Shown: piece by piece, positions 1 to 64,000 of the stretch
Layout: each line of letters begins with the position of its first letter
Numbering within the stretch: the first letter of the stretch is position 1
Source of the DNA: Euprymna scolopes
Lineage: Eukaryota
Reading direction: 5' to 3' (one strand)
Assembly (NCBI GenBank): GCA_053919585.1
Contig: CM132783.1
DNA length: 64,000 nt
Made by a program: the position numbers and the translations under genes
Notes under the pieces: generated by a model
Seen by the model: the letters and a program-made list of their open reading frames with translations, nothing else
Told to the model about the DNA's origin: nothing
The model's database searches: none

Positions 1-144
1 TTGACTACCTTTCTTTAGGTTTTGATTTCGATTTCAGCTCGAGTATTTTTTCACTTGCAGAAAAAACACAATGCCCACATGTATGTATTAAAATAGAATT
101 TTTGTGCGTATTTTATGACCGGGCAACGCCGGGCTGCCAGCTAG
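1..144 (+). mobile_element. 3' end of non-autonomous Helitron-like element
   Basis: Subterminal GC hairpin ccgggcaacgccggg followed by CTAG|T (141-145); upstream part resembles 56880-57144. Confidence 0.65.
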
Positions 145-503
145 TAAATAAACTATAATCATTAATAAATTATAATCACTTAATAATAAGGAGTTAAGTT
201 CGAGTGTGATCGGTTAACAAGATAGATGAAACACACGTGTGTACCAAGTTCGGTCAACAGAAAACTTTCATCACGCGAACACTTGACCCTGAGTCTCAAC
301 CACTTAAAAAGAGGAAATATAGAAATAATGAGTTACTTTCTAATCACCAGATATAAATCTTGTTATGATGGAAGTGTGTCTGTCTTTAATTTTAATCTCC
401 CTACATCTCTATAGTTTTATAAATTTAAATTTTAGTTCCGTTTTCTTCATTGAAAATAATTAATAGTATTTACATACCTTAATACTTTGGTATATTTAAT
501 TCT

Positions 504-505
<2 letters not shown>

Positions 506-588
<83 letters not shown>
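506..588. repeat. (TC)n(TA)n compound microsatellite
   Basis: Direct reading; one of many such tracts in the window. Confidence 0.95.
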
Positions 589-592
<4 letters not shown>

Positions 593-596
593 GATA

Positions 597-745
597 TTAG
601 ACGGATAACAGGCAGTGGTCTTGCTAAAATATTTAGGAAATTAGCTTAGCTAAATATAAACAAAAAATGGTAGATTGACCTAAAAAAAAGTGGTAGTTGG
701 TAGCCAGGCTCGAACCCGTACCGTGAAGGAAAAAAAAGGAACGTG

Positions 746-776
<31 letters not shown>

Positions 777-1078
777 TAACGTCTTTGCCGTGCGTCTATC
801 GCCAAACCGGAAATGACGAATGTTTAAATTAATCCAAAAGAGGGGATGACTTTCGAAAATATTAGCGAAAAAGCGACCCTTCCTTGTAGAAAAGTGTCCA
901 GTTCACGGTGAAGGAATGAATGTTTTTAGCCAATTTTTTGATATTTGTTGTCCAAAGGATCGAGCTTCAAACCGATATCGATCTCGTGAAAATCCGTCGC
1001 CTCTGTTGAAATTTTTAGGCATACATACATACATACATACATACATGTACACAGACAGGTGAGATTTATATTATAGGT
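597..1078 (-). mobile_element. Degenerate Helitron/DINE-1-like non-autonomous element with tRNA B-box-like segment
   Basis: (TACA)n tract near 5' end at 1020-1046, AT-rich 5' end, decayed 3' hairpin near 600-620, GGTTCGAGCC on minus strand at about 706-717. Confidence 0.45.
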
Positions 1079-1214
1079 TTTCTTAGATCGTCGAGCCGTT
1101 AGTTCGCCCCATAAGGAAATATGCGAGGTTCCAATGGGACGACACATGTCTGTCTGCCTTTGATAGCCTAAAAACAAAGCTCGCAGATATGATTATACTA
1201 TCTTATCTCGATCT

Positions 1215-1570
1215 CAAGAAAGCGTCCTATGGCAGCAATGCTGTATCTCTGTTCTCTAATGGAATGTGCTCTGCTGAACTCGTTGCACTTGTGCCCCCTC
1301 AACGTCCTTATTCCCGACAAACCCGCGTAGAAACAAAATCACATCCCACCACTGTTGAGTTCCCTAAATGCCAGGAAGCTTTGGCAACTTTGGAATTCCC
1401 TTCCTGCTACCTGTTTCCTTAACTGTATTGATGTGCAAAAAATAAATTTAGCGAAAACCAACATCTTGTTAATGTTTCCCATGCAGAGTCCCATATAGTA
1501 GCCCCTTACGTCCAAGTGGCGATATGTATTGTTAAGAGTGAATGTGGGTAAAAAAGAAAAGAAAAAAAAA
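1215..1570 (+). mobile_element. CR1-group LINE 3' fragment (family B)
   Basis: Translates CSAELVALVPP..TRVETKSHPTTVEFPKC, matching the other family B C-termini; ends in A-rich tail. Confidence 0.75.
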
Positions 1571-1927
1571 GGCAAAAACATGTCTGCTACCATCCACTTC
1601 TGGCACACAGTTGGATACGCGTTGAAAGAAATTGTTGAATCCCCACCTCAACCAACACCAACACTACAACCGGGATAAATCTGAACATTCTCTTGGCCGA
1701 GACTTAATAGTGCACGAGCACGGTCTTACGTTAGAATGTGTGTGTTGCGGGAGGCGCTAATTTTTCTGCATGAGAGACAGCTAAATATCATGGGCAAGTC
1801 TAACTGTGTCGGCGGAACAATTGTAAGACTAATTACAAGGCACACTTAATCGACTTATTTAAATGTTATCACAATTGTGCGGGTTCTCCAACTTGAAAAT
1901 GGTAGTATTTGTATATATATATATTTG

Positions 1928-2657
1928 TTTACATGGAGGTCACCACTTATCAAGGCCCGGAAGCCACTCGGGGATAAGTGTTATTGAGCGTACAGTAATC
2001 AATGGGATAGTATCGTAATAATCGTTAGTATTGGAGATTTGATAAAGTGTTTTACTTAAGGGTGCGATTAATCAGGAATTTGTTTATGTTGGACTTGAAG
2101 ACATCCAAGTTGTAGTCAGGTGAGAAACAGGCAAACGGAAGAGAGTTCCACATGCGTGCACTTCTAAGAAAGAAGCTTTGTTCATGGAATCTACGTCTTG
2201 ATTTAGGCACAGATAAAGAGTGGGGAAAATTATTGACAGTGGTTTCAGCTAGTCAGGTGTTTTTCGTGAAAGATTGGCGAGGGGGAACCAGAGATTGGAG
2301 CTCAGGCGAGAACTTGCCATGGAAATAACGATAAAACAAAGACAGGTTCGTAACGTCTCTTCTATGGGAGACAGGTTGCAGGGAACAGAGAAGGCCATCC
2401 CTCACTAAGCCACGAAGTCTATTTTGCACTCTGTCAAGGCAGGATAGGCTGTTTTTAGCAGCTTCTGTCCAGATGTGGCAGCAGTACTCCGTACTCCATC
2501 CTTGGACGTACTTGGCTTTTATATAGATAGAGGATTGCCTCAGTTGTGAGATATCTTCTGGAGCGGTAGAAGGATCCCACCAGTTTTCCAACGACCTTGG
2601 CAACAGACTTGATGTACGTGTTCCATTTCAGATCAGGAGTTAAGGTAAAACCCAGTT
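1928..2657 (-). mobile_element. CR1-group LINE 5'-truncated copy (family A)
   Basis: LGFTLTPDLKWNTYI..LYKSQVRPRMEY/CCHIW..LFYRYFHGK; 3' UTR shared with 38073 and 59290 copies. Confidence 0.9.
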
Positions 2658-3029
2658 TTGACGCCAACTTTACACACTCAATTGGTCCCATAGCCGAGTC
2701 CTTCCTAGAAGTAGCAGCCTCGTTAAAGCCCGCCAGAGATAGCGGCATACACACATTTATACGAAGCAAATGTAAGTATATTCCTGTATTTACATTTGTA
2801 CATGTTCACATTCCAAAGGATATATTAATTGTATTCTGTTTATTCATTGATATCATAATATTATATTTATTATAAAGTGTTTCTTGAATAAATTAATTGT
2901 ATTAGTTCTATCAATTTACATTATTATATTATTTTTATTAGTTTTACTTCACAGAATTTCAATATAAATCCTACAATTTTTATTTTGCTTTATCTCGTAT
3001 ATTAAGATATTTTATTTGGCTGGGATTGT

Positions 3030-3755
3030 CTTATAGAAAGAGCCCACTTTCTTCGCAGCAGCCTTGGCAATGCTTTCGATGTATCTGTTCCAACTTATGT
3101 TCCTTGCAAACGTTAACCGAGGAGTTTGAACGAAATGCTTTCAAGTAATGTATATGAAGCCAAAGCTATGACTCGTTTAAAAGGTTTCTTGTAATTAGTA
3201 AATAAAACGAGCTTTGTCCTGGCAGTATTGAACATTACAATCCATTTTTGAACCCATTCCACTACAGAATGGAGGTTTTCACCATTGCTTTGGATATGTG
3301 TTTATTTGCTTTCCCCTCATTCCTGTTATAGAGCATAGTGTCGACAGCAAATATATCCATTTCAAAGACTATTTTATCACGGAGGTCATTTATAAATATC
3401 AGGAATAATAAAGGTCCAAGTTACACCCGCATTTATATCATATTGTTTAAACATACAACCATCCAGGACAACCTATTTTAGAAGGCTTTAATTATGTTTA
3501 GTATTCGTCTAGTAATACAATATGATCTGCTTTGATTTGAAGATCATCGTGCCATACCCTGTCTAAAGCTTTAGGTATATTTGGGGTTTCTACCCTCGCC
3601 TTCCCTGCTTAATCCAGTGCATGATATATACGTTCAGAGATTACATTTAGAATATCTGCAGTAGAACGGGCTTGCCTAAATACATATTGATGGTCGGACA
3701 GAAGTTTAGCAACTATAAAATGATGGACTAGAGCTTGATTAGTTATGGACTCAAG
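3030..3755 (-). mobile_element. CR1-group LINE RT fragment (family B), decayed
   Basis: Minus-strand remnants DIFAVDT (FADD-like) and SWNRYIESIAKAAAKKVGSFY. Confidence 0.75.
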
Positions 3756-4018
3756 TGCGAGGAATAAATAAAAATGAATGTCACATATGCATCATAAACA
3801 CTTTTGATTCTTCGTTGAATCATCCGTTGGTTACATATTATTATAAACAAAAACATACCCACAATTTGCAGGATGATATTGATAATGGGGAAACACAATT
3901 ATAACCGTATGTATTTTGATAATTTCGTCGCATATCTAGAGTCATATAATAGTTTCGTTAAAAACTGTACAATCTATTGAACTGAATTAATAAGGATTTC
4001 GCTTGGTTGAATTTGGAA

Positions 4019-4063
<45 letters not shown>

Positions 4064-4430
4064 TTAAATTTTAAAAATAATATTATTCGTACTAAATCAA
4101 CCTCCATATTCACTTGAATTTGGTTCGTGTGACTTTTTCTGTTTTGAAAATATATAGGAGCATGCATCATAGAGTTCACTTTAAGAGGCGCGTAGGTCGA
4201 AAGGTATTCCATAACGCTGAACGTGATCGGCATACCGTAAGGTCCCTTCAATAAGTACAGAGAAACATATTCACATTCTAAACATTCTAAATTATAAGTT
4301 TTACGTTATTTGGAATGTGAATATTTTTTGTGAAATAAATCCCGTTATTTTTCAGACAATATCGAACATAAAACATATCTGAAGATAAATTAGTTTAAAA
4401 AAGAAAGTTCAATGAAAAAGACAAGAAGAG

Positions 4431-4499
<69 letters not shown>

Positions 4500-5689
4500 A
4501 AGTCTAATTTTGGTTGTTTAATCTCATCCTTCACTGTCCAAGATAATATTTGACACAACCCGCCATCGTTACAGTAAAAAAAAAAAAAAAAAAAAATGAA
4601 CGGTCGACAGCAATAAACAAAAACCTGACTCTCTTAAGGCAATTCGGTTCATCTTAAAGATCGTTACGTTTTATTTATAGTTCTCCTTAAGTGAAAAGCC
4701 ATATCTAACGCATATGAATTATTACATAACTATAAAATTACATACACTGACACATACATACAAACGCATTCATAAACAAATAAGGTAAAGATACACAAAT
4801 AAGTTTTAATAACTAAACTTTAATAATTAAATTTCCGCAATGTCTTAATCCTTGCAATATAGAAGATTTCATAACGTTAAAATTAGAATTTATTTCTGCT
4901 TTGTGCTTACTAACCCTTTTATAGGTCAGTCTGTCAAGCTCATTAAGCTTTGATATTTGCACCAAGAGTTTCCATAGCAACGAAAGCGTAATGTTTTTGT
5001 TCCCTTTCTTTTTCTCATTTTTTCTTTTTCTCTCAATTCCCCTTCCCTTCCTTCTGCCGTTCTCTTTCTTGCCCTAACCTTGTTAGTAAATGCAAAACAG
5101 CTGTAATATTGTATTATTATTTCAGTGGGATGATTTTTCAGTCGACTGGCCCTCTCATTTGTAAAGGCCCGATTGGGTTAAAATAAATTTATAATATCTG
5201 TTTGTTTTCGGTTGTTTGTTTTCAACTTTGATTTTTGTTCTGATATATATTGAACANNNNNNNNNNNNNNNNNNNNNNNNNNNNNNNNNNNNNNNNNNNN
5301 NNNNNNNNNNNNNNNNNNNNNNNNNNNNNNNNNNNNNNNNNNNNNNNNNNNNNNNNNNNNNNNNNNNNNNNNNNNNNNNNNNNNNNNNNNNNNNNNNNNN
5401 NATTTGATTTCAAAATTTCACTTATAATATTGCTCTATCTCATATATTGAACTTATTTATCTCATTTGGATTGTCTTATAAACATGATACTAATATTTAT
5501 ATGGACTTTAATTTAGATTACAGTCAATATAAATATTAGTATAATGTAATTTTAGAATTAAATTAAGTAAATAAAATGTGACACATTTATTATGAAAATG
5601 CATTTTTTATATATCTTTTCTTATCGAATAATAAATTTCTCGCACTTTAAAAAAATATTGCATTCAATTCCCAATATTCACTTATAAAT

Positions 5690-6272
5690 ATATACACTAT
5701 ATAGTATGTATGCCTGAAATCGTTCCCTATGAATCCTTGGTCCGATTTAAATAATATATCACACAAATGTACTCCATATACATGGCAGTGATCTTAGATA
5801 GTTTTTTTTATCGGAATTTCTTCCATAAGTATCGATAATCGATAATCGAAAAAAAAATCCGAAACAAGTGATTTTGACTAAATTTAACGTATGCAGCAGA
5901 CTAATATTGCAAGTGCATTTAAGAAGTTTTTACCGCACAAGCAGAAAGGCTCGACATACAAAATCAATATTAGGTTCTTTAATAGGACAGGGGTGCGTTC
6001 GAAATGAATAGTTCTTTTTAGAGCACAATTAAACCATGATAATTGGCTATTGTATTTGAAACTTTAATTAAAGACAAAAATAATTTTATAAAATCCACGG
6101 TACAATATAAACTACACTGAAGGGAGACATGGAGCTCCCCACGTGCACATTTATTCATCCCAAACTAGAGCATGCAATTAATTGATTTGATTTATAAAGA
6201 AAGTGAACGATTTCATCGATTTTTATGACAATAAAATCAATCTCGGGCAACGTTAGATCTCTCTACTAACTA

Positions 6273-6273
<1 letters not shown>
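5690..6273 (+). mobile_element. Non-autonomous Helitron-like element
   Basis: Decayed tcgggcaacg hairpin then CTAG|T before (TA)n; 5930-6250 is similar to 28323-28860. Confidence 0.55.
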
Positions 6274-6339
<66 letters not shown>

Positions 6340-6344
<5 letters not shown>

Positions 6345-6936
6345 CTGGTTAAAATCATAAGACCACTTAAGAAAGTAAGCATTTTTTTTTTACACAGTGA
6401 TCACCACTTATCAAGGCCCGGAAGCCACTCCGGGATGAGGGTTATTGCAAGTACATTACGTTAGTGTGGAGATTTGATGAAGTGTTTACTTAAGGGGACG
6501 GTTCATTAGGAATTTGTTAACATTGGACTTGAAGACATCCAAGTTGTAGTCCGGTGGGAAGCAGGCAGACGGAACAGAGTTCCACAGGCGTGCAGTTCTA
6601 AGAAAGAAGCTTTATTTATGGAATCCACGTTTTGATTTAGGCACAGATAAAGAGTGGGGGAAATTTTTCACAGTGGATTCGGCTAGACGGGTGTTTTTCG
6701 TGAAAGATTGGCGAGAGGGGACCAGAGATTGGAGTTCAGACGAGCACCTGCCATGGAAATAACGATAAAACAAGGAGATTTACGCATATTATCGAATTTT
6801 TAATCAAACAAATGGTTGAAACCATTGCCAAAAGGGAAAATATGATTGGGGAAAAAATGAAATCTGCTTCATTCGAAACCATTTGTTTGATTAAAAATTC
6901 GATAATATGCGTAAACGCTTACTTTCTTAAGTAGTC
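6340..6936. mobile_element. Tc1-like MITE interrupted by a CR1 3' fragment
   Basis: Left end agtcctggttaaaatcataagaccacttaagaaagtaagc is inverted to gcttactttcttaagtagtc (6917-6936, runs into gap); inner arms 6779-6819 / 6878-6915. Confidence 0.7.
6382..6777 (-). mobile_element. CR1 family A 3' fragment nested in MITE
   Basis: Poly-T, family A 3' UTR, and LLFYRYFHGRCSSELQSL C-terminus. Confidence 0.9.
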
Positions 6937-8049
6937 NNNNNNNNNNNNNNNNNNNNNNNNNNNNNNNNNNNNNNNNNNNNNNNNNNNNNNNNNNNNNNNN
7001 NNNNNNNNNNNNNNNNNNNNNNNNNNNNNNNNNNNNNNNNNNNNNNNNNNNNNNNNNNNNNNNNNNNNNNNNNNNNNNNNNNNNNNNTTTATAACTTACT
7101 AACTAGCTCTACCTACTTATTGAGCACTTTTGAAATAAATACTTAAAGTTTACGCATAAATTTATACTTTCGTATATTAATTTTATGTGAGTAAATTAAG
7201 TAGTTATATATATATCGGGTCTCCCTGCTACTATTTAACTTAAGATACTTTGTATATATGCAATTTGACTAAAAATAATGTTTGCAGTACAAAATCGAAA
7301 CAAACTCATGTGAAAACCATGTTTTATATTTTGTCTCCAATGCTTGCGTTGAGCATTTGACCTGTCCATCTGATGTCGGTTTGTTTATTTTGTATATAAG
7401 AACACAAGAGAGAAACTCTTACTTTTTGATGAGATATAAAAGGCAGTGATCATTAACCTTGTCTTGTCAATCGAAAATAGTGCTGGTATAAACGTTAGAA
7501 GGGAATTATCAGAAATGCGGCTAAATATTAAAGAAAATGAGACACGCCGACATGTCTAATCAAAACACCCCATTCCTGGCAGCTATAAACTTGAGAATAT
7601 AAACTCATGTTTTGAATCGCTTAATACAACATTCGCAGCAAGATCTCTTCTTTTATATCACTGCAGAATAGTTTTCTTTCTAAACTTAGTGCCTAATATA
7701 AAGCAAAATTTCAATAAAAATCATTTCGTTCAAAAAATTTTTCATCCATAAAATACTAATTGCAAATTACAACATGATTGACTTCCTGCGAAATGTCAAC
7801 TTGTGGAATGTTATTTTAAGTAATAATTTTTGTCAAATTCTATTTACTATTGACGAGGATTACAATAGCTTACTTACATAAAACACGTTTCATTTTTAGT
7901 AAGAAATAGAATTTCGCATTAAAAATAAACAATTGACAAGTTACACTGAAGGCAAGCCTTCAACAACTTTGAATTGTTAGATATAGCGACTTAAAACCGT
8001 AATGATTTCAAGGTAAAAATATTTCCCAAATATTGGTTCCATATTATAA

Positions 8050-8123
<74 letters not shown>

Positions 8124-8155
8124 GTCTTTACAGAAGCAGTAATTTGTTGCTACAC

Positions 8156-8213
8156 AGTTATGAGCATGTTTCGGTCTTCTAGTGTTTAGTAACTAGAGAC
8201 CTCTTCAGACAAC
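8156..8213 (-). ncRNA. Type I hammerhead ribozyme motif (Penelope pLTR type), imperfect stem III
   Basis: gttgt-CTGAAGA-ggtctctagt..actagaagacc-GAAAC-ATG-CTC-ataac; stems I and II pair. Confidence 0.7.
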
Positions 8214-9314
8214 AAACGCTTATTTATGAAAGCGGAATTTAGAATGAAAACCGAAAATCAACTTTCAGCAAAAGAAGGTTGGTTTTTTTATCTTTTAAAG
8301 GATCGTGGGGGTGACGGTTCAACTGTGTGAAGAGCATGGTTGATTGTGTGCGAATTTGTTAGTTTATTTATTTTCCTATTTGTTTGTTCACTTATTTACC
8401 GTGTCTTTATTCAATCATTTCTTGTTTGTGTTAGGGAATAGGGTATGTAAGGTTAGGGGTTGTAAAGCCAGGGTTGTGTAGGTGTTATCTTAAACAAGTA
8501 TGAGCTTAGCTTGTCTGTTGCCTGCTGCCTGTCTGAGACTACTCCTTTTTATTATTTGTTTTAATTTAATATTCCTATTTGTCTCTGCTAAAAGATTAGG
8601 ATTTACTCGGATCTGTTGACCATTTCTTGGTCTTCTAGTGAACGATGGCGGGGAGGAAGGGGAGTGAGAAGCGTAAGAAAGAAAGGAAAGAAAAGAGTAG
8701 GGGGAGATGGAATGGGGAAGAAAGTAAGAGGGTGAAGAATAAGGAAGAGAGAAGAAAAGGGAGAAGGGGGAGAGGGGTGGCATCATTTGTTTTCTCTTAT
8801 TTAAACAAAATCGGTTTTTTATTCTTTATTTTTTTATTCTTATCTTATTTGACCACTCTAATACTTATTGCTATTTACTTTATTTGATGTCGGTTATTAA
8901 TTGGTGTATTTGTAAATTTGTTATTAAACTTTTCATAATGATAGTAATTGAAAAACTCAGAATATATGTCATTATAAAACTTATGATGGTTAAATGCAGT
9001 CATGTTTATTTTTATTTATTCATTTAGTTTTTTCTTCTTCTTTTTTATTTTTATTTTTTTTATTTATTTATTTATTGGCAGAAATAATGATTATTCAGCT
9101 AGAAGGGTGATTAGGAAATCCTCCCAGTTATTTGATACTGGGAGGAATTCCTAATCACTCTTCCTAATGTTGACTAGATGTCGACCATAAAAAAACTATT
9201 TTTTAATTTAGCCACAGTTAAATTTGCATTTTGATCTTGTATTTTGTCTACCAGTGTGGATTGGGGGACCATTGAATTTCTTTAATTAATTATAATCTGG
9301 GAAGTTGATTTTAA

Positions 9315-9942
9315 GCCTTTAGAATGTGCAGCCCCACATATTTTAATGATGAAATTACGAATGTTTTCGAAACATTACAGTATCCGTTCTATTTCATTTC
9401 TTACGCAATGAAAAAAAGCTACGAACATACGCTATAATATAAAATAACAGAAAAATAAAACCAATACCTCCCTACTAAAGAGACATCTTTTTATTCCCAC
9501 CCACACTAAAAATACAAAAATCTACGACACTCTTAATAAACTTGGTTTTCACTTGATACAAACAACTTCCACAACAATAAAACACACATTAAAAACTACC
9601 AAGAACTCTCCCAAAACCCTCACATCCAACGCCGGTAACCCATGTAACGATTTCCAACAAGCATACATAGGCGAGACACAACGTAAATTGAAACTAAAAG
9701 GGGTATAAGGTAACGCCCTAAATGCACTCTTTTGCCATTGTGCGGAACACGAACATTCATTTAATTCAGATCATGCCAAAATTATAAAATTCGTGATAGA
9801 TAGAGCCAAAATGAAGACTTTTAGAGTCGGCACTGATATTAAATACTAATAATATTACGCAAAGAAAGGGCTTCTCCCATTTAGCCTTTAGTATTGAGAA
9901 AATAATAATCAAAGAACAAAACATAAAGACAGATCCTGGTTA
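9315..9942 (+). pseudogene. Penelope-like element RT C-terminus and GIY-YIG endonuclease remnant
   Basis: AFRMCSPTYFNDEI..LQYPFYFI; PCNDFQQAYIGETQR; NALFCHCAEHEHSFN; LESALI; stops and frameshifts present. Confidence 0.85.
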
Positions 9943-10049
9943 ATTCATACGATTGTCCCAAACAGTTTTTCCGTACATAATTTAAAAAAAATAAGAAGAA
10001 GAGAGAGAGAAAAAGGTGTACATAGATATTTAAATAACGTATTTTAAAT

Positions 10050-10482
10050 TTTACTGTGTAGGAAGTTGAACAGCAAGATATCGGTACACGTTACACTTGA
10101 ACTTCTGCATGTCAGTACAGTCGGCGAAGCAGGGACCCGGCAGGGAATTCCAAAGTCTAGCGGCTCTGGGGAAGAAACTACTGGTGTATAAGGCTCTCTT
10201 GCATCTAGGGATCTCTACTGTGAAGGGGTGGGATTTAGCTGCTTGTCGGGTTTGTCGGGGGCATTTACGTCGAGGGGACACAAGTGCTTGCAGTTCGTCA
10301 CAGCATTCACCGTAAAAGTACTTGTAGAACAGGCAGAGGGATGCAACATTTCGTCAATGTAACGAAGGCTGAAGTTTAGCTGACAGTTCAGGACCTATCA
10401 GATTGGCGACTCTCTTTTGAACCTTGTCTAGGAGCGAGAGACTAGTGGCAGATGCACCAGCCCAAATATGGCAACAATACTC
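10050..10482 (-). mobile_element. CR1-group LINE C-terminal fragment (family B)
   Basis: EYCCHIWAGAS..FTVEIPRCKRALYTSSFFPRAARLWNSLP. Confidence 0.9.
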
Positions 10483-10519
10483 CATACATATATAGATATA
10501 TAGATATAGATATATATTT

Positions 10520-10960
10520 AGCAAAACTGGTAATTAGTAAAAACCTGAAGAAAGTGCTCAATACTATTGCAGAGCAAATATATATTTTTATTACCGTGTT
10601 ATCTGTTTTAGTTATACATGTTTCTGTTACTGGATCGTATTCACGATCCAGCGACTTCGCCCGACTTGAACAGAAGTGGTTATTATAATTTGGAAAGACC
10701 ATATTAGAAGAAGACGATGAAAAACAAACAAAAAGGTGGGGGAATCTCAATTTGGGTCTGACAGCATTTAAGTTTTAAGATTTAATAATAAAATAAATAA
10801 ATAAATAAACAATAAAACATAGAACAGCCAGATAAACACGGATTTCGAGCCAGATAGACACGGATTTCGAGTGTATGGAGAAGGGAGAGAGATAGAGAAG
10901 AAGAACGGTAGGTGGAGAGAGAAGAGAGAAGAGGTAATGTTGTCGTGGTGTCATATGGGA
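10520..10960 (-). mobile_element. Penelope-type terminal fragment with decayed hammerhead (same family as 62339-62545)
   Basis: Shares aaaactggtaattagtaaaaa..gtgctcaatactattgcagag and acagataa.acggtaataa with 62342-62530. Confidence 0.65.
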
Positions 10961-11072
10961 TTTGACACGTTAATGATTTACGCGGATTGGTTGGGGGGGG
11001 GGCCTGTTCGGAGCAACTAAGATGCATCCTCTTAAGGTAAGCAAAAGTTACAACCAATTTAAATAAATTACT

Positions 11073-11160
11073 TATTTAAATGCATTTTCTGAATTACCTA
11101 TTTAAATGCATTTGCTGAATTACCTATTTAAATGCATTTGCTGAATTACCTATTTAAATG
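11073..11160. repeat. 26-bp minisatellite running into assembly gap
   Basis: tatttaaatgcatttgctgaattacc repeated about 3.4 times. Confidence 0.9.
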
Positions 11161-11289
11161 NNNNNNNNNNNNNNNNNNNNNNNNNNNNNNNNNNNNNNNN
11201 NNNNNNNNNNNNNNNNNNNNNNNNNNNNNNNNNNNNNNNNNNNNNNNNNNNNNNNNNNNNNNNNNNNNNNNNNNNNNNNNNNNNNNNNN

Positions 11290-12000
11290 GTTTGCAGACT
11301 TTTTGTAAGGGCACTTTTTATAGTAAACACATGAAACTCAAGTCTCCTTCGAAGTAATCTTCCCCAACTGCAATGCACTTTCTGTGCCTTCCCAACAAAT
11401 TTTGGAAGGCCCAATAGAAGTCTTCTTGTGTGAGTGTGTTAATGGCCCTCGTCACAGCCGCTTTCATCTCCTCGTTTCATAATAACAGCCTCTAAGGTTT
11501 TCCTTGAGCTTAGGGAATAACAAAAGTCACGGGGAGAAAGCTCCGGACTATAAGGAGGGTGAGGCAATATCTTGATTCCCATCTTGGTCTAATAGTCTGT
11601 GATAAAAATGGAGATATGGACTGGTGCACGCGCTCCAACCTTTCACATCTCCAGTTCCTCGTGAACAATTGTGTGCACAGTTTCCACATTCATATCAAAC
11701 TGCGCGATTATTTTCTCTACAGACACACAACGGTCCTTATACATGAAATTCTTTATTTGGCCAATCAACTCTAGTGTTCTGACTTCCTTACTCACCTCAC
11801 ACATCTTATCAACCCTAGCTCCTTCATTGAATTTCTTAAACCACTCAAAACCGTATGTTCGATACATGCAAGATGGTTCAAAAGCATTTTCCAAGTTTAA
11901 AATGTTATTGCATATCATACTTTTAAAGTGTGCTTCCGACCAGATTGCATTTTTGAAATTCATCATGCGTAACAATCAGGCTTTAGTAGGGTATATTCCA
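11290..12000 (-). mobile_element. Mariner transposase remnant with internal deletions
   Basis: FEWFKKFNEG..TVHTIVHEELEM HTH region; PPYSPELSPRDF (YSPDLAP-like) at about 11527-11560. Confidence 0.85.
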
Positions 12001-12050
12001 ATTCTTGCTGTAGCTGTTCATGCAAACCTTAAATCATAAAACCTAATCAG

Positions 12051-12560
12051 TCATCTCATAAGAGATACAGCAAGAGTGAAGGATTTTTTTTTCTTTTCCG
12101 CAATCGACCAATTCACTGTTTTATAATTGCGTTTTCTTGTGGTCATTGCTTGGTTTTTCCGGAGTCCAGGATCAGAATTTGTCTGGTCTGGTGGATTCTC
12201 CAGCGTAGTGTTGCTACCTGTAATATTATCACTGGGAAAAGTTGCACTGTTATTTTCCACGTATGGCTCAGTGCGTAGCCATGCCGAGGGGACCTTTTCA
12301 TCCTGGCAGTCGTCCTGCCAGTGTTTACTTTTTTTTATTTTCTTGTTCATATATGTTTTTTTGGGAACATTTGGTTGGGGTTTACTTCGTGAAAGAAGCA
12401 TCCTTATATTTGTATATCAATCCATGTCCCTTTGCAGGGACACTCTGAGATACACTAATAAATCCCTTTACAGAGAGACCGACGATACAGGAGATCTGTA
12501 TCTAGTATACTTTCCCATTCTCTCCACTCAATAACATACTAAATTTTCAAGAGTCAACGG
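12051..12560 (-). mobile_element. Probable 5' end/N-terminus of an R4/Dong-type non-LTR element
   Basis: Low-complexity N-terminal ORF ending in RKRNYKTVNWSIAEKK, preceded by a structured leader; family assignment is inference. Confidence 0.4.
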
Positions 12561-13898
12561 CAATTTTAAATGCCTGTAGAAAAAAGTATATATGTATATA
12601 TGTGTATGAGTATATATGTATATATATGCACATATATATGTATGTATATGTGTATATATGTATACATATAAATATGTGTGTTTTGAAGGCAAATTATATA
12701 TTTATTAAGCTTATCATTCATACCAATTGTGACCATTTCATGAAAAATTTATATTTTAAAATAGTATACAATTTTAAAATTCACCCATGAGTCAAGAAAC
12801 TATTTTAAATTTATTTTCTCGTTCACTTAAATAAATTTCTGTATATTTTTTATCATTAAAACTGAATATTGAAACTGAATAAAAATGTTTGCCACTTGTT
12901 TAAAAAAACGAATATAAAATAGACGTCATTCCGGTTTTTAATTGTGGGAAAACCTTAAAGATAATGACAGAAAATAAGAGTTGCTACGGTGTAGAAAAAC
13001 GTCATTTTCACAGACTAAAGATATAAAATAAAAAAAATCTAGAACAGCTACTACACTTTGACACCCAAATAGTATTTCCGTCATTAAAATAAATGAACTA
13101 AAGATTGCATGCAGATTATTGTTAAAGAAGAACATCACCGAAATAATTTTATTTTTTTAACATCCGTCACTATCCATTATTTTAATATATTTAGCAAAGT
13201 GTTTCTTTCTTTTTGTGGTTATTTATTTCTTTTTAATATGTGATACACAATTAATTGAGCATAATATTAAGCGTAGTTTATTATGATTCACGGTAAGTAT
13301 TTTGGCTTTTATTGGTATACGTATATACCTTTCTTGTGAGAGTCTTTCTTTTCTTTTGCAATGATAGCTTTTTAATGAGCAATTCCCGGATTTGCACATG
13401 CTCTAATTTAATGAACTTTCAGATAGTTGTATATTCATGCAGGAGTTCATGCAGAGAAACTTCGCAAATCAGTTACTAAAACTATGAGTAATTATGTCTG
13501 TTTTTCCCAAGCCACATATTAAAAACAATAAAGTGAACTTTACACAGTCAAAAGTTTCTGCTAAAACATTAAATATAAACGCAATATATAACGTACTTTA
13601 TATATTAAAAAAATCTACATTTGCAACATTCATTTACAACAACTTGTTTGCAACATTCGTCTACATAAATTTGTTTAGTAAATAAATTTACAATAAATAT
13701 TTTATTTTACTCGTTATAACATTCCTATATAACGAATCGTTTACAATAATCGCTTAACATTTTCTGATCTACTTGGCCTTCAGGCCGGGATCAAAAATCC
13801 CCCCATTTTGAGTTGGCCATGTGCCTGTTTTTTGTTCATCGTTGATTTTGACTGTATTTTTTAACATGAATAAAAGATTTAATATCTCAAAGTGTAGT

Positions 13899-14741
13899 AT
13901 CTGTTCCGGCAGATACTGCTAGCTATGACTAGCTATGACTATCTACCAGGCAACCCCACATGCCTGACCTTTAACCAGCTCCCATTTCCCACCTCTCGGG
14001 AGTTGGTCCCCTTTTCCCTTCACTCCTCACATTAAAAATCGGCCTTGTGCCTAATTTGCTCGGTGGGGGAGCAAATAAATACCATCTGTTCCGGCAGATA
14101 CTGCAAGCAAAGACCATATGTGGGGGCGACCCCACATATAAGACCTTGGTCAATGTAGGGGCAACCCTTCATACCAATTGTCACTATCCAGCTCCCCTCC
14201 TCCCCGGGGAGTTGGTCCCCATTTCCCCTTCACTCCTCACATTAAAAATCGGCCTTGTGCCTAATTTGCTCGGTGGGGGAGCAAATAAATACCATCTGTT
14301 CCGGCAGATGCTGCAAGCTATGACTAGCTATGACTAGCTATGACTAGCAAAGACCAGATGTGGGGGCAACCCCACATGCCTGACCTTTAACCAGCTTCCA
14401 TTTCCCACCTCTCGGGATCTGGTCCCCTTTTCCCCTTCCCCCTCCCTTCACTCCTCACATTAAAAATCGGCCTTGTGCCTAATTTGCTCGGTGGGGGAGC
14501 AAATAAATACCATCTGTTCCGGCAGATACTCCATGCAAAGACAATATGAGGGGGCGACCCCACATATAAGACCTTGGTCAGTGTAGGGGCAACCCTTCAT
14601 ACCAATTGTCACTATCCAGCTCCCTTACTCCCCGGGGAGTTGGTCCCCATTTCCCCTTAACTCCTCACATTAAAAATCGGCCTTGTGCCTAATTTTCTCG
14701 GTGGGGGAGCAAATAAATACTATCTGTTCTTCAGATGCTGC
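13899..14741 (+). repeat. Higher-order tandem array, about 210-218 bp monomers alternating A/B, hairpin rich
   Basis: Conserved core actcctcacattaaaaatcggcc..ccggcagat at 14021, 14231, 14449 and 14659. Confidence 0.9.
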
Positions 14742-15842
14742 ACTTCCATTTCTTGTTCTTTTTCGGTGGAGGAGAAATCCTTCACGACCGAGACAATTTT
14801 TATTTTTGTACCTTTTCTTCACGTTAAAAAACGACCCTGGTGTCTAACTCTGTCCCGTGGGAAGGCATAGTAAATAGGTACAACAATCGCTTAATAAATT
14901 CATCTAGGCTGAATCATTTACAATAAGTCTGTATAAGTTATTCCTGCACGAATATTCTCTACAATTAATCTTCAGGCAAATTTTTTTGGAGCATTCTACA
15001 TCGAATATTTTATAATATGGATTAATATCCGACAAAGTATGAATCAAAAAAAAAAAGATTCTTCTGATCAGATGCGGATCTTCCGAGGTTCAAGACCAAA
15101 ATAAAAGTTTTGAGTCAGTACCATGGATAGTAACCCTGTGATTTTTTTTAAAACTTGACCTGAGAAATAGAATCTTGCAAACAGTTTGATAATAAGTATT
15201 CACTCGTTTCCCTTCACATAAAGGGGTTGATACGCAGTAAAATAGATAATCCTGTCACTCAATTTTAACTGAGCTTTAAAATATGCCTTGAAACACGATC
15301 TATTTTAAAATGTGAATGGAATTTCAAAAGAAAGAAAAAGAAATTGTCTACTTATGTTGAAGTACACATATGATTTTTGTAGCTTAGGCCGACACACCTC
15401 CTTATCAGTGCGCGTGAGTGGTTACAAGGGTAGCGGGTGTGAGTGGTGGTGGCGATAGAGGAGGGATATAGAAATGGGTTTGTCCATTCTCTGCAGTCTC
15501 TGCAAAAACATCTCATCAGGAGGAGCTACTTTTTTCAGCTCTCAGAACATTAAGGTAAGTCCAATTCTAATAAGATCTCCCATACAACACTAAAGAATTT
15601 CATGTCCGAATATAGAAAACAGATTATAATCCACGTCTTTTTAACAACTTTCTCTCCCTTTTTCTTTTTCAATTTTGTTCTTACTCTTTCTCTCTCCCTC
15701 TCTTTCTCTCTCTCTTTCTCTCTCTTTCATGTATATATACTTGTATATATACATGCACTCCGCAATATACGCATTAATATTATATTTAATGCAGATTACT
15801 TATTTTTCGATTTATGAGTCGTCTATTGATTATTATCTAATA

Positions 15843-16690
15843 CTAGCTGTACCCGGCCACGCGTTGCTGTGGCTCAGTTTGTTAAAATGGAACACATTCC
15901 TCAAGAAAAAATGCATTTTGTATTATTTATTTATTTTTATTATATTTTGCATTTTTTTATCAAGAAAAGTTGGGGGGTTTTCCACAAAAAAGATTAATAT
16001 TTTACCATAAATTGTTAGGTGAAAGATTTTTTTTCAGGAAAACTTGCACTTTTTTTAAAAAGAAAGTTGGCATTAAACGTTTCTTTTTGAAAACGAATGT
16101 TTTATTATAAAGAGAAAAGACCAATGTTTTATATGAACACCGTAAATAGTTAGGTGAAAGTAGAGAAATGTTTGATTTTTTTTCAAGAGAATGTACAAAT
16201 TATTTTTTTGTCAGCAGATGTTAAGAAAATAAACAGAAAAAATGCTCCCATCATTAATTTATTATGCAAAAATATAAATAAAATGTTTATTTAGTGTTTC
16301 AACATTTGAACAACGCTCGGTTGAATCCGGTGATTGCCGATCGAACCCTAACCATAATTGGAATCCGGGGAGCGGGTCAAAGTCTGCATTCTATTTAATT
16401 TCGTCTTTTGTTCAACTTTTTGAGTGGGCTACCAGCGATCGCAAACTAACAAATTTAACAAAAATGCAAGTTCAACAATTAAATAATAAAAAAGGTGCTC
16501 AGCTTCTAATACAAATCCTAGTAAATCAACCCCCCTTATTGGAAACACTCAAGGGAAGGACGAAACCAAATTACTGCCAGTATGTTTGGGAGAGGTTCTA
16601 TATTTTCCTTTTTTTTTCAATATTTTAAGCAGATTTGACATTCAGCTACCAAATTTTTATGGGTCGCTCGATTTTTAATATAATATAAGT
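15843..16690 (-). mobile_element. Non-autonomous Helitron-like element
   Basis: Minus-strand 3' end gccacagcaacgcgtggccgggtacagCTAG|T; 5' boundary approximate. Confidence 0.6.
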
Positions 16691-16719
16691 AGTTCTAGAT
16701 GCTTATAACTTACGATAAA

Positions 16720-17300
16720 ACGTGCTGAGTATGCGCTGTTCTACGATTGTTGTAAAAAAGTGAACGGACACTTAAATTTCGCTCCGTTTTAATTTTTTCT
16801 ATTGTGCCCCCCCCAAAAAAAAATAAACGGATATAATCAAAAGAATAACATTCAACAATTGTACTTTATATATATAAAACACAAAATATTTTTTTAAAAA
16901 AGTTATTAATGAAAGGGAAATAATTCCAGTTTTAAACGAAAAAATCAGTTTGGTATATCTTTGTGTTATTTTTTACATAAGCCCAACATACCGTTCACAT
17001 TGGAAATGTCGACATTTATAGGTTGTCGGATACATTTACAACGAATAAATACTCCAATCTACCCATCTTAAGAACGGTTCTTGGAATAGACACCTCCAAC
17101 CTTCCCATGTTAAGAACGGCTTTCGGAATAGACACTCTTAACCGTGTCAGCATTCCCGAAAACCTATAAAACTTGACATGTCGAATGTGAACGATGAGTT
17201 GGACGTAATGTAAAAATGTACCGAATTTAAAAGGGAACGAAATTTAAATTTCCGTTCTATTTTTACAATAACCATAACGCAGAGCATTATATGCAAATTT
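16720..17300. mobile_element. Diverged MITE-like foldback element with central direct repeat
   Basis: Inverted arms about 16730-16795/17224-17290 and 16970-17024/17160-17217; central repeat of about 41 bp ttaagaacgg..ggaatagacac twice. Confidence 0.65.
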
Positions 17301-18234
17301 TACCTAACTTAGTGTATTAATGTTATTATTTTAAGTAAAAATAATATTTAGGTTTGGATATAAATTTCTAAACTCATTTCACACTAAATAATTTAGATGA
17401 CTGAAATAGGAATCTAATTGAATCTTTAACTGATTAGTAAAAGGATGACACACAATAGTCGATTTGCATCCCCATACCCAACCCCATCCATATAATTCTA
17501 TTGCAAATGTTTGTAAAAATTTTACCATTTTTTAATTCAATTAGTTTTCTATGTTCCTGTTTTTAATTTTTTTTTCAATTACTGGGCAATATTATATAAA
17601 AATTATGTTACGCCGAATGTTTCACATTCTTGCGATCAAGGAAATTATTAAACTCTTGCATATAAAAATTCTGCGAAATCTGTAATTTAAAAAAAAGTAG
17701 AAATATTTTTGCAGTTATAATTTTTTTTGTAAAAATATAAAATAAACAATGCTTAATTCAATGATAATATCGGTAGTTCTTCGAGTTATATCGAATTCAT
17801 TAATTTGGATTTTAGGGGCTTTTTACGTTAGGTTCCTGTAAAATGTTTTCTTTTTATTATTGTTACAAATTACGATGCTTTATTTATATAAAAAAAGCAA
17901 AAATAAATTCTTGCGTTTTTTTATTTACTACTGAAAACCTTAACTTTAGTAAATGTATGTTTTGCTTAAACAAAATAACAGATTGTCACTAAGATTTAAA
18001 TAAAACAATAATTCCGCGTGGCTAATTTCCTGATTTTTGGTGAATTTTTAAGTAAAGGGAGGGTCAAAATGTTGAATCACGTATAGTAGCTGTTGTGATA
18101 CTACCGATAGGAAATGGCGACCGGTGAAATATTGTTATATAAAATATGACACCGATTTTATATCTTCTTCTAAAGAAACCGTCCATTACAAACCAACCGA
18201 GAGGGAGGGGGTATTTGTATGTTATATATTACTT

Positions 18235-18580
18235 TAATAGTGAATGCTCTGACGAACTGCAAACACTTGTACCTCCCCGACGTAACTACCCCCGACAAAC
18301 CTGACAAGCTACTAAGTTTCATCCCTTTACAGTAGAGATCCCTATGTGCAAGAAAGCCTTTTACTCCAATAGTTTCTTCCCCATAACTGCAGGTCTTTGG
18401 AACTCCCTTCCGGAATTCTGCTTTCCCAACTGCACTGATATGAAGAAGTTCAAGTGTAATGTGAACAAACATCTTTCTACTCTTCTCCCTTCATAATGAC
18501 CCCGCTAATTAAGTCCCTGATAGTAACCCCCTGCTTCAAAGTGGCACTGTGCCTTGTTTAGGGTGAAAATTGAATTAAAA
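18235..18580 (+). mobile_element. CR1 family B 3' end
   Basis: CSDELQTLVPP..HPFTVEIPMCKKAFYSNSFFPITAGLWNSL, then 3' UTR and A-rich tail. Confidence 0.85.
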
Positions 18581-19304
18581 TAAAATATATGCAAAATTTA
18601 TTCAAAATTAATTTCATTCCACTCACAATTTGCTTTCTTAAATACAAGGTTTGCTTACGATTTCATTGTCCAAATGTTTTGCGACTCATCAACTGGTCGC
18701 TTTTAGATAAGTTCACATTTTTGATGTCATGCGTACTTCACTACCGACATTGCATTCAACTTCTATTTCAACTGACCGGATTGTATTCGATGAGAAACAT
18801 TTTTGTTGTAGATTTAACTACAGATCAAACATTAAAAACAAAAAGTAAAAACAGATTTTAGATGTCATTAATCAGTCGAAAATTGTAAGATTTAACCGAT
18901 CTGTATATTTATTGGCTCTTTTTTGTTTAATTTTCGAGTTTTTAGATTTTTTAATCTGCAACATCAAGGTTTCACACTTAGTAAAATTCGGCATCGTCTT
19001 AATAAGTCTGGTTTACAAAGCGCCGTTGTAAAAAAAAAAGTAAAAGTCGGTTTTAAATAATTTTGAACACAAAAAATAAGAAGATAAGTAGGAAGTAAAT
19101 TTTACTGCCTTTTGTAACAGGTATGTTTTGACTATTTGTTACCGTTTATTTTTCTGGATTTAAAAAATTTCTTGACAATCGTTATTATTTTAAACACATA
19201 TTTTTAGCGTGAAATATATCGTAATAAGTGCGACTGAATAAATACATTATTTTTATTATTTGCAATGAATTTTTCATTTTATGAATCACAATTTATTTAT
19301 TTAT

Positions 19305-19437
19305 TTTTGTACATGGGGGTCACCACTTATCAAGGCCCGAAGGCCACTTAGGGATAAGGGTTATTGCGTGTACCGTAATCAATGAGATAGTATTGTAGTA
19401 ATAATTAGTATTAGGGGTTTTGATAGAGTATCTTACT
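19305..19437 (-). mobile_element. CR1 family A 3' UTR-only insertion
   Basis: acatgggggtcaccacttatcaaggccc.. matches the other family A ends. Confidence 0.85.
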
Positions 19438-19449
19438 TTATTACAATGC

Positions 19450-19957
19450 TAGCGGACTAGTGGACTTGCCGGGCCATAAAATACGCTTAAATATATTTTA
19501 CTTCAGACAGATTTCGTATTTATTATTATAGAACCAATTCTCTATTGATTATTATATTGTACTCTACACATAGTACTTATTTCAAAATGAAAAATAAAAT
19601 CACTTTGATGCCATCAGCTAGAATCGAAACCAAATATAAGCGCTCAAGCTGCCTTCCCTACAGATGGAGCGATCGACACATATAAAGAAGGTTTAATATT
19701 AAACGACTAGGAAACGAGACTGAATTGAATTTGGACAAGTGCAGAAAGAACGAAGTTGAAATGAACATTTTTGCAATTCAATTTGCCGATATCTGTACGC
19801 GTCATTTATCCACCCAAACAAAGATTTTGCCCATTATAAACTTTCCTTGGTGTATGATTAGTTTTCTGTTAATTTAAGTGTTATGTTACCAGTAATTTAA
19901 GAGTTTATCGGTTAAATATTTACACATACATACATTTACTGCTTTATTTATATAAAT
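19450..19957 (-). mobile_element. Non-autonomous Helitron-like element (related segments at 29040-29441 and 31400-31575)
   Basis: CTAG end with decayed cccggc hairpin; shared gccatcagctagaatcgaaac and atacgcttaaata segments. Confidence 0.55.
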
Positions 19958-20107
19958 ATGTAAAACTTAAACCTAATTAATCAAAATAATACAAGCCATC
20001 CGTCCAGCGCGATCGCAGCCGAGATTGAACTCACTACATGAGTCGGTAGTATAATTCAAATCTTGTCGGTAGCTGAATACTTTATGCTTCGCCAGGGCTA
20101 TCAAGGG

Positions 20108-20345
20108 TATTTTTTATTGTGACGCTATCACTAGACGGCTTGCCTACCACGGCTTAAGAGAGTCCCATCTACCCTCAAGAAAAGGATAGACCGCGCCAGT
20201 GTCTCAACCTGGTATTTTACCTTACGGTACATACAACGCCTTACCATTCCAAAATGGTCGCCCATCTGGTACTGGCCAGGTTCAACGTTGCTTAACTTCG
20301 GTGATCTGACGAGAATTGGTGTGTCAACGTGATTATGCCGTTTTG
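20108..20345 (-). mobile_element. 5S rRNA-derived SINE3-like copy or 5S pseudogene with unrelated tail
   Basis: 20345-20228 reads cggcataatcacgttgacacaccaattctcgtcagatcaccgaagttaagcaacg..agtaccagatgggcgacc, clearly 5S-like; about 120 nt body ending aataaaaaa. Confidence 0.75.
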
Positions 20346-20979
20346 AGTAATACAAACTACATCTAAAATTGCTAATGTAGTTTATCACTTGAACTATTCG
20401 TCAGAAAACGCTTTTGAAATCACTTTAAATCCGTTAATAATTACATTGCACAATCATTAGCCTGTCCCACTAACCGTTTTGTATAAAATGATGTCATCCG
20501 GTAATATTTTAACTTATATAAAACATTATTATCGTAAATTAAGTACATTCTAGTAAACAGCTGTACGAGTGTTCATTGAAGATATAAAAATATGTATAAA
20601 AAATTCAAATGTAGTTTTCTATCCTTAATTATAAATGATTCTATCCTTAATTATAAATGATAAAAGACCACTCTTAACAGCAGCTCAATTCAACATGGAC
20701 GCAACATCTTTTCGATATAACCAGATTACATGGTTTACAGATGTATGAATGGTAGAGTCAGCATTCCAGTGATTTATTTAAGTAATTATAACAAGTGATC
20801 GTAAATTGCTTTCTATATCGAATATATTTAAAACTTTCCTCTTCTACGCATGCGCATTTTCGAAGAGTATTCATATCACCCGCTGCTCTCTCCCTCTCTC
20901 CGTACACACACACACAAACACACACACACACACACACGCACACACACATACACACACACACACACATATATATATATGT

Positions 20980-21185
20980 GTGTGTCAATGGCCTATTGAT
21001 GCGTCAAGTGCTTGTCACCTTCCTCTTCCAGTCCCTACCGCTGGCTAGCCTATGCAAAAAGGAAGCAGAGTGCGTAAGTCTTCCCTGCCAGTACGTAGCC
21101 TCTCCATAGGAAAGCTCCATGTAGTGCCTCCCCGTGGCGACACATGTAAATTAAGTACCTTGCGGACTCAAGCAGAACTACAGGA
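20980..21185 (+). ncRNA. HDV-like ribozyme at RTE 5' end
   Basis: P1 gtgtgtc(20980-86)/gacacat(21139-45); P2 tgtagt/actaca; P3 gcc/ggc with L3 tccccgt; P4 cttg/caag; J4/2 C21173-aga. Confidence 0.7.
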
Positions 21186-21788
21186 GACTCGGAGGTGGTC
21201 TGCCCCCAGACATGCGGCATGCTAGGCCCATCGTTGTATGGACAAGCCCTGATGCCCATGAACAGGCCCCCAGCTATGGGTAAATAGTACCACTCCCTTG
21301 TGGTTATTCGTTGGTTCGATAAAGGCTAAGGGAGTAAACCCTAACAGAAAATCTGGAGTGTAGCCCCACAGGCAGACAAGTTCTGTACTCAGCCTTGTTC
21401 TGGTAGCTACTGCAGTCAACCTGGTGCCGGACGTACTGGTACTTCCATTCCTCTGGGCAACACCAGCAAGACCGAGAGGGGGATTCTGACGATTGGGCAA
21501 CCCAGTCTCTCCACAAATCTGCCCTGGCCAGCGCCCTGGAGAGAAAACTTCAGCTATGCATCTGTATAGGACTAAACAGGGGAGCGACAGTCACTCGTTA
21601 TAAGCCTACAGCTCAATTGGCGTACAGCTGGGCGCCAGGGGTCGGTCCTAACGGTGGGAGTAGTTATTTAATTTCATTGGACAGCTACCGCCCGCCACAA
21701 AGCTGAGCAGCCCTCAGTCAGTAAGGTGCTATCCCGCCACTGGCCACCTACCCTACTGGGTGCGTAGGGTATAGGATGATTCCAACAA

Positions 21789-24700
21789 GTGGCCAGTAAC
21801 CATTGTACCAAACAAAACCAAAAGAAACAAAAAGAACCCAACACTCAGGCTAGGGTGCTGGAATGTTCGTACTATGACGATTGGCCTATCTACCGACATC
21901 TCCGATATTCGAAAAACTGCCATCATCAACAACGAGCTATCGAGACTCAAAGTAGACATTGCTGCACTCCAAGAAACACGCTTAGCTGACACCGGATGCC
22001 TAAAGGAATCGGACTATACCTTCTTCTGGCAAGGAAAACAGGAAGAGGAGGTCCGGGAACAGTGTGTTGGTTTCGCAGTCAGAAACTCACTGCTTCATAA
22101 CATACAACTCTCTGATTCAGCTACTGAGCGCCTAATCTCACTACGACTGAACACCACAGATGGAACAATTAATCTATTATGTGTGTACGCCCCAACACTC
22201 GCAGCGCCTGACGAAATCAAGGAGCACTTCTACACACAGCTGGATAGCACCATCAAGGCATTTCCATAAAATGAAGACCTGATTATACTTGGGGACTTTA
22301 ATGCACGTGTTGGTGGCAACAGCGATGCATGACCAGCTGCCTTGGTAACTTTGGAGTGGGCAAATGCAATGGTAACGGCCAGCGCCTTCTAGAACTCTGT
22401 GCCTACCATGACCTCTGCATTACCAACACATTCTTTGCTGCCAGACCGCATCACAGAGTGTCCTGGACACATCCCAGATCAGGGCGTTGGCACCAGCTCG
22501 ATCTAATCATTACTAGACAAAGGTACCTAAAACATTTTCTGATGTCTAGAGCCTTCCACAGTTCTGATTGTGATACAGATCATTCCCTAATATGCAGTAG
22601 AGTCGAACTTCAACCCAAAGATTTCTACCACACTAAACAGGAAGGTGTTGCCCGTATTGATGTTAGCAAAACCACATACTCAGATCGCAATGCGAAATTC
22701 AACGAGATGTTAACCCCCACCTTCAAAGGAGACAACACCCGGACTGCATCTGAACAGTGGGAAACACTGAAAAATGCCATCCACTTTACAGCTCTCAAAT
22801 CTTTGGGAGGAGGACAGGTAGCAAACACAATGACTGGTATGATTCCAACTCTGCTACCCTCAACCCTCTGATTGAGGCAAAGCGTTTGTCCTTGCTCTCA
22901 TACAAGGCCAACCCATCTCCTACATCGCTGGCTGCACTGAGGCTTTCCAAAAGGGCAGTTCAAAAGGCTGTAAGAGAAGCTGCAAACAACTACTGGATGG
23001 AGCTCTCCAAGTCTATCCAGCATGCAGCTGATACAGGAAATATAAAAAATATGTATAACGGGATCAGGAGAGCTACAGGACCCATAATTAACAAAACTGC
23101 TTCACTGAAGTCTAAATCGGGTGAACCCATACTAGACAAAGTTAAATAGCTAGACAGATGGGTTGAACACTACTCCGAGCTTTACTCCAGGGAAAACATG
23201 GTACATCAGTCCGCTCTGGATGCCATTGATCGTCTACCGCTGATACATGAGCTCGATGAGGAGCCTTCCATAGAAGAACTATCCTGGGCAATAGATAGAC
23301 TGCCATCAGGAAAAGCCTCAGGAAGACTATATTCCAGCAGAGGTCTTAAAAATTGGAAAGGCTAGCCTGCTTGAGCCCCTCCATAGTCTTCTGATACAGT
23401 GTTGGAGAGAAGGCTCAGTGCCTCAGGGCATGAGAGACGCAAATATCTCTCTACAAACACAAAGAGGACCGCGGTGACTGCAACAACTACCGCGGTATCT
23501 CACTGTTGAGCTTCGTTGGCAAGCTATTCGCACGTATAGTATCACTGCGACTACACGTTCTTGCCGGCCGAATCTACCCAGAATCTCAATGCGGCTTTCG
23601 TTCAGAGAGATCAACAATCGATATGATCTTCTCTCTACGCCAATTGCAAGAGAAGTGCAGAGAGCAAAACCAGCCTCTGTATGTTGCCTTCATAGACCTG
23701 ACCAAGGCATTCGATCTCGTGAGCAGAGATGGACTATTCAAAATTCTCCCACTGATCGGATGCCCACCAAAACTCCTCAACATCATAAGATCCTTTCATG
23801 ATGGCATGAGGAGCACTGTGCAATTTAACGGTGGCATGTCTGCTGAGTTCGGGGTGAGAAGTGGTGTCAAACAGGGTTGTGTGTTGGCCCCAACACTCTT
23901 CGGCATCTTCTTCTCCCTACTCCTGAAGCATGCTTTCAAGAACACAACGGATGGTATCTGCTTGCACTCCAGGTCAGATGGTGGTCTCTTCAACATCGCC
24001 AGACTCCGCTTCAGGACAAAGAACAGGACAGTTCGAATAAGAGACATGCCGTTTGCAGATGATGCAGCTATAGCATCGCATCAGGAAGATGGTCTTCAAA
24101 GACTGATGGACAGGTTTGCTAATGCTTGCAGCCTGTTCGGTCTCACCATTAGCCAGAAGAAAACCCAAGTCATGGGACAAGCAACCGCCTCCCCACACAG
24201 CATCACAATCCAAGGCACACCACTAGAGGTTATACGTCAGTTTCAATATCTAGGTTCCACTGCTTCAGACACCCTCTCATTGGACGTGGAGCTAAACAAA
24301 AGGATTGGAAAGGCATCCACAACCCTCTCTAAACTAACTAAAAGAGTCTGGGAAAACAGGCACCTTACCACTTCCATCAAGATGACCGTCTACAGAGCGT
24401 GCATCCTCAGTGTTCTACTGTATGGGAGTGAATCCTGGACTACATATTCAACACAAGAGAGGAAACTCCAGGTCTTCCATATGAGGTGTATACGAAGGAT
24501 ACTTGGTATCACATGGCAGGACAGAGTGAGTAATACTGATGTTCTGCAGAGAGCGGGCATCCCATCCATTTAATCCCTACTGCGTGAGCAACATCTTCGC
24601 TGGCTGCGCCATGTGCACAGGATGGACGATGGGCGCATCCCTAAAGACCTTCTCTATGGCGAGCTTGCCTCAGTTTCAAGAAAGAGGGGGCGACCTCATC

Positions 24701-25011
24701 TTCCAAACAGGGATGTCTGCAAGTGTGACATGAAGGCTTTCTCGGTGGACAGGAATACATGGGAAGCCTCTGCAGCTGACAGAACTGCCTGGAGGAAAAT
24801 GATACGCCAGGGGATTATCATCAGCGAGAGGACCCTCCATGTTGAAAACGCTGCAAGGAGAGCTAGGCGAAGAGCGAGTGTACAGGCGGAACAGCCGGAC
24901 GAAGCGGCAAATTGCATAACAACCTTCGTATGTCAAGACTGTGGCAGACTATGCAAATCAAGAATTGGTCTCTACAGTCACACAAAAGGGTGCATACAGG
25001 CAACATCTTAA
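21789..25011 (+). pseudogene. RTE ORF: AP endonuclease, reverse transcriptase, C-terminal zinc finger; several stops and frameshifts
   Basis: CWNVRT, IAALQETR, LGDFNARVG, DCDTDH, FIDLTKAFD, GVKQGCVLAP, FADD, CQDCGRLCKSRIGLYSH; stops at 22267, 22330, 23147, 24571. Confidence 0.95.
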
Positions 25012-25089
25012 TACGGCGCTGATCCATAGTCGTTTCGACTGACGGATGCCACACACACCCACACATATATATACATATATATATATATA

Positions 25090-25690
25090 CTCGCAAAAGT
25101 ACCGTCGTTGACTGGGTTCAAAAACAGCCTACAGAAAATGGACTCTGATTTATGAAAGTATGATAGGTTATGATAAGGAAGGGTTGTAAATTTGGGTTTA
25201 ATTTGGGGATATCAAAACCAAAGCAAAATATGATGAAAGTAAACATAAAATAGATAAACCCCATAATTTATTATACCATACCTGTTCACACTGAAACACT
25301 TATCACAGTATTCTTTGGATCTACATTAAAAAACCTTGTTAAACTTTGTGACATATTTCCATTCTATGGAGGTCAGGTGCGAACGAACACCCCATAATTT
25401 TATTATACAATATTTCTTCAAACTGAAACATAATTATCAAAGTATACTTACGCAGATAGATATGAAAAGTCTTTATTAAAGTTTGTGCCTATTTCCATTC
25501 TATGGGGTCCAGGCGCGAACGCAGACCCCAGAATTTAAATGAACCACCGTTCTGCCAGATCAAACATACCCATTCCTGTGTCTCGATACATCTTCTATCA
25601 TTATATGTAATCAGTTTTTTTTTAAATAGTCAACCATATAGGAGCCTATTCGTGACCAGACACACACACACATTCAGCTTTATATTATAT
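25090..25690 (-). mobile_element. Helitron/DINE-like non-autonomous element with internal duplication of about 132 bp
   Basis: Decayed 3' hairpin gtaccgtcgttgactgggt; duplicated ccccataattttattata..ccattctatgg at about 25260 and 25390; (CA)n near 5' end. Confidence 0.5.
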
Positions 25691-25773
25691 ATATATATAT
25701 ATATTTTTTATTTTTGTACAATTATTTTTTAAAAATAATAATCTATCTAAAAAAAATCAATATTTATGTACAC

Positions 25774-25853
<80 letters not shown>

Positions 25854-26909
25854 GTAAAGTTGGTTCGTTCTAAACAAATAAAACCCTATTTCTACGTTAC
25901 CAATTTATTTGAAATTTTCAGACAACCCATTTTTAGAGTCGAGGTATGTTTTTATGTTATTAAAATAAATTTACCTAATTAAAATTAAAATATTAAATAA
26001 AATAAATATATTTATTTAATCGTTTCTGCGAATCTGTTCTGTTGATAAAACTGAACTTCCGGTTCGATTCATTTCACAGCCACGAATTGACGAAAGGTTT
26101 CATTTTCTGTTAACTCGATAAGTAAAAAAGAAAAAAAACAAAACATATTTCATTTGTTTATCTTCCAAATTTTTTAATTTACACATCTTTTCTTTATTAT
26201 ATAAGGCCAAAAAAAAAAGTTTGTTGCTTGCTTTTGAGTTTTTTTTTGTTTTCTATATAAGATTACTCATGCAGAGAGTGATCCGTGCTGAAATAATGTT
26301 ATTATTTAAAAAGTCATTCTTAACATGGGGAGGTAAGGATGTTTTGTACCTATTCTGTACTTTAACCTTACAATTGAATAAATAAATAAATAAAACATCA
26401 TAAAACGTTATTTAAACGTGGAAATATGATTTAAAAAATAGCGCGGATGATCCGCGGATCGCTCTCTGCATTAGCACCATTTTTATTTATTGCGGACTAT
26501 TATTCTCATCTTTATTAGTTGTTGTTTCACGAATTTTCGGTCAACTATCCCTCTGGCCTTCATGAAAAGAAGTCCTTTTATAAATGTTCAGTAACTTTTT
26601 CCTTTTATTATTCTTAAAGAGTAAAACTTTTCTTATTCATGAAAGGAGTTAAGCCTACGTAAATAAATAAATGTTTGTACACGTGACAAATTATCAATAA
26701 ATGGTTTAGTTACTTTTTTTAAAAAATGTTTGTAAAAGTGCGAAAGGCGACGTTGTTGTACAAACATTACTCCCATGCTTAATTTCTATACTTATAGGTT
26801 TTTGGAAATTTTTTTCACTGGATTATTATTGATTGGACACTAATTAAACATATTATTAAAAAAAAATGTAAAAAAGAAATCATTATTTCGACATTTGAAA
26901 GTGGTGCTC

Positions 26910-27795
26910 ACTTTTTAGTTACCACGTTCTGATAAATCAGTCACCCATTTTGTAAGCAATAAAAACGCGGTATATCAAAACCATAGAAAGTAAAAATAAT
27001 GAGTCTCTACCGCATTTGTAAGTCAGAAATATATTTGTTTCTCAAAGAAAAAAAAGAGAGAGAACAGGACTTTTTTTTATTGTTTTCATGAAAATAAAGT
27101 TTCGAGATTTTTAATTATTTTTTTTTTTTTACTTATTTAGTCAGTTTGTGTTTGTTTTGTTTTTTTTAAATTGTTTTTGTGAAAGGTGAGTTTTTTTTCA
27201 AAACTTTTGTTTTGTTTCTTTTTAATTTTTTTTAAAGTATTATAAATTTCACTAACATGCTGGAGAAATGTTTAATAATTTGATATTTTTTTAGATTAGG
27301 TCCACCTCCACAATTTTCCTTTCAATGACGACATTTATAGATCTCCGAGTATGCTGAACACGCAAATTGCATTGAAATTTTGCGGAAATAAATAGTTGTA
27401 TTATGCATTGTATTCTTCGGCGGCCATCTTTTTACGTGCACACGCGCCATAAACAAATACACACACGTACAAAAGATGGCCGCCAAAGATTACAATGCAT
27501 AATACAACTTTTTATATCTTGATAACTACTTATTTCTGCAAAATTTCGATGCGATTTTCGTATTCAGCATAGTCGAAAACCATTTCAAGTCGTCATTTGA
27601 AAGAAAATTGAGGAGGTGGAGTGGACCTAATCTAAAAATTTACCAATAACTTTTAATCCCGTACGCCTCCCGATACATTGCTTCGTCAACATGCGACCAT
27701 TTTATATCTCCCGAAGACACTTCCGTATTTAGAAAAAATAAATAAATAAATAAATAAAAAGCGACCGATTTACCAGAACGTGGTAACTAAAAAGT
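26910..27795. mobile_element. Nested inverted-repeat (MITE-like) structure
   Basis: Outer IR actttttagttaccacgttctg (26910) / cagaacgtggtaactaaaaagt (27795); inner long palindrome 27288-27638. Confidence 0.8.
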
Positions 27796-27801
27796 TAAAC
27801 A

Positions 27802-27874
27802 TATCCGAACTCGGAATTCGAAACCCGAAACTCTTGCATACGAGGCGAGTAGTCTGACACCTGAACAACCGCGC
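27802..27874 (-). mobile_element. tRNA-derived SINE-like fragment
   Basis: gcgcggttgttcaggtgtcagac...gggtttcgaattccg has tRNA length and A/B-box-like spacing but is decayed. Confidence 0.45.
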
Positions 27875-28322
27875 AACACGCAAAAAAATCTTTTAGATAA
27901 ATTTTACTTGTAATACATCGGCTTGTGTTCTTAGTGGTGGAATGACTACATTATTTGTTGAGGAGGAGTAAGTACATTGGACAGTTGGACTTCGCCGCGA
28001 TTTGCTTTCTCTGAGTTAGTTAATATACTTTATGTGATTGTGGAATAATTATAGATCAGCTCACATTCAGATAATTTATGTCTTGCTCTGTGCGAGTTCG
28101 TTCTCTATGAAACCGAAACAGGTTTGGCCAATTTTTATGCAATTTCACACGAAGGTACTTTATGTGCCTGACAGTGTTCTTAAATAAGTTTTGTATCGGA
28201 ATGTCTTCGATAAGTATTGATAATTAATAAACAAAATAATCCGATGAAAGAAAGGATCACTGATGTTGACCAAAGTTAACGCCTTATACAGCCAATCATC
28301 AAAAGTGCATTTGAGAAGTTTT

Positions 28323-28862
28323 ACTACACAAGCAGAAAGGTATGGCATATACAATCAACAGTATGTTATTTGATATGACACGGATGCGTTCGAAATTAAT
28401 GTTTTTGTTAAAGCACACTTGAAGCATGATACTTGACTTTTTCATTTTAAACTTAAATTCAAGCCATTATCACCGCACAAGCAATAAGGCCAGGTATATA
28501 AACACCTTAGGATAGTAGGATTTTGCTATGACAAGAGCGCGTTCTAAATGAATGTTTTTATTTAAGGCACAATTAAAGCGTGGTGCTTGACGTTTGCATT
28601 TGAAACTTTAATTCTAGCCAATTTATATTTTATGAAATCAACAGTAGGTTCTCTACAGTGCAATTTAGACTACAATATATTATGGACTAAGTGACTTCGG
28701 GGAAGAACGTGAAGCTTCCTCCCGGTGCACCGTGATGGGTCTCAAACTAGAGAAGTCAATCAATCAATTTGATTGAAAAGTGGTCGACTTCACCGATTTC
28801 GATGACGATGAAATATGAAGATGTGAAACATTTCAACCCAGGGCAACGCCGGGTATCCCTGA
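28323..28862 (+). mobile_element. Helitron-like 3' region with tandem duplication of about 150 bp
   Basis: Two diverged copies starting cacaagca (28326, 28475); end hairpin ccagggcaacgccggg; homologous to 5930-6250. Confidence 0.6.
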
Positions 28863-29971
28863 GAGGTAACTTTATTCAAGTAAAAATATTTAAAAATAAA
28901 TTTAAAAAAATAATAAGATTAATAAGTAATACGTTCCATCCAAAAAAAGGGGGGGTGCAAACCAAAAAGCGACATAACTAACTTGTCGCTTAGGAAGTGA
29001 GATGAAATAAAAATAATTTAACTAATAATACACATATAAAATACGCTTAAATATAATATTTTAATTTGTCCAAATTTCGTATATATTATTATATGGGCGT
29101 GATTTCAAAAGTAAAAAAAAAGTATTTGAGTGCCATCAGCTAGAATCGAAACTGTAGCATTCAAAGCTGGTGACGTTACCACAGTATCAACGTGACACGC
29201 ATATGCACTGATTAAAAATTAAAAAACAACTAAGACCAATATACAAAATGTATAACGATGTTTTCGATTTTGACCCATATTTGACCTCTTAAAATCTATT
29301 TTAATCGTCTAAAGACCCATAAAAAGATGGTCCGTAAAAAATCCAATCATTTGAGGCCCCATCGCATCTCTCTGCTACTTTTCGTTTCGGTGGAGATAGA
29401 GTTTGAAAATATAACAGACATATAGACGTTTATATATTAGATTTTACAGCGCAAATATTTAAAAAGTGCATAAAAATAATAAACGAAAAAACCCTTTCAA
29501 CAAAAAGTATCATCAGGAGTAAATCGTTGATATAAATACAAATATAATAAAATAACTAGCGCAGAATCACGTTAAGTAGGAAAATGCTAAGGTAAAATAA
29601 ATTTCGAATGGGAATATGAAAACAAGTAAATAATTCAGTACATTTGATTAAAATATATGTACAAATAGGATGAGGGCTATGAGGAGAGTTGGCATGTATC
29701 CGCGAATAAATCTAACGACTTAATACATTATTTCGCGAAAGAACCGAAGCTGACTTTCAAATCCTTAAATAGTTTTAAGAGTCAGCTCAGTATAGATTTC
29801 TAAAGCACTCCATTTCACATTGATTGACACAAGCTGGATTTTCAATATGTTGGCATTTGTTATTTTACGTGATATTGTTTTATTTATTAATTATTTATTT
29901 TTAATTTTACTTATTTTAACGATTTAATCTGGTGAACTGTTGACGAAAGAGATCCCTCGGTATTTTCTTTG

Positions 29972-30055
<84 letters not shown>

Positions 30056-30706
30056 CGATTTGTATATTGTCAATATTGGCTGAATTTCGCATGAGGGTTT
30101 ATGCTTTCGGTTTTCTTTTGTCCATGTAGTTTCTGCATGACACAATATATGCATAAATATTTTATACTGATCTTTTGAGGAACAGAATGTACTTACGTCT
30201 AGTGTAGCATATTGCATGATGCTAAACAATTGTAAACCCATTATTAATGAGGACTAATATGAGTACGCGCGTGCACGCACCCACACGCATATATATGTGC
30301 GTGTGTGCGTTTCTGTACAAGCCGACATTCTCGGGTTGAACACGGTTTTTAAGTGATATTGCTAAAGCAAAACCATTTGTAATTTGTGATTTTTGAAGAA
30401 TCTACAATCGTGTTTTTAATCGTTATAAGTCTTGAGCTTTTGAAGGTTCTTTCATTTTCTACAAAAAAGGCTCATCTATTCGCTCGTCCTTTTGCTGACA
30501 ATTCGTCACGTGATGATTTATTTGTGTGGTTCTTTCTGATTTTCCTTTGAAAGCTTATCAGCCTTTTGATGTTTTGATTATCACTTCACAGATGGTCTCT
30601 AAGGTTCTTTCTGACCTTGACCAGTAAAACACTTCTGATCCTGATTTTCAACGCCTGTTTTCTTTAACTTAATTTTAACTCTTGAAATTATTACATTTGT
30701 TTGTCT

Positions 30707-31042
30707 AAATGTATATTCCAAAATTCATGATGTTGACCATCTTATAATTTATAAATCAGTCGATTTCTACAATTCTTGACAGTATCTGTTTCGTAGCGCA
30801 TAATCAATCACTTAATTATTATATTAATTAGTGAATCTATTTTGCCCTTAAGTCACCAGAAGAAATAACAACAATGAATCTGTCAAAAGGAATTGAAATG
30901 TGATTTGACATGGTGAAAATCCGAAAATTAAGTGATTGATTTTACGCTACGAAACAGATACTGTCAAGAATTGTATAAATCGACTACGTTAAAGGAATAA
31001 ATTATGAGATGGTCGACATCATTAATTTTGGAATATAAATTT
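30707..31042. mobile_element. Inverted-repeat element carrying the 3' half of a hammerhead-like motif
   Basis: Arms 30707-30818 / 30926-31042; each has ctac-GAAAC-agatact-GTC-aagaa pointing outward. Confidence 0.7.
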
Positions 31043-31055
31043 TTGTAATTTATTC

Positions 31056-31107
<52 letters not shown>

Positions 31108-31665
31108 GGAAGGAGAGAGAGAGGAACTGTTACGACCAAACTACTATGTCAATTTTGTGTCTGCAGACTTGAAACTTGAAATATACGTAATTTCGACCCG
31201 TAGAACAAATGCGATTTGTTTTTAGACGGTAAAAATAGCTGCTAGGGGGGCATTATTGAAAAGAAATGAAACTTAAAAAGCGTAAATCAACGTGAAGTGC
31301 TCTTGTACGCATGCATAAATATACAGTCGGTTTAGTTCTGCTTATTTCTTATTCACCTGATGATAGCTCAAACGATTATGGCTAAGACTAAAACGCTAAA
31401 TTATTTGCGTTCGATTTTAGCTGATGGTACCTACGTCATAATTTATTTTCTTTGTTTCCTTTAAAAATCTCTACTATACATATAATGTAATAATCAATAG
31501 AGAATTGGCTTTACAATAATAAATACGAAATCTGCATAAATAAAACATTATATTTAAACGTATTTTACGCTGGATCAGTTATTATGATTAGAAGAATAAG
31601 CAATTAAATTGAGGAATAAATGATTGACGTGTAAATGCAAAAGGAATGTGAAAATAGAAAATATA

Positions 31666-31965
31666 TGTAAACATTATTTTGGGGTTTTGAATAAACAAAT
31701 AACTAGTTGTGGACATTAGGTTGGTCTGAGACATGTAATTGGGTGACGTAAGAGAACACGTGATGTAGTTAGTTTTGGAGAGATACAGACAGTTGAGAAT
31801 TGACCACCAAAGCGGACAGACGTCTACACAGGGGTGGACAGACAGCTAGGAACGGGATGTAAGAATAGAAAATGTAGACGAACTGCAGATCCTGTGAAAA
31901 CCATTTGAGACAACTGTAATAAATTTATATTATAAAAATATAAAGAGTTGTATTATGGTTTCACA
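31666..31965 (+). mobile_element. Possible solo LTR
   Basis: TGTAAAC...GTTTCACA termini, 300 bp, AATAAA near right end; target-site duplication imperfect. Confidence 0.35.
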
Positions 31966-33242
31966 AATAAGAACAGATGTCTCAATTGGATGGTGCTGAT
32001 CGCTTCATAGTTCGTCACGGAGCAGCAGGAAGTTAAAAGAACTCTTCAAGAAAAGGGTATGAAACATATATTATTCTTCTTATATATGAACTGTAAAATA
32101 TTCCCGTGTGATAAGTCTGATACAACATGACTCGGTTTACACGTCAATATCATGTCCTCCTGGCTAAACAACATACATACGATTTATACGTTTATTATCT
32201 GTCTGTTAAAAGAACAATATCTTACATCCACTAGATAACACATGACACGCTTTAATATATTATGATATAAATCAATATACAGCAGTTATAGTGCTTTAAA
32301 TTAATGTTTTAATAGCTGGAACACATGGTGTCTTCAATCAATGTTATCGAAATAAGTGCAAATGTTCAGATGCTATAATCGAACCTTTGAGAATAAAATT
32401 TGGTTCAATTGACTTCCAGACAGCATTATTTAGGGAGAACGCTTTTTATATGTGTTTTCTTAATTCTAACATTTTAGATTTCATGGCCAACGAGAATAAG
32501 AATGTGACGTAGAATTTTTTACTATCTGTGAAGTAACTTTCTGAACACGTCAGCTTAAACTAATAAATATAACTTCTACTGGAAATTTGATGTTTACGTT
32601 ATCTATTTACAAATTGGATTTCTTTGACGTTGGGGGGATTTTGGGGAAAGCTATTTTTTTTTAAAACGTTTTTAGGTAATGATTGCATTCAGAGAACGAG
32701 AGAAAAGTGATAAACGCAAGCAAAGTGATGAGTTTAAAATAATAAGTTCACGAAAGAGTTGTTTCATACATATGTGAAGAGAACGTCTACATAGAAAAAG
32801 GCAGAATGTTTGTTCATATTACTAGAGTTTTTGCAGAACAAACGGGTGATACCGAGGAAGTCTGGATCAATAATTTAAGGGTCGGGAATCATGTACGAGT
32901 CCGAAAAATTAGAATCGAAATATCCACGTCATATTATAAAAACTACATTTGATTAAAAGCTAATAACAAGAGTCAATGTTCATTTGTTTTCATTGTAATA
33001 AGCTCGGTGAGAAATTTTCGGAATATTAAAATTAATAAGTTTATACATTTGTTTGCAATGAGCAGACGACAGCATTAAAGAGTTTATGAATTGAGTGTAT
33101 ATGTATGCATTAATGTCAGAGTACGTATGCTTATGCCTGCATGTGCGTAAGTTATGAAATGTATCATTTTGAATTCCTCAACTCCGACAAAATTGCAAGG
33201 AAATCTGTCGTAAAATAAGTGCTTACTCTGTTGTCAACTTTA

Positions 33243-33460
33243 GTTTTTTTTTACATGGGGTCACCACTTATCAAGACCCAGGAGCCACTCGGGGATAAGG
33301 GTTATTGTGTGTACACTAATCAGTAGGATAGTATCGTAGTAATAGTTAGTATTGGGAATTTCATAAAGTGTCATTACTTAATGGGCGGTTCATCAAGAAT
33401 TTGTTTGAGTTGGACTTGAAGACATCCACGTTGAATTCGGGGGGGGGGAACAGGCAAGCG
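33243..33460 (-). mobile_element. CR1 family A 3' fragment
   Basis: Family A 3' UTR and last codons (NVDVFKSNSNKF). Confidence 0.85.
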
Positions 33461-33885
33461 TCAGAGAGCTCAAACTTTTTATTGCAAGAAAAATTTGATT
33501 TTCATGCTTTCGAGGCGCATCAAAAAGGCAAATTTGATAAATTCATAAATAAATGCGTCTGATTGGCTGAAAATGTTTTTATTTGTTTTTATTAATTCAG
33601 GAGAGTGGATGTACGGAGATATATGCGCAGGAATAATTTAAAGCATTTTGAGGGGGTGCACAGAAAAAACTTTGCTGCTTGCGACACTCGCCTACATCCA
33701 ATATGGCTACACTATTGACTAAGGATGAACATCTCCGCCGCTAATTTACATTTTCTGTCCATCACAAAAGAGCAGATTAAGGAATTTGCAGCTATTCCTC
33801 CATTTTTATTGCCTTTCATTAATTTCTTCATTCGTTCACCTATTCATATTTGACGCATGCTTCATCGATTTTTGTATAGAGTAGC

Positions 33886-33990
33886 AGCGCCATTTTTATG
33901 GCTTTGTGCAACGCCATTTTTATGGCTTTGTGCAGCGCCATTTTTTACGGCTTTGTGCAGCGTCACGGTTTGATTTTGCACGGCTTTTTA
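33886..33990. repeat. Minisatellite, unit about 24 bp
   Basis: gcgccatttttatggctttgtgca three times plus decayed copy. Confidence 0.85.
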
Positions 33991-34929
33991 CGAATATCAG
34001 ACAACCATTCTGCCGTATCTGTACTTTTGGCAATTTTCGTACTTCTTTTACAAAAATCTGATAATACAACCCTGTTTTGACATGATAACGGCATACCTTA
34101 AAGCCTCTGAAATATTTCTCCATATGAATCATCTTGTTTATTTCGTACCTTTTGTACAAAATTGTCTGCGAGTTGGCTATTTTTTCTACTAAGCCACACA
34201 ATGGGCTCTTTGTAATGAGGACTAGAAAAACGGGTAAGAACACACGCACACAATAATGAAACGACTAACTGTCGCCACGAGATTCATACGGGTTGAAAAT
34301 CTCATCTAGATAGCCGACAAACCTAGATTTGATGAGACGACATGAGGTTCTCTTTTATTCATTTATCGGCATAACGTGTGGTACTGTTTTAGCAAGTGCA
34401 CACTCCCAATCATTACCTTCATTTTTTTTAGGGGATCGAATTGCAAATCGCCTTAGCTGCACCTACTAGAAGATGAAATCCAGTGGTTTCACGGACATTT
34501 TTTGTTGTGGCCATTGTGTTACCTCGAGTAATAAGTTTTCCCGTCCTTCTAACCTGATGCCACATCTTGTTGTAACCAATAGCAAGCAAATCTATAAAGT
34601 AGGCAGAGAAAGTGAAGCCCAACTATGATAATCATCGTCTCCAAAAGGTCCAATTTCTCATGAGGTAAAAAAACAAAAAGAAACAGGAACGGGTATTTTT
34701 TTAGTTATGTTCACCTTAAACAATACATATTACAACACAATATGCGACCATATTTAAGAAAAATAAGCGAGATGTCTATTAACATTACATTTAAACTGCT
34801 GCATGTCACTATAATCATGGAAGTGGGTAATAGGAATAAATTTATAAAGTCTAGCAGACCAAGGAGAAAAAGCTCTTAGGGTAGATGACTTTTAGACATG
34901 TAAGAACTATAAAATAAATAAATGTAATT

Positions 34930-35680
34930 TTTGTTACTAAACGGATTTGTCGAGGATATGCACGTCGAGGGGTAAACATGCGATTGGTTCATCAGAGCAC
35001 ATTCCATTAAACTGTATGCTATATTTTTTTTTTATAAAAGGCCTTTCATGGCAGATCGTGTCAGAGGCTTTGGATATATCAAGTGCTACACCCCTGGTTT
35101 CCCCCGCCTAATTCAGTGCATGGAATATGCGGTCAGATATGACAGTTTAATAGCTGCAGTAGAACGGTATTCCATAAATCTATACTGTCGGTCAGAGGGA
35201 AGATAAAGTTTTGTGAGGTGATGGACTAGTGCTTGATTGCTTAATGGCTCAAACATGTTAGCGCAGAGGGGAAGAAGACTGATAGGGCGATAATTGAGCA
35301 AGTAAGTTCTTTCACAAGAATTCTTATACACTGGCACAAGCAATTTTCCAGCAATTAGGGAAACAAGATTCAGCAAAGTATATGTTGTAGAGTTTCGAAA
35401 GTACAGGGGCTAGCCCAGCTTAGCATTTCTTATTTAGTATAGCAGGAATGAGATCAAGTCCACGCGCCTTGGAAGTTTCTATTTTTTATGACATAGCGGA
35501 TATTGGAAGGGGGTGACTTTAGTCCGCATATGGAAATTTGGGAGTGAGTAGTTTATTGGCTCTAAGGAGGAGTTGGAGGCAAATCGCCGGGCATGCTGTT
35601 CAGCCTTCTCGGTTGTCGTGAAAGTGACCTTCTGGTTGATAGATAGTGGGGGAATTACTGATTTTTCTTTATTCATTATA
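34930..35680 (-). mobile_element. CR1 family B RT fragment
   Basis: IPPLSINQKV..EKAE..FASNSSL; NYRPISLLP; VALDISKA. Confidence 0.85.
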
Positions 35681-35702
35681 CTATCGTAACACACACACAT
35701 AT

Positions 35703-35740
<38 letters not shown>

Positions 35741-36069
35741 GTATATACATGGAAGACTCTTTCCATCTTATTTGTTACTTGTGTGTTCTTCAGTAAACAA
35801 AGTGAATGACGTCAACAAGACATGACATCATATATTTAAAGATAAATAAACAGGGTTGAAATTCGCTGAACAAATCGCTTGTGCGGTCACAACGGGAAGA
35901 CATCACGTATAGTAGCTGTTGTGATACTACCGTTCATCGGTGAAAAAAAATTACTAATAGAATGAAATAATAATAATTTTTTCTATCTATTGTAATCATT
36001 TTGCGAAGACTGATTTCTCCTTCAAATGAAAACAAAACAACATTTTATCTAAAACGCTTTTCAAAATAC

Positions 36070-37950
36070 AAATATATATGCGTGACGTTTCCAAACTAAT
36101 CAAAAACCTTGATTCCAGTAAAGCAACTGGCCCTGATAGCATTCCTATCATAGTGCTCAAAAAGCCTCAACCAGAACTAGCTGCCATGCTTACAAAGCTG
36201 TTTAAGCGTTGTCTCCAAAGAGAATTGCTTCCCAACACCCTGGAAAACCTCATCAGTATGTCCCGCATTTACAAATGCAGGTGACCAGCCATAGCCTTCT
36301 CAATACAGACCAATCAGTGTCCTGTGCGTCATGAGTAAGTTGCTGAAATTTGTGTTAAATAGAGAAGTAGTCAACCACCTCAGCAAAAATTACCTTCTTA
36401 GAGACATGCAATATGGTTTCCGTCCTGCAAGATTTACAGCAGATATGCTAACGGTTATATCTCATAGGATAAGCGAATCCATTAACGGCGACTTCCTTTC
36501 TAGGGCAATTGCCCTTGACATATCAAAAGCCTTTGAAAGGTCTACTCCACAAAATCTCCATCTACGGTAGAATTGGAAATGTCTTTTCAGTTAATAAATC
36601 ATTTGTCTCTGATAGGTTCATAAGAGTAGTGGTTGATGGGCAGAAATACGAAGCTCATAGTATTAATGCTAGAGTTAACTCTCTTCCTGATCTACTTAAA
36701 TGATCTCCCAAATCATATCCTAAGGTCGTTTATTCTGACGACTCTGCCGTCTATGCCAACAATTCAAAGGCTGTAAACGATCAAGTTATCTCTGATTCTC
36801 GCTACTCGGATGTTGATCACGTGGTGTAATGGTTAATTTTAATGAATCTAAAACCAAGCTTCTATTTTTAGATCATCAACGCTCTGATCCCCATCCGACA
36901 TCAATTGAAATGAATGGCTTTCATCTTGGGGAGGCTCCATGTTCTGATAAGCTTCTAGGTCGGACCTTTACTCTTGATCTGAGATGGAACACGTACATCA
37001 AATTCGTTTCCAAGGTCGCTGGAAAAATAATGGGATCGTTCTACCGCTTCAGTACATATCTCACTCCTGATGCAATTATCTACCTGTATAAAAGCCAAGT
37101 ACGTCTTAGGATGGAGTACCGTTGCCACATCTGAACAGGAGCTGCTAGAAGACCATATCCTCCCTTGACAAAGTTCAAAATAAACTTAGTAGCCTTGTGG
37201 GGCTGCCATTTTTCTTCTCTGTAACCTATTTTTTAACAGAAGAGACGTTGTCAGCCTGTCTCTCTTTTATTGTTATTTTCATGGCAAGTGCTCGTCTGAG
37301 TTCCAATCTATGGCCCACTGGTCTGACTTTCACAGAAAACCACTGTCAAACATTTTCCCCGCTCTTTATCTGTGCCTAAATCAAAACGTAAATTCCATGA
37401 ACAAAGCTTCTTTGTTAGAACTTCACGCCTGTGGAACTCTGTTCCATCTGCCTGCTTCCCACCTGACTACAACCTGGATTTCTTCAAGTCCAACGTAAAC
37501 AAATTCCTGATGAACCGCCCCCTTAAGTAGACATTTTTATTAAATCCCCACACTAACGTATTGTACATGCAATAACCCTAATCCTTGAGTGGCTTCCGGG
37601 TAATCACCTTGTAAAAAATAAAACAAAAAAACACTCAAGTAGCTGAAACTACTATCAATAATTTCCCCCACTCTTTATATGTGCCTAAACCGAAAGCTGG
37701 ATTCCATGAACCAAGTTTCTTTCTTAGAATTACATGTCTGTTTGTTTCGTTTTTCTGCTTTCCATACGGTTGTCTTCAAGTCCAAGGTAAACAAGTTCTT
37801 GATGAGCCATCCCCTTGAGTAATCTAATTTACCAAATTTCCACTATTAACAGTTACTACGACATTTTCACATTCCTTACTGTACACTCATCAATCCTAAT
37901 TTCGAGTGGCCCCCGGGCCGTAATAAGTGGTGACTCCTTTATAAAAAAAA
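36070..37950 (+). mobile_element. CR1 family A RT-to-3' copy followed by a second decayed 3' end
   Basis: SSKATGPDSIP, QYGFR, IALDISKAF, RMEYRCHI; 3' UTR at about 37520-37617 and again at about 37810-37950. Confidence 0.9.
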
Positions 37951-38072
37951 ATGCCTACGTGATGTGGAAACTAAATAAGGCATCGTTAATGAAATCAACC
38001 ATTAAAACAAAGAATGTAATCTTTCCTCTCTTGGGAAGGAAACTAAATTTTTAGATAATCATGATTATTTTT

Positions 38073-41000
38073 TTACATGGGGTCACCACTTATAAAGGCC
38101 CGGAAACCACTCGGGGTAAGGATTATTGCGTGTACAGTAATCAATGGGATATTATCGTAGTAATCGTTAGTAATGGAGATTTGATAAAGTGTATTACTTA
38201 AGGGGGCGAACATAAATGAATTTGTTTATGTTGGACTTGAAGACATCCAAGTTGTATTCAGGTGGGAAACAGGCATACGGAAGAGAGTTCCACAGGCGCG
38301 CACTTCTAAGAAAGAAGCTTTGTTCATGGAATCTCCGTTTTGATTTAGACACAGATAAAGAGTGGAGAAAATTACTGACAGTGGTTTCAGATAGATGGGT
38401 GTTTTTCGTGAAAGATTGGCGAAGGGAGACCAGCGATTGGAACTCAGAGGAGCACTTGCCATGGAAATAACGATAAAACAACGAAATGATCGCAACGTCT
38501 CTTCTGTGGGAGAAAGATTTCAGGGAAGATAGAAGAGCATCCTCCACTAGACTACTAAATCTATTTTGAACTCTGTCCAGCCAGGATAGGCTGTATTTAG
38601 CAGCTCCTGTACGTATGAGACAACAGTACTTCATCCTTGGACGTACTTGGCTTTTATATACGTATAGAATTGCATTAACAGTGAAATCTATAATGGAGCG
38701 GTAGAAGGATCCCGCCATGTTTCCAGCGACTTCGGCTACAGACTTGATGTATGTGTTACATTTCAGATAAGAGGCAAAGGTCAAACCCAGAAGCTTGTCA
38801 AAACATGGAGCCTCCCCAAGCCGAGAGCCATCCATTTCAATTGATGCCAGATGGGAATCAGAGCGTTGATGATGTAAAAATAGGAGTTTGGTTTTAGATG
38901 CATTAAAAGTAACCAGCCACCTCTTCGCCCACTGTACCACGCGCTCAAGATCAGAGGAGAGAGAATCAGAGAGAACTTTGTCATTTACGGCCTTTGATGT
39001 GTTGCCGTAGATGGCCGTGTCATCAGCATAGATGTCAACGAATGATTTTAGTATGTGTTTTGGAAGATCATTGATGTTGATCAGGAAGAGAGTTGGGCCC
39101 AGGATGAACTCCTGAGGGACTCCAGCATTAATACTGTGGGCCTCTGATTTCTGCCCATCAACTACTACTCTTATGAGCCTATCAGAGAGAAATGGTGTAA
39201 TAATTGAGAAAATATTTTAAGTTATACCGTAGCTAAAAAGCTTGTGAAGTAGACCCTTATGCCATACCTTATCGAAGGCCTTTGATATGTCAAGAGCAAT
39301 TGCCCTAGAAAGGAAGCCTTTGTCGAGATATTCACTAATCCTATGAGATATAACCGGTAGCACATCTGTTGTAGATCTAGCAGAACGGAAACCGTATTGC
39401 ATGTGACTAAGAAGGTTATTTCTGCTGAGGTGGTTGACTACTTCTCTATTTATTATGGATTTCAGCAACTTACTCATGACACACAGGAGATTATTAGTCT
39501 GTACTGAGTGGGAGATGACTTATCACCTGAGTTCTTAAATACAGGGTATACTGATGAGGTTTTCCAGGATGTTGGAAAGCACTTCTCCTGAAGTAAGTAT
39601 GGGGAAAAGTTCTGGTTGAAGCTTTTTTAACACTATAATTGGAATGCCGTCTGGGCCAGTTGCTTTACTGGAATCAACGTTCTTGAGTAGCTTGGCGACC
39701 TCACGCACAGATATTTGTATAGCGTGTTGTCTGTTATAGGTGGAAATATGGGAAGTTAATGGCCTTCGTCGCATAGGGTAGAATTTGCTGCAAAGGTCTT
39801 GGCAAATAGTTTGGCCTTGTCTGATGCTGACGAGATGACCTCAGGTCTATTGATGATGGTTGGGATAGAACGCACGATTCTGTTCAGGATCCTGTTTGCT
39901 ATTTGCCAGAACTGGTGGGAACCAAGCCGCTGCTCAGCTACTTTGGATTTAACGGACTAAGCATATAGCTCTCTTGCATTTTTGATTACGCTTTTACAGT
40001 GGTTGCTGGCAGTCCTGAAGCAGCTTTATCTCAGTACATCTATTATGTTGGTAGCTATGGAAAAGGTGATTTCTGTGCGTGATGACAGCAGCACATTCTG
40101 GGGAGAACCATCACTGGCGGTTAGGTGTTTGTTGGAATTTTTTGGATGGTATGAATCGGTCTATGCCTACAATTAACCATTCGGTCAGGACTGATACTAT
40201 AGAGGACACATCCTTTTTAACCATGGAATGCAGAGGTGAATCAGATATGAATGTACGGAACCTATCCAAGTCAACCATAGAGTATCGATATACAGTACGT
40301 TGGAGAGGTACGTCTGAAGACTTATTACATTTCATTTTTATCTTAACTGATACGACGGAGTGGTCGGAAGATCCCAGGGGAGATAGAACGGAACATGAAC
40401 ATAGCTCAGGGGAAGTGGTGAGAAAAAAGGTCTAGAAGGCTTGCATACTGACCAGTAGTATCGGGCACACGGGTGGGTTCGTGAACAATCTGAGTGAGGT
40501 CATAGGCATTGGCAAAATCATGACAGGACCTTCCCTCATCATCTGTCTTATTTGAGTTGATGAGTCATTCCACATTATGGACATTGAAGTCATCGCAAAT
40601 GTGAATGTTAGCCAAAGGATGAGCAGACAGGATGTGGTCAATTTTCTCACATATACTCTTAAAGATAGTAACCTCGCTGTTGTGGGGGCAATAAAGTGCA
40701 AAGGTAAGTGCGGTGGTGTAAGCAAGTGCAACCCGAAAGCACATACAAGGTAAATTAAGGTTCTCTCTGGAGATATCCATACCACACGGAAACCCATCTT
40801 TTATATAGGCACATATTCCATGCCCATGCCGATCTTGGGGGTCAGATTTAGATGTTAAGTTAGAGTATCCGTTAAGTATGAACTCATCTAGGGAAGTGGT
40901 CGGCCCTATGCCAGTTTCGCTTGGAAAGAATATGTCTCCTGTAATTGTGTTTCAACCTCTGGAAAGTTGGAACGTAGACCCCTGATGTTGGAGAAAGAGA

Positions 41001-41682
41001 TACGGTAGTAGGGGTCTACGTTGGAGGATAGGGTTCTAGTTTTATTCGTGTTTTTTTTTAGATATTTCATGTTGAATTTTTGGGATTGGTGGAACAGGTC
41101 GACAGGCTTTTTTAGACTTGGTTCAAGCAGGACAGTGAGGGAAAATAAGAGAGAAAAAAGACAATACATTTTTTTTGTGGCACATGATGAGGTAAAGCCG
41201 TAACAATTACCCACTAGTATGGCATCGAGAGTCCCCACCATAAGCTACTGCATGGTCCAGAATCCATTCACCAAATGGCAATACAGCAGCCTCAGTACTT
41301 TGCACCTGCTGATAGGACAGCCTCCTTAATGGTTAATCCAAGGTCCGGGTCCCTTACTATCAGGCGGATAGCGTCAGCCCAGATGAAACGTTTACCTCCA
41401 GCACCCTTACATGTTACTTGGCCACAAGGATAGACATAGAAATAGAAAATTTCCGATATCTTAGGCTACTGTTCATAAAGTACTACCGACCTGGAAAACA
41501 GCTTATTCTTCAACCTTTGTCAGAAAAATCACTCATTGGAAATGAGAACTGAAGGACAAAAAAGGAGAAGCTAGACTTACTGGAGCTGCCGATAACACAT
41601 CCACATGCATTATCTACTCTCTATTAAAAAAAAAGGTAAAAGAGACTTATTAATATTTGCTTAATATAAGTCCGTTGCTCCA
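38073..41682 (-). mobile_element. Near full-length CR1-group (Zenon-like) LINE, single APE-RT ORF, pseudogenised
   Basis: ISFSNIRGL, DFNVH, LGSSDH, ALDISKAFDKVWH, GVPQEFILGP, YADDT, LWNSLP; about 600 nt leader shared with 51240-51843; no ORF1 seen. Confidence 0.92.
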
Positions 41683-41869
41683 TTCCTAGTTTAGGACGAT
41701 ATTGTAAAAAATATCCCCTACCCCCATATTAATGCGTGGATATGTTTGCTTTTATCTACCTCGATAGAGAATGTTAAATAATCCTATCTTTACTCTATAA
41801 TGGAGCTTTTATCAATTTGTGGAGTCGGATTATTTTGTATTATTATTATTCGGATTCTGATAATCATGT

Positions 41870-42135
41870 TTTTTTACAAAGGAGTCACGACTTATCAATG
41901 CTGGAAGACCACACGAGTTTAAGTGTTAATGAGTGTATTGTGATCATCGAGACAACAGCATAGTAATAGATTGGGTAAAATCAGATTAGTTAAGAAGACG
42001 ATTCAAGAAAACTTGTTTACATTGGACTTGAAAAGTACAACGTTGTAATTAACTAGAAAATATGCCAACAGAACAAAAGTCCACAGGCGGGCAGTTTTAT
42101 GGAACGAAGCAGTGTTCGTGGAATTTGCATATTCC
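41870..42135 (-). mobile_element. Old decayed CR1 family A 3' end
   Basis: ggagtcacgacttatcaa..ttggacttgaa..ccacaggcgggcagtt aligns by eye to family A end. Confidence 0.7.
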
Positions 42136-43090
42136 TGATATTAAGTGTCGTCTCGAAAGTCAATTACATAATTAGGGGAATTATACTCCCTAGTGCCGAA
42201 AAAGCAAAAAAGCAGCGAAAGGTTACAGACAGTAGTGACAAATTAAATTGTGCTATGAGAATGAATAACTGTCCAGTTTTGTTTTTTGTGTGTCTTGCAT
42301 TGCACATTGTGCAATGGCTTTTTAATATTATCTAAAACCGGAAGCCCCCCCCCCAAAAAAGGTTATAGTTTATTGACACGGTACGAATAAGTACAAGAGA
42401 ATGTGAATGCTTGTTTAAATCAAATACAAAAAGAAGTAATCTATTGTAATTTGTCATTCAATGTATTGCATTATCCACCATGTAGAGTTTTTTTAAGCAC
42501 ATCTAAAACGGAAGTTGTCACTTCTAAAAATAAAGGTCACAGTTTATTCACAAGGCGGGAACGAGGAAAGAAAGGGGAGGACAACACATCCTAAATGTAA
42601 CTTCGTGTTTTAACCAGACGCAAAAAGAAAGGGAAAAAAGATTATAGACATGAACTCATCTAATTTTATGTCGAGGCTAAAATTATAAACTTGGTTCATT
42701 TTCTGGCCAATAGGCATATTATTACTACGTCGAATCGGCCACGAGATTATTACCTAATACGCACAGTTAAACATAAGTTTTACTCGCAAATAAGAACGTT
42801 GCTATTTTTGGGTCTTTCTTATTAGTAAAGCGTGAATCAACCAGGAATTAAGTTTTCTTTTCCTCGCTTGGGATTATATTCGCACGCATTTGATTATATT
42901 CACACAGTTATCACTTTTCCTAACAAGTTTTGGAACTGGTGAGTAAATTATTTGAATCTCAAAAATGGCATATTTTTATTCATTCAAGTCAAATTTTATA
43001 CTTTTTTGACTAAAATAACTTTTTTGTTCTTTTGTTCTTGAATTGTTGAGATGAGGATTGATTATTCATATTAGATGATTTCTTTTTCTA

Positions 43091-43564
43091 TTCTCATCTT
43101 GAGTTTTATTTTCACAGCATTTCGGTCGATATAACATCTAAACTTTCTTAAGATATGTCTCATCGAACTCGGAAATGTGCAGAGAAATTTGAACGGAACT
43201 TTCATTTAATTTACTCGGGTAGGATGTTCTTGTTTTGTCAGCCATGAGTGAGTAGGAGTACTAAGCAATTCGCAATTTTATTTTGAGTGTCGCTAGTATT
43301 TGCGAGTGTACCTTTAACCTATTTTGAGTGTCGCTAGTATTTGCGACTGTACCTTTAACCTCGAGGAGAGTGTAACTTTATAATTGATTTTTACCTCATC
43401 CAATTTTGCCACCGGTATTTGTTGGAGCATGTTACCAATGTCAATTAAATTTTAAAAATCTCGTTCGAAATTCTGTGAAGATTCCCGAGTTCGGCAGCTA
43501 CACCTTATAATGGTCGGAAATAACATCGGCCAAAACGTTGTGAAAATAACACTCAAGATGAGAA
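43091..43564. mobile_element. Inverted-repeat element with decayed hammerhead-like arms and 41-bp internal duplication
   Basis: Arms 43091-43196 / 43462-43564; related single arms near 26505-26575 (-) and 44600-44700 (+); duplication 43280-43361. Confidence 0.65.
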
Positions 43565-46500
43565 CACTCGTTTGTAGAATTCAAATGATACGAATATTAT
43601 TTGTTTTCTCATTGTCAGTTTATATCACGTTTTTTCTTCTATACGTGCACCTGTCTTGTATACAACTGATTTATACAGGTATTAATTTTGTCCACTTATA
43701 TTTTGCAAATCTATAGTTTTTATTTATTTTTCTCTCCGGCATAGCGGTTGTAGTGTAGAGAAAACAAAAAAGGGGGTATTTTTGGATTGGAACAAAAAAA
43801 TCTCTTTTGTCAATTATTTGAATTATTCGGTCTAATGTTTTTTTGATCTCAAGTATTATTCTAACAAAGTTTCGGCAGAAGTTATTTAAGTGTATTTTCT
43901 CCAACTGAATAGTTTCGGTCGAACACGAACGAGGACATTTGTCCAAATAATATAAATAATCTAAATTATAAATTCGTATAAAAAAAATTGAGAAACACAA
44001 TGTTTCAATTTAGAATTATATGGGAGGATTTTCACTTCTCTGATTGGAACACAAAAATGAATTATATTATCAAAAGAAATAGTACATTTTATATTATTTA
44101 TTTGTTATGGAGTAAAAAGTGAAATGGAACAAATTGGGCGCAAATATAACAGATACTACACTTTATTTCAAATTAAAAGGAAATGCATAGGCTGTAGACA
44201 AGAAATTATATTTAACTCATATATGAAACTGTGATAAGTGTTATAATTATGAGTCCTTGTTGGTCAGCGAGTAATCACTGTTAAAAGTAGATACTCTCTA
44301 AAGCTGACAAATTGACGTCTCGGCATCGTAAGCATATATTAGTCACATGAACAGTAGATTATTTATTTGTGAAAATCAAACATTTATAGTTACAATGTCT
44401 CGAAATAAGTTGTTATATTTCTTAGCACAGTCAAAAAATACGAAAGCAAAACTGAGAAGTGGAGTATGAGTGCAAATGATTTAACATAAATTTTAATTAT
44501 TAGTGTCAACACAGACGTCATTAGATGCGTTGTATAGTACATACAACATAACTCTAATCATATATATATATATTTTTTCACACACACACATATATTCAAA
44601 TAGATCGGAGCTTACATTAACCAGAACATTGTGAAAATAACGCTTAAAATAAGAACAGAAATCCGGAGAATATACACAATACAAATAGTCTATCCTCATC
44701 TTACATTTTAGACATTATGTCATGTTTTAGTGCAAGTGTTTGGATGTATATTTACGTAGGCCATACTTTAGTTCGACTTGATTAGACGTGTGTATCCCTT
44801 TTGCAAGAAATGACCATTTTAATATCCAACATTTAACTCATCTGTTTTTTTTTTGCTAATGGATCCAAGTTTATTCTTTCTTTCCATGCCTGTGCCTGGT
44901 TTCAGGTTCATAATATTTATTTGGATGACCTTTTGATTAATTCGATTATTATTTGATGTTTTTTATTACATATTATCGCCGGTAGCACGTCTTTGGCAAA
45001 ATGATTTTTGTTACATACGGCCTAAGTACTAAATATGGTAAGAGGTTCATGATTTCAATTAAATAACATTTTGGTACATTTGCTAATTATTTTATGTCCT
45101 TTTCCCATTTTGTCGCTGTATATACGTGTTTATAAAAACGATTTATTGGTATACACAGCTTGCATATTAGACAGCAGAGCACAAAGTGTTCTTTCCATAA
45201 AACAAGTCCAGGTTAAAACATGTGACTTTAAAGAAAAGTTGACTAAAATTTCATGAAGTAATTTGTTGACAAAAACTACGAAATGAAAGAAGCAAATCCA
45301 AATCTAGCTTGAAAAATAGTTGATTCAAATGTCCTTGTAGAACCATCCCTCCGCCATTTATAACAGGATATTCTAACGGCTTTTGCGGTGGTTTCTATTT
45401 GTTTTAATTTCTTATTTTCTTCTTCTTCATCTCCTTTTTCGTCTTGCGGTGTCATCTTAATGATCATGGTGGATGCTAGCACCGACTTACAATCATAAAC
45501 AAATAAAACAACGTAAACTCATCAGAAAAAATACAACTTAGATACATTATGTATAAATCAGTTGTGCCTCTGAGAGTGTCTGATAAAGGACCATTAAACG
45601 TTATCTGCTAATTGCTATCTCTCGAGTCATCTCTGCTTATGGGTTAAAACTAAACCCGATCTGACTAACGCTTCCAATTTTTTTCGCTCCCCCCCTGCGA
45701 GTTACCAACCGTCGTTCAGTGTCCTAAAACCCTCCATCAAATGTCGTAAACTAGAAAACTGTTCTAAAACAAACTTTGACGCTTAAATTTATTGATTGAA
45801 AACTGGAAATCCTGTATTCGATCTTTTGTCTAATTTTGTGACAGAAAAGCGTGACTCACCCTCTCGGCCATTGTCAGGTGACTACAAATTCCATTTCTGA
45901 AATTCTTTGTTGCCTAATTTCTAACAATTATCCTGGCTCATTTACCCTCAACAATTTTTTCCAGTTTTTATCAGTCACTTCCCGGTAGACATCCATAGTA
46001 TCACATCCTAACCTGAAACAATAATAGACCTAAATCTTCGATCTTAAAAAAAAACTTTTAAGGTAATAACTTCAAAAAAAGTTGACTAAAATATCCTGAA
46101 TATGAGAAATCCGTCTTACCTAAAAAAAAAAACTGACCAACAGTAAATGTCGAAATAAGTTGGTCAAATAATTTTATTTTTCAAACTATCTGACGAAAAA
46201 ATCCTACCTGTAAAAAATAACTGACATCATTCTCCCTCGATCAAAGTATGTGACTAAAATATCCTACCTTGAAAAAACACCGTACTTTTTAGAGACCTAT
46301 AGGTCATAACTTGAGAGAAAGAAATATTCAAAACTTGTTTCCTTGACGAAAATATTTAGCAAAAACGTTTTTTTTTCAAGCTATAGTACAAATATATTTT
46401 TCACGGATAATCAATAGTGCTTCAGGGATTCAATTTAATACTTGAAATTCTAATTTTTAGTCAAAGTCTTAATTATTTAAATATTTAAATAGCTGTAATC

Positions 46501-46667
46501 AGTTCCCATTGGCGGACATGTTTGGCCAACTTTTTACATTTATAATGATAGTGATAGCCTCAATAGTACATGGTGGAAGACGTTTAATTATTATTAAAAT
46601 TTTAATTTCAATTGCTGGTACTGGTTATAAAATCATAACTATTTATTGATTTAAAACTGAAATCTAT

Positions 46668-46764
46668 AGATGATGATGATAATAATAATAATAATGATAA
46701 TAATAATAATAATAATAATAATGATAATAATAATAATAATAATAATAATACTGATGATGATAAT
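46668..46764. repeat. (AAT/GAT)n trinucleotide microsatellite
   Basis: Direct reading. Confidence 0.95.
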
Positions 46765-46904
46765 ATCAAAATATGATGTAAATTTATTTTACCTGTGTAC
46801 AAAAATGAACCATTACATGAATTCGCCACGACAAAATTTCTTTCCTTTAAAAATTGCAAAAAAAAACTTTCTCAACCAATGATTGCCATGATTAATAGTA
46901 AGCT

Positions 46905-47340
46905 ACCTGACACCTTTTCATTCAAATTCCTCGGCTGAACATTATCAGGTAACATCAATTGGAACAAATGCATCGAAAATATTGCCAAGTTTGCTCTAAA
47001 AAATCTGATATTTTACTACCATGCCAGAAAACTACTCACACCTGAGAGTATTTCCTATGTCTACAAGGCCACTATTCAACCATACATAGAGTATTTTTGC
47101 AACATCTAGGCTGGTGCATCTACCAATAGCTTCTTACTCTTAGACAGGATCCACAAAATAGTCTCTAATCTAATACTTTAACCTTTGTCCCATCGTTGTG
47201 CTGTTGCCGTGTGCGTATTTTACAAGCATTCTAATGGAATGCACTCTGACGAGCTCGTAATACTTTTGCACCCTTCGACGTAAATACTCCCGACTAACGC
47301 GACAAGTAGCAAAATCCTATCCCTACAATGTAGAGATTCC

Positions 47341-47382
<42 letters not shown>

Positions 47383-47460
47383 CTATATCTTCTACTCTAA
47401 TAGTTTCTTCCATCAAACTGCTTTGAAATCATCTTCCAAGTTATTGCTTCCTGATTGTGT
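46905..47460 (+). mobile_element. CR1 family B 3' coding fragment with (TA)n expansion
   Basis: NWNKCIENIAK, VYKATIQPYIEYFCNI*AGAS, PYNVEIP. Confidence 0.8.
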
Positions 47461-47619
47461 CTTCTTTGTCATAAGAGTATTACAGTTTATTAAAAAAAAA
47501 AGAAAGAAGTCAGAAAATTTTTTAAACAATTAAAAAGATTTTTGTGAAAAAAATCATAAAATCATTGATAATTATATAAAAAGTAAAGTATGTACACTAT
47601 TTTTAGTTGGATTCTTTGT

Positions 47620-49930
47620 ATAATTTCTTTTGTTAGTCGTTTACCTGGGGGGGTTGTTATTTTGTTGTCTTGTATGATATGATGGGTTTTGTCCAGTACT
47701 TTAACAAGCATTTCAAAATGTCCAAAAATGCGAAAGAAAAATTTGAACACTTTGAAAGGCGATGAATTAAGAATAACTAGATTTAATTGTTTACGGTTCT
47801 TCTGCAAAAAACAAAACAAAAACAAAACAAAACAAAACAAAAAAAAACACAATTTGACAACAATACTACTTTGACTTTGACTTTCCATGAATGAATTGAT
47901 ATTAAAACAACATTTCTGATGATATAAAAAAAGAAGAATCATAAAAATGATTCCTGATTCACATTTTTGTATCAGCTTGTTTACTTGTTGCATTTTCTTC
48001 CCACTCACAAGAACACAAAGACTTTTCACACGAGAGGAAACGTGGACAAGATTTTTCAACAGAAAAAGTAACGTTCTTTTCAATTTTCTTATCAGTTTCT
48101 TCAAGCTAGGGATGGGACATCTTACCGCAAGCCAGATATTCACTCGCTATTTCTTATATTCCAACCGAGAAATATTTTTAAGATTCAATCCGCCTCTTTT
48201 AAATGCAATTGTTTGAATCTTGCTTGCACTTAGTTAACCGGGTATATTTTCCATGTAGTTTTAAAAATTCTTTTAATAAGTTCAGTTCCTTCTATAATTA
48301 CTGAAATGATAGATATCTTCCACAGTTCTAAGTTCTTTTCATGTTGTACATATAATAGCTTGGTATTACCTTTTTTCCCCGTCTCAGATCTGTTAAATTT
48401 CTTCTAAGATTGCTTCTTGCTAGATCTTGTCCCATATCAGCATGCCAAGTTTAATAGCTGCGTTTTCAAAGTGCGCCGCTGTATGAATTTCATAATCCTA
48501 GCGGATGGTATATAACTAATTTCTAATTCTTCTTTCTGGTATATGTTCCCAGAGCTTATTCAATATTCAACATTTTATAGATCATTCAGTGGAGATATTT
48601 ACACACTCCCTTGTGTCGCACCATATAGTAACAGTCCTTTAGCAGAACCTTACAGCTGGATGTTGGGTAGTTCACACTCTATTTCTATGTAGCAGAAACT
48701 GTACTTGTTGTCATTGCTGAGACCACTCATCTTCTTAAAAGCATTTGTCATCAAGACGATCTTGATCAGCCATTTTAATAAACTCCTGGACATAGTACAG
48801 ATAACTATTTTTCTTTTTATCAAGTCAATAGCAACTTCTTTATCGATATAGTCCTGAATGAATTATCTCAGAAAATAATTTTGAGGCACTGTTCATTGGC
48901 GCATCTTTCCAGTTTTAGCAATAGAAGTTTCTGGTATATTTTTAGTGACTTTTTGGGGTTAATTAATTCTGTCATTATTTGTTAAACGGTTTTTACAAAA
49001 TGTTTATCCAGTTCCGTGATTGTTGGCTCTTATTTCTGTGATGTTGATATAGCATTTTAAGGTTTGGATTTAGTGAATTTATCAGATATTCCCGGTGCAA
49101 GCAACAGTGGCACCATGCTGATGATCACTCCATGTGAGACCTATACTCCGTACTCCTCTAGGCAGAAACGGTCTAAGCAGACACAGATTTCTCGCTTATT
49201 TTGTCAAATGTCAGTATTTTTATCAAGCTGTGTGCATTGTGTTGTGTTCCTCTTCTATGATGGAGCACTTCGCACATTTGTTTAAATCAAACTTCATTTC
49301 AATATCTCTTAACCTGCAAGAGTCGACTCCAGTCACCGTCTGAGTTGGCATACAGCTTAATCTTATCGATAGAGAGCAGGTTTTTAGGTCTTGTTGGTGG
49401 CCATAGCACAAATTATAGGCACTTGGGTTTTTTCTTGAGTAGTTTTTTAAATGGATTTATCGCCCGGCAGTAAAAGAGATTGGCTATCTTCTTGGAAAAG
49501 TCCTCTTCTGATCTTGATGCGATTGTTACAGTTCTGTCACATTTTCATATGTACAACCATGTCTTCTTGGTTACTGGAGAAATCTTACAAAAATCAAGGC
49601 ACCGTAACAGCTAGGCATGGAACATAGTTATGTACGTTTTGGTAATCAATCGAAGTCATGTTTAAGTTTCTTTGCCTCTTCAGTTCTCAAGAATGGTTTA
49701 TTAATCGACAACCGGTCTTTGAAGCCCAACACATCCTTTTACAACTTGCCTGTTCTTCTTTCAGATATGCTCCAGAGAAGTGTTGATAGATGATTTCTGT
49801 CATAGGTACAAGTGAAGGAATTGCAGATTATAGTTAAACAGAAGATGAGTCTGTTACTTACTAAGGCGTTGTGTTTCACGCGTTTGCAGTATAAGGGCTG
49901 CATCACCGTTTAACAGCCATGTTACAGAAA
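47620..49930 (-). mobile_element. R4/Dong-type RLE non-LTR retrotransposon remnants, fragmented
   Basis: IKLYANS and DIEMKFDLNKCAK (RT end); decayed CCHC, VRHKGVCKYLH, WEHIPE, DYEIHT, GMLIWDK (RLE domain). Confidence 0.75.
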
Positions 49931-50599
49931 GTGCCTATACATTTTTAAATGTTTGCTGTGAATTAAAATATTTTATTTACTTGATCCAGACCTAAATTTA
50001 TATTTTAATATAATGAGGAGATGCAAATTTGTTTTTTGTTTGTGTGTCTATTAGTAAAGTGGACAATTTTAGTATATAAGAACTTATATGAAGCATTATT
50101 ATTATTAGTAGTAGTAGTTGTATTATTGTTGTTGTTGTTGTTGTTGTTGTGGAGGAGGAGGAGGAGGAGGAGGAGGAATAACGCAGCCAGCATTTCATCC
50201 CAAACAAAATTAAATTTGTTTCAATGCGATTATGTGTGAACATTCTAAACAACTTAGGTTGATTAAAAATATTCTGATGAGGCAAGAAATGCGTTTCCCA
50301 TTTAACGTAAAATTATCTCCAATCCGATGCCATTCTAACGTTTTAGGAAAATAAGCAAAAATATATTTCTATCTAAGATAACTATGTTGTGCTTTTAAGG
50401 GTTGGGAGATACTTTTAAGCATAACGTATGGATACCAATCGGACTTAGGGTCGGGGGTAATAGACATTCAATGAACTAGAAAAACTAGAATTGACTGGAA
50501 ATTGGGATCATTTTACGTAAAATGTATGTACGAAACTACTTCACCCAAACTTAATTCTAGAATAATTTTGTTGGAATCTATTTGGTGGGTTTTTGTACA

Positions 50600-51843
50600 A
50601 GGTGACCGAAGTATCAGGCACACGGGTGTGTTCGTGAACAATCTGTGTAAGGTCATAGGCAATGACGAATCATGAGAGAACCTCCCCTCATCATCTCTCT
50701 TGTTCGAGGGAGTCAACCATTCCACAATGTGGACATTGAAGTCACCACAAATGTGGATGTTAGCCGAAGGATGAGCAGACAGGATGTGGCAATTCTCTCT
50801 GATATGTTCTTAGATAGTAACTCCGCTGTTGTGGGGGAGATAGAGGGCAAATATAAATATAAATTAAGTGCTGTAAGCAAGTGCAGCCCGGAAGCACATT
50901 TAAGGTAAATTAGGGACTTCACTGGAGATATCCCTACCACATGGGAAACCATCTTTAATGTAGGCACATATTCCATGCCCATGACGATCTTGGGGGTCAG
51001 ATTTAGATGTTAAGTAAGAGTATCCTTTAATTATGAATTCATCTAGAGAAGTGGTTAGCCCTATTCCAGTTTCGCATAGAAAGAATATGTCCGGTTTCGT
51101 CTCCTATAATTGTGTTTCAACCTCTGGAAGGTTGGAACGTGGACCCCTGATGTTGGAGAACGAGACCTGGTAGTAGGGGTCTACGTTGGAGGATAGAGTT
51201 CTAGGTTTATCCGTGATATTTTCTGGAGATATTTTATGTTCAGGATTTGGGATTTGTGGAATAGGTCGACAGACTTGGTTAGAGCAGAACAGAGAGGGAA
51301 TGTAGGAGAGAAAAGATAGGATTTTTTGTATCACATGATAAGGTAAAGCTGTAACAATTACCGACTAGTATGACATCGAGAGGCCTCACTAGAAACTGCA
51401 TGGTCCAGAATCCATTCACCAGATGACAATACAGCAGCCTAAGTACTTTGCACCTGCTGATAGGGCAGCCTCATTAGTGGTTAATCCAAGGTTCGCGTCC
51501 CTGACTTTCAGGCGGATAACGTCAGCCCAGATGAAACGTTTATCTCCAGCACCCTTACCAGAGACATGACCACAAGAATAGACATAAAAAAACCAGAAAA
51601 TTTCCGACATGTCAGGCTACTGTTCACGAAATACTGTCGTCCTCGAGAGCAGCTTTTTCTTCACCCTTTGTCAGAAAAATCACTCATACGAAATGAGGAC
51701 TGAGGGACAATAAGGAGAAGCGAGAGTACCGAGAGCGGCCGATAACGCACCCACGATGCGTTGTCTACTCTCTATTTAAAAAAACAGGAGGAGGTTTAGG
51801 GACTTATTAATATTTACTTAGTATAAGTGCGAGGCTCTAATTC
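50600..51843 (-). mobile_element. CR1 family A 5' part (leader and APE N-terminus)
   Basis: Colinear with 40455-41682; VSFSNIRGPRSNLPEVETQL, GDFNVH. Confidence 0.9.
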
Positions 51844-53282
51844 GAAATTAAAGATGTTTGAAGATAGATTCCTCTCCCATGTTTACGAATGAAATGAAAA
51901 TAAAATAAATTACTGTAATTTCTGTTTAAGGTATTAAACTTTTTCTTATCCAGGAGGCACCTCCAAAGAATAGTTGTTTTGTATTTCTGCAAAATTTATT
52001 CTGGGTTTACAGATAGTTGCCTAAATATAGAATCACAGTTTGAGGGAACTATTTTATAAAGAGAATTATTTAATTAATGTGTCACTGATTATTTATCTCC
52101 ACATAAATGTTAGAAGGAGATACAAAATCGGTTTTATGGGGGAAACCTGACGTCTCCAAAAGTGACAAACTGGATCTGAACTAATTTTTTTTAAAAAAGC
52201 CTCCGCCTAGAAGAATTTCCTTTGCAGTGCTCGAGGACGGAAATGATAAAGTAAAGTATCAGAACAGGTACTACACTTTGAATGATTGCTTTGCTAAAAT
52301 ACGACAATATATAGTTTCATAAATTAGACACAACGATATCGTTTTTGTTGCAATTTATTGCACAAAAAAGGAAACCTTCGCTAAAAGCAGAAATGAGTAT
52401 TTTATCGTTTTCCTTATTTAAAAATGATTAGTTAGCTTAGTTTTCGACGGCATATTTGCCTTTTAAAGATAAAAAATTGCTATTAAATAATTATTAATTA
52501 ATATTTTTTAATTTAGCAATTAATATTTTCCATAATATGATCGACAATTTACAATTGCCAATATTTAACCTATTTAAGTAAAGATTTGTAATTAATGTCC
52601 TGAAGTTTATACAAAAATATTTGGCTAAAAAATATCGTGTGGTTCAAACACGTTGGTGTGGATTTTTCCCCGGCAGCAGATTCATCAAAAGGATTCTTAT
52701 AAGAAAAGTGTATTCGTAAACTTGTATCTAAATCAATTTCCTTTCCGTGTGATATAATTTTATTAATTTATAGCATTAATAAAACCTTATCGTAGAAAGA
52801 AAATTGATTTAGCTCCAATGAATAATATCGCTATATTATTTTTATCTCGTTGAGATAAAAAAATATAATAAGCGTCACGGTATTTTATGTACTTTGTTTC
52901 AGCGCCCTATTATACTAAAACAAATTCTAGTAAAAAATCGATACTTGATTTTTTAACATAACTTTGGTATATTAACATTGTAACTTACAATGTTAATATA
53001 CATGTACCCTGCGTTTTTCACATTAAGAAAGTAATACTATGGAACAGAAAAAAAGATATTTAATGAACTCTTTCGATAAGTGGTCTATACTTGTGCGGGT
53101 TTACATTTTTGTGTTGTGGCTATTTCTTTTTAGACGCGTTAGTTATTGGAATAGGAATTGCTAATTGTATCAGAATCGGGAATTTTAAGAAAGAATCTTG
53201 AATTTTACCAGATTTAGGAAAAATTAATATCTTCCCATCCCTAATGGATATCACACGCACACACACACACACATACATACAT

Positions 53283-53313
<31 letters not shown>

Positions 53314-53508
53314 TATATATATATATATTTATATATTGAATATATATTGAGTTCGTTGGTAGTACAAAATTTATAAATGACAGTAAAGAGTTCCTCTTAA
53401 CCCGAAATATCTTTCTCCATCTTCCTCAGGCGCAACGGATGGCATTTTGATTAAAAAAAAAGAAAATAAAAGAAGGGGACGAAGTTAAAAAAATAAATAA
53501 ATGAAAAT

Positions 53509-53554
<46 letters not shown>

Positions 53555-53606
53555 CTTTATAAGTTTTATTTTTATCTATCTGTTTGTCTATCTATATATC
53601 TATCTA

Positions 53607-53661
<55 letters not shown>

Positions 53662-54629
53662 CCATGGCAGGTCAAATTAATTTTCTGAAATATGTGTTAT
53701 GATTGTGATTTTTGTAAGAAATTATAAAAACATTTATTCATTAATCCCTATATATAATAAAAAAAGTCGCAGTTTTCCCCTCTGGACCAAAATACCGTAG
53801 TTTTACAACACTCGATGCAACAAACAAATTAATATGTCTACACGTATAATTAAATAATGTGCATGTTATTTCTTCTGCCCTTCACATCAACAATATCTTG
53901 GTTAAGTTTGACACTGTTGTCCAAACTTCCAACTTCCAAGCTTCTGTATACGTAACGCATCTTCTCTCAACTGCAACCGCACTTCTGCTGATCGAACTTA
54001 CCTCTTCAAAATCCAACTTCAAAATGAACATGCTCTTTGAAAAATTAACCCTATTTTACTTCCAACCATGAGGATCTCATCTGCATGTCAGGTAGTAACA
54101 TTGCAGGCATATAAAGAGATAAGGCAGCCATTTTGTTCTTTCTTCTTGTATTTATTTCGTTCCACGATCAACCCGTTGAATTATACACACGTGCTTGTTA
54201 GGTAAGTCATGCGTTTCTCTACAACACTATTAGCCACTATCTTATGTAACTTATGTAAACGACATTATATACATCTTTAGGCGTATTAATAAAATCTTAT
54301 GTTAGTTCCACGGAGTGCCCAGATCACAATCACACCATCTTTAGAGGAGTAGTTCCTATTTTTCTCTCTATCCGTTCTGTTTTTCCACCGCTACAACTAG
54401 ACACCGGCACCATTTCTACATATTCTTACTCTGTTGGGTTATAACCGCTCTTAACTGATTATTAGGCGCATACTATAACTTTCACATATTTCTATTTATA
54501 GATAATAATTTCTCCTTTGCTGAAATCCCCACACACCCAAGACAATACACAGTTACATGAACCTGCTTCTCCTTATACCCACTCCCGTCTTCGTTACATC
54601 TACATATTTCTATTTATTTATGTATTTAC

Positions 54630-56430
54630 AATTCAATGGTCGTGTTGGGAAGGACTGAGAGGCATATGATCACGAGACTGGCAAAATTAACAGCGGTGGG
54701 TTAAGATTGTTGGAATTATTGTCTGAGCAACCCTTGACACTTCCAATACTTTCCTTCATCAGAAAGATAAGCACAAAACTACTTGGACGCATCCCAGATC
54801 CCAGCAAGGTCAGCTAATTGATTTTATTATCACTCGCACATGCGATCTTACAGATATCTCCAACGTTTGACTTGATGCGTAGGGCTGAGTGTGAGTCGAA
54901 TCATATGTTGGTTCGGAGAAAATCCAAGCTGCGTATACGCAAGGAGGTGCGCATAACAGGAGTTCGGGTTTCTAAACGCATTGATGTTGATAAGCTAAAG
55001 AATGCGAAGTTACAGACTCGTTTGAATGAGAGATTTTATGGAATCGTTTGTGATGGAATCTGGAGAAATTACGAAGAACAAGTATATTCGGCGTGTTCAA
55101 ATGTGTTAGGTTTAAAAAAGATACAATACAGATTGGTTTGATGAAAATTATCAGAAAATCAGTAACCTACTTCAAGAGAAACATTGTTTTTTATTAAAAT
55201 GTCCTTCATCAAGGAATGTCAGGGAATATATCTGTTATAAAGGACTACAAGAGACACAAAACTATTCTGCAACGAGAACTAAGGTAGATGAAAAACACAT
55301 GGTAGTCTTACATCGGAAATACAGTCTGCCTCTGACAAAAAAGACTCCAAAACAATTTTGGGACTTCTCCATCCGGTATTTAACTTCTGTTCGTCCTCGA
55401 TATTTCCTTAAAGTCAAAAGCTAACATGTTACGCATCAAGGGTCCTTCGAAAATATTGGAGCGCTGACAGGAACGCTTCCGTGGCCTCTTCTATAATCCA
55501 TCGGTTGTTGATAAGGTTGTGATTGAAAGTTTGCTCTAATTAGAGATAAAGTACTCAATGGATAACATTCCAACAATGGAGGAAGTGGATGAAGCTGTGA
55601 CACAAATCAAAACTGGAAAAGCATCAGTACACATACCGGTGGAGCTGGTAATAAGATTTACTTTACACCTCATTGTGCAGAACTGGGGTGAAACTATTCC
55701 ACAAGACTGGACTAATGGAATTCTGATGCCTCTATACAAAGATAAAGGAGAACAATCGGTCTGTGACAATGTGTGGAATTACTCTTCTTGAGTCTGTTGG
55801 TAAAGTTCTTGCACAAGTTTTACTAAATCGATTTCAGAAGGAAATCTGCCCATTGGTGGTGCCTGAAAGTCAGTTAGGCTTTGTCGATATGATATTTTCT
55901 GCTCGCCAACTACAAGAAAAATTGATTGAGCAACGAGTGTCCTTGTATCAGGTCTTTGTTGACCTAGCAAACGCGTTCGACAGAGTCTATAGTGATGCAT
56001 TATGGAGGGTGCTTCGTGATCTTGGTTGCCCGCCGACATTCATACATATGTTTATGGAATTGCATCGAGATATGAAAGTTAGAGTTGCATTCTGTGGTCA
56101 GCTTTCAGATGAAATATCTATTGACTATTGTGTAAAGCAGGGGATATTTCTGCCTCGACTCTTTTTTCTATTTATGTTTTGTTGAGGTAAGCATTTTCAA
56201 GTTGTGACGTAGGTGTCCTATTACACTTCAGAACATGTGGAAAAGTTTTAACCTTAGAAGATTCAATGTAAAATCAAACGCGTTCGAAGATCTGATCAGG
56301 GAACTTCTTTATGCAGATGATTCAGATTGTCTCGCTCGCACTGAGTATGACATGCAGGTGATTATGCACGACTTTTCAGGAGCTTGTGATGCATTCGGGC
56401 TAAAAACCAACTGGAAGAAAACTAAGTTAT
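54630..56430 (+). mobile_element. Second, older RTE family remnant
   Basis: FNGRVGK, TTWTHPRS, DMIFSARQLQEK, FVDLANAFD, ELLYADD. Confidence 0.88.
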
Positions 56431-56619
56431 CTAATCAACCCCTTAAAACATTCTCCTTGGTGTGTCTTTCTGTCATCGTACCAGTAAATCAGCTGCAGGC
56501 CTTCAAAGTCATCTGAGTTCACATAAGGATACTTAATGCAGAACATGAATCTTGAGGTGGCAATCCTTTGTGAAGATGCTGCAATCAACATATGTATTTA
56601 AAGTAAGAATGTATGTGTG

Positions 56620-57143
56620 TGTGAGGGGAAATCTCAACCTACATGATAAACGAATTTTTTATCCATAAGCATGAAATTTGGTATATAAGGTTGTCAGACA
56701 TGTGGAAAAATCTTAATCGGTTTTCATCAGGAGAAAAGAGGCTGCTAAAAGGTACAAATTGTTTTTCATGTATTACGACTGCGCATGTACAAATCATTCA
56801 CATGACAGCTCTCTTTATGTTAAGAATAAGCAAGTTTAATAACACTTTTTAAATATCGTGGCAATCTGGCCTAAAAGTTATCACACTCGACTCATTGCTT
56901 TTAATTTTTGGTTTAAATCTCAGTTCGAGTATTTTTCTTTTACTTACAAGAAGTGAATTGTTTAGAAAGAAATCATAATACTCGCATGCGCATCTCTCAG
57001 TTTCTTTCTGTCTTTTTCTACTACATTGGGTGCAATACAGAAATCAGTAGAGGATTGGCTCTAATGATAAATATGACATTTGTATAAATTAAATATCATA
57101 TTTAAGCGTAATTTACGACTGGGCTACGCCTGGCGGTCTGCTA

Positions 57144-57144
<1 letters not shown>
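56620..57144 (+). mobile_element. Non-autonomous Helitron-like element
   Basis: ctgggctacgcctgg hairpin then CTAG|T before (TA)n; similar to 1-144. Confidence 0.55.
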
Positions 57145-57191
<47 letters not shown>

Positions 57192-57854
57192 TCTAAATCG
57201 TACAAACAATGATTCATTTATCATAGAAGATTGACCGCTTGTGTCCCAGAAATTAGCATCAAGATATATCGAGTCAATGTTTTTGATATGCTAAATTTAG
57301 GTTAACTTCCTTTAAAAAAAATAAAATAAAACAAAATAACTTATTCTCTGCCAAGAAAACTGTTTTCTACTAAGAATAGTCCTGTTCGAAAAACAGGGAT
57401 GAAGTTTCCGGGATTTTAAGTGCACTCAACAGTTCTTTTACAATAGGAAAAGTTATTAAGTCATCGACAATGTCGCTTGTTTGATACTATTTAGTTTTTC
57501 ATCTTAATATTTTACTTAATGTTTTATCGGTGAGAGTGCTTAGGATTAGTTCGGTTTAAAAAAAAATAGTCGCCTATGTTTTTCCATTCTTACTGAACAG
57601 TGTGAGAATGAGACAACCGAATGGTGCAAAGCGGGCATTGAAACACACGCTCCACCCCGGAAATACTGTAGCAAATCTCACTCACCATACGTTTCAGTAC
57701 AAATTATGCAGCTGCCATTGCACAAGATTGCATGCATTTAATCGGTTTGTACATCAAAAGTCAACTAAAAACCTGCAAATAGTTATAGATGTTAGAAATG
57801 AATGTCGCAGAAGATTGGAACTCGTGATTTCTGGAGAATTTATAATAGAGTAGT

Positions 57855-58780
57855 AAAGGACAGTCAGCCATTCTTCCACTAGGCAACAACCAGAAAATCA
57901 CATGCACGACGACCGAAAAGACGCAACTGCAATTCGCCTCCAACTTTACCTTTGAGTCAACAGATAACTCCCTCCTAAATATCTCTATGCGGACTGAAGC
58001 CGCACTATATAATGTAAAAATCACCCCCTACTCATGTCCTCGATATCATAAAAAACTTAGACAACTTCAAGGCGTGTGGCTCGATCTCATCCCTGCTATA
58101 CTAATTAAGAAATTCTCAGCTGAGCTAGCTCCCGTACTTTCTAAACTCTACAACAAAGGCCTTGTGCAACCTTGCTTCTCTAATAGCAGGAAGATGGCTT
58201 CTGTAGTACCAGTCTAAGTGAATTCTAATCAAAGGATCTTAATTATCTCCCTGTCACTCCTCCTCCTTTTCGCTAAAATCTTTAAGACAATAATCAATTA
58301 AGCACTAGTCCACCACCTCACAAAAATTAATCATTTTGACAAACAGTAGTGATATAGACAATGTCGTTCTGTGCAGATATTTTAAAAGTTATCGCTGAAC
58401 ACATATACCATGCACTGAATAAGGCGAGCGAAGCCATAGATGTAGTCCTTGATATATCCAATGCCTTTGACAAAGTCTGGCACGAAGGGTTGCTAATGAA
58501 AATTAAATCGTACAATATTAATGGACGTATACTAAGCATAATCAGATCCTTCTTAGACAATAGGACCATCCAGGTTGTCATTGATGGATGTTCATCCAAA
58601 CGACATAGTATGTGTGCAGGAGTGTCTCAGGGATCGATCATTGGACTACTATAATTTCTGATATTCATTAACGACCTTCCTGATAATATTGTGGCCGAGA
58701 TGGGTATATTTGCTGATAATACACCGCTCTATAATATGCAGGGAAGAAAGACGGATGTAAAAAAAATCTAAGACGTTAGA
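57855..58780 (+). mobile_element. CR1 family B RT fragment
   Basis: LDISNAFDKVWHEGLL, GVSQGSIIG, FINDLP, IFADN. Confidence 0.88.
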
Positions 58781-58964
58781 AAATATCTCTAGATTGCATT
58801 TATAAACTTATTTTACTCACCCCCATTTTAGGGGGAGGGGAGTGATCTTGTGTATGCTTTTGTCTTATGTACCAGTTTTTTATATCCGAATATAAATCTT
58901 TTCCTTGGCGGGATTGAAACTTACTAATTCTTGGAATTCCACTAATTTCCTTCCCGTTTCGAGA

Positions 58965-59289
58965 ATTCTATCTATATAAAAGCCAAGTATGTCCAAGTAT
59001 GGAATACTGCTGCCATATCTGGGCAGGGGCTGCTGAAAACGTGGATTCCATGAACAAAGCTTCTTTCTTAGAACTGCACGCCTGTGGAACTCTGTTCCGT
59101 CTGCCTGCTTCCCACCGGACTACAACTTGGATGTGTTCAAGTCCAACGTTAACAAATTCCTAATGAACCGCCCCCTTAAGTAAACACTTCATCAAATCTC
59201 CACACTAACGTACTGTACTTGCGATAACCCTTATCCCTGAGTGGCTTCCGGACCTTGATAAGTGGTGATCATTGTGTAAAAAAAAAAAA
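58965..59289 (+). mobile_element. CR1 family A 3' fragment with internal deletion
   Basis: LYKSQVCPSMEYCCHIWAGAA joined to FHEQSFFLRTARLWNSV, 3' UTR and poly-A. Confidence 0.9.
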
Positions 59290-60189
59290 TCCTACCTGGA
59301 TCTTTCCTTTTTCACACCAATTCAAATGATTATACAAGTATTCTAGAGATGTTGTTATACTCCACAAGTACTCTCTGGATTTACGAGGTTTGTACTAAGA
59401 CTTGATGCTCCATAAGTTTTTTAACTTGTTCGATTTGAAAACAGTTGCCATATTCTTCGCTTTTCGGAATCCTAAACTTAAGACTCTACTGGAAATTGTA
59501 TAATTTTATTTTAATTTTATTTTGTTATATATTATAGTATTTTATTTTATTTTATTTTATTTATGAACTTATTTTGAACTCTTTTAACCGTTTTGTATTC
59601 CCACTTTTCTTCACTTNNNNNNNNNNNNNNNNNNNNNNNNNNNNNNNNNNNNNNNNNNNNNNNNNNNNNNNNNNNNNNNNNNNNNNNNNNNNNNNNNNNN
59701 NNNNNNNNNNNNNNNNNNNNNNNNNNNNNNNNNNNNNNNNNNNNNNNNNNNNTCATCTACTTCTTTCACTACTTTATATTCTATCTTCCCTATTTTTTCT
59801 TTCTTTTATTATTGGCTCTTTTTTAAAGATCCCCATTATTTCATAATGACCTATAATTTGTTTATACTATTACCTACATATATACTACCCTTCTGATTTT
59901 CTTTTATATATTGTACTTACATTTAACATTGCTTAATTATTATTAATTGTGCCTACTTTAAATTAGTATGCATTCATTCTCATTTCATATCCAATTTTTT
60001 TCTATACTTGCATGTTGTATCATTCTGGCCATTGTCATTTTCTTAACAACTATTTTGCTACCCACTATTTGTAGATAGATAGATAGATAGATAGAAGATA
60101 GATGATAGATCGAGACAGACATACAAAGAAAGAGAGAGAGAGAGATAGAGAAAACGGACTGTAGCAAAATCTGACACGTGACAAAAAAC

Positions 60190-61460
60190 TAAAAGAAATA
60201 GACGATGAAAGAAAAGTCTATATGCTGAAACCCGAAAGTTGTTACATTCTACTTCATTTTTCAGTTTAATGCCGGTGGCGCAGACGATCATCTTAAGGCG
60301 AGTATGAAAAGAAACACACACTTTGACCAGAATGTTCTTTTCTATAGTGATGAATTCCTCCGCTATGGGAGTCATAAGAGAATTGACTGTGCTCTGTGTA
60401 TACGTATTGATATTGGCTTGGATCATTTCCTAAAAGAACCTGTGAACGAGGTTAAAATTCAGCGAGGAGAGCGACCATGATTCCAGCAACTAGTGATAAA
60501 GAAGATGTTAATCAGTCACACCTGAGTTGTTTTGACTTTGTGTTTAGGAAGAAGGAGGAGCGTCTTGTCAATCCAAATCTTAATCACTCTCGTCAGCTTC
60601 TTCTGGTACAGGGTGGAACGATAAAATTGTTTCCTTAGAAAAGACGACATAGTTCCATTTCCGTTTGATGAAAACCGATTTTTTTGGTGTTGCAGACTAT
60701 CTACTAGTTGGCTAGTTGTGTTCGAATCCCAAGAGTGATGGGAGCTTTCTATCATGTCTAAAAGTGACACAATATTCAACAAGCGAGATTGAAGATGCAC
60801 CGCTGTACAACTCGTGCTTTCTACCGATCCAAGTTATGCAACAGCACTATTGCCAGCATCCTGAAAATGCACCGCTGTATTGCCACGAATAGCAGAAACG
60901 TGTCCAAGGTGACGGGAACAAAGTTCCAGATGCAGTTATAGTCAATGATGTGATTTCAAGTAAAGGCCGCATCATGCCACCTCACGTCTTCGAAATCCGT
61001 CTGAAAGTCAACACTAAAGTGTACTTGAATGTGTTGAAGAGTGTAGTAATCCCCTGGTGCCATCAAGTGGCCGCTGACAAACCCTGCGTGTGGCAGCAGG
61101 ACTCGGTGCTAGGCCACAAGTCCAAAAAACCCCGGGTTGGACTTTTTTCCCCTTCTCTCATTGCGCCGCTCCCTGGCCTGAACATGCTGGATAACTTCGT
61201 TTGGTCATACGAACATCACCAACATGACCTCCCACAACACCAAAGCCAGTCTGATCGAGTATTCTTCGAGCTCCCGCCAGCGCTTATGGAAAAGGCATTC
61301 TCCCAGTTCCGGACCCTTATCGAGGTCGTGATTGAGACAAAAGGTTGCTATATTGAGAATAGATGTCTGCTCTTCTACATAATCAACTCACCTGAATCTA
61401 TTTTTTCAATAAAAGCTTTTCTCACCCTTAATTTTGTTTAATTATTGTCAACTGTCGGAG
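60190..61460. mobile_element. Tc1/mariner (maT/DD37D-like) transposase remnants in opposite orientations
   Basis: Plus 60950-61441: ISSKGRIMPPHVF..WQQDS..GHKSK..LNMLDNFVW; minus about 60190-60780 has a decayed SPDLNP-like region. Confidence 0.75.
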
Positions 61461-62280
61461 TTTGCTGCAACGATTATCTCTCAAATTAAGTAAACGCACT
61501 ACTCGGTTTGTTAATAGATTCTCTGATATTAACATCGACTTTAATAGTTGGCTGTATATTTATGCATTTCGTAACCACCTAAAACAACATGCTCCACACC
61601 TATACACATTTAATACGAACGTGTGCACAAAAATAAAGCTGCCAGAGTTGAACTCGATTTGCAAACATTTGTTGTGTTAATGTTATTTATAAATAAATCA
61701 AATTACCTATTACGCACATATGTTTTAGACAATTTTATTTGCAAAAATAAACACATAAATAGATGCAATTTGTATTTTGTTGAGTCAGCAAGTTTTTGAA
61801 AGTAAAAAAAAAACTGCAGATATAACACAATATTCATATTGGAGCGAAGCTAAGAACACTTTTTCAAACGTGGGCACACATAGGATAAGAATAGGTAAGT
61901 TAATTTCCATCTTCTATAACAATACCTCACGGAGTCAATGTATTTATGTGCGTGTATAAATGTATATAATACGTGTAGCTCGTTCCAAAATTAAAGCCTT
62001 TAACTTTTTTATAATACAAATTTGAACAGCTTAAAACAAGCTTAAAACAAGCTTAAAACAAGCGACCTACTGTGCTTCAAATTTTATTTTTTATATAGTC
62101 ACCACTATTCTCTATTCACTTTTCTAGGAATTCAATGACGCATCTCTACTTTTCACGCAATGCATTGAGAGTGATTGCTTTCGTAAAATCTTACACCGCC
62201 AATATTTGCACACAGAGATGAATTTTCCAGGTCATGAATACATGAATTTCGTCATCATAAAATTCCACTTTTAAAAAGAC

Positions 62281-62340
<60 letters not shown>

Positions 62341-62444
62341 TAAAACTGGTAATTAGTAAAAAAAACTGAAGAGAGTGCTCAATACTATTGCAGAGAAAAT
62401 ATGTTTCGGACGTTGGACCATGTTTACGATCCAACATCCTTATT

Positions 62445-62515
62445 TCTGTAAGGTCTGACGAGGCTGTTGGATCGTAAACATGGTCCAACATCTGAAACAT
62501 ATGTAACCAAACAGA
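62445..62515 (+). ncRNA. Type I hammerhead ribozyme, intact core
   Basis: tctgt-aa-ggt CTGACGA ggctgttggatcgt-aaac-atggtccaacatct GAAAC atat GTA acc-aa-acaga. Confidence 0.85.
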
Positions 62516-63204
62516 TAAAACGGTAATAAGGAATAACACATATATATTTTTTATAACGTTTTTTATTGTTGCGAGTCATGTTTCATTTGATTTTTATTAT
62601 TAATTTCATTATTAATGATTTCATTATTTTTTATAGTTTATTATAGTTTATTAGAAAAATGGGGAAATATAAAGTATGGTGATTGCTGTTTTAATGAGAA
62701 ACAAATGATAATAAGCCAAACTTAATCTATAAAATAAAAACCCTGCCTGCTTCCTCTAAAGAATTTATTTAGTGTCTGTTGTTATACCTTCTCTTACACC
62801 TCATATGAAATGCTACATTCAACCCCCTCTTCCCTTTTCAACATATAGCGTTCAACCTAAAGAGAATTTAAATTAGACGAGAAAAAGTCAATACTTTAAT
62901 GAATATTTCATAAACTAAATCATTGGTATGAACGATTTAGTCTAATATTAGTATAAATTAATTGTACATTACTATAAATTTAATTATATTTATAAATTTG
63001 ATTATAAATTATTATAAATTGGTGCTTTTCAGTTTTAAATATAGATTTTCCCTTCTATTTATTTGTTTTCAATATAAACAAGTAAATTAAAATACATATT
63101 ATTCGCCTGAAAAGATCTTAGGTTTTACAACTTATATCAAAACATTGTTTCGGCAGTGTAACGTCTGTACATTTCTGTATGAATAAGAATGTGTGTGTGT
63201 GTAT

Positions 63205-63341
63205 ATATATATATAGTAATTTATAAAATATATATGGCGATTAAGCTACACTGAATATTCGGCGTTTCATCCACTTTAGGATTCGTCAGGCTTATGCGCA
63301 TAAGCCTGACGAATCCTAATCGCCATATACATTTTATAAAT

Positions 63342-63350
<9 letters not shown>
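63205..63350. mobile_element. Spacerless palindromic hammerhead element in (TA)n
   Basis: Centre tgc|gca at 63297/63298; right arm has an internal deletion. Confidence 0.8.
63242..63294 (-). ncRNA. Type I hammerhead ribozyme, intact core
   Basis: taagc CTGACGA atcc-taaagt-ggat GAAAC gccgaatattcagt GTA gctta. Confidence 0.85.
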
Positions 63351-63400
<50 letters not shown>

Positions 63401-63402
<2 letters not shown>

Positions 63403-64000
63403 ATATTGATTTAGTAAAAATTAAGGATATAGTGGTCCTGTATGTACTATATTCTCTCACTAGATGTTATTTTTGTTAGCAATACTTTTTAAATTAATTC
63501 AATTATTTATAGGAAAGTGCACTTTTACCTAAATGCGAGTTGGGAATAATTTTCCATTTGACTAAATTTTTACCTGTAAATGGGGAGCGGCATGTGTATT
63601 GCTAAAATATAATTAACCACTGACACGTGTTTCATCGTCTACGACTCATTAGAGTGGATTAATCTAGCGAGATTCGCACAGTGGTAGAGGTATAACGTGT
63701 CTTACCATGAGGTCCCAATTTCAAATCTCGCTAGATTGAGCCACTCTGATGAGTCGTAAACACCTGTCAATGGATAAGTTTATTTTAAAACCAATACATA
63801 TTCCGCTGCCCATTTTGGGTACCAAATTAGTCAAAGGGAAAATTAAATTATTTCCAACTCGCATTCAGGTAAAAAATACACTTTCGTATAAATCATTGAA
63901 TTGATTCAAAAAGTATCGCAAAAAAACCCAAATCATATCTAGTGAGATCATATAGTATATAATTATATTTTAACAACATATAATCTCACTAAAGATATAT
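63401..64000. mobile_element. Long inverted-repeat element with tRNA-like spacer and a hammerhead in each arm
   Basis: Arms 63401-63676 / 63722-64000; hammerheads 63617-63657 (-) and 63741-63773 (+). Confidence 0.8.

What the first reader, a model, noticed from the sequence alone, without database searches (positions are those of the whole stretch)
13899..14741. Alternating A/B tandem array made almost entirely of hairpins with GNRA tetraloops
Seen: a core of about 83 bp recurs at 210/218/210 bp spacing, separated by two alternating spacer types (428-bp dimer). Plus-strand hairpins include atatgtgggg-GCGA-ccccacatat (14116-14139), aggg-GCAA-ccct, atgtgggg-GCAA-ccccacat, atttgctc-ggtgggg-gagcaaat (14054-14076), atctg-ttccgg-cagat and ccagctccc..gggagttgg. 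Loop CCCACC (13988-13993) is complementary to loop GGTGGG (14062-14067). The array is GC-richer than its flanks. I found no hammerhead, twister, pistol or HDV core. Inference: a concatemeric cDNA of a structured small or circular RNA, or a rolling-circle-amplified satellite; possibly an unrecognised RNA motif.
Basis: partly seen in the sequence, partly recalled or inferred. Interest (0 to 1): 0.7.

Follow-up and report, generated by a model that had tools for sequence, protein, structure and literature searches.

The report
U2-snRNA-derived retroposon repeat array
The hairpin-rich A/B array is the inside of one copy of a very abundant jumping element whose ~200-base units are decayed copies of the spliceosomal U2 small RNA. 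It is carried and copied by an active L1/Tx1-like LINE, so it is a repeat family and not a new RNA gene or ribozyme.

Summary
There is a 428-bp A+B dimer repeated 1.9 times, it is GC-rich, and only its plus strand folds better than chance. The stems capped by GNRA loops keep pairing through compensatory changes.

The array is not a stand-alone RNA gene. It lies inside a 1.12-kb retroposed element (window 13758-14883) flanked by a 16-bp target-site duplication.

The element's 5' hairpin plus the 20-nt motif TCAAAGTGTAGTATCTGTTC match the first ~46 nt of U2 snRNA. Head plus one unit matches Rfam U2 over the whole model, at 47.8 bits against a gathering score of 46. Each unit starts at about U2 nt 38/39 and ends in a conserved structured tail.

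The same head, motif, units and tail bracket a young L1/Tx1-like LINE, many of whose copies are 100% identical. Junction counts in this 5.9-Gb mollusc genome:
- head to terminal unit (short ~195-bp form): about 20,700
- unit to unit: about 46,000
- head to LINE 5'UTR: 437
- LINE to LINE: 216

RNA libraries hold the family on both strands, embedded in varied flanks. I found no ribozyme and no sign of a circular RNA.

The closest known system is crocodilian SINEU with U2-headed Tx1 LINEs, plus the U2-targeting LINEs Keno and Utopia. I rate it a new variant of a known kind.

The circular RNA, rolling-circle and novel-motif readings are not.

The scan's notes held no earlier report of this family on other DNA.

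The parts
13742..13757 (+). 5' copy of the target-site duplication (TACAATAATCGCTTAA)
   Evidence: 15 of 16 bases match 14879-14894 (D12). It begins with TACAA, like 17 of the 19 duplications found in other copies.
13758..13796 (+). 5' end of the element: the U2 snRNA-derived head. The stem-loop I-like hairpin cttggcc-ttca-ggccggg is at 13772-13790. The head breaks off after ...GATCAAA, about U2 nt 30.
   Evidence: The same head in other copies aligns to Rfam U2 nt 1-47 almost identically. Other copies carry it with a C(UUCG)G or UUUU loop.
13797..13886 (+). Last ~90 nt of the 3'UTR of the partner LINE, ending ...AACATGAATAAAAGATTTAATATC
   Evidence: Window 13800-13919 is 92.8% identical to L020:985-1109, directly downstream of the LINE ORF2. 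The same UTR is seen in L051:3260-3360. This 3'UTR has at least 639 candidates genome-wide, and all 40 scored are 100% identical.
13887..13906 (+). Junction motif TCAAAGTGTAGTATCTGTTC, equal to U2 snRNA nt 27-45 and including the branch-point-binding GUAGUA. It forms the 5' arm of a hairpin with the start of whatever module follows.
   Evidence: Rfam U2 alignments. It follows the LINE 3'UTR in 30 of 30 sampled loci and is followed there by units, by unit C or by another LINE. It also precedes the LINE 5'UTR at 437 sites.
13899..14083 (+). Unit A1 (185 bp). It carries the (CTAGCTATGA)n microsatellite, a truncated GCAA hairpin, the ccagctccc/gggagttgg hairpin and the structured tail.
14084..14293 (+). 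Unit B1 (210 bp). It has two GNRA hairpins (GCGA at 14116-14139, GCAA), the ccagctcccc/ggggagttgg hairpin and the tail.
14294..14511 (+). Unit A2 (218 bp)
   Evidence: Reads show a 10-nt microsatellite length variant at 14316.
14512..14721 (+). Unit B2 (210 bp)
   Evidence: D1 shows 97% identity to B1 over 287 nt.
14722..14883 (+). Terminal unit C. It holds the GAAA-capped hairpin, a Sm-site-like AUUUUUG, the tail stem-loops and the constant 3' end ...GGCATAGTAAATAGGTACAA. The last TACAA overlaps the duplicated target.
   Evidence: 97-98% identical copies occur on many contigs. All full copies have this constant 3' end. Its read depth is 3-10 times that of the array.
14879..14894 (+). 3' copy of the target-site duplication (TACAACAATCGCTTAA)

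Best explanation
Window 13758-14883 is one insertion of a non-autonomous retroposon. It was put in place by target-primed reverse transcription at a TACAA(C) site.

The element is built from U2 snRNA-derived modules, in this order:
- a head (U2 nt ~1-30 here, nt 1-45 in most copies);
- a 90-nt remnant of a LINE 3'UTR;
- the U2 nt 27-45 motif;
- four ~200-bp internal units (A-B-A-B);
- a terminal unit C.

Each unit is a diverged U2-length copy. It starts at about U2 nt 38/39 (ATCTGTTC) and ends in a conserved stem-loop tail followed by ...AAATA..TAC(C/A)A.

The same head and the same unit/tail region bracket an active L1/Tx1-like LINE, laid out as head, motif, 5'UTR, ORF1, ORF2, 3'UTR, motif, 0 to n units, unit C. 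The short ~195-bp form (head, motif, unit C) and this window's copy are therefore internally deleted derivatives. I infer that the LINE's proteins move them through the shared structured 3' end.

Shown: the anatomy, the duplications, the 5' truncations, the U2 homology, the link to the LINE, the copy numbers, the plus-strand-specific folding and the covariation.

Inferred:
- The tail and the GNRA hairpins are kept because the retrotransposition machinery needs them on the RNA.
- The arrays began when one copy joined the U2-like nt 38/39 site of another. That is the site used by the U2-specific LINEs Keno and Utopia. RT template switching could give the same joint.
- The arrays then grew by unequal exchange and by retroposition of multimer masters.
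For: Dispersal. The 428-bp dimer has at least 1031 first-look candidates, with 40 scored at 93-98% identity on many contigs. Pattern counts with zero reversed-pattern controls are 20,749 head-motif-unit C junctions and 46,190 unit-unit junctions.

Retroposition. All copies share a constant 3' end and vary in how far the 5' head is truncated. Duplications were found in 19 of 25 monomers, with a median of 16 bp, and 17 begin with TACAA. The window's own duplication matches 15 of 16.

U2 origin. Rfam U2 scores 39.3 bits (E 1e-6) on a monomer and 47.8 bits (E 8e-9), above gathering, over model positions 1-192 on head plus unit D. It scores 23-33 bits on head plus A or D in six further loci.

LINE link. 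L051 and L020 hold ORF1 (zf-CCHC) and ORF2 (APE, RVT_1, zf-RVT), followed by the 3'UTR, the motif, units and unit C. In 30 of 30 sampled LINE 3' ends the motif is followed by units, by unit C or by another LINE. Head-motif-LINE 5'UTR occurs at 437 sites and LINE-LINE junctions at 216 sites. ORF2 aligns over aa 25-907 with human L1 ORF2p at E 1e-65.

Structure. Plus strand z = -4.1 and -4.5, minus strand z = -1.0. In the tail helices 94.5% of cells pair, against 41-65% when partners are slid, and 5 pairs show double changes. In the GNRA stem 4 of 8 pairs are compensatory.

RNA. Flanks read zero depth. Both strands are covered, and 79% of laid reads run on into unlike sequence.

Literature. U2/U1-headed SINEU elements and U2-headed Tx1 LINEs are described in crocodilians (PMC4494074). 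Keno and Utopia insert in U2 genes, and for Utopia the downstream U2 flank is stated to start at nt 39; Keno's 3' flank is reported as identical (PMC4640811).
Against: - Units without the head give no U2 hit. The tail alone gives none either. U2 ancestry of units A and B therefore rests on their alignment to units D and C and on sub-threshold full-model hits.
- cmscan assigns U2 stem-loops III and IV to different hairpins in head+D and in head+A. Stem-by-stem homology is not settled.
- I did not place the LINE's clade (Tx1 versus L1 proper) by phylogeny.
- I have no direct evidence that this LINE's proteins move the short elements.
- No transcription start is known. Reads give no discrete sense transcript.
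- The covariation rests on few independent events, because there are only four unit types.
- I could not fetch a bona fide U2 gene from this genome for comparison.
Confidence: 0.85

Rival explanations
1. The array was built purely at the DNA level. Unequal crossing-over or replication slippage expanded a U2 pseudogene-like monomer, and retroposition only spread finished arrays. No insertion into a U2-like site and no template switching created the unit junctions.
For: 46,190 junctions share one identical joint, as expected from amplification of a few founders. Arrays of more than 10 kb exist, for example C1:19352620-19363290. Unit order and number vary between otherwise very similar copies.
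Against: Some junctions keep a whole or partly truncated U2 head between units (L005, L012, L016, L017, L020, L008). These mimic the variable 5' truncations seen at genomic insertion sites. Adjacent copies separated only by a shared duplication exist (L033, L036/L022). The common joint falls at the published Keno/Utopia site, U2 nt 38/39 (PMC4640811).
Confidence: 0.3
2. One reading: the units encode an unrecognised structured, self-processing or circular RNA (viroid- or retrozyme-like), and the array is its rolling-circle or concatemeric cDNA.
For: The plus strand folds significantly better than chance, and its stems covary. The family is abundant in RNA libraries.
Against: No ribozyme family matches at E <= 10 on either strand. 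The two strands are about equally covered. 79% of reads continue into unrelated flanks, and the sequences that follow the element's 3' end disagree with one another (agreement 0.4-0.5), so there are no defined RNA ends. The 'goes back' joints carry the U2 head between units, as in genomic tandems. The units are U2-derived and physically linked to a LINE.
Confidence: 0.03
3. Satellite-like repeats carried by a Helitron/Helentron or another DNA transposon, as in the 'pearl'-type elements of bivalves.
For: Mollusc genomes hold such tandem-repeat-bearing elements (PMC7492417). There is a GC hairpin at one end and a microsatellite inside.
Against: Duplications are 7-20 bp and variable in length. 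5' ends are truncated to varying degrees, 3' ends are constant, and there are no terminal inverted repeats. The terminal hairpin is U2 stem-loop I. The autonomous partner encodes APE plus RT.
Confidence: 0.01
4. A cluster of variant but functional U2 snRNA genes.
For: Rfam U2 scores above gathering on head plus unit D. The branch-point-binding motif is intact, and units C and D carry a Sm-like site.
Against: Internal units lack U2 nt 1-37. The units have no spacer or external promoter region between them. Units A and B have lost the Sm site and hold a microsatellite. There are tens of thousands of dispersed copies with duplications.
Confidence: 0.02

Closest known systems
SINEU retroposons and U2/U1-headed Tx1 LINEs of crocodilians (Kojima 2015, PMC4494074)
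   Same: The 5' head is taken from U2 snRNA. Internal oligo-T runs and the lack of a pol III promoter are shared. The elements are flanked by duplications. The partner is an APE-type LINE, some of whose families carry the same snRNA head. Dimeric forms exist (SINEU-1D), and one family is made only of U2 pieces (SINEU-3).
   Different: The host here is a mollusc. The LINE shares its 3' region with the short elements as well as its head. In crocodilians no LINE sharing the SINEU-1 tail was found. Here up to dozens of U2-length units form a variable array. The target is TACAA(C), not a Mariner element. The family is young, with LINE copies 100% identical.
Keno (Tx1 clade, APE) and Utopia (RLE): LINEs that insert into U2 snRNA genes (PMC4640811)
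   Same: The LINE body is embedded in U2 sequence. U2 runs to nt 45 upstream, and U2 sequence resumes downstream. Unit junctions fall at U2 nt 38/39, the reported 3' junction. A ~20-bp repeat of U2 nt 27-45 flanks the LINE body, like the 20-bp duplications of reptile Utopia. Tandem insertions occur.
   Different: The U2 parts travel with the element to non-U2 sites all over the genome. The U2 parts are decayed and multiplied. I did not test clade membership.
Internally deleted non-autonomous LINE derivatives (R2 SIDEs, PMC3414825; Bov-A, RIME/ingi and NARTc/L1Tc from general knowledge)
   Same: The short elements keep only the 5' end and the 3' end of the autonomous LINE. In this window's copy the deletion joint lies at a short shared sequence (tcaaa/aaaat).
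   Different: Both retained ends are snRNA-derived rather than LINE-specific. The 5' end shows no ribozyme.
SVA of hominids (composite, pol II-transcribed, L1-mobilised, with an internal VNTR; from general knowledge, also cited in PMC4494074)
   Same: It is a composite non-autonomous retroposon. Its middle is a variable-number tandem repeat that differs between copies.
   Different: SVA's VNTR units are 35-50 bp, are not small-RNA-derived, and the element ends in poly(A).
Satellite birth from double insertion of transposable elements at one target (McGurk and Barbash, PMC5932611)
   Same: Head-to-tail dimers are made by repeated insertion at a site that the element itself regenerates. They then expand into longer arrays.
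   Different: That work is in Drosophila with other element families. The process is inferred here, not shown.

Membership tests
SINEU-type retroposon (snRNA-headed, LINE-mobilised) | 5' head derived from U1 or U2 snRNA | tested here: met
   Rfam U2 nt 1-47 aligns almost identically to the head plus motif. Head plus unit D scores 47.8 bits, above gathering.
SINEU-type retroposon (snRNA-headed, LINE-mobilised) | Short non-coding element flanked by target-site duplications, with variable 5' truncation | tested here: met
   The ~195-bp monomers show duplications in 19 of 25. The window copy is a 1.12-kb multi-unit form with a 15/16 duplication. Its longest stop-free stretch is 120 aa, in repeats whose lengths are not multiples of three.
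SINEU-type retroposon (snRNA-headed, LINE-mobilised) | Partner LINE of the Tx1 clade with shared head or target preference | tested here: inconclusive
   A LINE sharing the head, motif, units and tail is present. It has APE, RT and zf-RVT, an ORF1 with a CCHC knuckle, and its best solved relative is L1 ORF2p. No RT phylogeny was made, so the Tx1 clade is not shown.
SINEU-type retroposon (snRNA-headed, LINE-mobilised) | No pol III internal promoter; oligo-T runs inside | tested here: met
   No tRNA was found, and no 7SL or 5S hit lies in the element. Unit C holds TTTTT runs.
Classical pol III SINE (tRNA, 7SL or 5S head) | Head from tRNA, 7SL or 5S with A/B boxes | tested here: not met
   ARAGORN finds 0 genes. 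Rfam finds no such family in the element.
U2-gene-specific LINE (Keno-like) | Insertions lie in U2 snRNA genes at a fixed site, with downstream U2 starting at nt 39 | tested here: inconclusive
   Unit junctions fall at nt 38/39 (46,190 sites), and the LINE body is bracketed by U2 nt 1-45 and nt 27 onward. However, whole elements sit at TACAA(C) sites with unrelated flanks.
Hammerhead/HDV/twister-type self-cleaving repeat or retrozyme | A recognisable catalytic core | tested here: not met
   cmscan of all Rfam families at E <= 10 on both strands finds none in the array.
Hammerhead/HDV/twister-type self-cleaving repeat or retrozyme | Discrete monomer-length or circular RNA | tested here: not met
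   In one poly(A) raw-read run and three contig sets I saw no defined ends and no back-splice beyond tandem joints, and both strands were covered. Small-RNA and total-RNA libraries were not examined.
Helitron/Helentron-borne satellite | No target duplication, fixed termini, Rep/helicase partner | tested here: not met
   Duplications vary in length and 5' ends are truncated. The partner encodes APE plus RT.
Functional U2 snRNA gene | Full-length U2 with Sm site and stem-loops I-IV, scoring well above the Rfam threshold | tested here: not met
   The best score, 47.8 bits, is only just above gathering and needs large insertions and deletions. The window's units give no hit.

The most novel reading that the evidence does not exclude
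The U2-derived parts are functional equipment of the LINE and its riders, not passive baggage.

The retained U2 5' end, the GUAGUA region, the Sm-like site (units C and D) and the terminal stem-loops could let the RNA use the snRNA pathway. That covers snRNA-type 5' end or cap handling, Sm-core assembly and nuclear re-import.

The endonuclease may also still recognise the U2 nt 38/39 site carried by every unit. The family would then build its own landing pads, and so its own arrays.
Probability: 0.15. Interest if true: 0.7.

Novelty: new variant of a known kind. Interest (0 to 1): 0.45.

Why it matters
It turns an apparently exotic "hairpin array" into a well-defined repeat family.

Three points would interest transposon specialists:
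- In the papers I could search, snRNA-headed retroposons (SINEU) and U2-headed L1/Tx1-type LINEs are described only from crocodilians. Here a comparable system is young and very abundant in a mollusc. It has about 20,700 short copies, about 46,000 internal unit junctions (roughly 9 Mb), and LINE copies that are 100% identical. Genome papers report that group as having almost no SINEs (PMC13218726, PMC8967140), which suggests this family sits among their unclassified repeats.
- Both ends of the LINE are U2-derived, and the body lies between two copies of U2 nt 27-45. This one layout accounts for three products: LINE tandems, ~195-bp deletion derivatives and arrays of U2-length units.
- The units keep GNRA-capped and tail helices through compensatory changes. 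That marks candidate RNA elements needed for this LINE's reverse transcription and makes them testable.

For annotation, these units should be masked as repeats. They should not be called U2 genes or novel ncRNAs.

Tried and rejected
- Partner among the window's own retroelements. A word-size-7 BLAST of the element against all 64 kb found no similarity to the RTE at ~20980-25100 or the Penelope-like element at 8116-9960. It found only three isolated 17-20-nt matches to the U2 nt 27-45 motif.
- tRNA-derived head. ARAGORN found none.
- Helentron/HINE idea. This was my first guess, from the terminal GC hairpin. I dropped it once duplications and 5' truncations appeared.
- Tail as a LINE-specific 3' end. 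Two LINE relatives at ~60% amino-acid identity (L082, L083) share no UTR nucleotides. They show only a loosely similar plan of a hairpin followed by CAAATA..ACC. cmscan instead aligns the tail of unit D to U2 stem-loop IV, but the tail alone gives no U2 hit. Its origin stays open.
- My remembered resemblance between unit C's tail and the U2 3' end. It was not confirmed by any tool and is not used.
- Solo LINE 5' ends and a genuine U2 gene. I used pattern counts instead and did not try to get the letters another way.
- A search of the genome with Rfam U2 failed twice for technical reasons.
- DNA for relative P0002 was not available. Only its gene order, a LINE tandem, was returned.
- The word search with ORF2 returned no named relatives, and the best hit was 62% identical.
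- The loop-loop (kissing) idea, CCCACC with GGTGGG, was not tested. GGTGGGG is also the 3' arm of a covarying helix with CTCCTCAC, which competes with it.

Full report
**1. The observation**

The sequence is as described. Tandem Repeats Finder reports period 428, 1.9 copies and 92% matches over 13949-14742. Units start at 13899, 14084, 14294, 14512 and 14722. The quoted hairpins and loops are at the quoted positions.

The array has 50% GC, against 26% and 34% in the flanks. Folding is strand-specific. The A+B dimer gives z = -4.1 on the plus strand and z = -1.0 on the minus strand. No Rfam family, ribozymes included, matches the array at E <= 10.

**2. It is a dispersed repeat, and a retroposon**

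The window lies in a 5.9-Gb genome of 925 contigs. Labels on the sequencing runs that hold the sequence say mollusc. I did not test the species. The size and the 45 or more large contigs would fit a decapodiform cephalopod.

The 428-bp dimer has at least 1031 first-look candidates. The 40 that were scored are 93-98% identical and lie on many contigs. Comparing 19 loci shows that homology always stops at the same right end...GGCATAGTAAATAGGTACAA. On the left it stops at a GC hairpin followed by TCAAAGTGTAGT. The number and order of units differ between copies.

The last unit, which I call C, is far more abundant on its own than the array. Joined directly to the hairpin head it forms a ~195-bp element. 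These short copies have clean target-site duplications, found in 19 of 25 with a median of 16 bp. Seventeen of the duplications begin with TACAA. The short copies also have a constant 3' end and a head truncated at varying points. This is the signature of target-primed reverse transcription of a plus-strand RNA.

The window's copy has its own duplication: 13742-13757 against 14879-14894, matching 15 of 16. The element therefore spans 13758-14883.

**3. The carrier LINE**

In locus L020 the sequence that precedes the array in the window (13797-13886) continues upstream into a long ORF. L051 and L020 together hold a head-to-tail pair of 7.27-kb LINEs. Each has an ORF1 with a CCHC knuckle and a 1169-aa ORF2 with APE, RVT_1 and zf-RVT domains. 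ORF2 aligns in one stretch (aa 25-907) with human L1 ORF2p at E 1e-65, whereas R2 proteins match only the RT domain. It is therefore an L1/Tx1-like LINE. I did not resolve the clade.

The last 231 nt of its 3'UTR have at least 639 candidates, and all 40 scored are 100% identical. The family is very young.

In all 30 sampled copies the 3'UTR ends in TCAAAGTGTAGTATCTGTTC. What follows is one of these: a unit of type D, A or B; unit C directly; the 5'UTR of another LINE; or a different module.

Pattern counts over the whole genome, each with zero hits for the reversed-pattern control:

| Junction | Sites |
|---|---|
| head 3' arm + motif + LINE 5'UTR | 437 |
| LINE 3'UTR + motif + LINE 5'UTR | 216 |
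| head + motif + unit C | 20,749 |
| unit tail + next unit | 46,190 |

Some unit arrays exceed 10 kb.

The full element is thus laid out as head, motif, LINE body, motif, 0 to n units, unit C. The ~195-bp form is this element with everything between the two motif copies removed. The window's copy is another deletion derivative. It keeps the last 90 nt of the 3'UTR, and its joint lies at a short shared tcaaa/aaaat.

**4. The modules are U2 snRNA**

The head plus motif aligns almost base for base with nt 1-47 of the Rfam U2 model. That covers stem-loop I and the branch-point-binding GUAGUA.
- A monomer scores 39.3 bits, E 1e-6.
- Head plus unit D scores 47.8 bits, E 8e-9, above the gathering score of 46, over model positions 1-192. 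The match includes a Sm site (AUUAUUUUUGG) and two terminal stem-loops.
- Head plus A or D in six further loci scores 23-33 bits.

Units are U2-sized (185-218 bp) and begin at ATCTGTTC, about U2 nt 38/39.

Units without the head are not recognised. U2 ancestry of units A and B therefore rests on their alignment to D and C: a shared start, a GNRA stem at the same place, a CCAG...CTGG stem and a shared 65-nt tail. cmscan maps U2 stem-loops III and IV onto different hairpins in head+D and head+A, so stem-by-stem homology is not settled.

**5. RNA structure**

The tail has a closing helix (CTCCTCAC with GTGGGGGAG), a small inner hairpin and an overlapping hairpin (atttgctc with gagcaaat). Over these 14 pairs, 94.5% of cells pair across 26 tail variants, against 41-65% when the partners are slid. 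Five pairs show changes on both sides.

The GNRA-capped stem pairs in 96.9% of cells across the four unit types, and 4 of its 8 pairs are compensatory.

The independent events are few, but the signal agrees with the strand-specific folding. Stringent-type LINEs are known to recognise a structured 3' end of their RNA. This comes from my general knowledge of UnaL2 and R2. That gives the simplest reason for the conservation, and it is an inference.

**6. Expression**

One raw-read poly(A) run and three contig sets were laid on 13300-15300.
- The unique flanks have zero depth.
- The element is covered on both strands. Unit C reads 1784 against 2128, and the array about 1.5-2 to 1.
- 79% of the laid reads continue into unlike sequence.
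- The sequences that follow the 3' end disagree with one another.

The family is therefore present in transcripts mostly as a passenger. I saw no discrete RNA, no defined ends and no circular junction. Small-RNA and total-RNA libraries were not examined.

**7. How the array arose (inferred)**

Several observations bear on this.
- Internal junctions read as a complete 3' end (...AAATAAATACCA) followed by U2 from nt 39.
- For Utopia the paper states that the downstream U2 flank starts at nt 39, and it reports Keno's 3' flank as identical (PMC4640811).
- The LINE body is flanked by a 20-bp repeat of U2 nt 27-45. Reptile Utopia elements make 20-bp duplications.
- Some junctions keep a whole or truncated head between units (L005, L012, L016, L017, L020, L008).
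- Some neighbouring copies are separated only by a shared duplication (L033, L036/L022).

I therefore favour the following sequence. One copy joins the U2-like site of another, or the reverse transcriptase switches template. Unequal exchange and retroposition of multimer masters then expand the array.

Purely DNA-level expansion of a founder dimer cannot be excluded for most junctions, because they are identical.

**8. Comparison and verdict**

The closest described system is SINEU with U2- or U1-headed Tx1 LINEs in crocodilians (PMC4494074). A whole-word search for SINEU together with snRNA in the library found no other host.

The present case differs in four ways. The host is different. The LINE shares both ends with the short elements. 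The U2-length units form a variable tandem region, functionally like the VNTR of SVA. The family is recent and abundant.

It is a new variant of a known kind. It is ordinary as a class (a repeat family) but has an unusual build. Circular RNA, rolling circle and a new ribozyme are not supported.

**Limits**

- I have no genuine U2 gene for comparison, no solo LINE ends and no RT phylogeny.
- Two genome searches with the U2 model failed.

Noticed in passing
window 20228-20345 (-): Rfam 5S rRNA match above gathering (50.8 bits, E 1e-7, full model). It lies about 640 bp upstream of the reported RTE 5' boundary. It could be a 5S gene, a pseudogene or a 5S-derived SINE head.
   Followed up: no
window 13042-13061, 44148-44164, 52262-52281 (all minus strand): Isolated 17-20-nt matches to the U2 nt 27-45 motif. 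The copy at 52262 continues with TGATAC, like the LINE 5'UTR start. They are probably stubs of related U2-derived elements.
   Followed up: partly
G000:C3:72114108-72142627, and 216 junctions genome-wide: The LINE itself forms head-to-tail tandems with a period of ~7.1-7.3 kb. Four copies sit in a row here, opened by one U2 head. A 62%-identical relative in another public assembly is also in tandem, with a period of ~6.8 kb.
   Followed up: partly
G000:C1:19352620-19363290: A run of dozens of unit-unit junctions spans more than 10 kb. The units therefore also exist as satellite-like arrays, not only as short internal arrays.
   Followed up: no
L071:~1750-1860 and L074:~1750-1860: After the same LINE 3'UTR and motif comes a different module (tctcagttactaaact...). 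About 800 bp further on lies an ~80% match to the LINE 5'UTR. This looks like a second LINE subfamily joined in tandem.
   Followed up: no
window 13919-13945 and 14316-14348: The (CTAGCTATGA)n microsatellite inside A units varies in length across the family. A 10-nt deletion at 14316 appears in 104 of 329 reads.
   Followed up: partly
window 12586-12677: A TA/GTATATAT simple repeat forms long palindromes and draws spurious sub-threshold miRNA hits.
   Followed up: no
L082:8384-11221: A Ty3/gypsy-type LTR retrotransposon pol (RT, RNase H, integrase) sits directly downstream of the related LINE in another assembly.
   Followed up: no

What the first reader, a model, noticed from the sequence alone, without database searches (positions are those of the whole stretch)
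20980..21185. HDV-like ribozyme whose predicted cleavage site coincides with the RTE 5' boundary
Seen: a nested double pseudoknot can be drawn with P1 starting G20980 in a G-U wobble, a J1/2 of about 130 nt, P2 6 bp plus extension, P3/L3 gcc-tccccgt-ggc closely resembling HDV gcc-uccucgc, and a C in J4/2 (21173). P1.1 has only one G and P4 is short. The P1 5' strand (gtgtgtc) merges with the flanking (TG)n. Known: RTE 5' UTRs can carry HDV-like ribozymes that release the element from host transcripts. Inference: this copy is 5'-complete.
Basis: partly seen in the sequence, partly recalled or inferred. Interest (0 to 1): 0.7.

Follow-up and report, generated by a model that had tools for sequence, protein, structure and literature searches.

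The report
Self-cutting RNA heading a jumping gene
The first ~207 bases of a decayed 4.1-kb retrotransposon copy fold into an HDV-type self-cleaving RNA whose predicted cut site is the element's first base, and compensatory changes in related elements support the fold; it is a solid new example of a device already known from RTE, R2 and L1Tc elements.

Summary
Window 20980-21186 can be drawn as an HDV-like nested double pseudoknot, and the fold is not a chance fit.

- **Shared 5' end.** Thirty distinct sibling copies in this 5.9-Gb genome end at the same 5' base. Eighteen start GTGTGTC and nine start one base later, after unrelated flanks.
- **Independent second family.** A second family in the same genome starts GTGATGT. 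That is exactly complementary to the 7 nt after its own P3, so four P1 pairs differ from the window family by changes on both sides.
- **Covariation.** In five lineages, P2, P3 and P4 are 94% paired, against 27-49% when the partners are slid. Nine of 18 pairs carry double changes.
- **Catalytic core.** The C at 21173 and the L3 motif UCCYCGY are conserved in every lineage.
- **Chance.** A strict descriptor hits once in the window's 128 kb, and about once in 2.1 Mb of random sequence.

- P4 is 21151-56 with 21166-71, not CTTG/CAAG.
- P2 is 10 bp with a bulged A.
- J1/2 is a structured domain.

The window copy is 5'-complete but dead. Its ORFs are broken, J1/2 has a 14-nt deletion, and P4 has a private mismatch.

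Cleavage was not tested, and the RNA data were contigs only. The scan had already noted this device on other pieces of this genome. Verdict: a new member of a known kind.

The parts
20980..25065 (+). Whole non-LTR retrotransposon copy (family A): about 0.9 kb of 5' UTR, a broken APE+RT ORF, the 3' end ...GACTGACGGATGCC and an (AC)n tail at 25051-25065
   Evidence: GC island. RVT_1 hit in the window ORF. Siblings align over about 4.1 kb at 95-97% identity and end in GCC(AC)n. A sibling ORF carries Exo_endo_phos and RVT_1.
20980..20986 (+). P1 5' strand GTGTGTC. The predicted cleavage is 5' of G20980, which is the element's first base.
   Evidence: 18 of 30 distinct copies start GTGTGTC and 9 start at TGTGTC, with unrelated flanks. 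TSDs bracket GTGTGTC...(AC)n in L039 and L031. The 7-bp pairing was verified by script.
20987..21114 (+). J1/2 peripheral domain, 128 nt here and 143 nt in siblings. A closing helix CCTAT (20992-96) with ATAGG (21106-10) is possible.
   Evidence: The MFE folds of L002, L043, L062 and B each show a helix that closes the domain. A (CCTAT/ATAGG) and L043 (GTTGAT/ATCAGC) differ by paired changes. This copy lacks 14 nt plus 1 A.
21115..21125 (+). P2 5' strand CTCC-A-TGTAGT, with A21119 bulged
   Evidence: Pairs with 21177-21186. Six of 10 pairs show double changes across lineages.
21126..21138 (+). P3 (GCC/GGC) closing L3 (TCCCCGT)
   Evidence: L3 is UCCYCGY in every lineage. P3 G-C becomes A-T in family B. 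About half of the siblings have TCCCCGC, so T21135 looks like CpG decay.
21139..21146 (+). P1 3' strand GACACAT, followed by G21146 (the only P1.1 G)
   Evidence: The next two bases are GT in family A and L062, and GG in L043, L045 and family B.
21151..21171 (+). P4 hairpin TT(A)AGT / ACTCAA with loop ACCTTGCGG. A21153 is a private mismatch; siblings have G.
   Evidence: Five pairs were tested, two with double changes. The 21153 A>G difference is seen in siblings and in public contigs.
21172..21176 (+). J4/2 GCAGA, with the candidate catalytic C21173
   Evidence: G and C are invariant in all lineages; the pattern is G-C-N-R-A.
21177..21186 (+). P2 3' strand ACTACA-GGAG

Best explanation
Window 20980-21186 is the 5'-terminal HDV-like self-cleaving ribozyme of an RTE-like (single APE+RT ORF) non-LTR retrotransposon family.

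Proposed mechanism:
1. The element has no separable promoter evidence, so it is probably transcribed as part of a longer host or read-through RNA.
2. The RNA folds into a nested double pseudoknot made of P1, P2, P3/L3, a one-pair P1.1 and P4. A structured J1/2 domain brings P1 and P2 together.
3. C21173 in J4/2 then catalyses cleavage 5' of G20980.
4. This releases an element RNA whose first base is the element's first base, which is why full-length copies share one terminus.

Shown here: the fold, its covariation, and the coincidence of the P1 start with the terminus in two families. Inferred: catalysis, co-transcription, and any role in translation.

This particular copy is a dead relic of that process.
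For: Shared terminus:
- More than 1,386 candidate copies exist in the genome.
- 27 of 30 distinct copies start at G1 or T2 of GTGTGTC, after unrelated flanks.
- TSDs bracket the element.

Second family (B):
- More than 1,187 candidates in the same genome.
- It starts GTGATGT, a perfect complement of ACATCAC, which sits directly after its P3.
- Four P1 pairs differ from family A by double changes, and P3 changes from G-C to A-T.

Related elements on metagenome contigs (L043, L062, L118) keep P1 and P2 with different sequences.

Formal counts on alignment A7:
- 94.4% of cells are paired, against 27-49% when partners are slid.
- 9 of 18 pairs show double changes.
- 0 of 500 shuffles reach the observed values.
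- RNAalifold alone recovers the same P2, P3 and P4.

Other support:
- L3 is UCCYCGY, and the G-C of J4/2 is invariant.
- The strict descriptor hits only this site in 128 kb, and about 1 hit in 2.1 Mb of random sequence.
- The J1/2 closing helix covaries. This fits the published 'pinch' role of structured J1/2 domains (PMC4908430).
- HDV-like ribozymes cutting at the 5' end are reported for RTE, R4, L1Tc and baggins elements (PMC3774820, PMC6765202).
Against: - No cleavage assay was done.
- The RNA data available were assembled contigs, which cannot show RNA 5' ends.
- No Rfam HDV-type model matches, even at E<=10 on the 221-nt stretch alone.
- P1.1 has one G-C pair in this family and in L062, rather than two.
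- The G1-U wobble is replaced by G1-C in L043 and family B.
- One related contig (L045) has the core but no P1 partner at its 5' region.
- The covariation rests on only five or six lineages.
- This copy carries a 14-nt J1/2 deletion and a P4 mismatch, so its own activity is uncertain.
Confidence: 0.85

Rival explanations
1. It is a conserved structured 5' UTR with the HDV-like double-pseudoknot fold that no longer cleaves. The fold would serve another purpose, such as recruiting the translation machinery or the element's own protein, or protecting the 5' end. The shared terminus would come from an internal promoter that starts transcription at G1.
For: - Covariation shows the structure, not catalysis.
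- P1.1 is reduced to one pair, and the G-U wobble is not kept in two lineages.
- The whole ~0.9-kb 5' UTR is about 78% conserved between family A and L043 without an ORF, so other RNA functions are likely present.
- IRES-like roles have been proposed for R2 and L1Tc HDV-like ribozymes (PMC6765202).
Against: - The residues that matter only for catalysis, namely the J4/2 C and the L3 UCCYCGY motif, are invariant across lineages whose helices have changed sequence.
- In two families with different P1 sequences the terminus is exactly the first base of P1. A promoter would not enforce that.
Confidence: 0.1
2. It is a chance fit: a hand-drawn pseudoknot in a GC-rich 5' UTR next to a (TG)n tract, with no structural meaning.
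For: - A loose HDV descriptor with J1/2 up to 900 nt finds several hits per kb in unrelated UTRs.
- The P1 5' strand is low-complexity GT repeat.
- No Rfam hit.
Against: - The strict descriptor gives 1 hit in 128 kb of window and about 1 in 2.1 Mb of random sequence.
- 9 of 18 core pairs covary, and 0 of 500 shuffles reach the observed values.
- Family B's non-repetitive P1 (GTGATGT/ACATCAC) sits at its own terminus.
Confidence: 0.02
3. The family's ribozyme is real, but the copy in this window is catalytically dead. It would be only a fossil with no present activity, even if it is transcribed.
For: - A private 14-nt deletion and a 1-nt deletion in J1/2. The MFE of this copy's J1/2 no longer shows the closing helix.
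- A private A21153-C21169 mismatch in P4.
- ORFs broken into five or more pieces.
Against: - P1, P2, P3, L3 and C21173 are all intact.
- From my own knowledge of HDV ribozymes, not checked in a paper here, P4 is largely dispensable.
- The CCTAT/ATAGG closing pairs are still present in this copy.
Confidence: 0.4

Closest known systems
HDV-like ribozymes of RTE-type retrotransposons (drz-Agam-2 family of Anopheles gambiae; Ruminski et al. 2011, as cited in PMC3774820, PMC4908430, PMC6765202)
   Same: - Nested double pseudoknot at the very 5' end of an APE+RT non-LTR element.
- The cleavage site is the first base of P1 and of the element.
- A large, structured J1/2 insert; the P1.2 'pinch' domain of drz-Agam-2-1 is described in PMC4908430.
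   Different: - No detectable sequence or Rfam-model similarity.
- The host is reported as a mollusc (earlier scan note; run labels), with relatives on marine and freshwater metagenome contigs.
- J1/2 is 128-195 nt.
- P1.1 has a single G-C pair in this family.
- G1-C replaces the G-U wobble in two lineages.
- The 3' tail is (AC)n.
- The Ruminski paper itself was not held, so detailed comparison with drz-Agam-2 is from secondary citations.
R2 element 5' HDV-like ribozyme (Eickbush and Eickbush 2010; PMC3774820)
   Same: It processes the element RNA out of a co-transcript. It has the same fold, and P1 can evolve together with the cut site.
   Different: - R2 has a restriction-like endonuclease and inserts only in 28S rDNA.
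- Many R2 ribozymes cut 9-36 nt upstream, inside the 28S sequence.
- Here the cut is at the element's own first base, and insertion sites are dispersed and often in microsatellites.
Genomic HDV ribozyme
   Same: - Order of helices, and a 7-bp P1 with a G1-U wobble.
- A 3-bp GCC/GGC P3.
- A 7-nt L3 UCCCCGY, against HDV UCCUCGC. Family B and L062 have UCCUCGU.
- A G-C-N-R-A J4/2, like HDV G74-C75-G76-A77-A78. The HDV sequence is recalled from memory and was not retrieved here.
   Different: - J1/2 is over 100 nt instead of a few nt.
- P4 is short.
- P1.1 is reduced.
- It sits in a retrotransposon, not in a circular satellite RNA.

Membership tests
HDV-like self-cleaving ribozyme | Nested double-pseudoknot topology: P1(5')-J1/2-P2(5')-P3-L3-P3'-P1(3')-P1.1-P4-J4/2-P2(3') | tested here: met
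   All strands lie in the required order, with P2/P3 and P3/P1 abutting. RNAalifold recovers P2, P3 and P4.
HDV-like self-cleaving ribozyme | Helices supported by covariation | tested here: met
   9 of 18 core pairs have double changes; 94.4% of cells are paired against 27-49% when slid; 0 of 500 shuffles reach this. Four P1 pairs change between families A and B.
HDV-like self-cleaving ribozyme | Cleavage site is the first nucleotide of P1. In retrotransposon members this is the element's 5' end. | tested here: met
   The termini of family A (GTGTGTC) and family B (GTGATGT) coincide with the P1 starts. The cleavage itself was not observed.
HDV-like self-cleaving ribozyme | G1-U wobble closing P1 at the cleavage site | tested here: inconclusive
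   Present in the window family and in L062. It is G1-C in L043 and family B, and C-G or U-G in L118.
HDV-like self-cleaving ribozyme | P1.1: two G-C pairs between L3 and the bases after P1 | tested here: inconclusive
   GT follows P1 in family A and L062, giving one possible G-C. GG follows it in L043, L045 and family B.
HDV-like self-cleaving ribozyme | Conserved catalytic C in J4/2 and a C-rich 7-nt L3 | tested here: met
   The G-C of J4/2 is invariant and L3 is UCCYCGY in all lineages.
HDV-like self-cleaving ribozyme | Match to a curated Rfam HDV-type covariance model | tested here: not met
   No HDV, CPEB3 or drz family hit at E<=10 in 10 kb or in the 221-nt stretch. The long J1/2 insert is a likely reason, so this is weak evidence against.
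HDV-like self-cleaving ribozyme | Mg2+-dependent self-scission giving a 5'-OH product | not testable with these tools
   It needs an in vitro assay. The RNA runs were contigs only.
RTE clade of non-LTR retrotransposons | Single ORF with an N-terminal APE endonuclease and an RT; no gag-like ORF1; no RNase H | tested here: met
   Exo_endo_phos and RVT_1 lie in one ~1,050-aa ORF in siblings and homologues. There is no conserved Met-initiated ORF in the 0.9-kb leader.
RTE clade of non-LTR retrotransposons | 3' end of short simple repeats rather than poly(A) | tested here: met
   The element ends in GCC(AC)n in all full-length copies. The tail is (TAC)n in L062 and L126.
RTE clade of non-LTR retrotransposons | RT phylogeny places it inside the RTE clade | not tested
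No named reference RT sequences were on hand.

The most novel reading that the evidence does not exclude
The P1 5' strand of these ribozymes may be tied to the element's microsatellite biology.

- In family A the first bases (GUGUGU) are the complement of the element's own (AC)n 3' tail.
- Copies sit preferentially in (TA)n/(TG)n tracts.
- In L045 the 3' tail repeat contains the same heptamer (GATACTG) as its P1 3' strand.

If this is real, the ribozyme's substrate helix, the 3' tail and the target microsatellite would co-evolve. The same few bases would serve for cleavage, for priming of reverse transcription, and for microhomology joining at the 5' junction.
Probability: 0.12. Interest if true: 0.6.

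Novelty: new member of a known kind. Interest (0 to 1): 0.4.

Why it matters
It adds a well-supported, high-copy HDV-like ribozyme lineage outside insects and vertebrates, with natural covariation data for P1, P2, P3, P4 and the J1/2 closing helix. The host is apparently a mollusc, with relatives on many aquatic metagenome contigs.

It explains why thousands of full-length copies share an exact 5' end.

It gives annotators a marker for 5'-complete copies that Rfam models currently miss.

The natural variants are useful material for ribozyme structure-function work. They include one-pair against two-pair P1.1, G-U against G-C at the cut site, bulges on either P2 strand, and a hairpin inserted in P2 of L118.

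It does not change the known picture of how such elements are processed.

Tried and rejected
- **Rfam scans**: no HDV-type hit. I judged this uninformative because of the 128-nt insert.
- **Loose structural descriptor on 56 homologous UTRs**: swamped by chance hits and abandoned in favour of homology plus covariation.
- **MAFFT alignment of whole ribozymes starting at G1**: the P1 5' strands were not put in register, so P1 was scored by script and only the core was scored with the pair-count tool.
- **nhmmer with the 5' UTR profile on all fetched contigs**: only L043, L045, L062 and L118 carry a recognisable homologue. The other roughly 85 contigs have different leaders, which were not analysed further.
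- **Covariance model R1 on the own genome**: only families A and B appeared among the 150 candidates scored, so no third lineage was found.
- **L118-based DNA search of the own genome**: nothing found.
- **RNA evidence**: all runs are assembled contigs, so they show no starts or ends. They only show that the family occurs in RNA-labelled libraries, and they confirm the window's private differences (21053, 21095, 21153).
- **Ruminski et al. 2011** was not held.
- **Hidden ORF1 in the leader** was considered: no conserved Met-initiated ORF was found.
Only the tools' own consensus line for the 5' UTR alignments appeared.

Full report
**What is there.**
- Window 20980-25065 (+) is a GC-rich island in AT-rich DNA.
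- It holds the remains of an APE+RT non-LTR retrotransposon. An RVT_1 domain lies in a 355-codon ORF, and the other ORFs are fragments.
- The genome is 5.9 Gb and holds at least 1,386 candidate matches to the first 421 nt.
- Full-length siblings are about 4.1 kb and 95-97% identical to the window copy. One carries a 942-codon ORF with Exo_endo_phos and RVT_1.
- All full-length copies end in ...GACTGACGGATGCC followed by (AC)n.

**The observation.**
  - P1 20980-86 with 21139-45, with a G-U wobble at the first pair.
  - P2 21120-25 with 21177-82.
  - P3/L3 GCC-TCCCCGT-GGC at 21126-38.
  - C21173.
- P2 continues as CTCC/GGAG (21115-18 with 21183-86) past a bulged A21119.
- A deliberately loose descriptor finds many such drawings per kb in unrelated leaders, so drawability alone means little.
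- A strict descriptor finds only this site on both strands of the window. It required:
  - G at +1.
  - A 7-bp P1 with at most one G-U.
  - P3 abutting both P2 and P1.
  - A 7-nt L3 with CC.
  - A G after P1.
  - P2 of at least 6 bp.
  - A C just before P2's 3' strand.
  - J1/2 of at most 200 nt.
- That descriptor gave 0 hits in 1.28 Mb and 1 hit in 0.82 Mb of random sequence.
- The strict descriptor was written after seeing the hit, so the real weight lies in what follows.

**The terminus.**
- In 30 distinct copies with unrelated flanks, the homology begins at:
  - GTGTGTC in 18 copies.
  - One base in (TGTGTC after an A) in 9 copies.
  - Two bases in (GTGTC), or with another base at the first position, in the 3 others.
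- Two further copies seen (L009, L019) lack about 10 nt at the 5' end and were not among the 30 counted.
- Target-site duplications bracket GTGTGTC...(AC)n in L039 (ATTGTTATTAT) and L031 (ATATATCTTA).
- The window copy is therefore 5'-complete. The GT at 20978-79 and the surrounding (AC)n(AT)n leave a 2-nt ambiguity.

**Relatives and covariation.**
- The sibling protein has hundreds of homologues at 56-71% identity. Most are on ~4-kb contigs from aquatic metagenomes, and two hits are named from Branchiostoma and a snail.
- Contigs fetched through these homologues were searched with a profile of the leader.
- Four contigs carry a homologous ribozyme: L043, L045, L062 and L118.
- Searching the own genome with the L062 leader uncovered a second high-copy family, B, with more than 1,187 candidates.
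- Eleven family B copies with unrelated flanks all begin GTGATGTGGTGTG....
- The family B core reads ...ACC-TCCTCGT-GGT-ACATCAC-GG.... The 7 nt directly after its P3 are therefore the exact complement of the first 7 nt of the family.
- Relative to family A (GTGTGTC/GACACAT), four P1 pairs have changed on both sides. The outer P3 pair changed from G-C to A-T.
- P1 in the other lineages:
  - L062 has GTGGTG/CACCAT.
  - L118 has CTGGTGG/CCACCGG.
  - L043 keeps family A's P1, but with G1-C.
- For the nested part of the fold (P2, P3, P4) on a MAFFT alignment of five lineages:
  - 94.4% of cells are standard pairs, against 27-49% when the 3' partners are slid by 1-3 columns.
  - 9 of 18 pairs carry changes on both sides.
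  - No shuffle of 500 reaches the observed pairing, double-change counts or covariation score.
- RNAalifold was given no structure and returned the same P2, P3 and P4.
- L118 keeps P2 as CTCTCGTAC paired with GT...ACGAGAG, with a 22-nt hairpin inserted in the 3' strand.
- L3 is UCCYCGY throughout, and J4/2 is G-C-N-R-A with the G-C invariant.

- The P4 that covaries is TTGAGT/ACTCAA (21151-56 with 21166-71), with loop ACCTTGCGG. The 4-bp CTTG/CAAG inside that loop is not supported.
- The position of the C is unchanged.
- J1/2 is not a loose linker. Its minimum-energy folds in A, L043, L062 and B all close the domain with a terminal helix.
- Family A's CCTAT/ATAGG corresponds to L043's GTTGAT/ATCAGC through paired changes. 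[quoted passage not shown]

**State of this copy.**
- Relative to its siblings it has lost 14 nt (GTGTGGGGTACTGT) and one A in J1/2.
- It has T for C at the last L3 base, a CpG-to-TpG change shared by about half the family.
- It has A for G at 21153, which breaks one P4 pair, and its ORFs are broken.
- Public contigs show the same differences at 21053, 21095 and 21153.
- The catalytic core is intact. Whether this copy could still cut is open.

**What speaks against.**
- Nobody has seen this RNA cut.
- The runs found were all assembled contigs and cannot show RNA ends.
- No Rfam HDV-type model matches.
- P1.1 has one G-C pair in family A and L062.
- The G-U wobble is not kept in L043 and family B.
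- L045 has the core but no P1 partner, most simply because it is a decayed copy.
- The number of independent lineages is small.

**Comparison with what is known.**
- HDV-like ribozymes that cut at the 5' end are reported for R2, R4/Dong, L1Tc, baggins and RTE elements (PMC3774820, PMC6765202, citing Ruminski et al. 2011, which was not held).
- The present case works like those and meets the structural criteria of the family.
- Its assignment to the RTE clade rests on architecture only: a single APE+RT ORF, no ORF1, and a simple-repeat tail.
- Earlier notes of this scan (s1-241403, s1-295656) describe the same device on other pieces of this genome. The 276-nt one is probably family B, whose ribozyme spans 277 nt in L138.

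**Verdict.** This is a real, well-supported HDV-like ribozyme, a new member of a known kind.

Noticed in passing
L135-L146 (G000, e.g. L138:1401-1677:+): A second high-copy family (B) in the same genome carries its own HDV-like ribozyme of about 277 nt. Its P1 is GTGATGT/ACATCAC, its P3 is ACC/GGT, its P1.1 is GG and its J1/2 is 195 nt. Its common 5' end is GTGATGTGGTGTG. One copy (L135) has a rearranged 5' end, GTGGTGTGGTGTGATG.
   Followed up: partly
window 20904-20979 and 25051-25090; flanks of L002-L030: The element's (AC)n tail is the complement of its GUGUGU 5' end. Many copies sit in (TA)n or (TG)n tracts. This copy lies between (AC)n(AT)n on both sides, so its TSD cannot be delimited. 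In L045 the 3' tail repeat contains GATACTG, the same heptamer as its P1 3' strand.
   Followed up: partly
window 21187-21890 (leader downstream of the ribozyme); L043:500-1180: The ~0.9-kb 5' UTR is about 78% identical between family A and L043, which share 70% protein identity, yet it has no conserved Met-initiated ORF. This suggests further functional RNA structure, or an unconventional start.
   Followed up: partly
window 20228-20345 (-): A 5S rRNA match of 50.8 bits, above the gathering score of 38, lies 630 nt upstream of the element, inside a local GC rise. It could be a 5S gene, a pseudogene or a 5S-derived SINE head.
   Followed up: no
window 27386-27518: A long, near-perfect hairpin of about 130 nt matches palindromic microRNA models (mir-586, MIR4208) on both strands, below their gathering scores. 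It looks like a MITE-type inverted repeat.
   Followed up: no
L118:372-477: In this related metagenome contig the P2 3' strand is split by a 22-nt hairpin (GT-[TCAAAATGCAGTCGTTTGCATG]-ACGAGAG), and P4 is a 7-bp stem. This is a natural three-way variant of the fold.
   Followed up: partly
window 21071-21107 (loose ends): Contigs in several public runs match only 21071-21107 and then continue with a different core (...CAAGACTCCTACAGTGCCTCCACGT...). This points to at least one more ribozyme lineage in related organisms that I could not fetch.
   Followed up: no
window 25258-25536: A 136-bp tandem repeat (2.1 copies, 78% matches) lies just downstream of the element.
   Followed up: no
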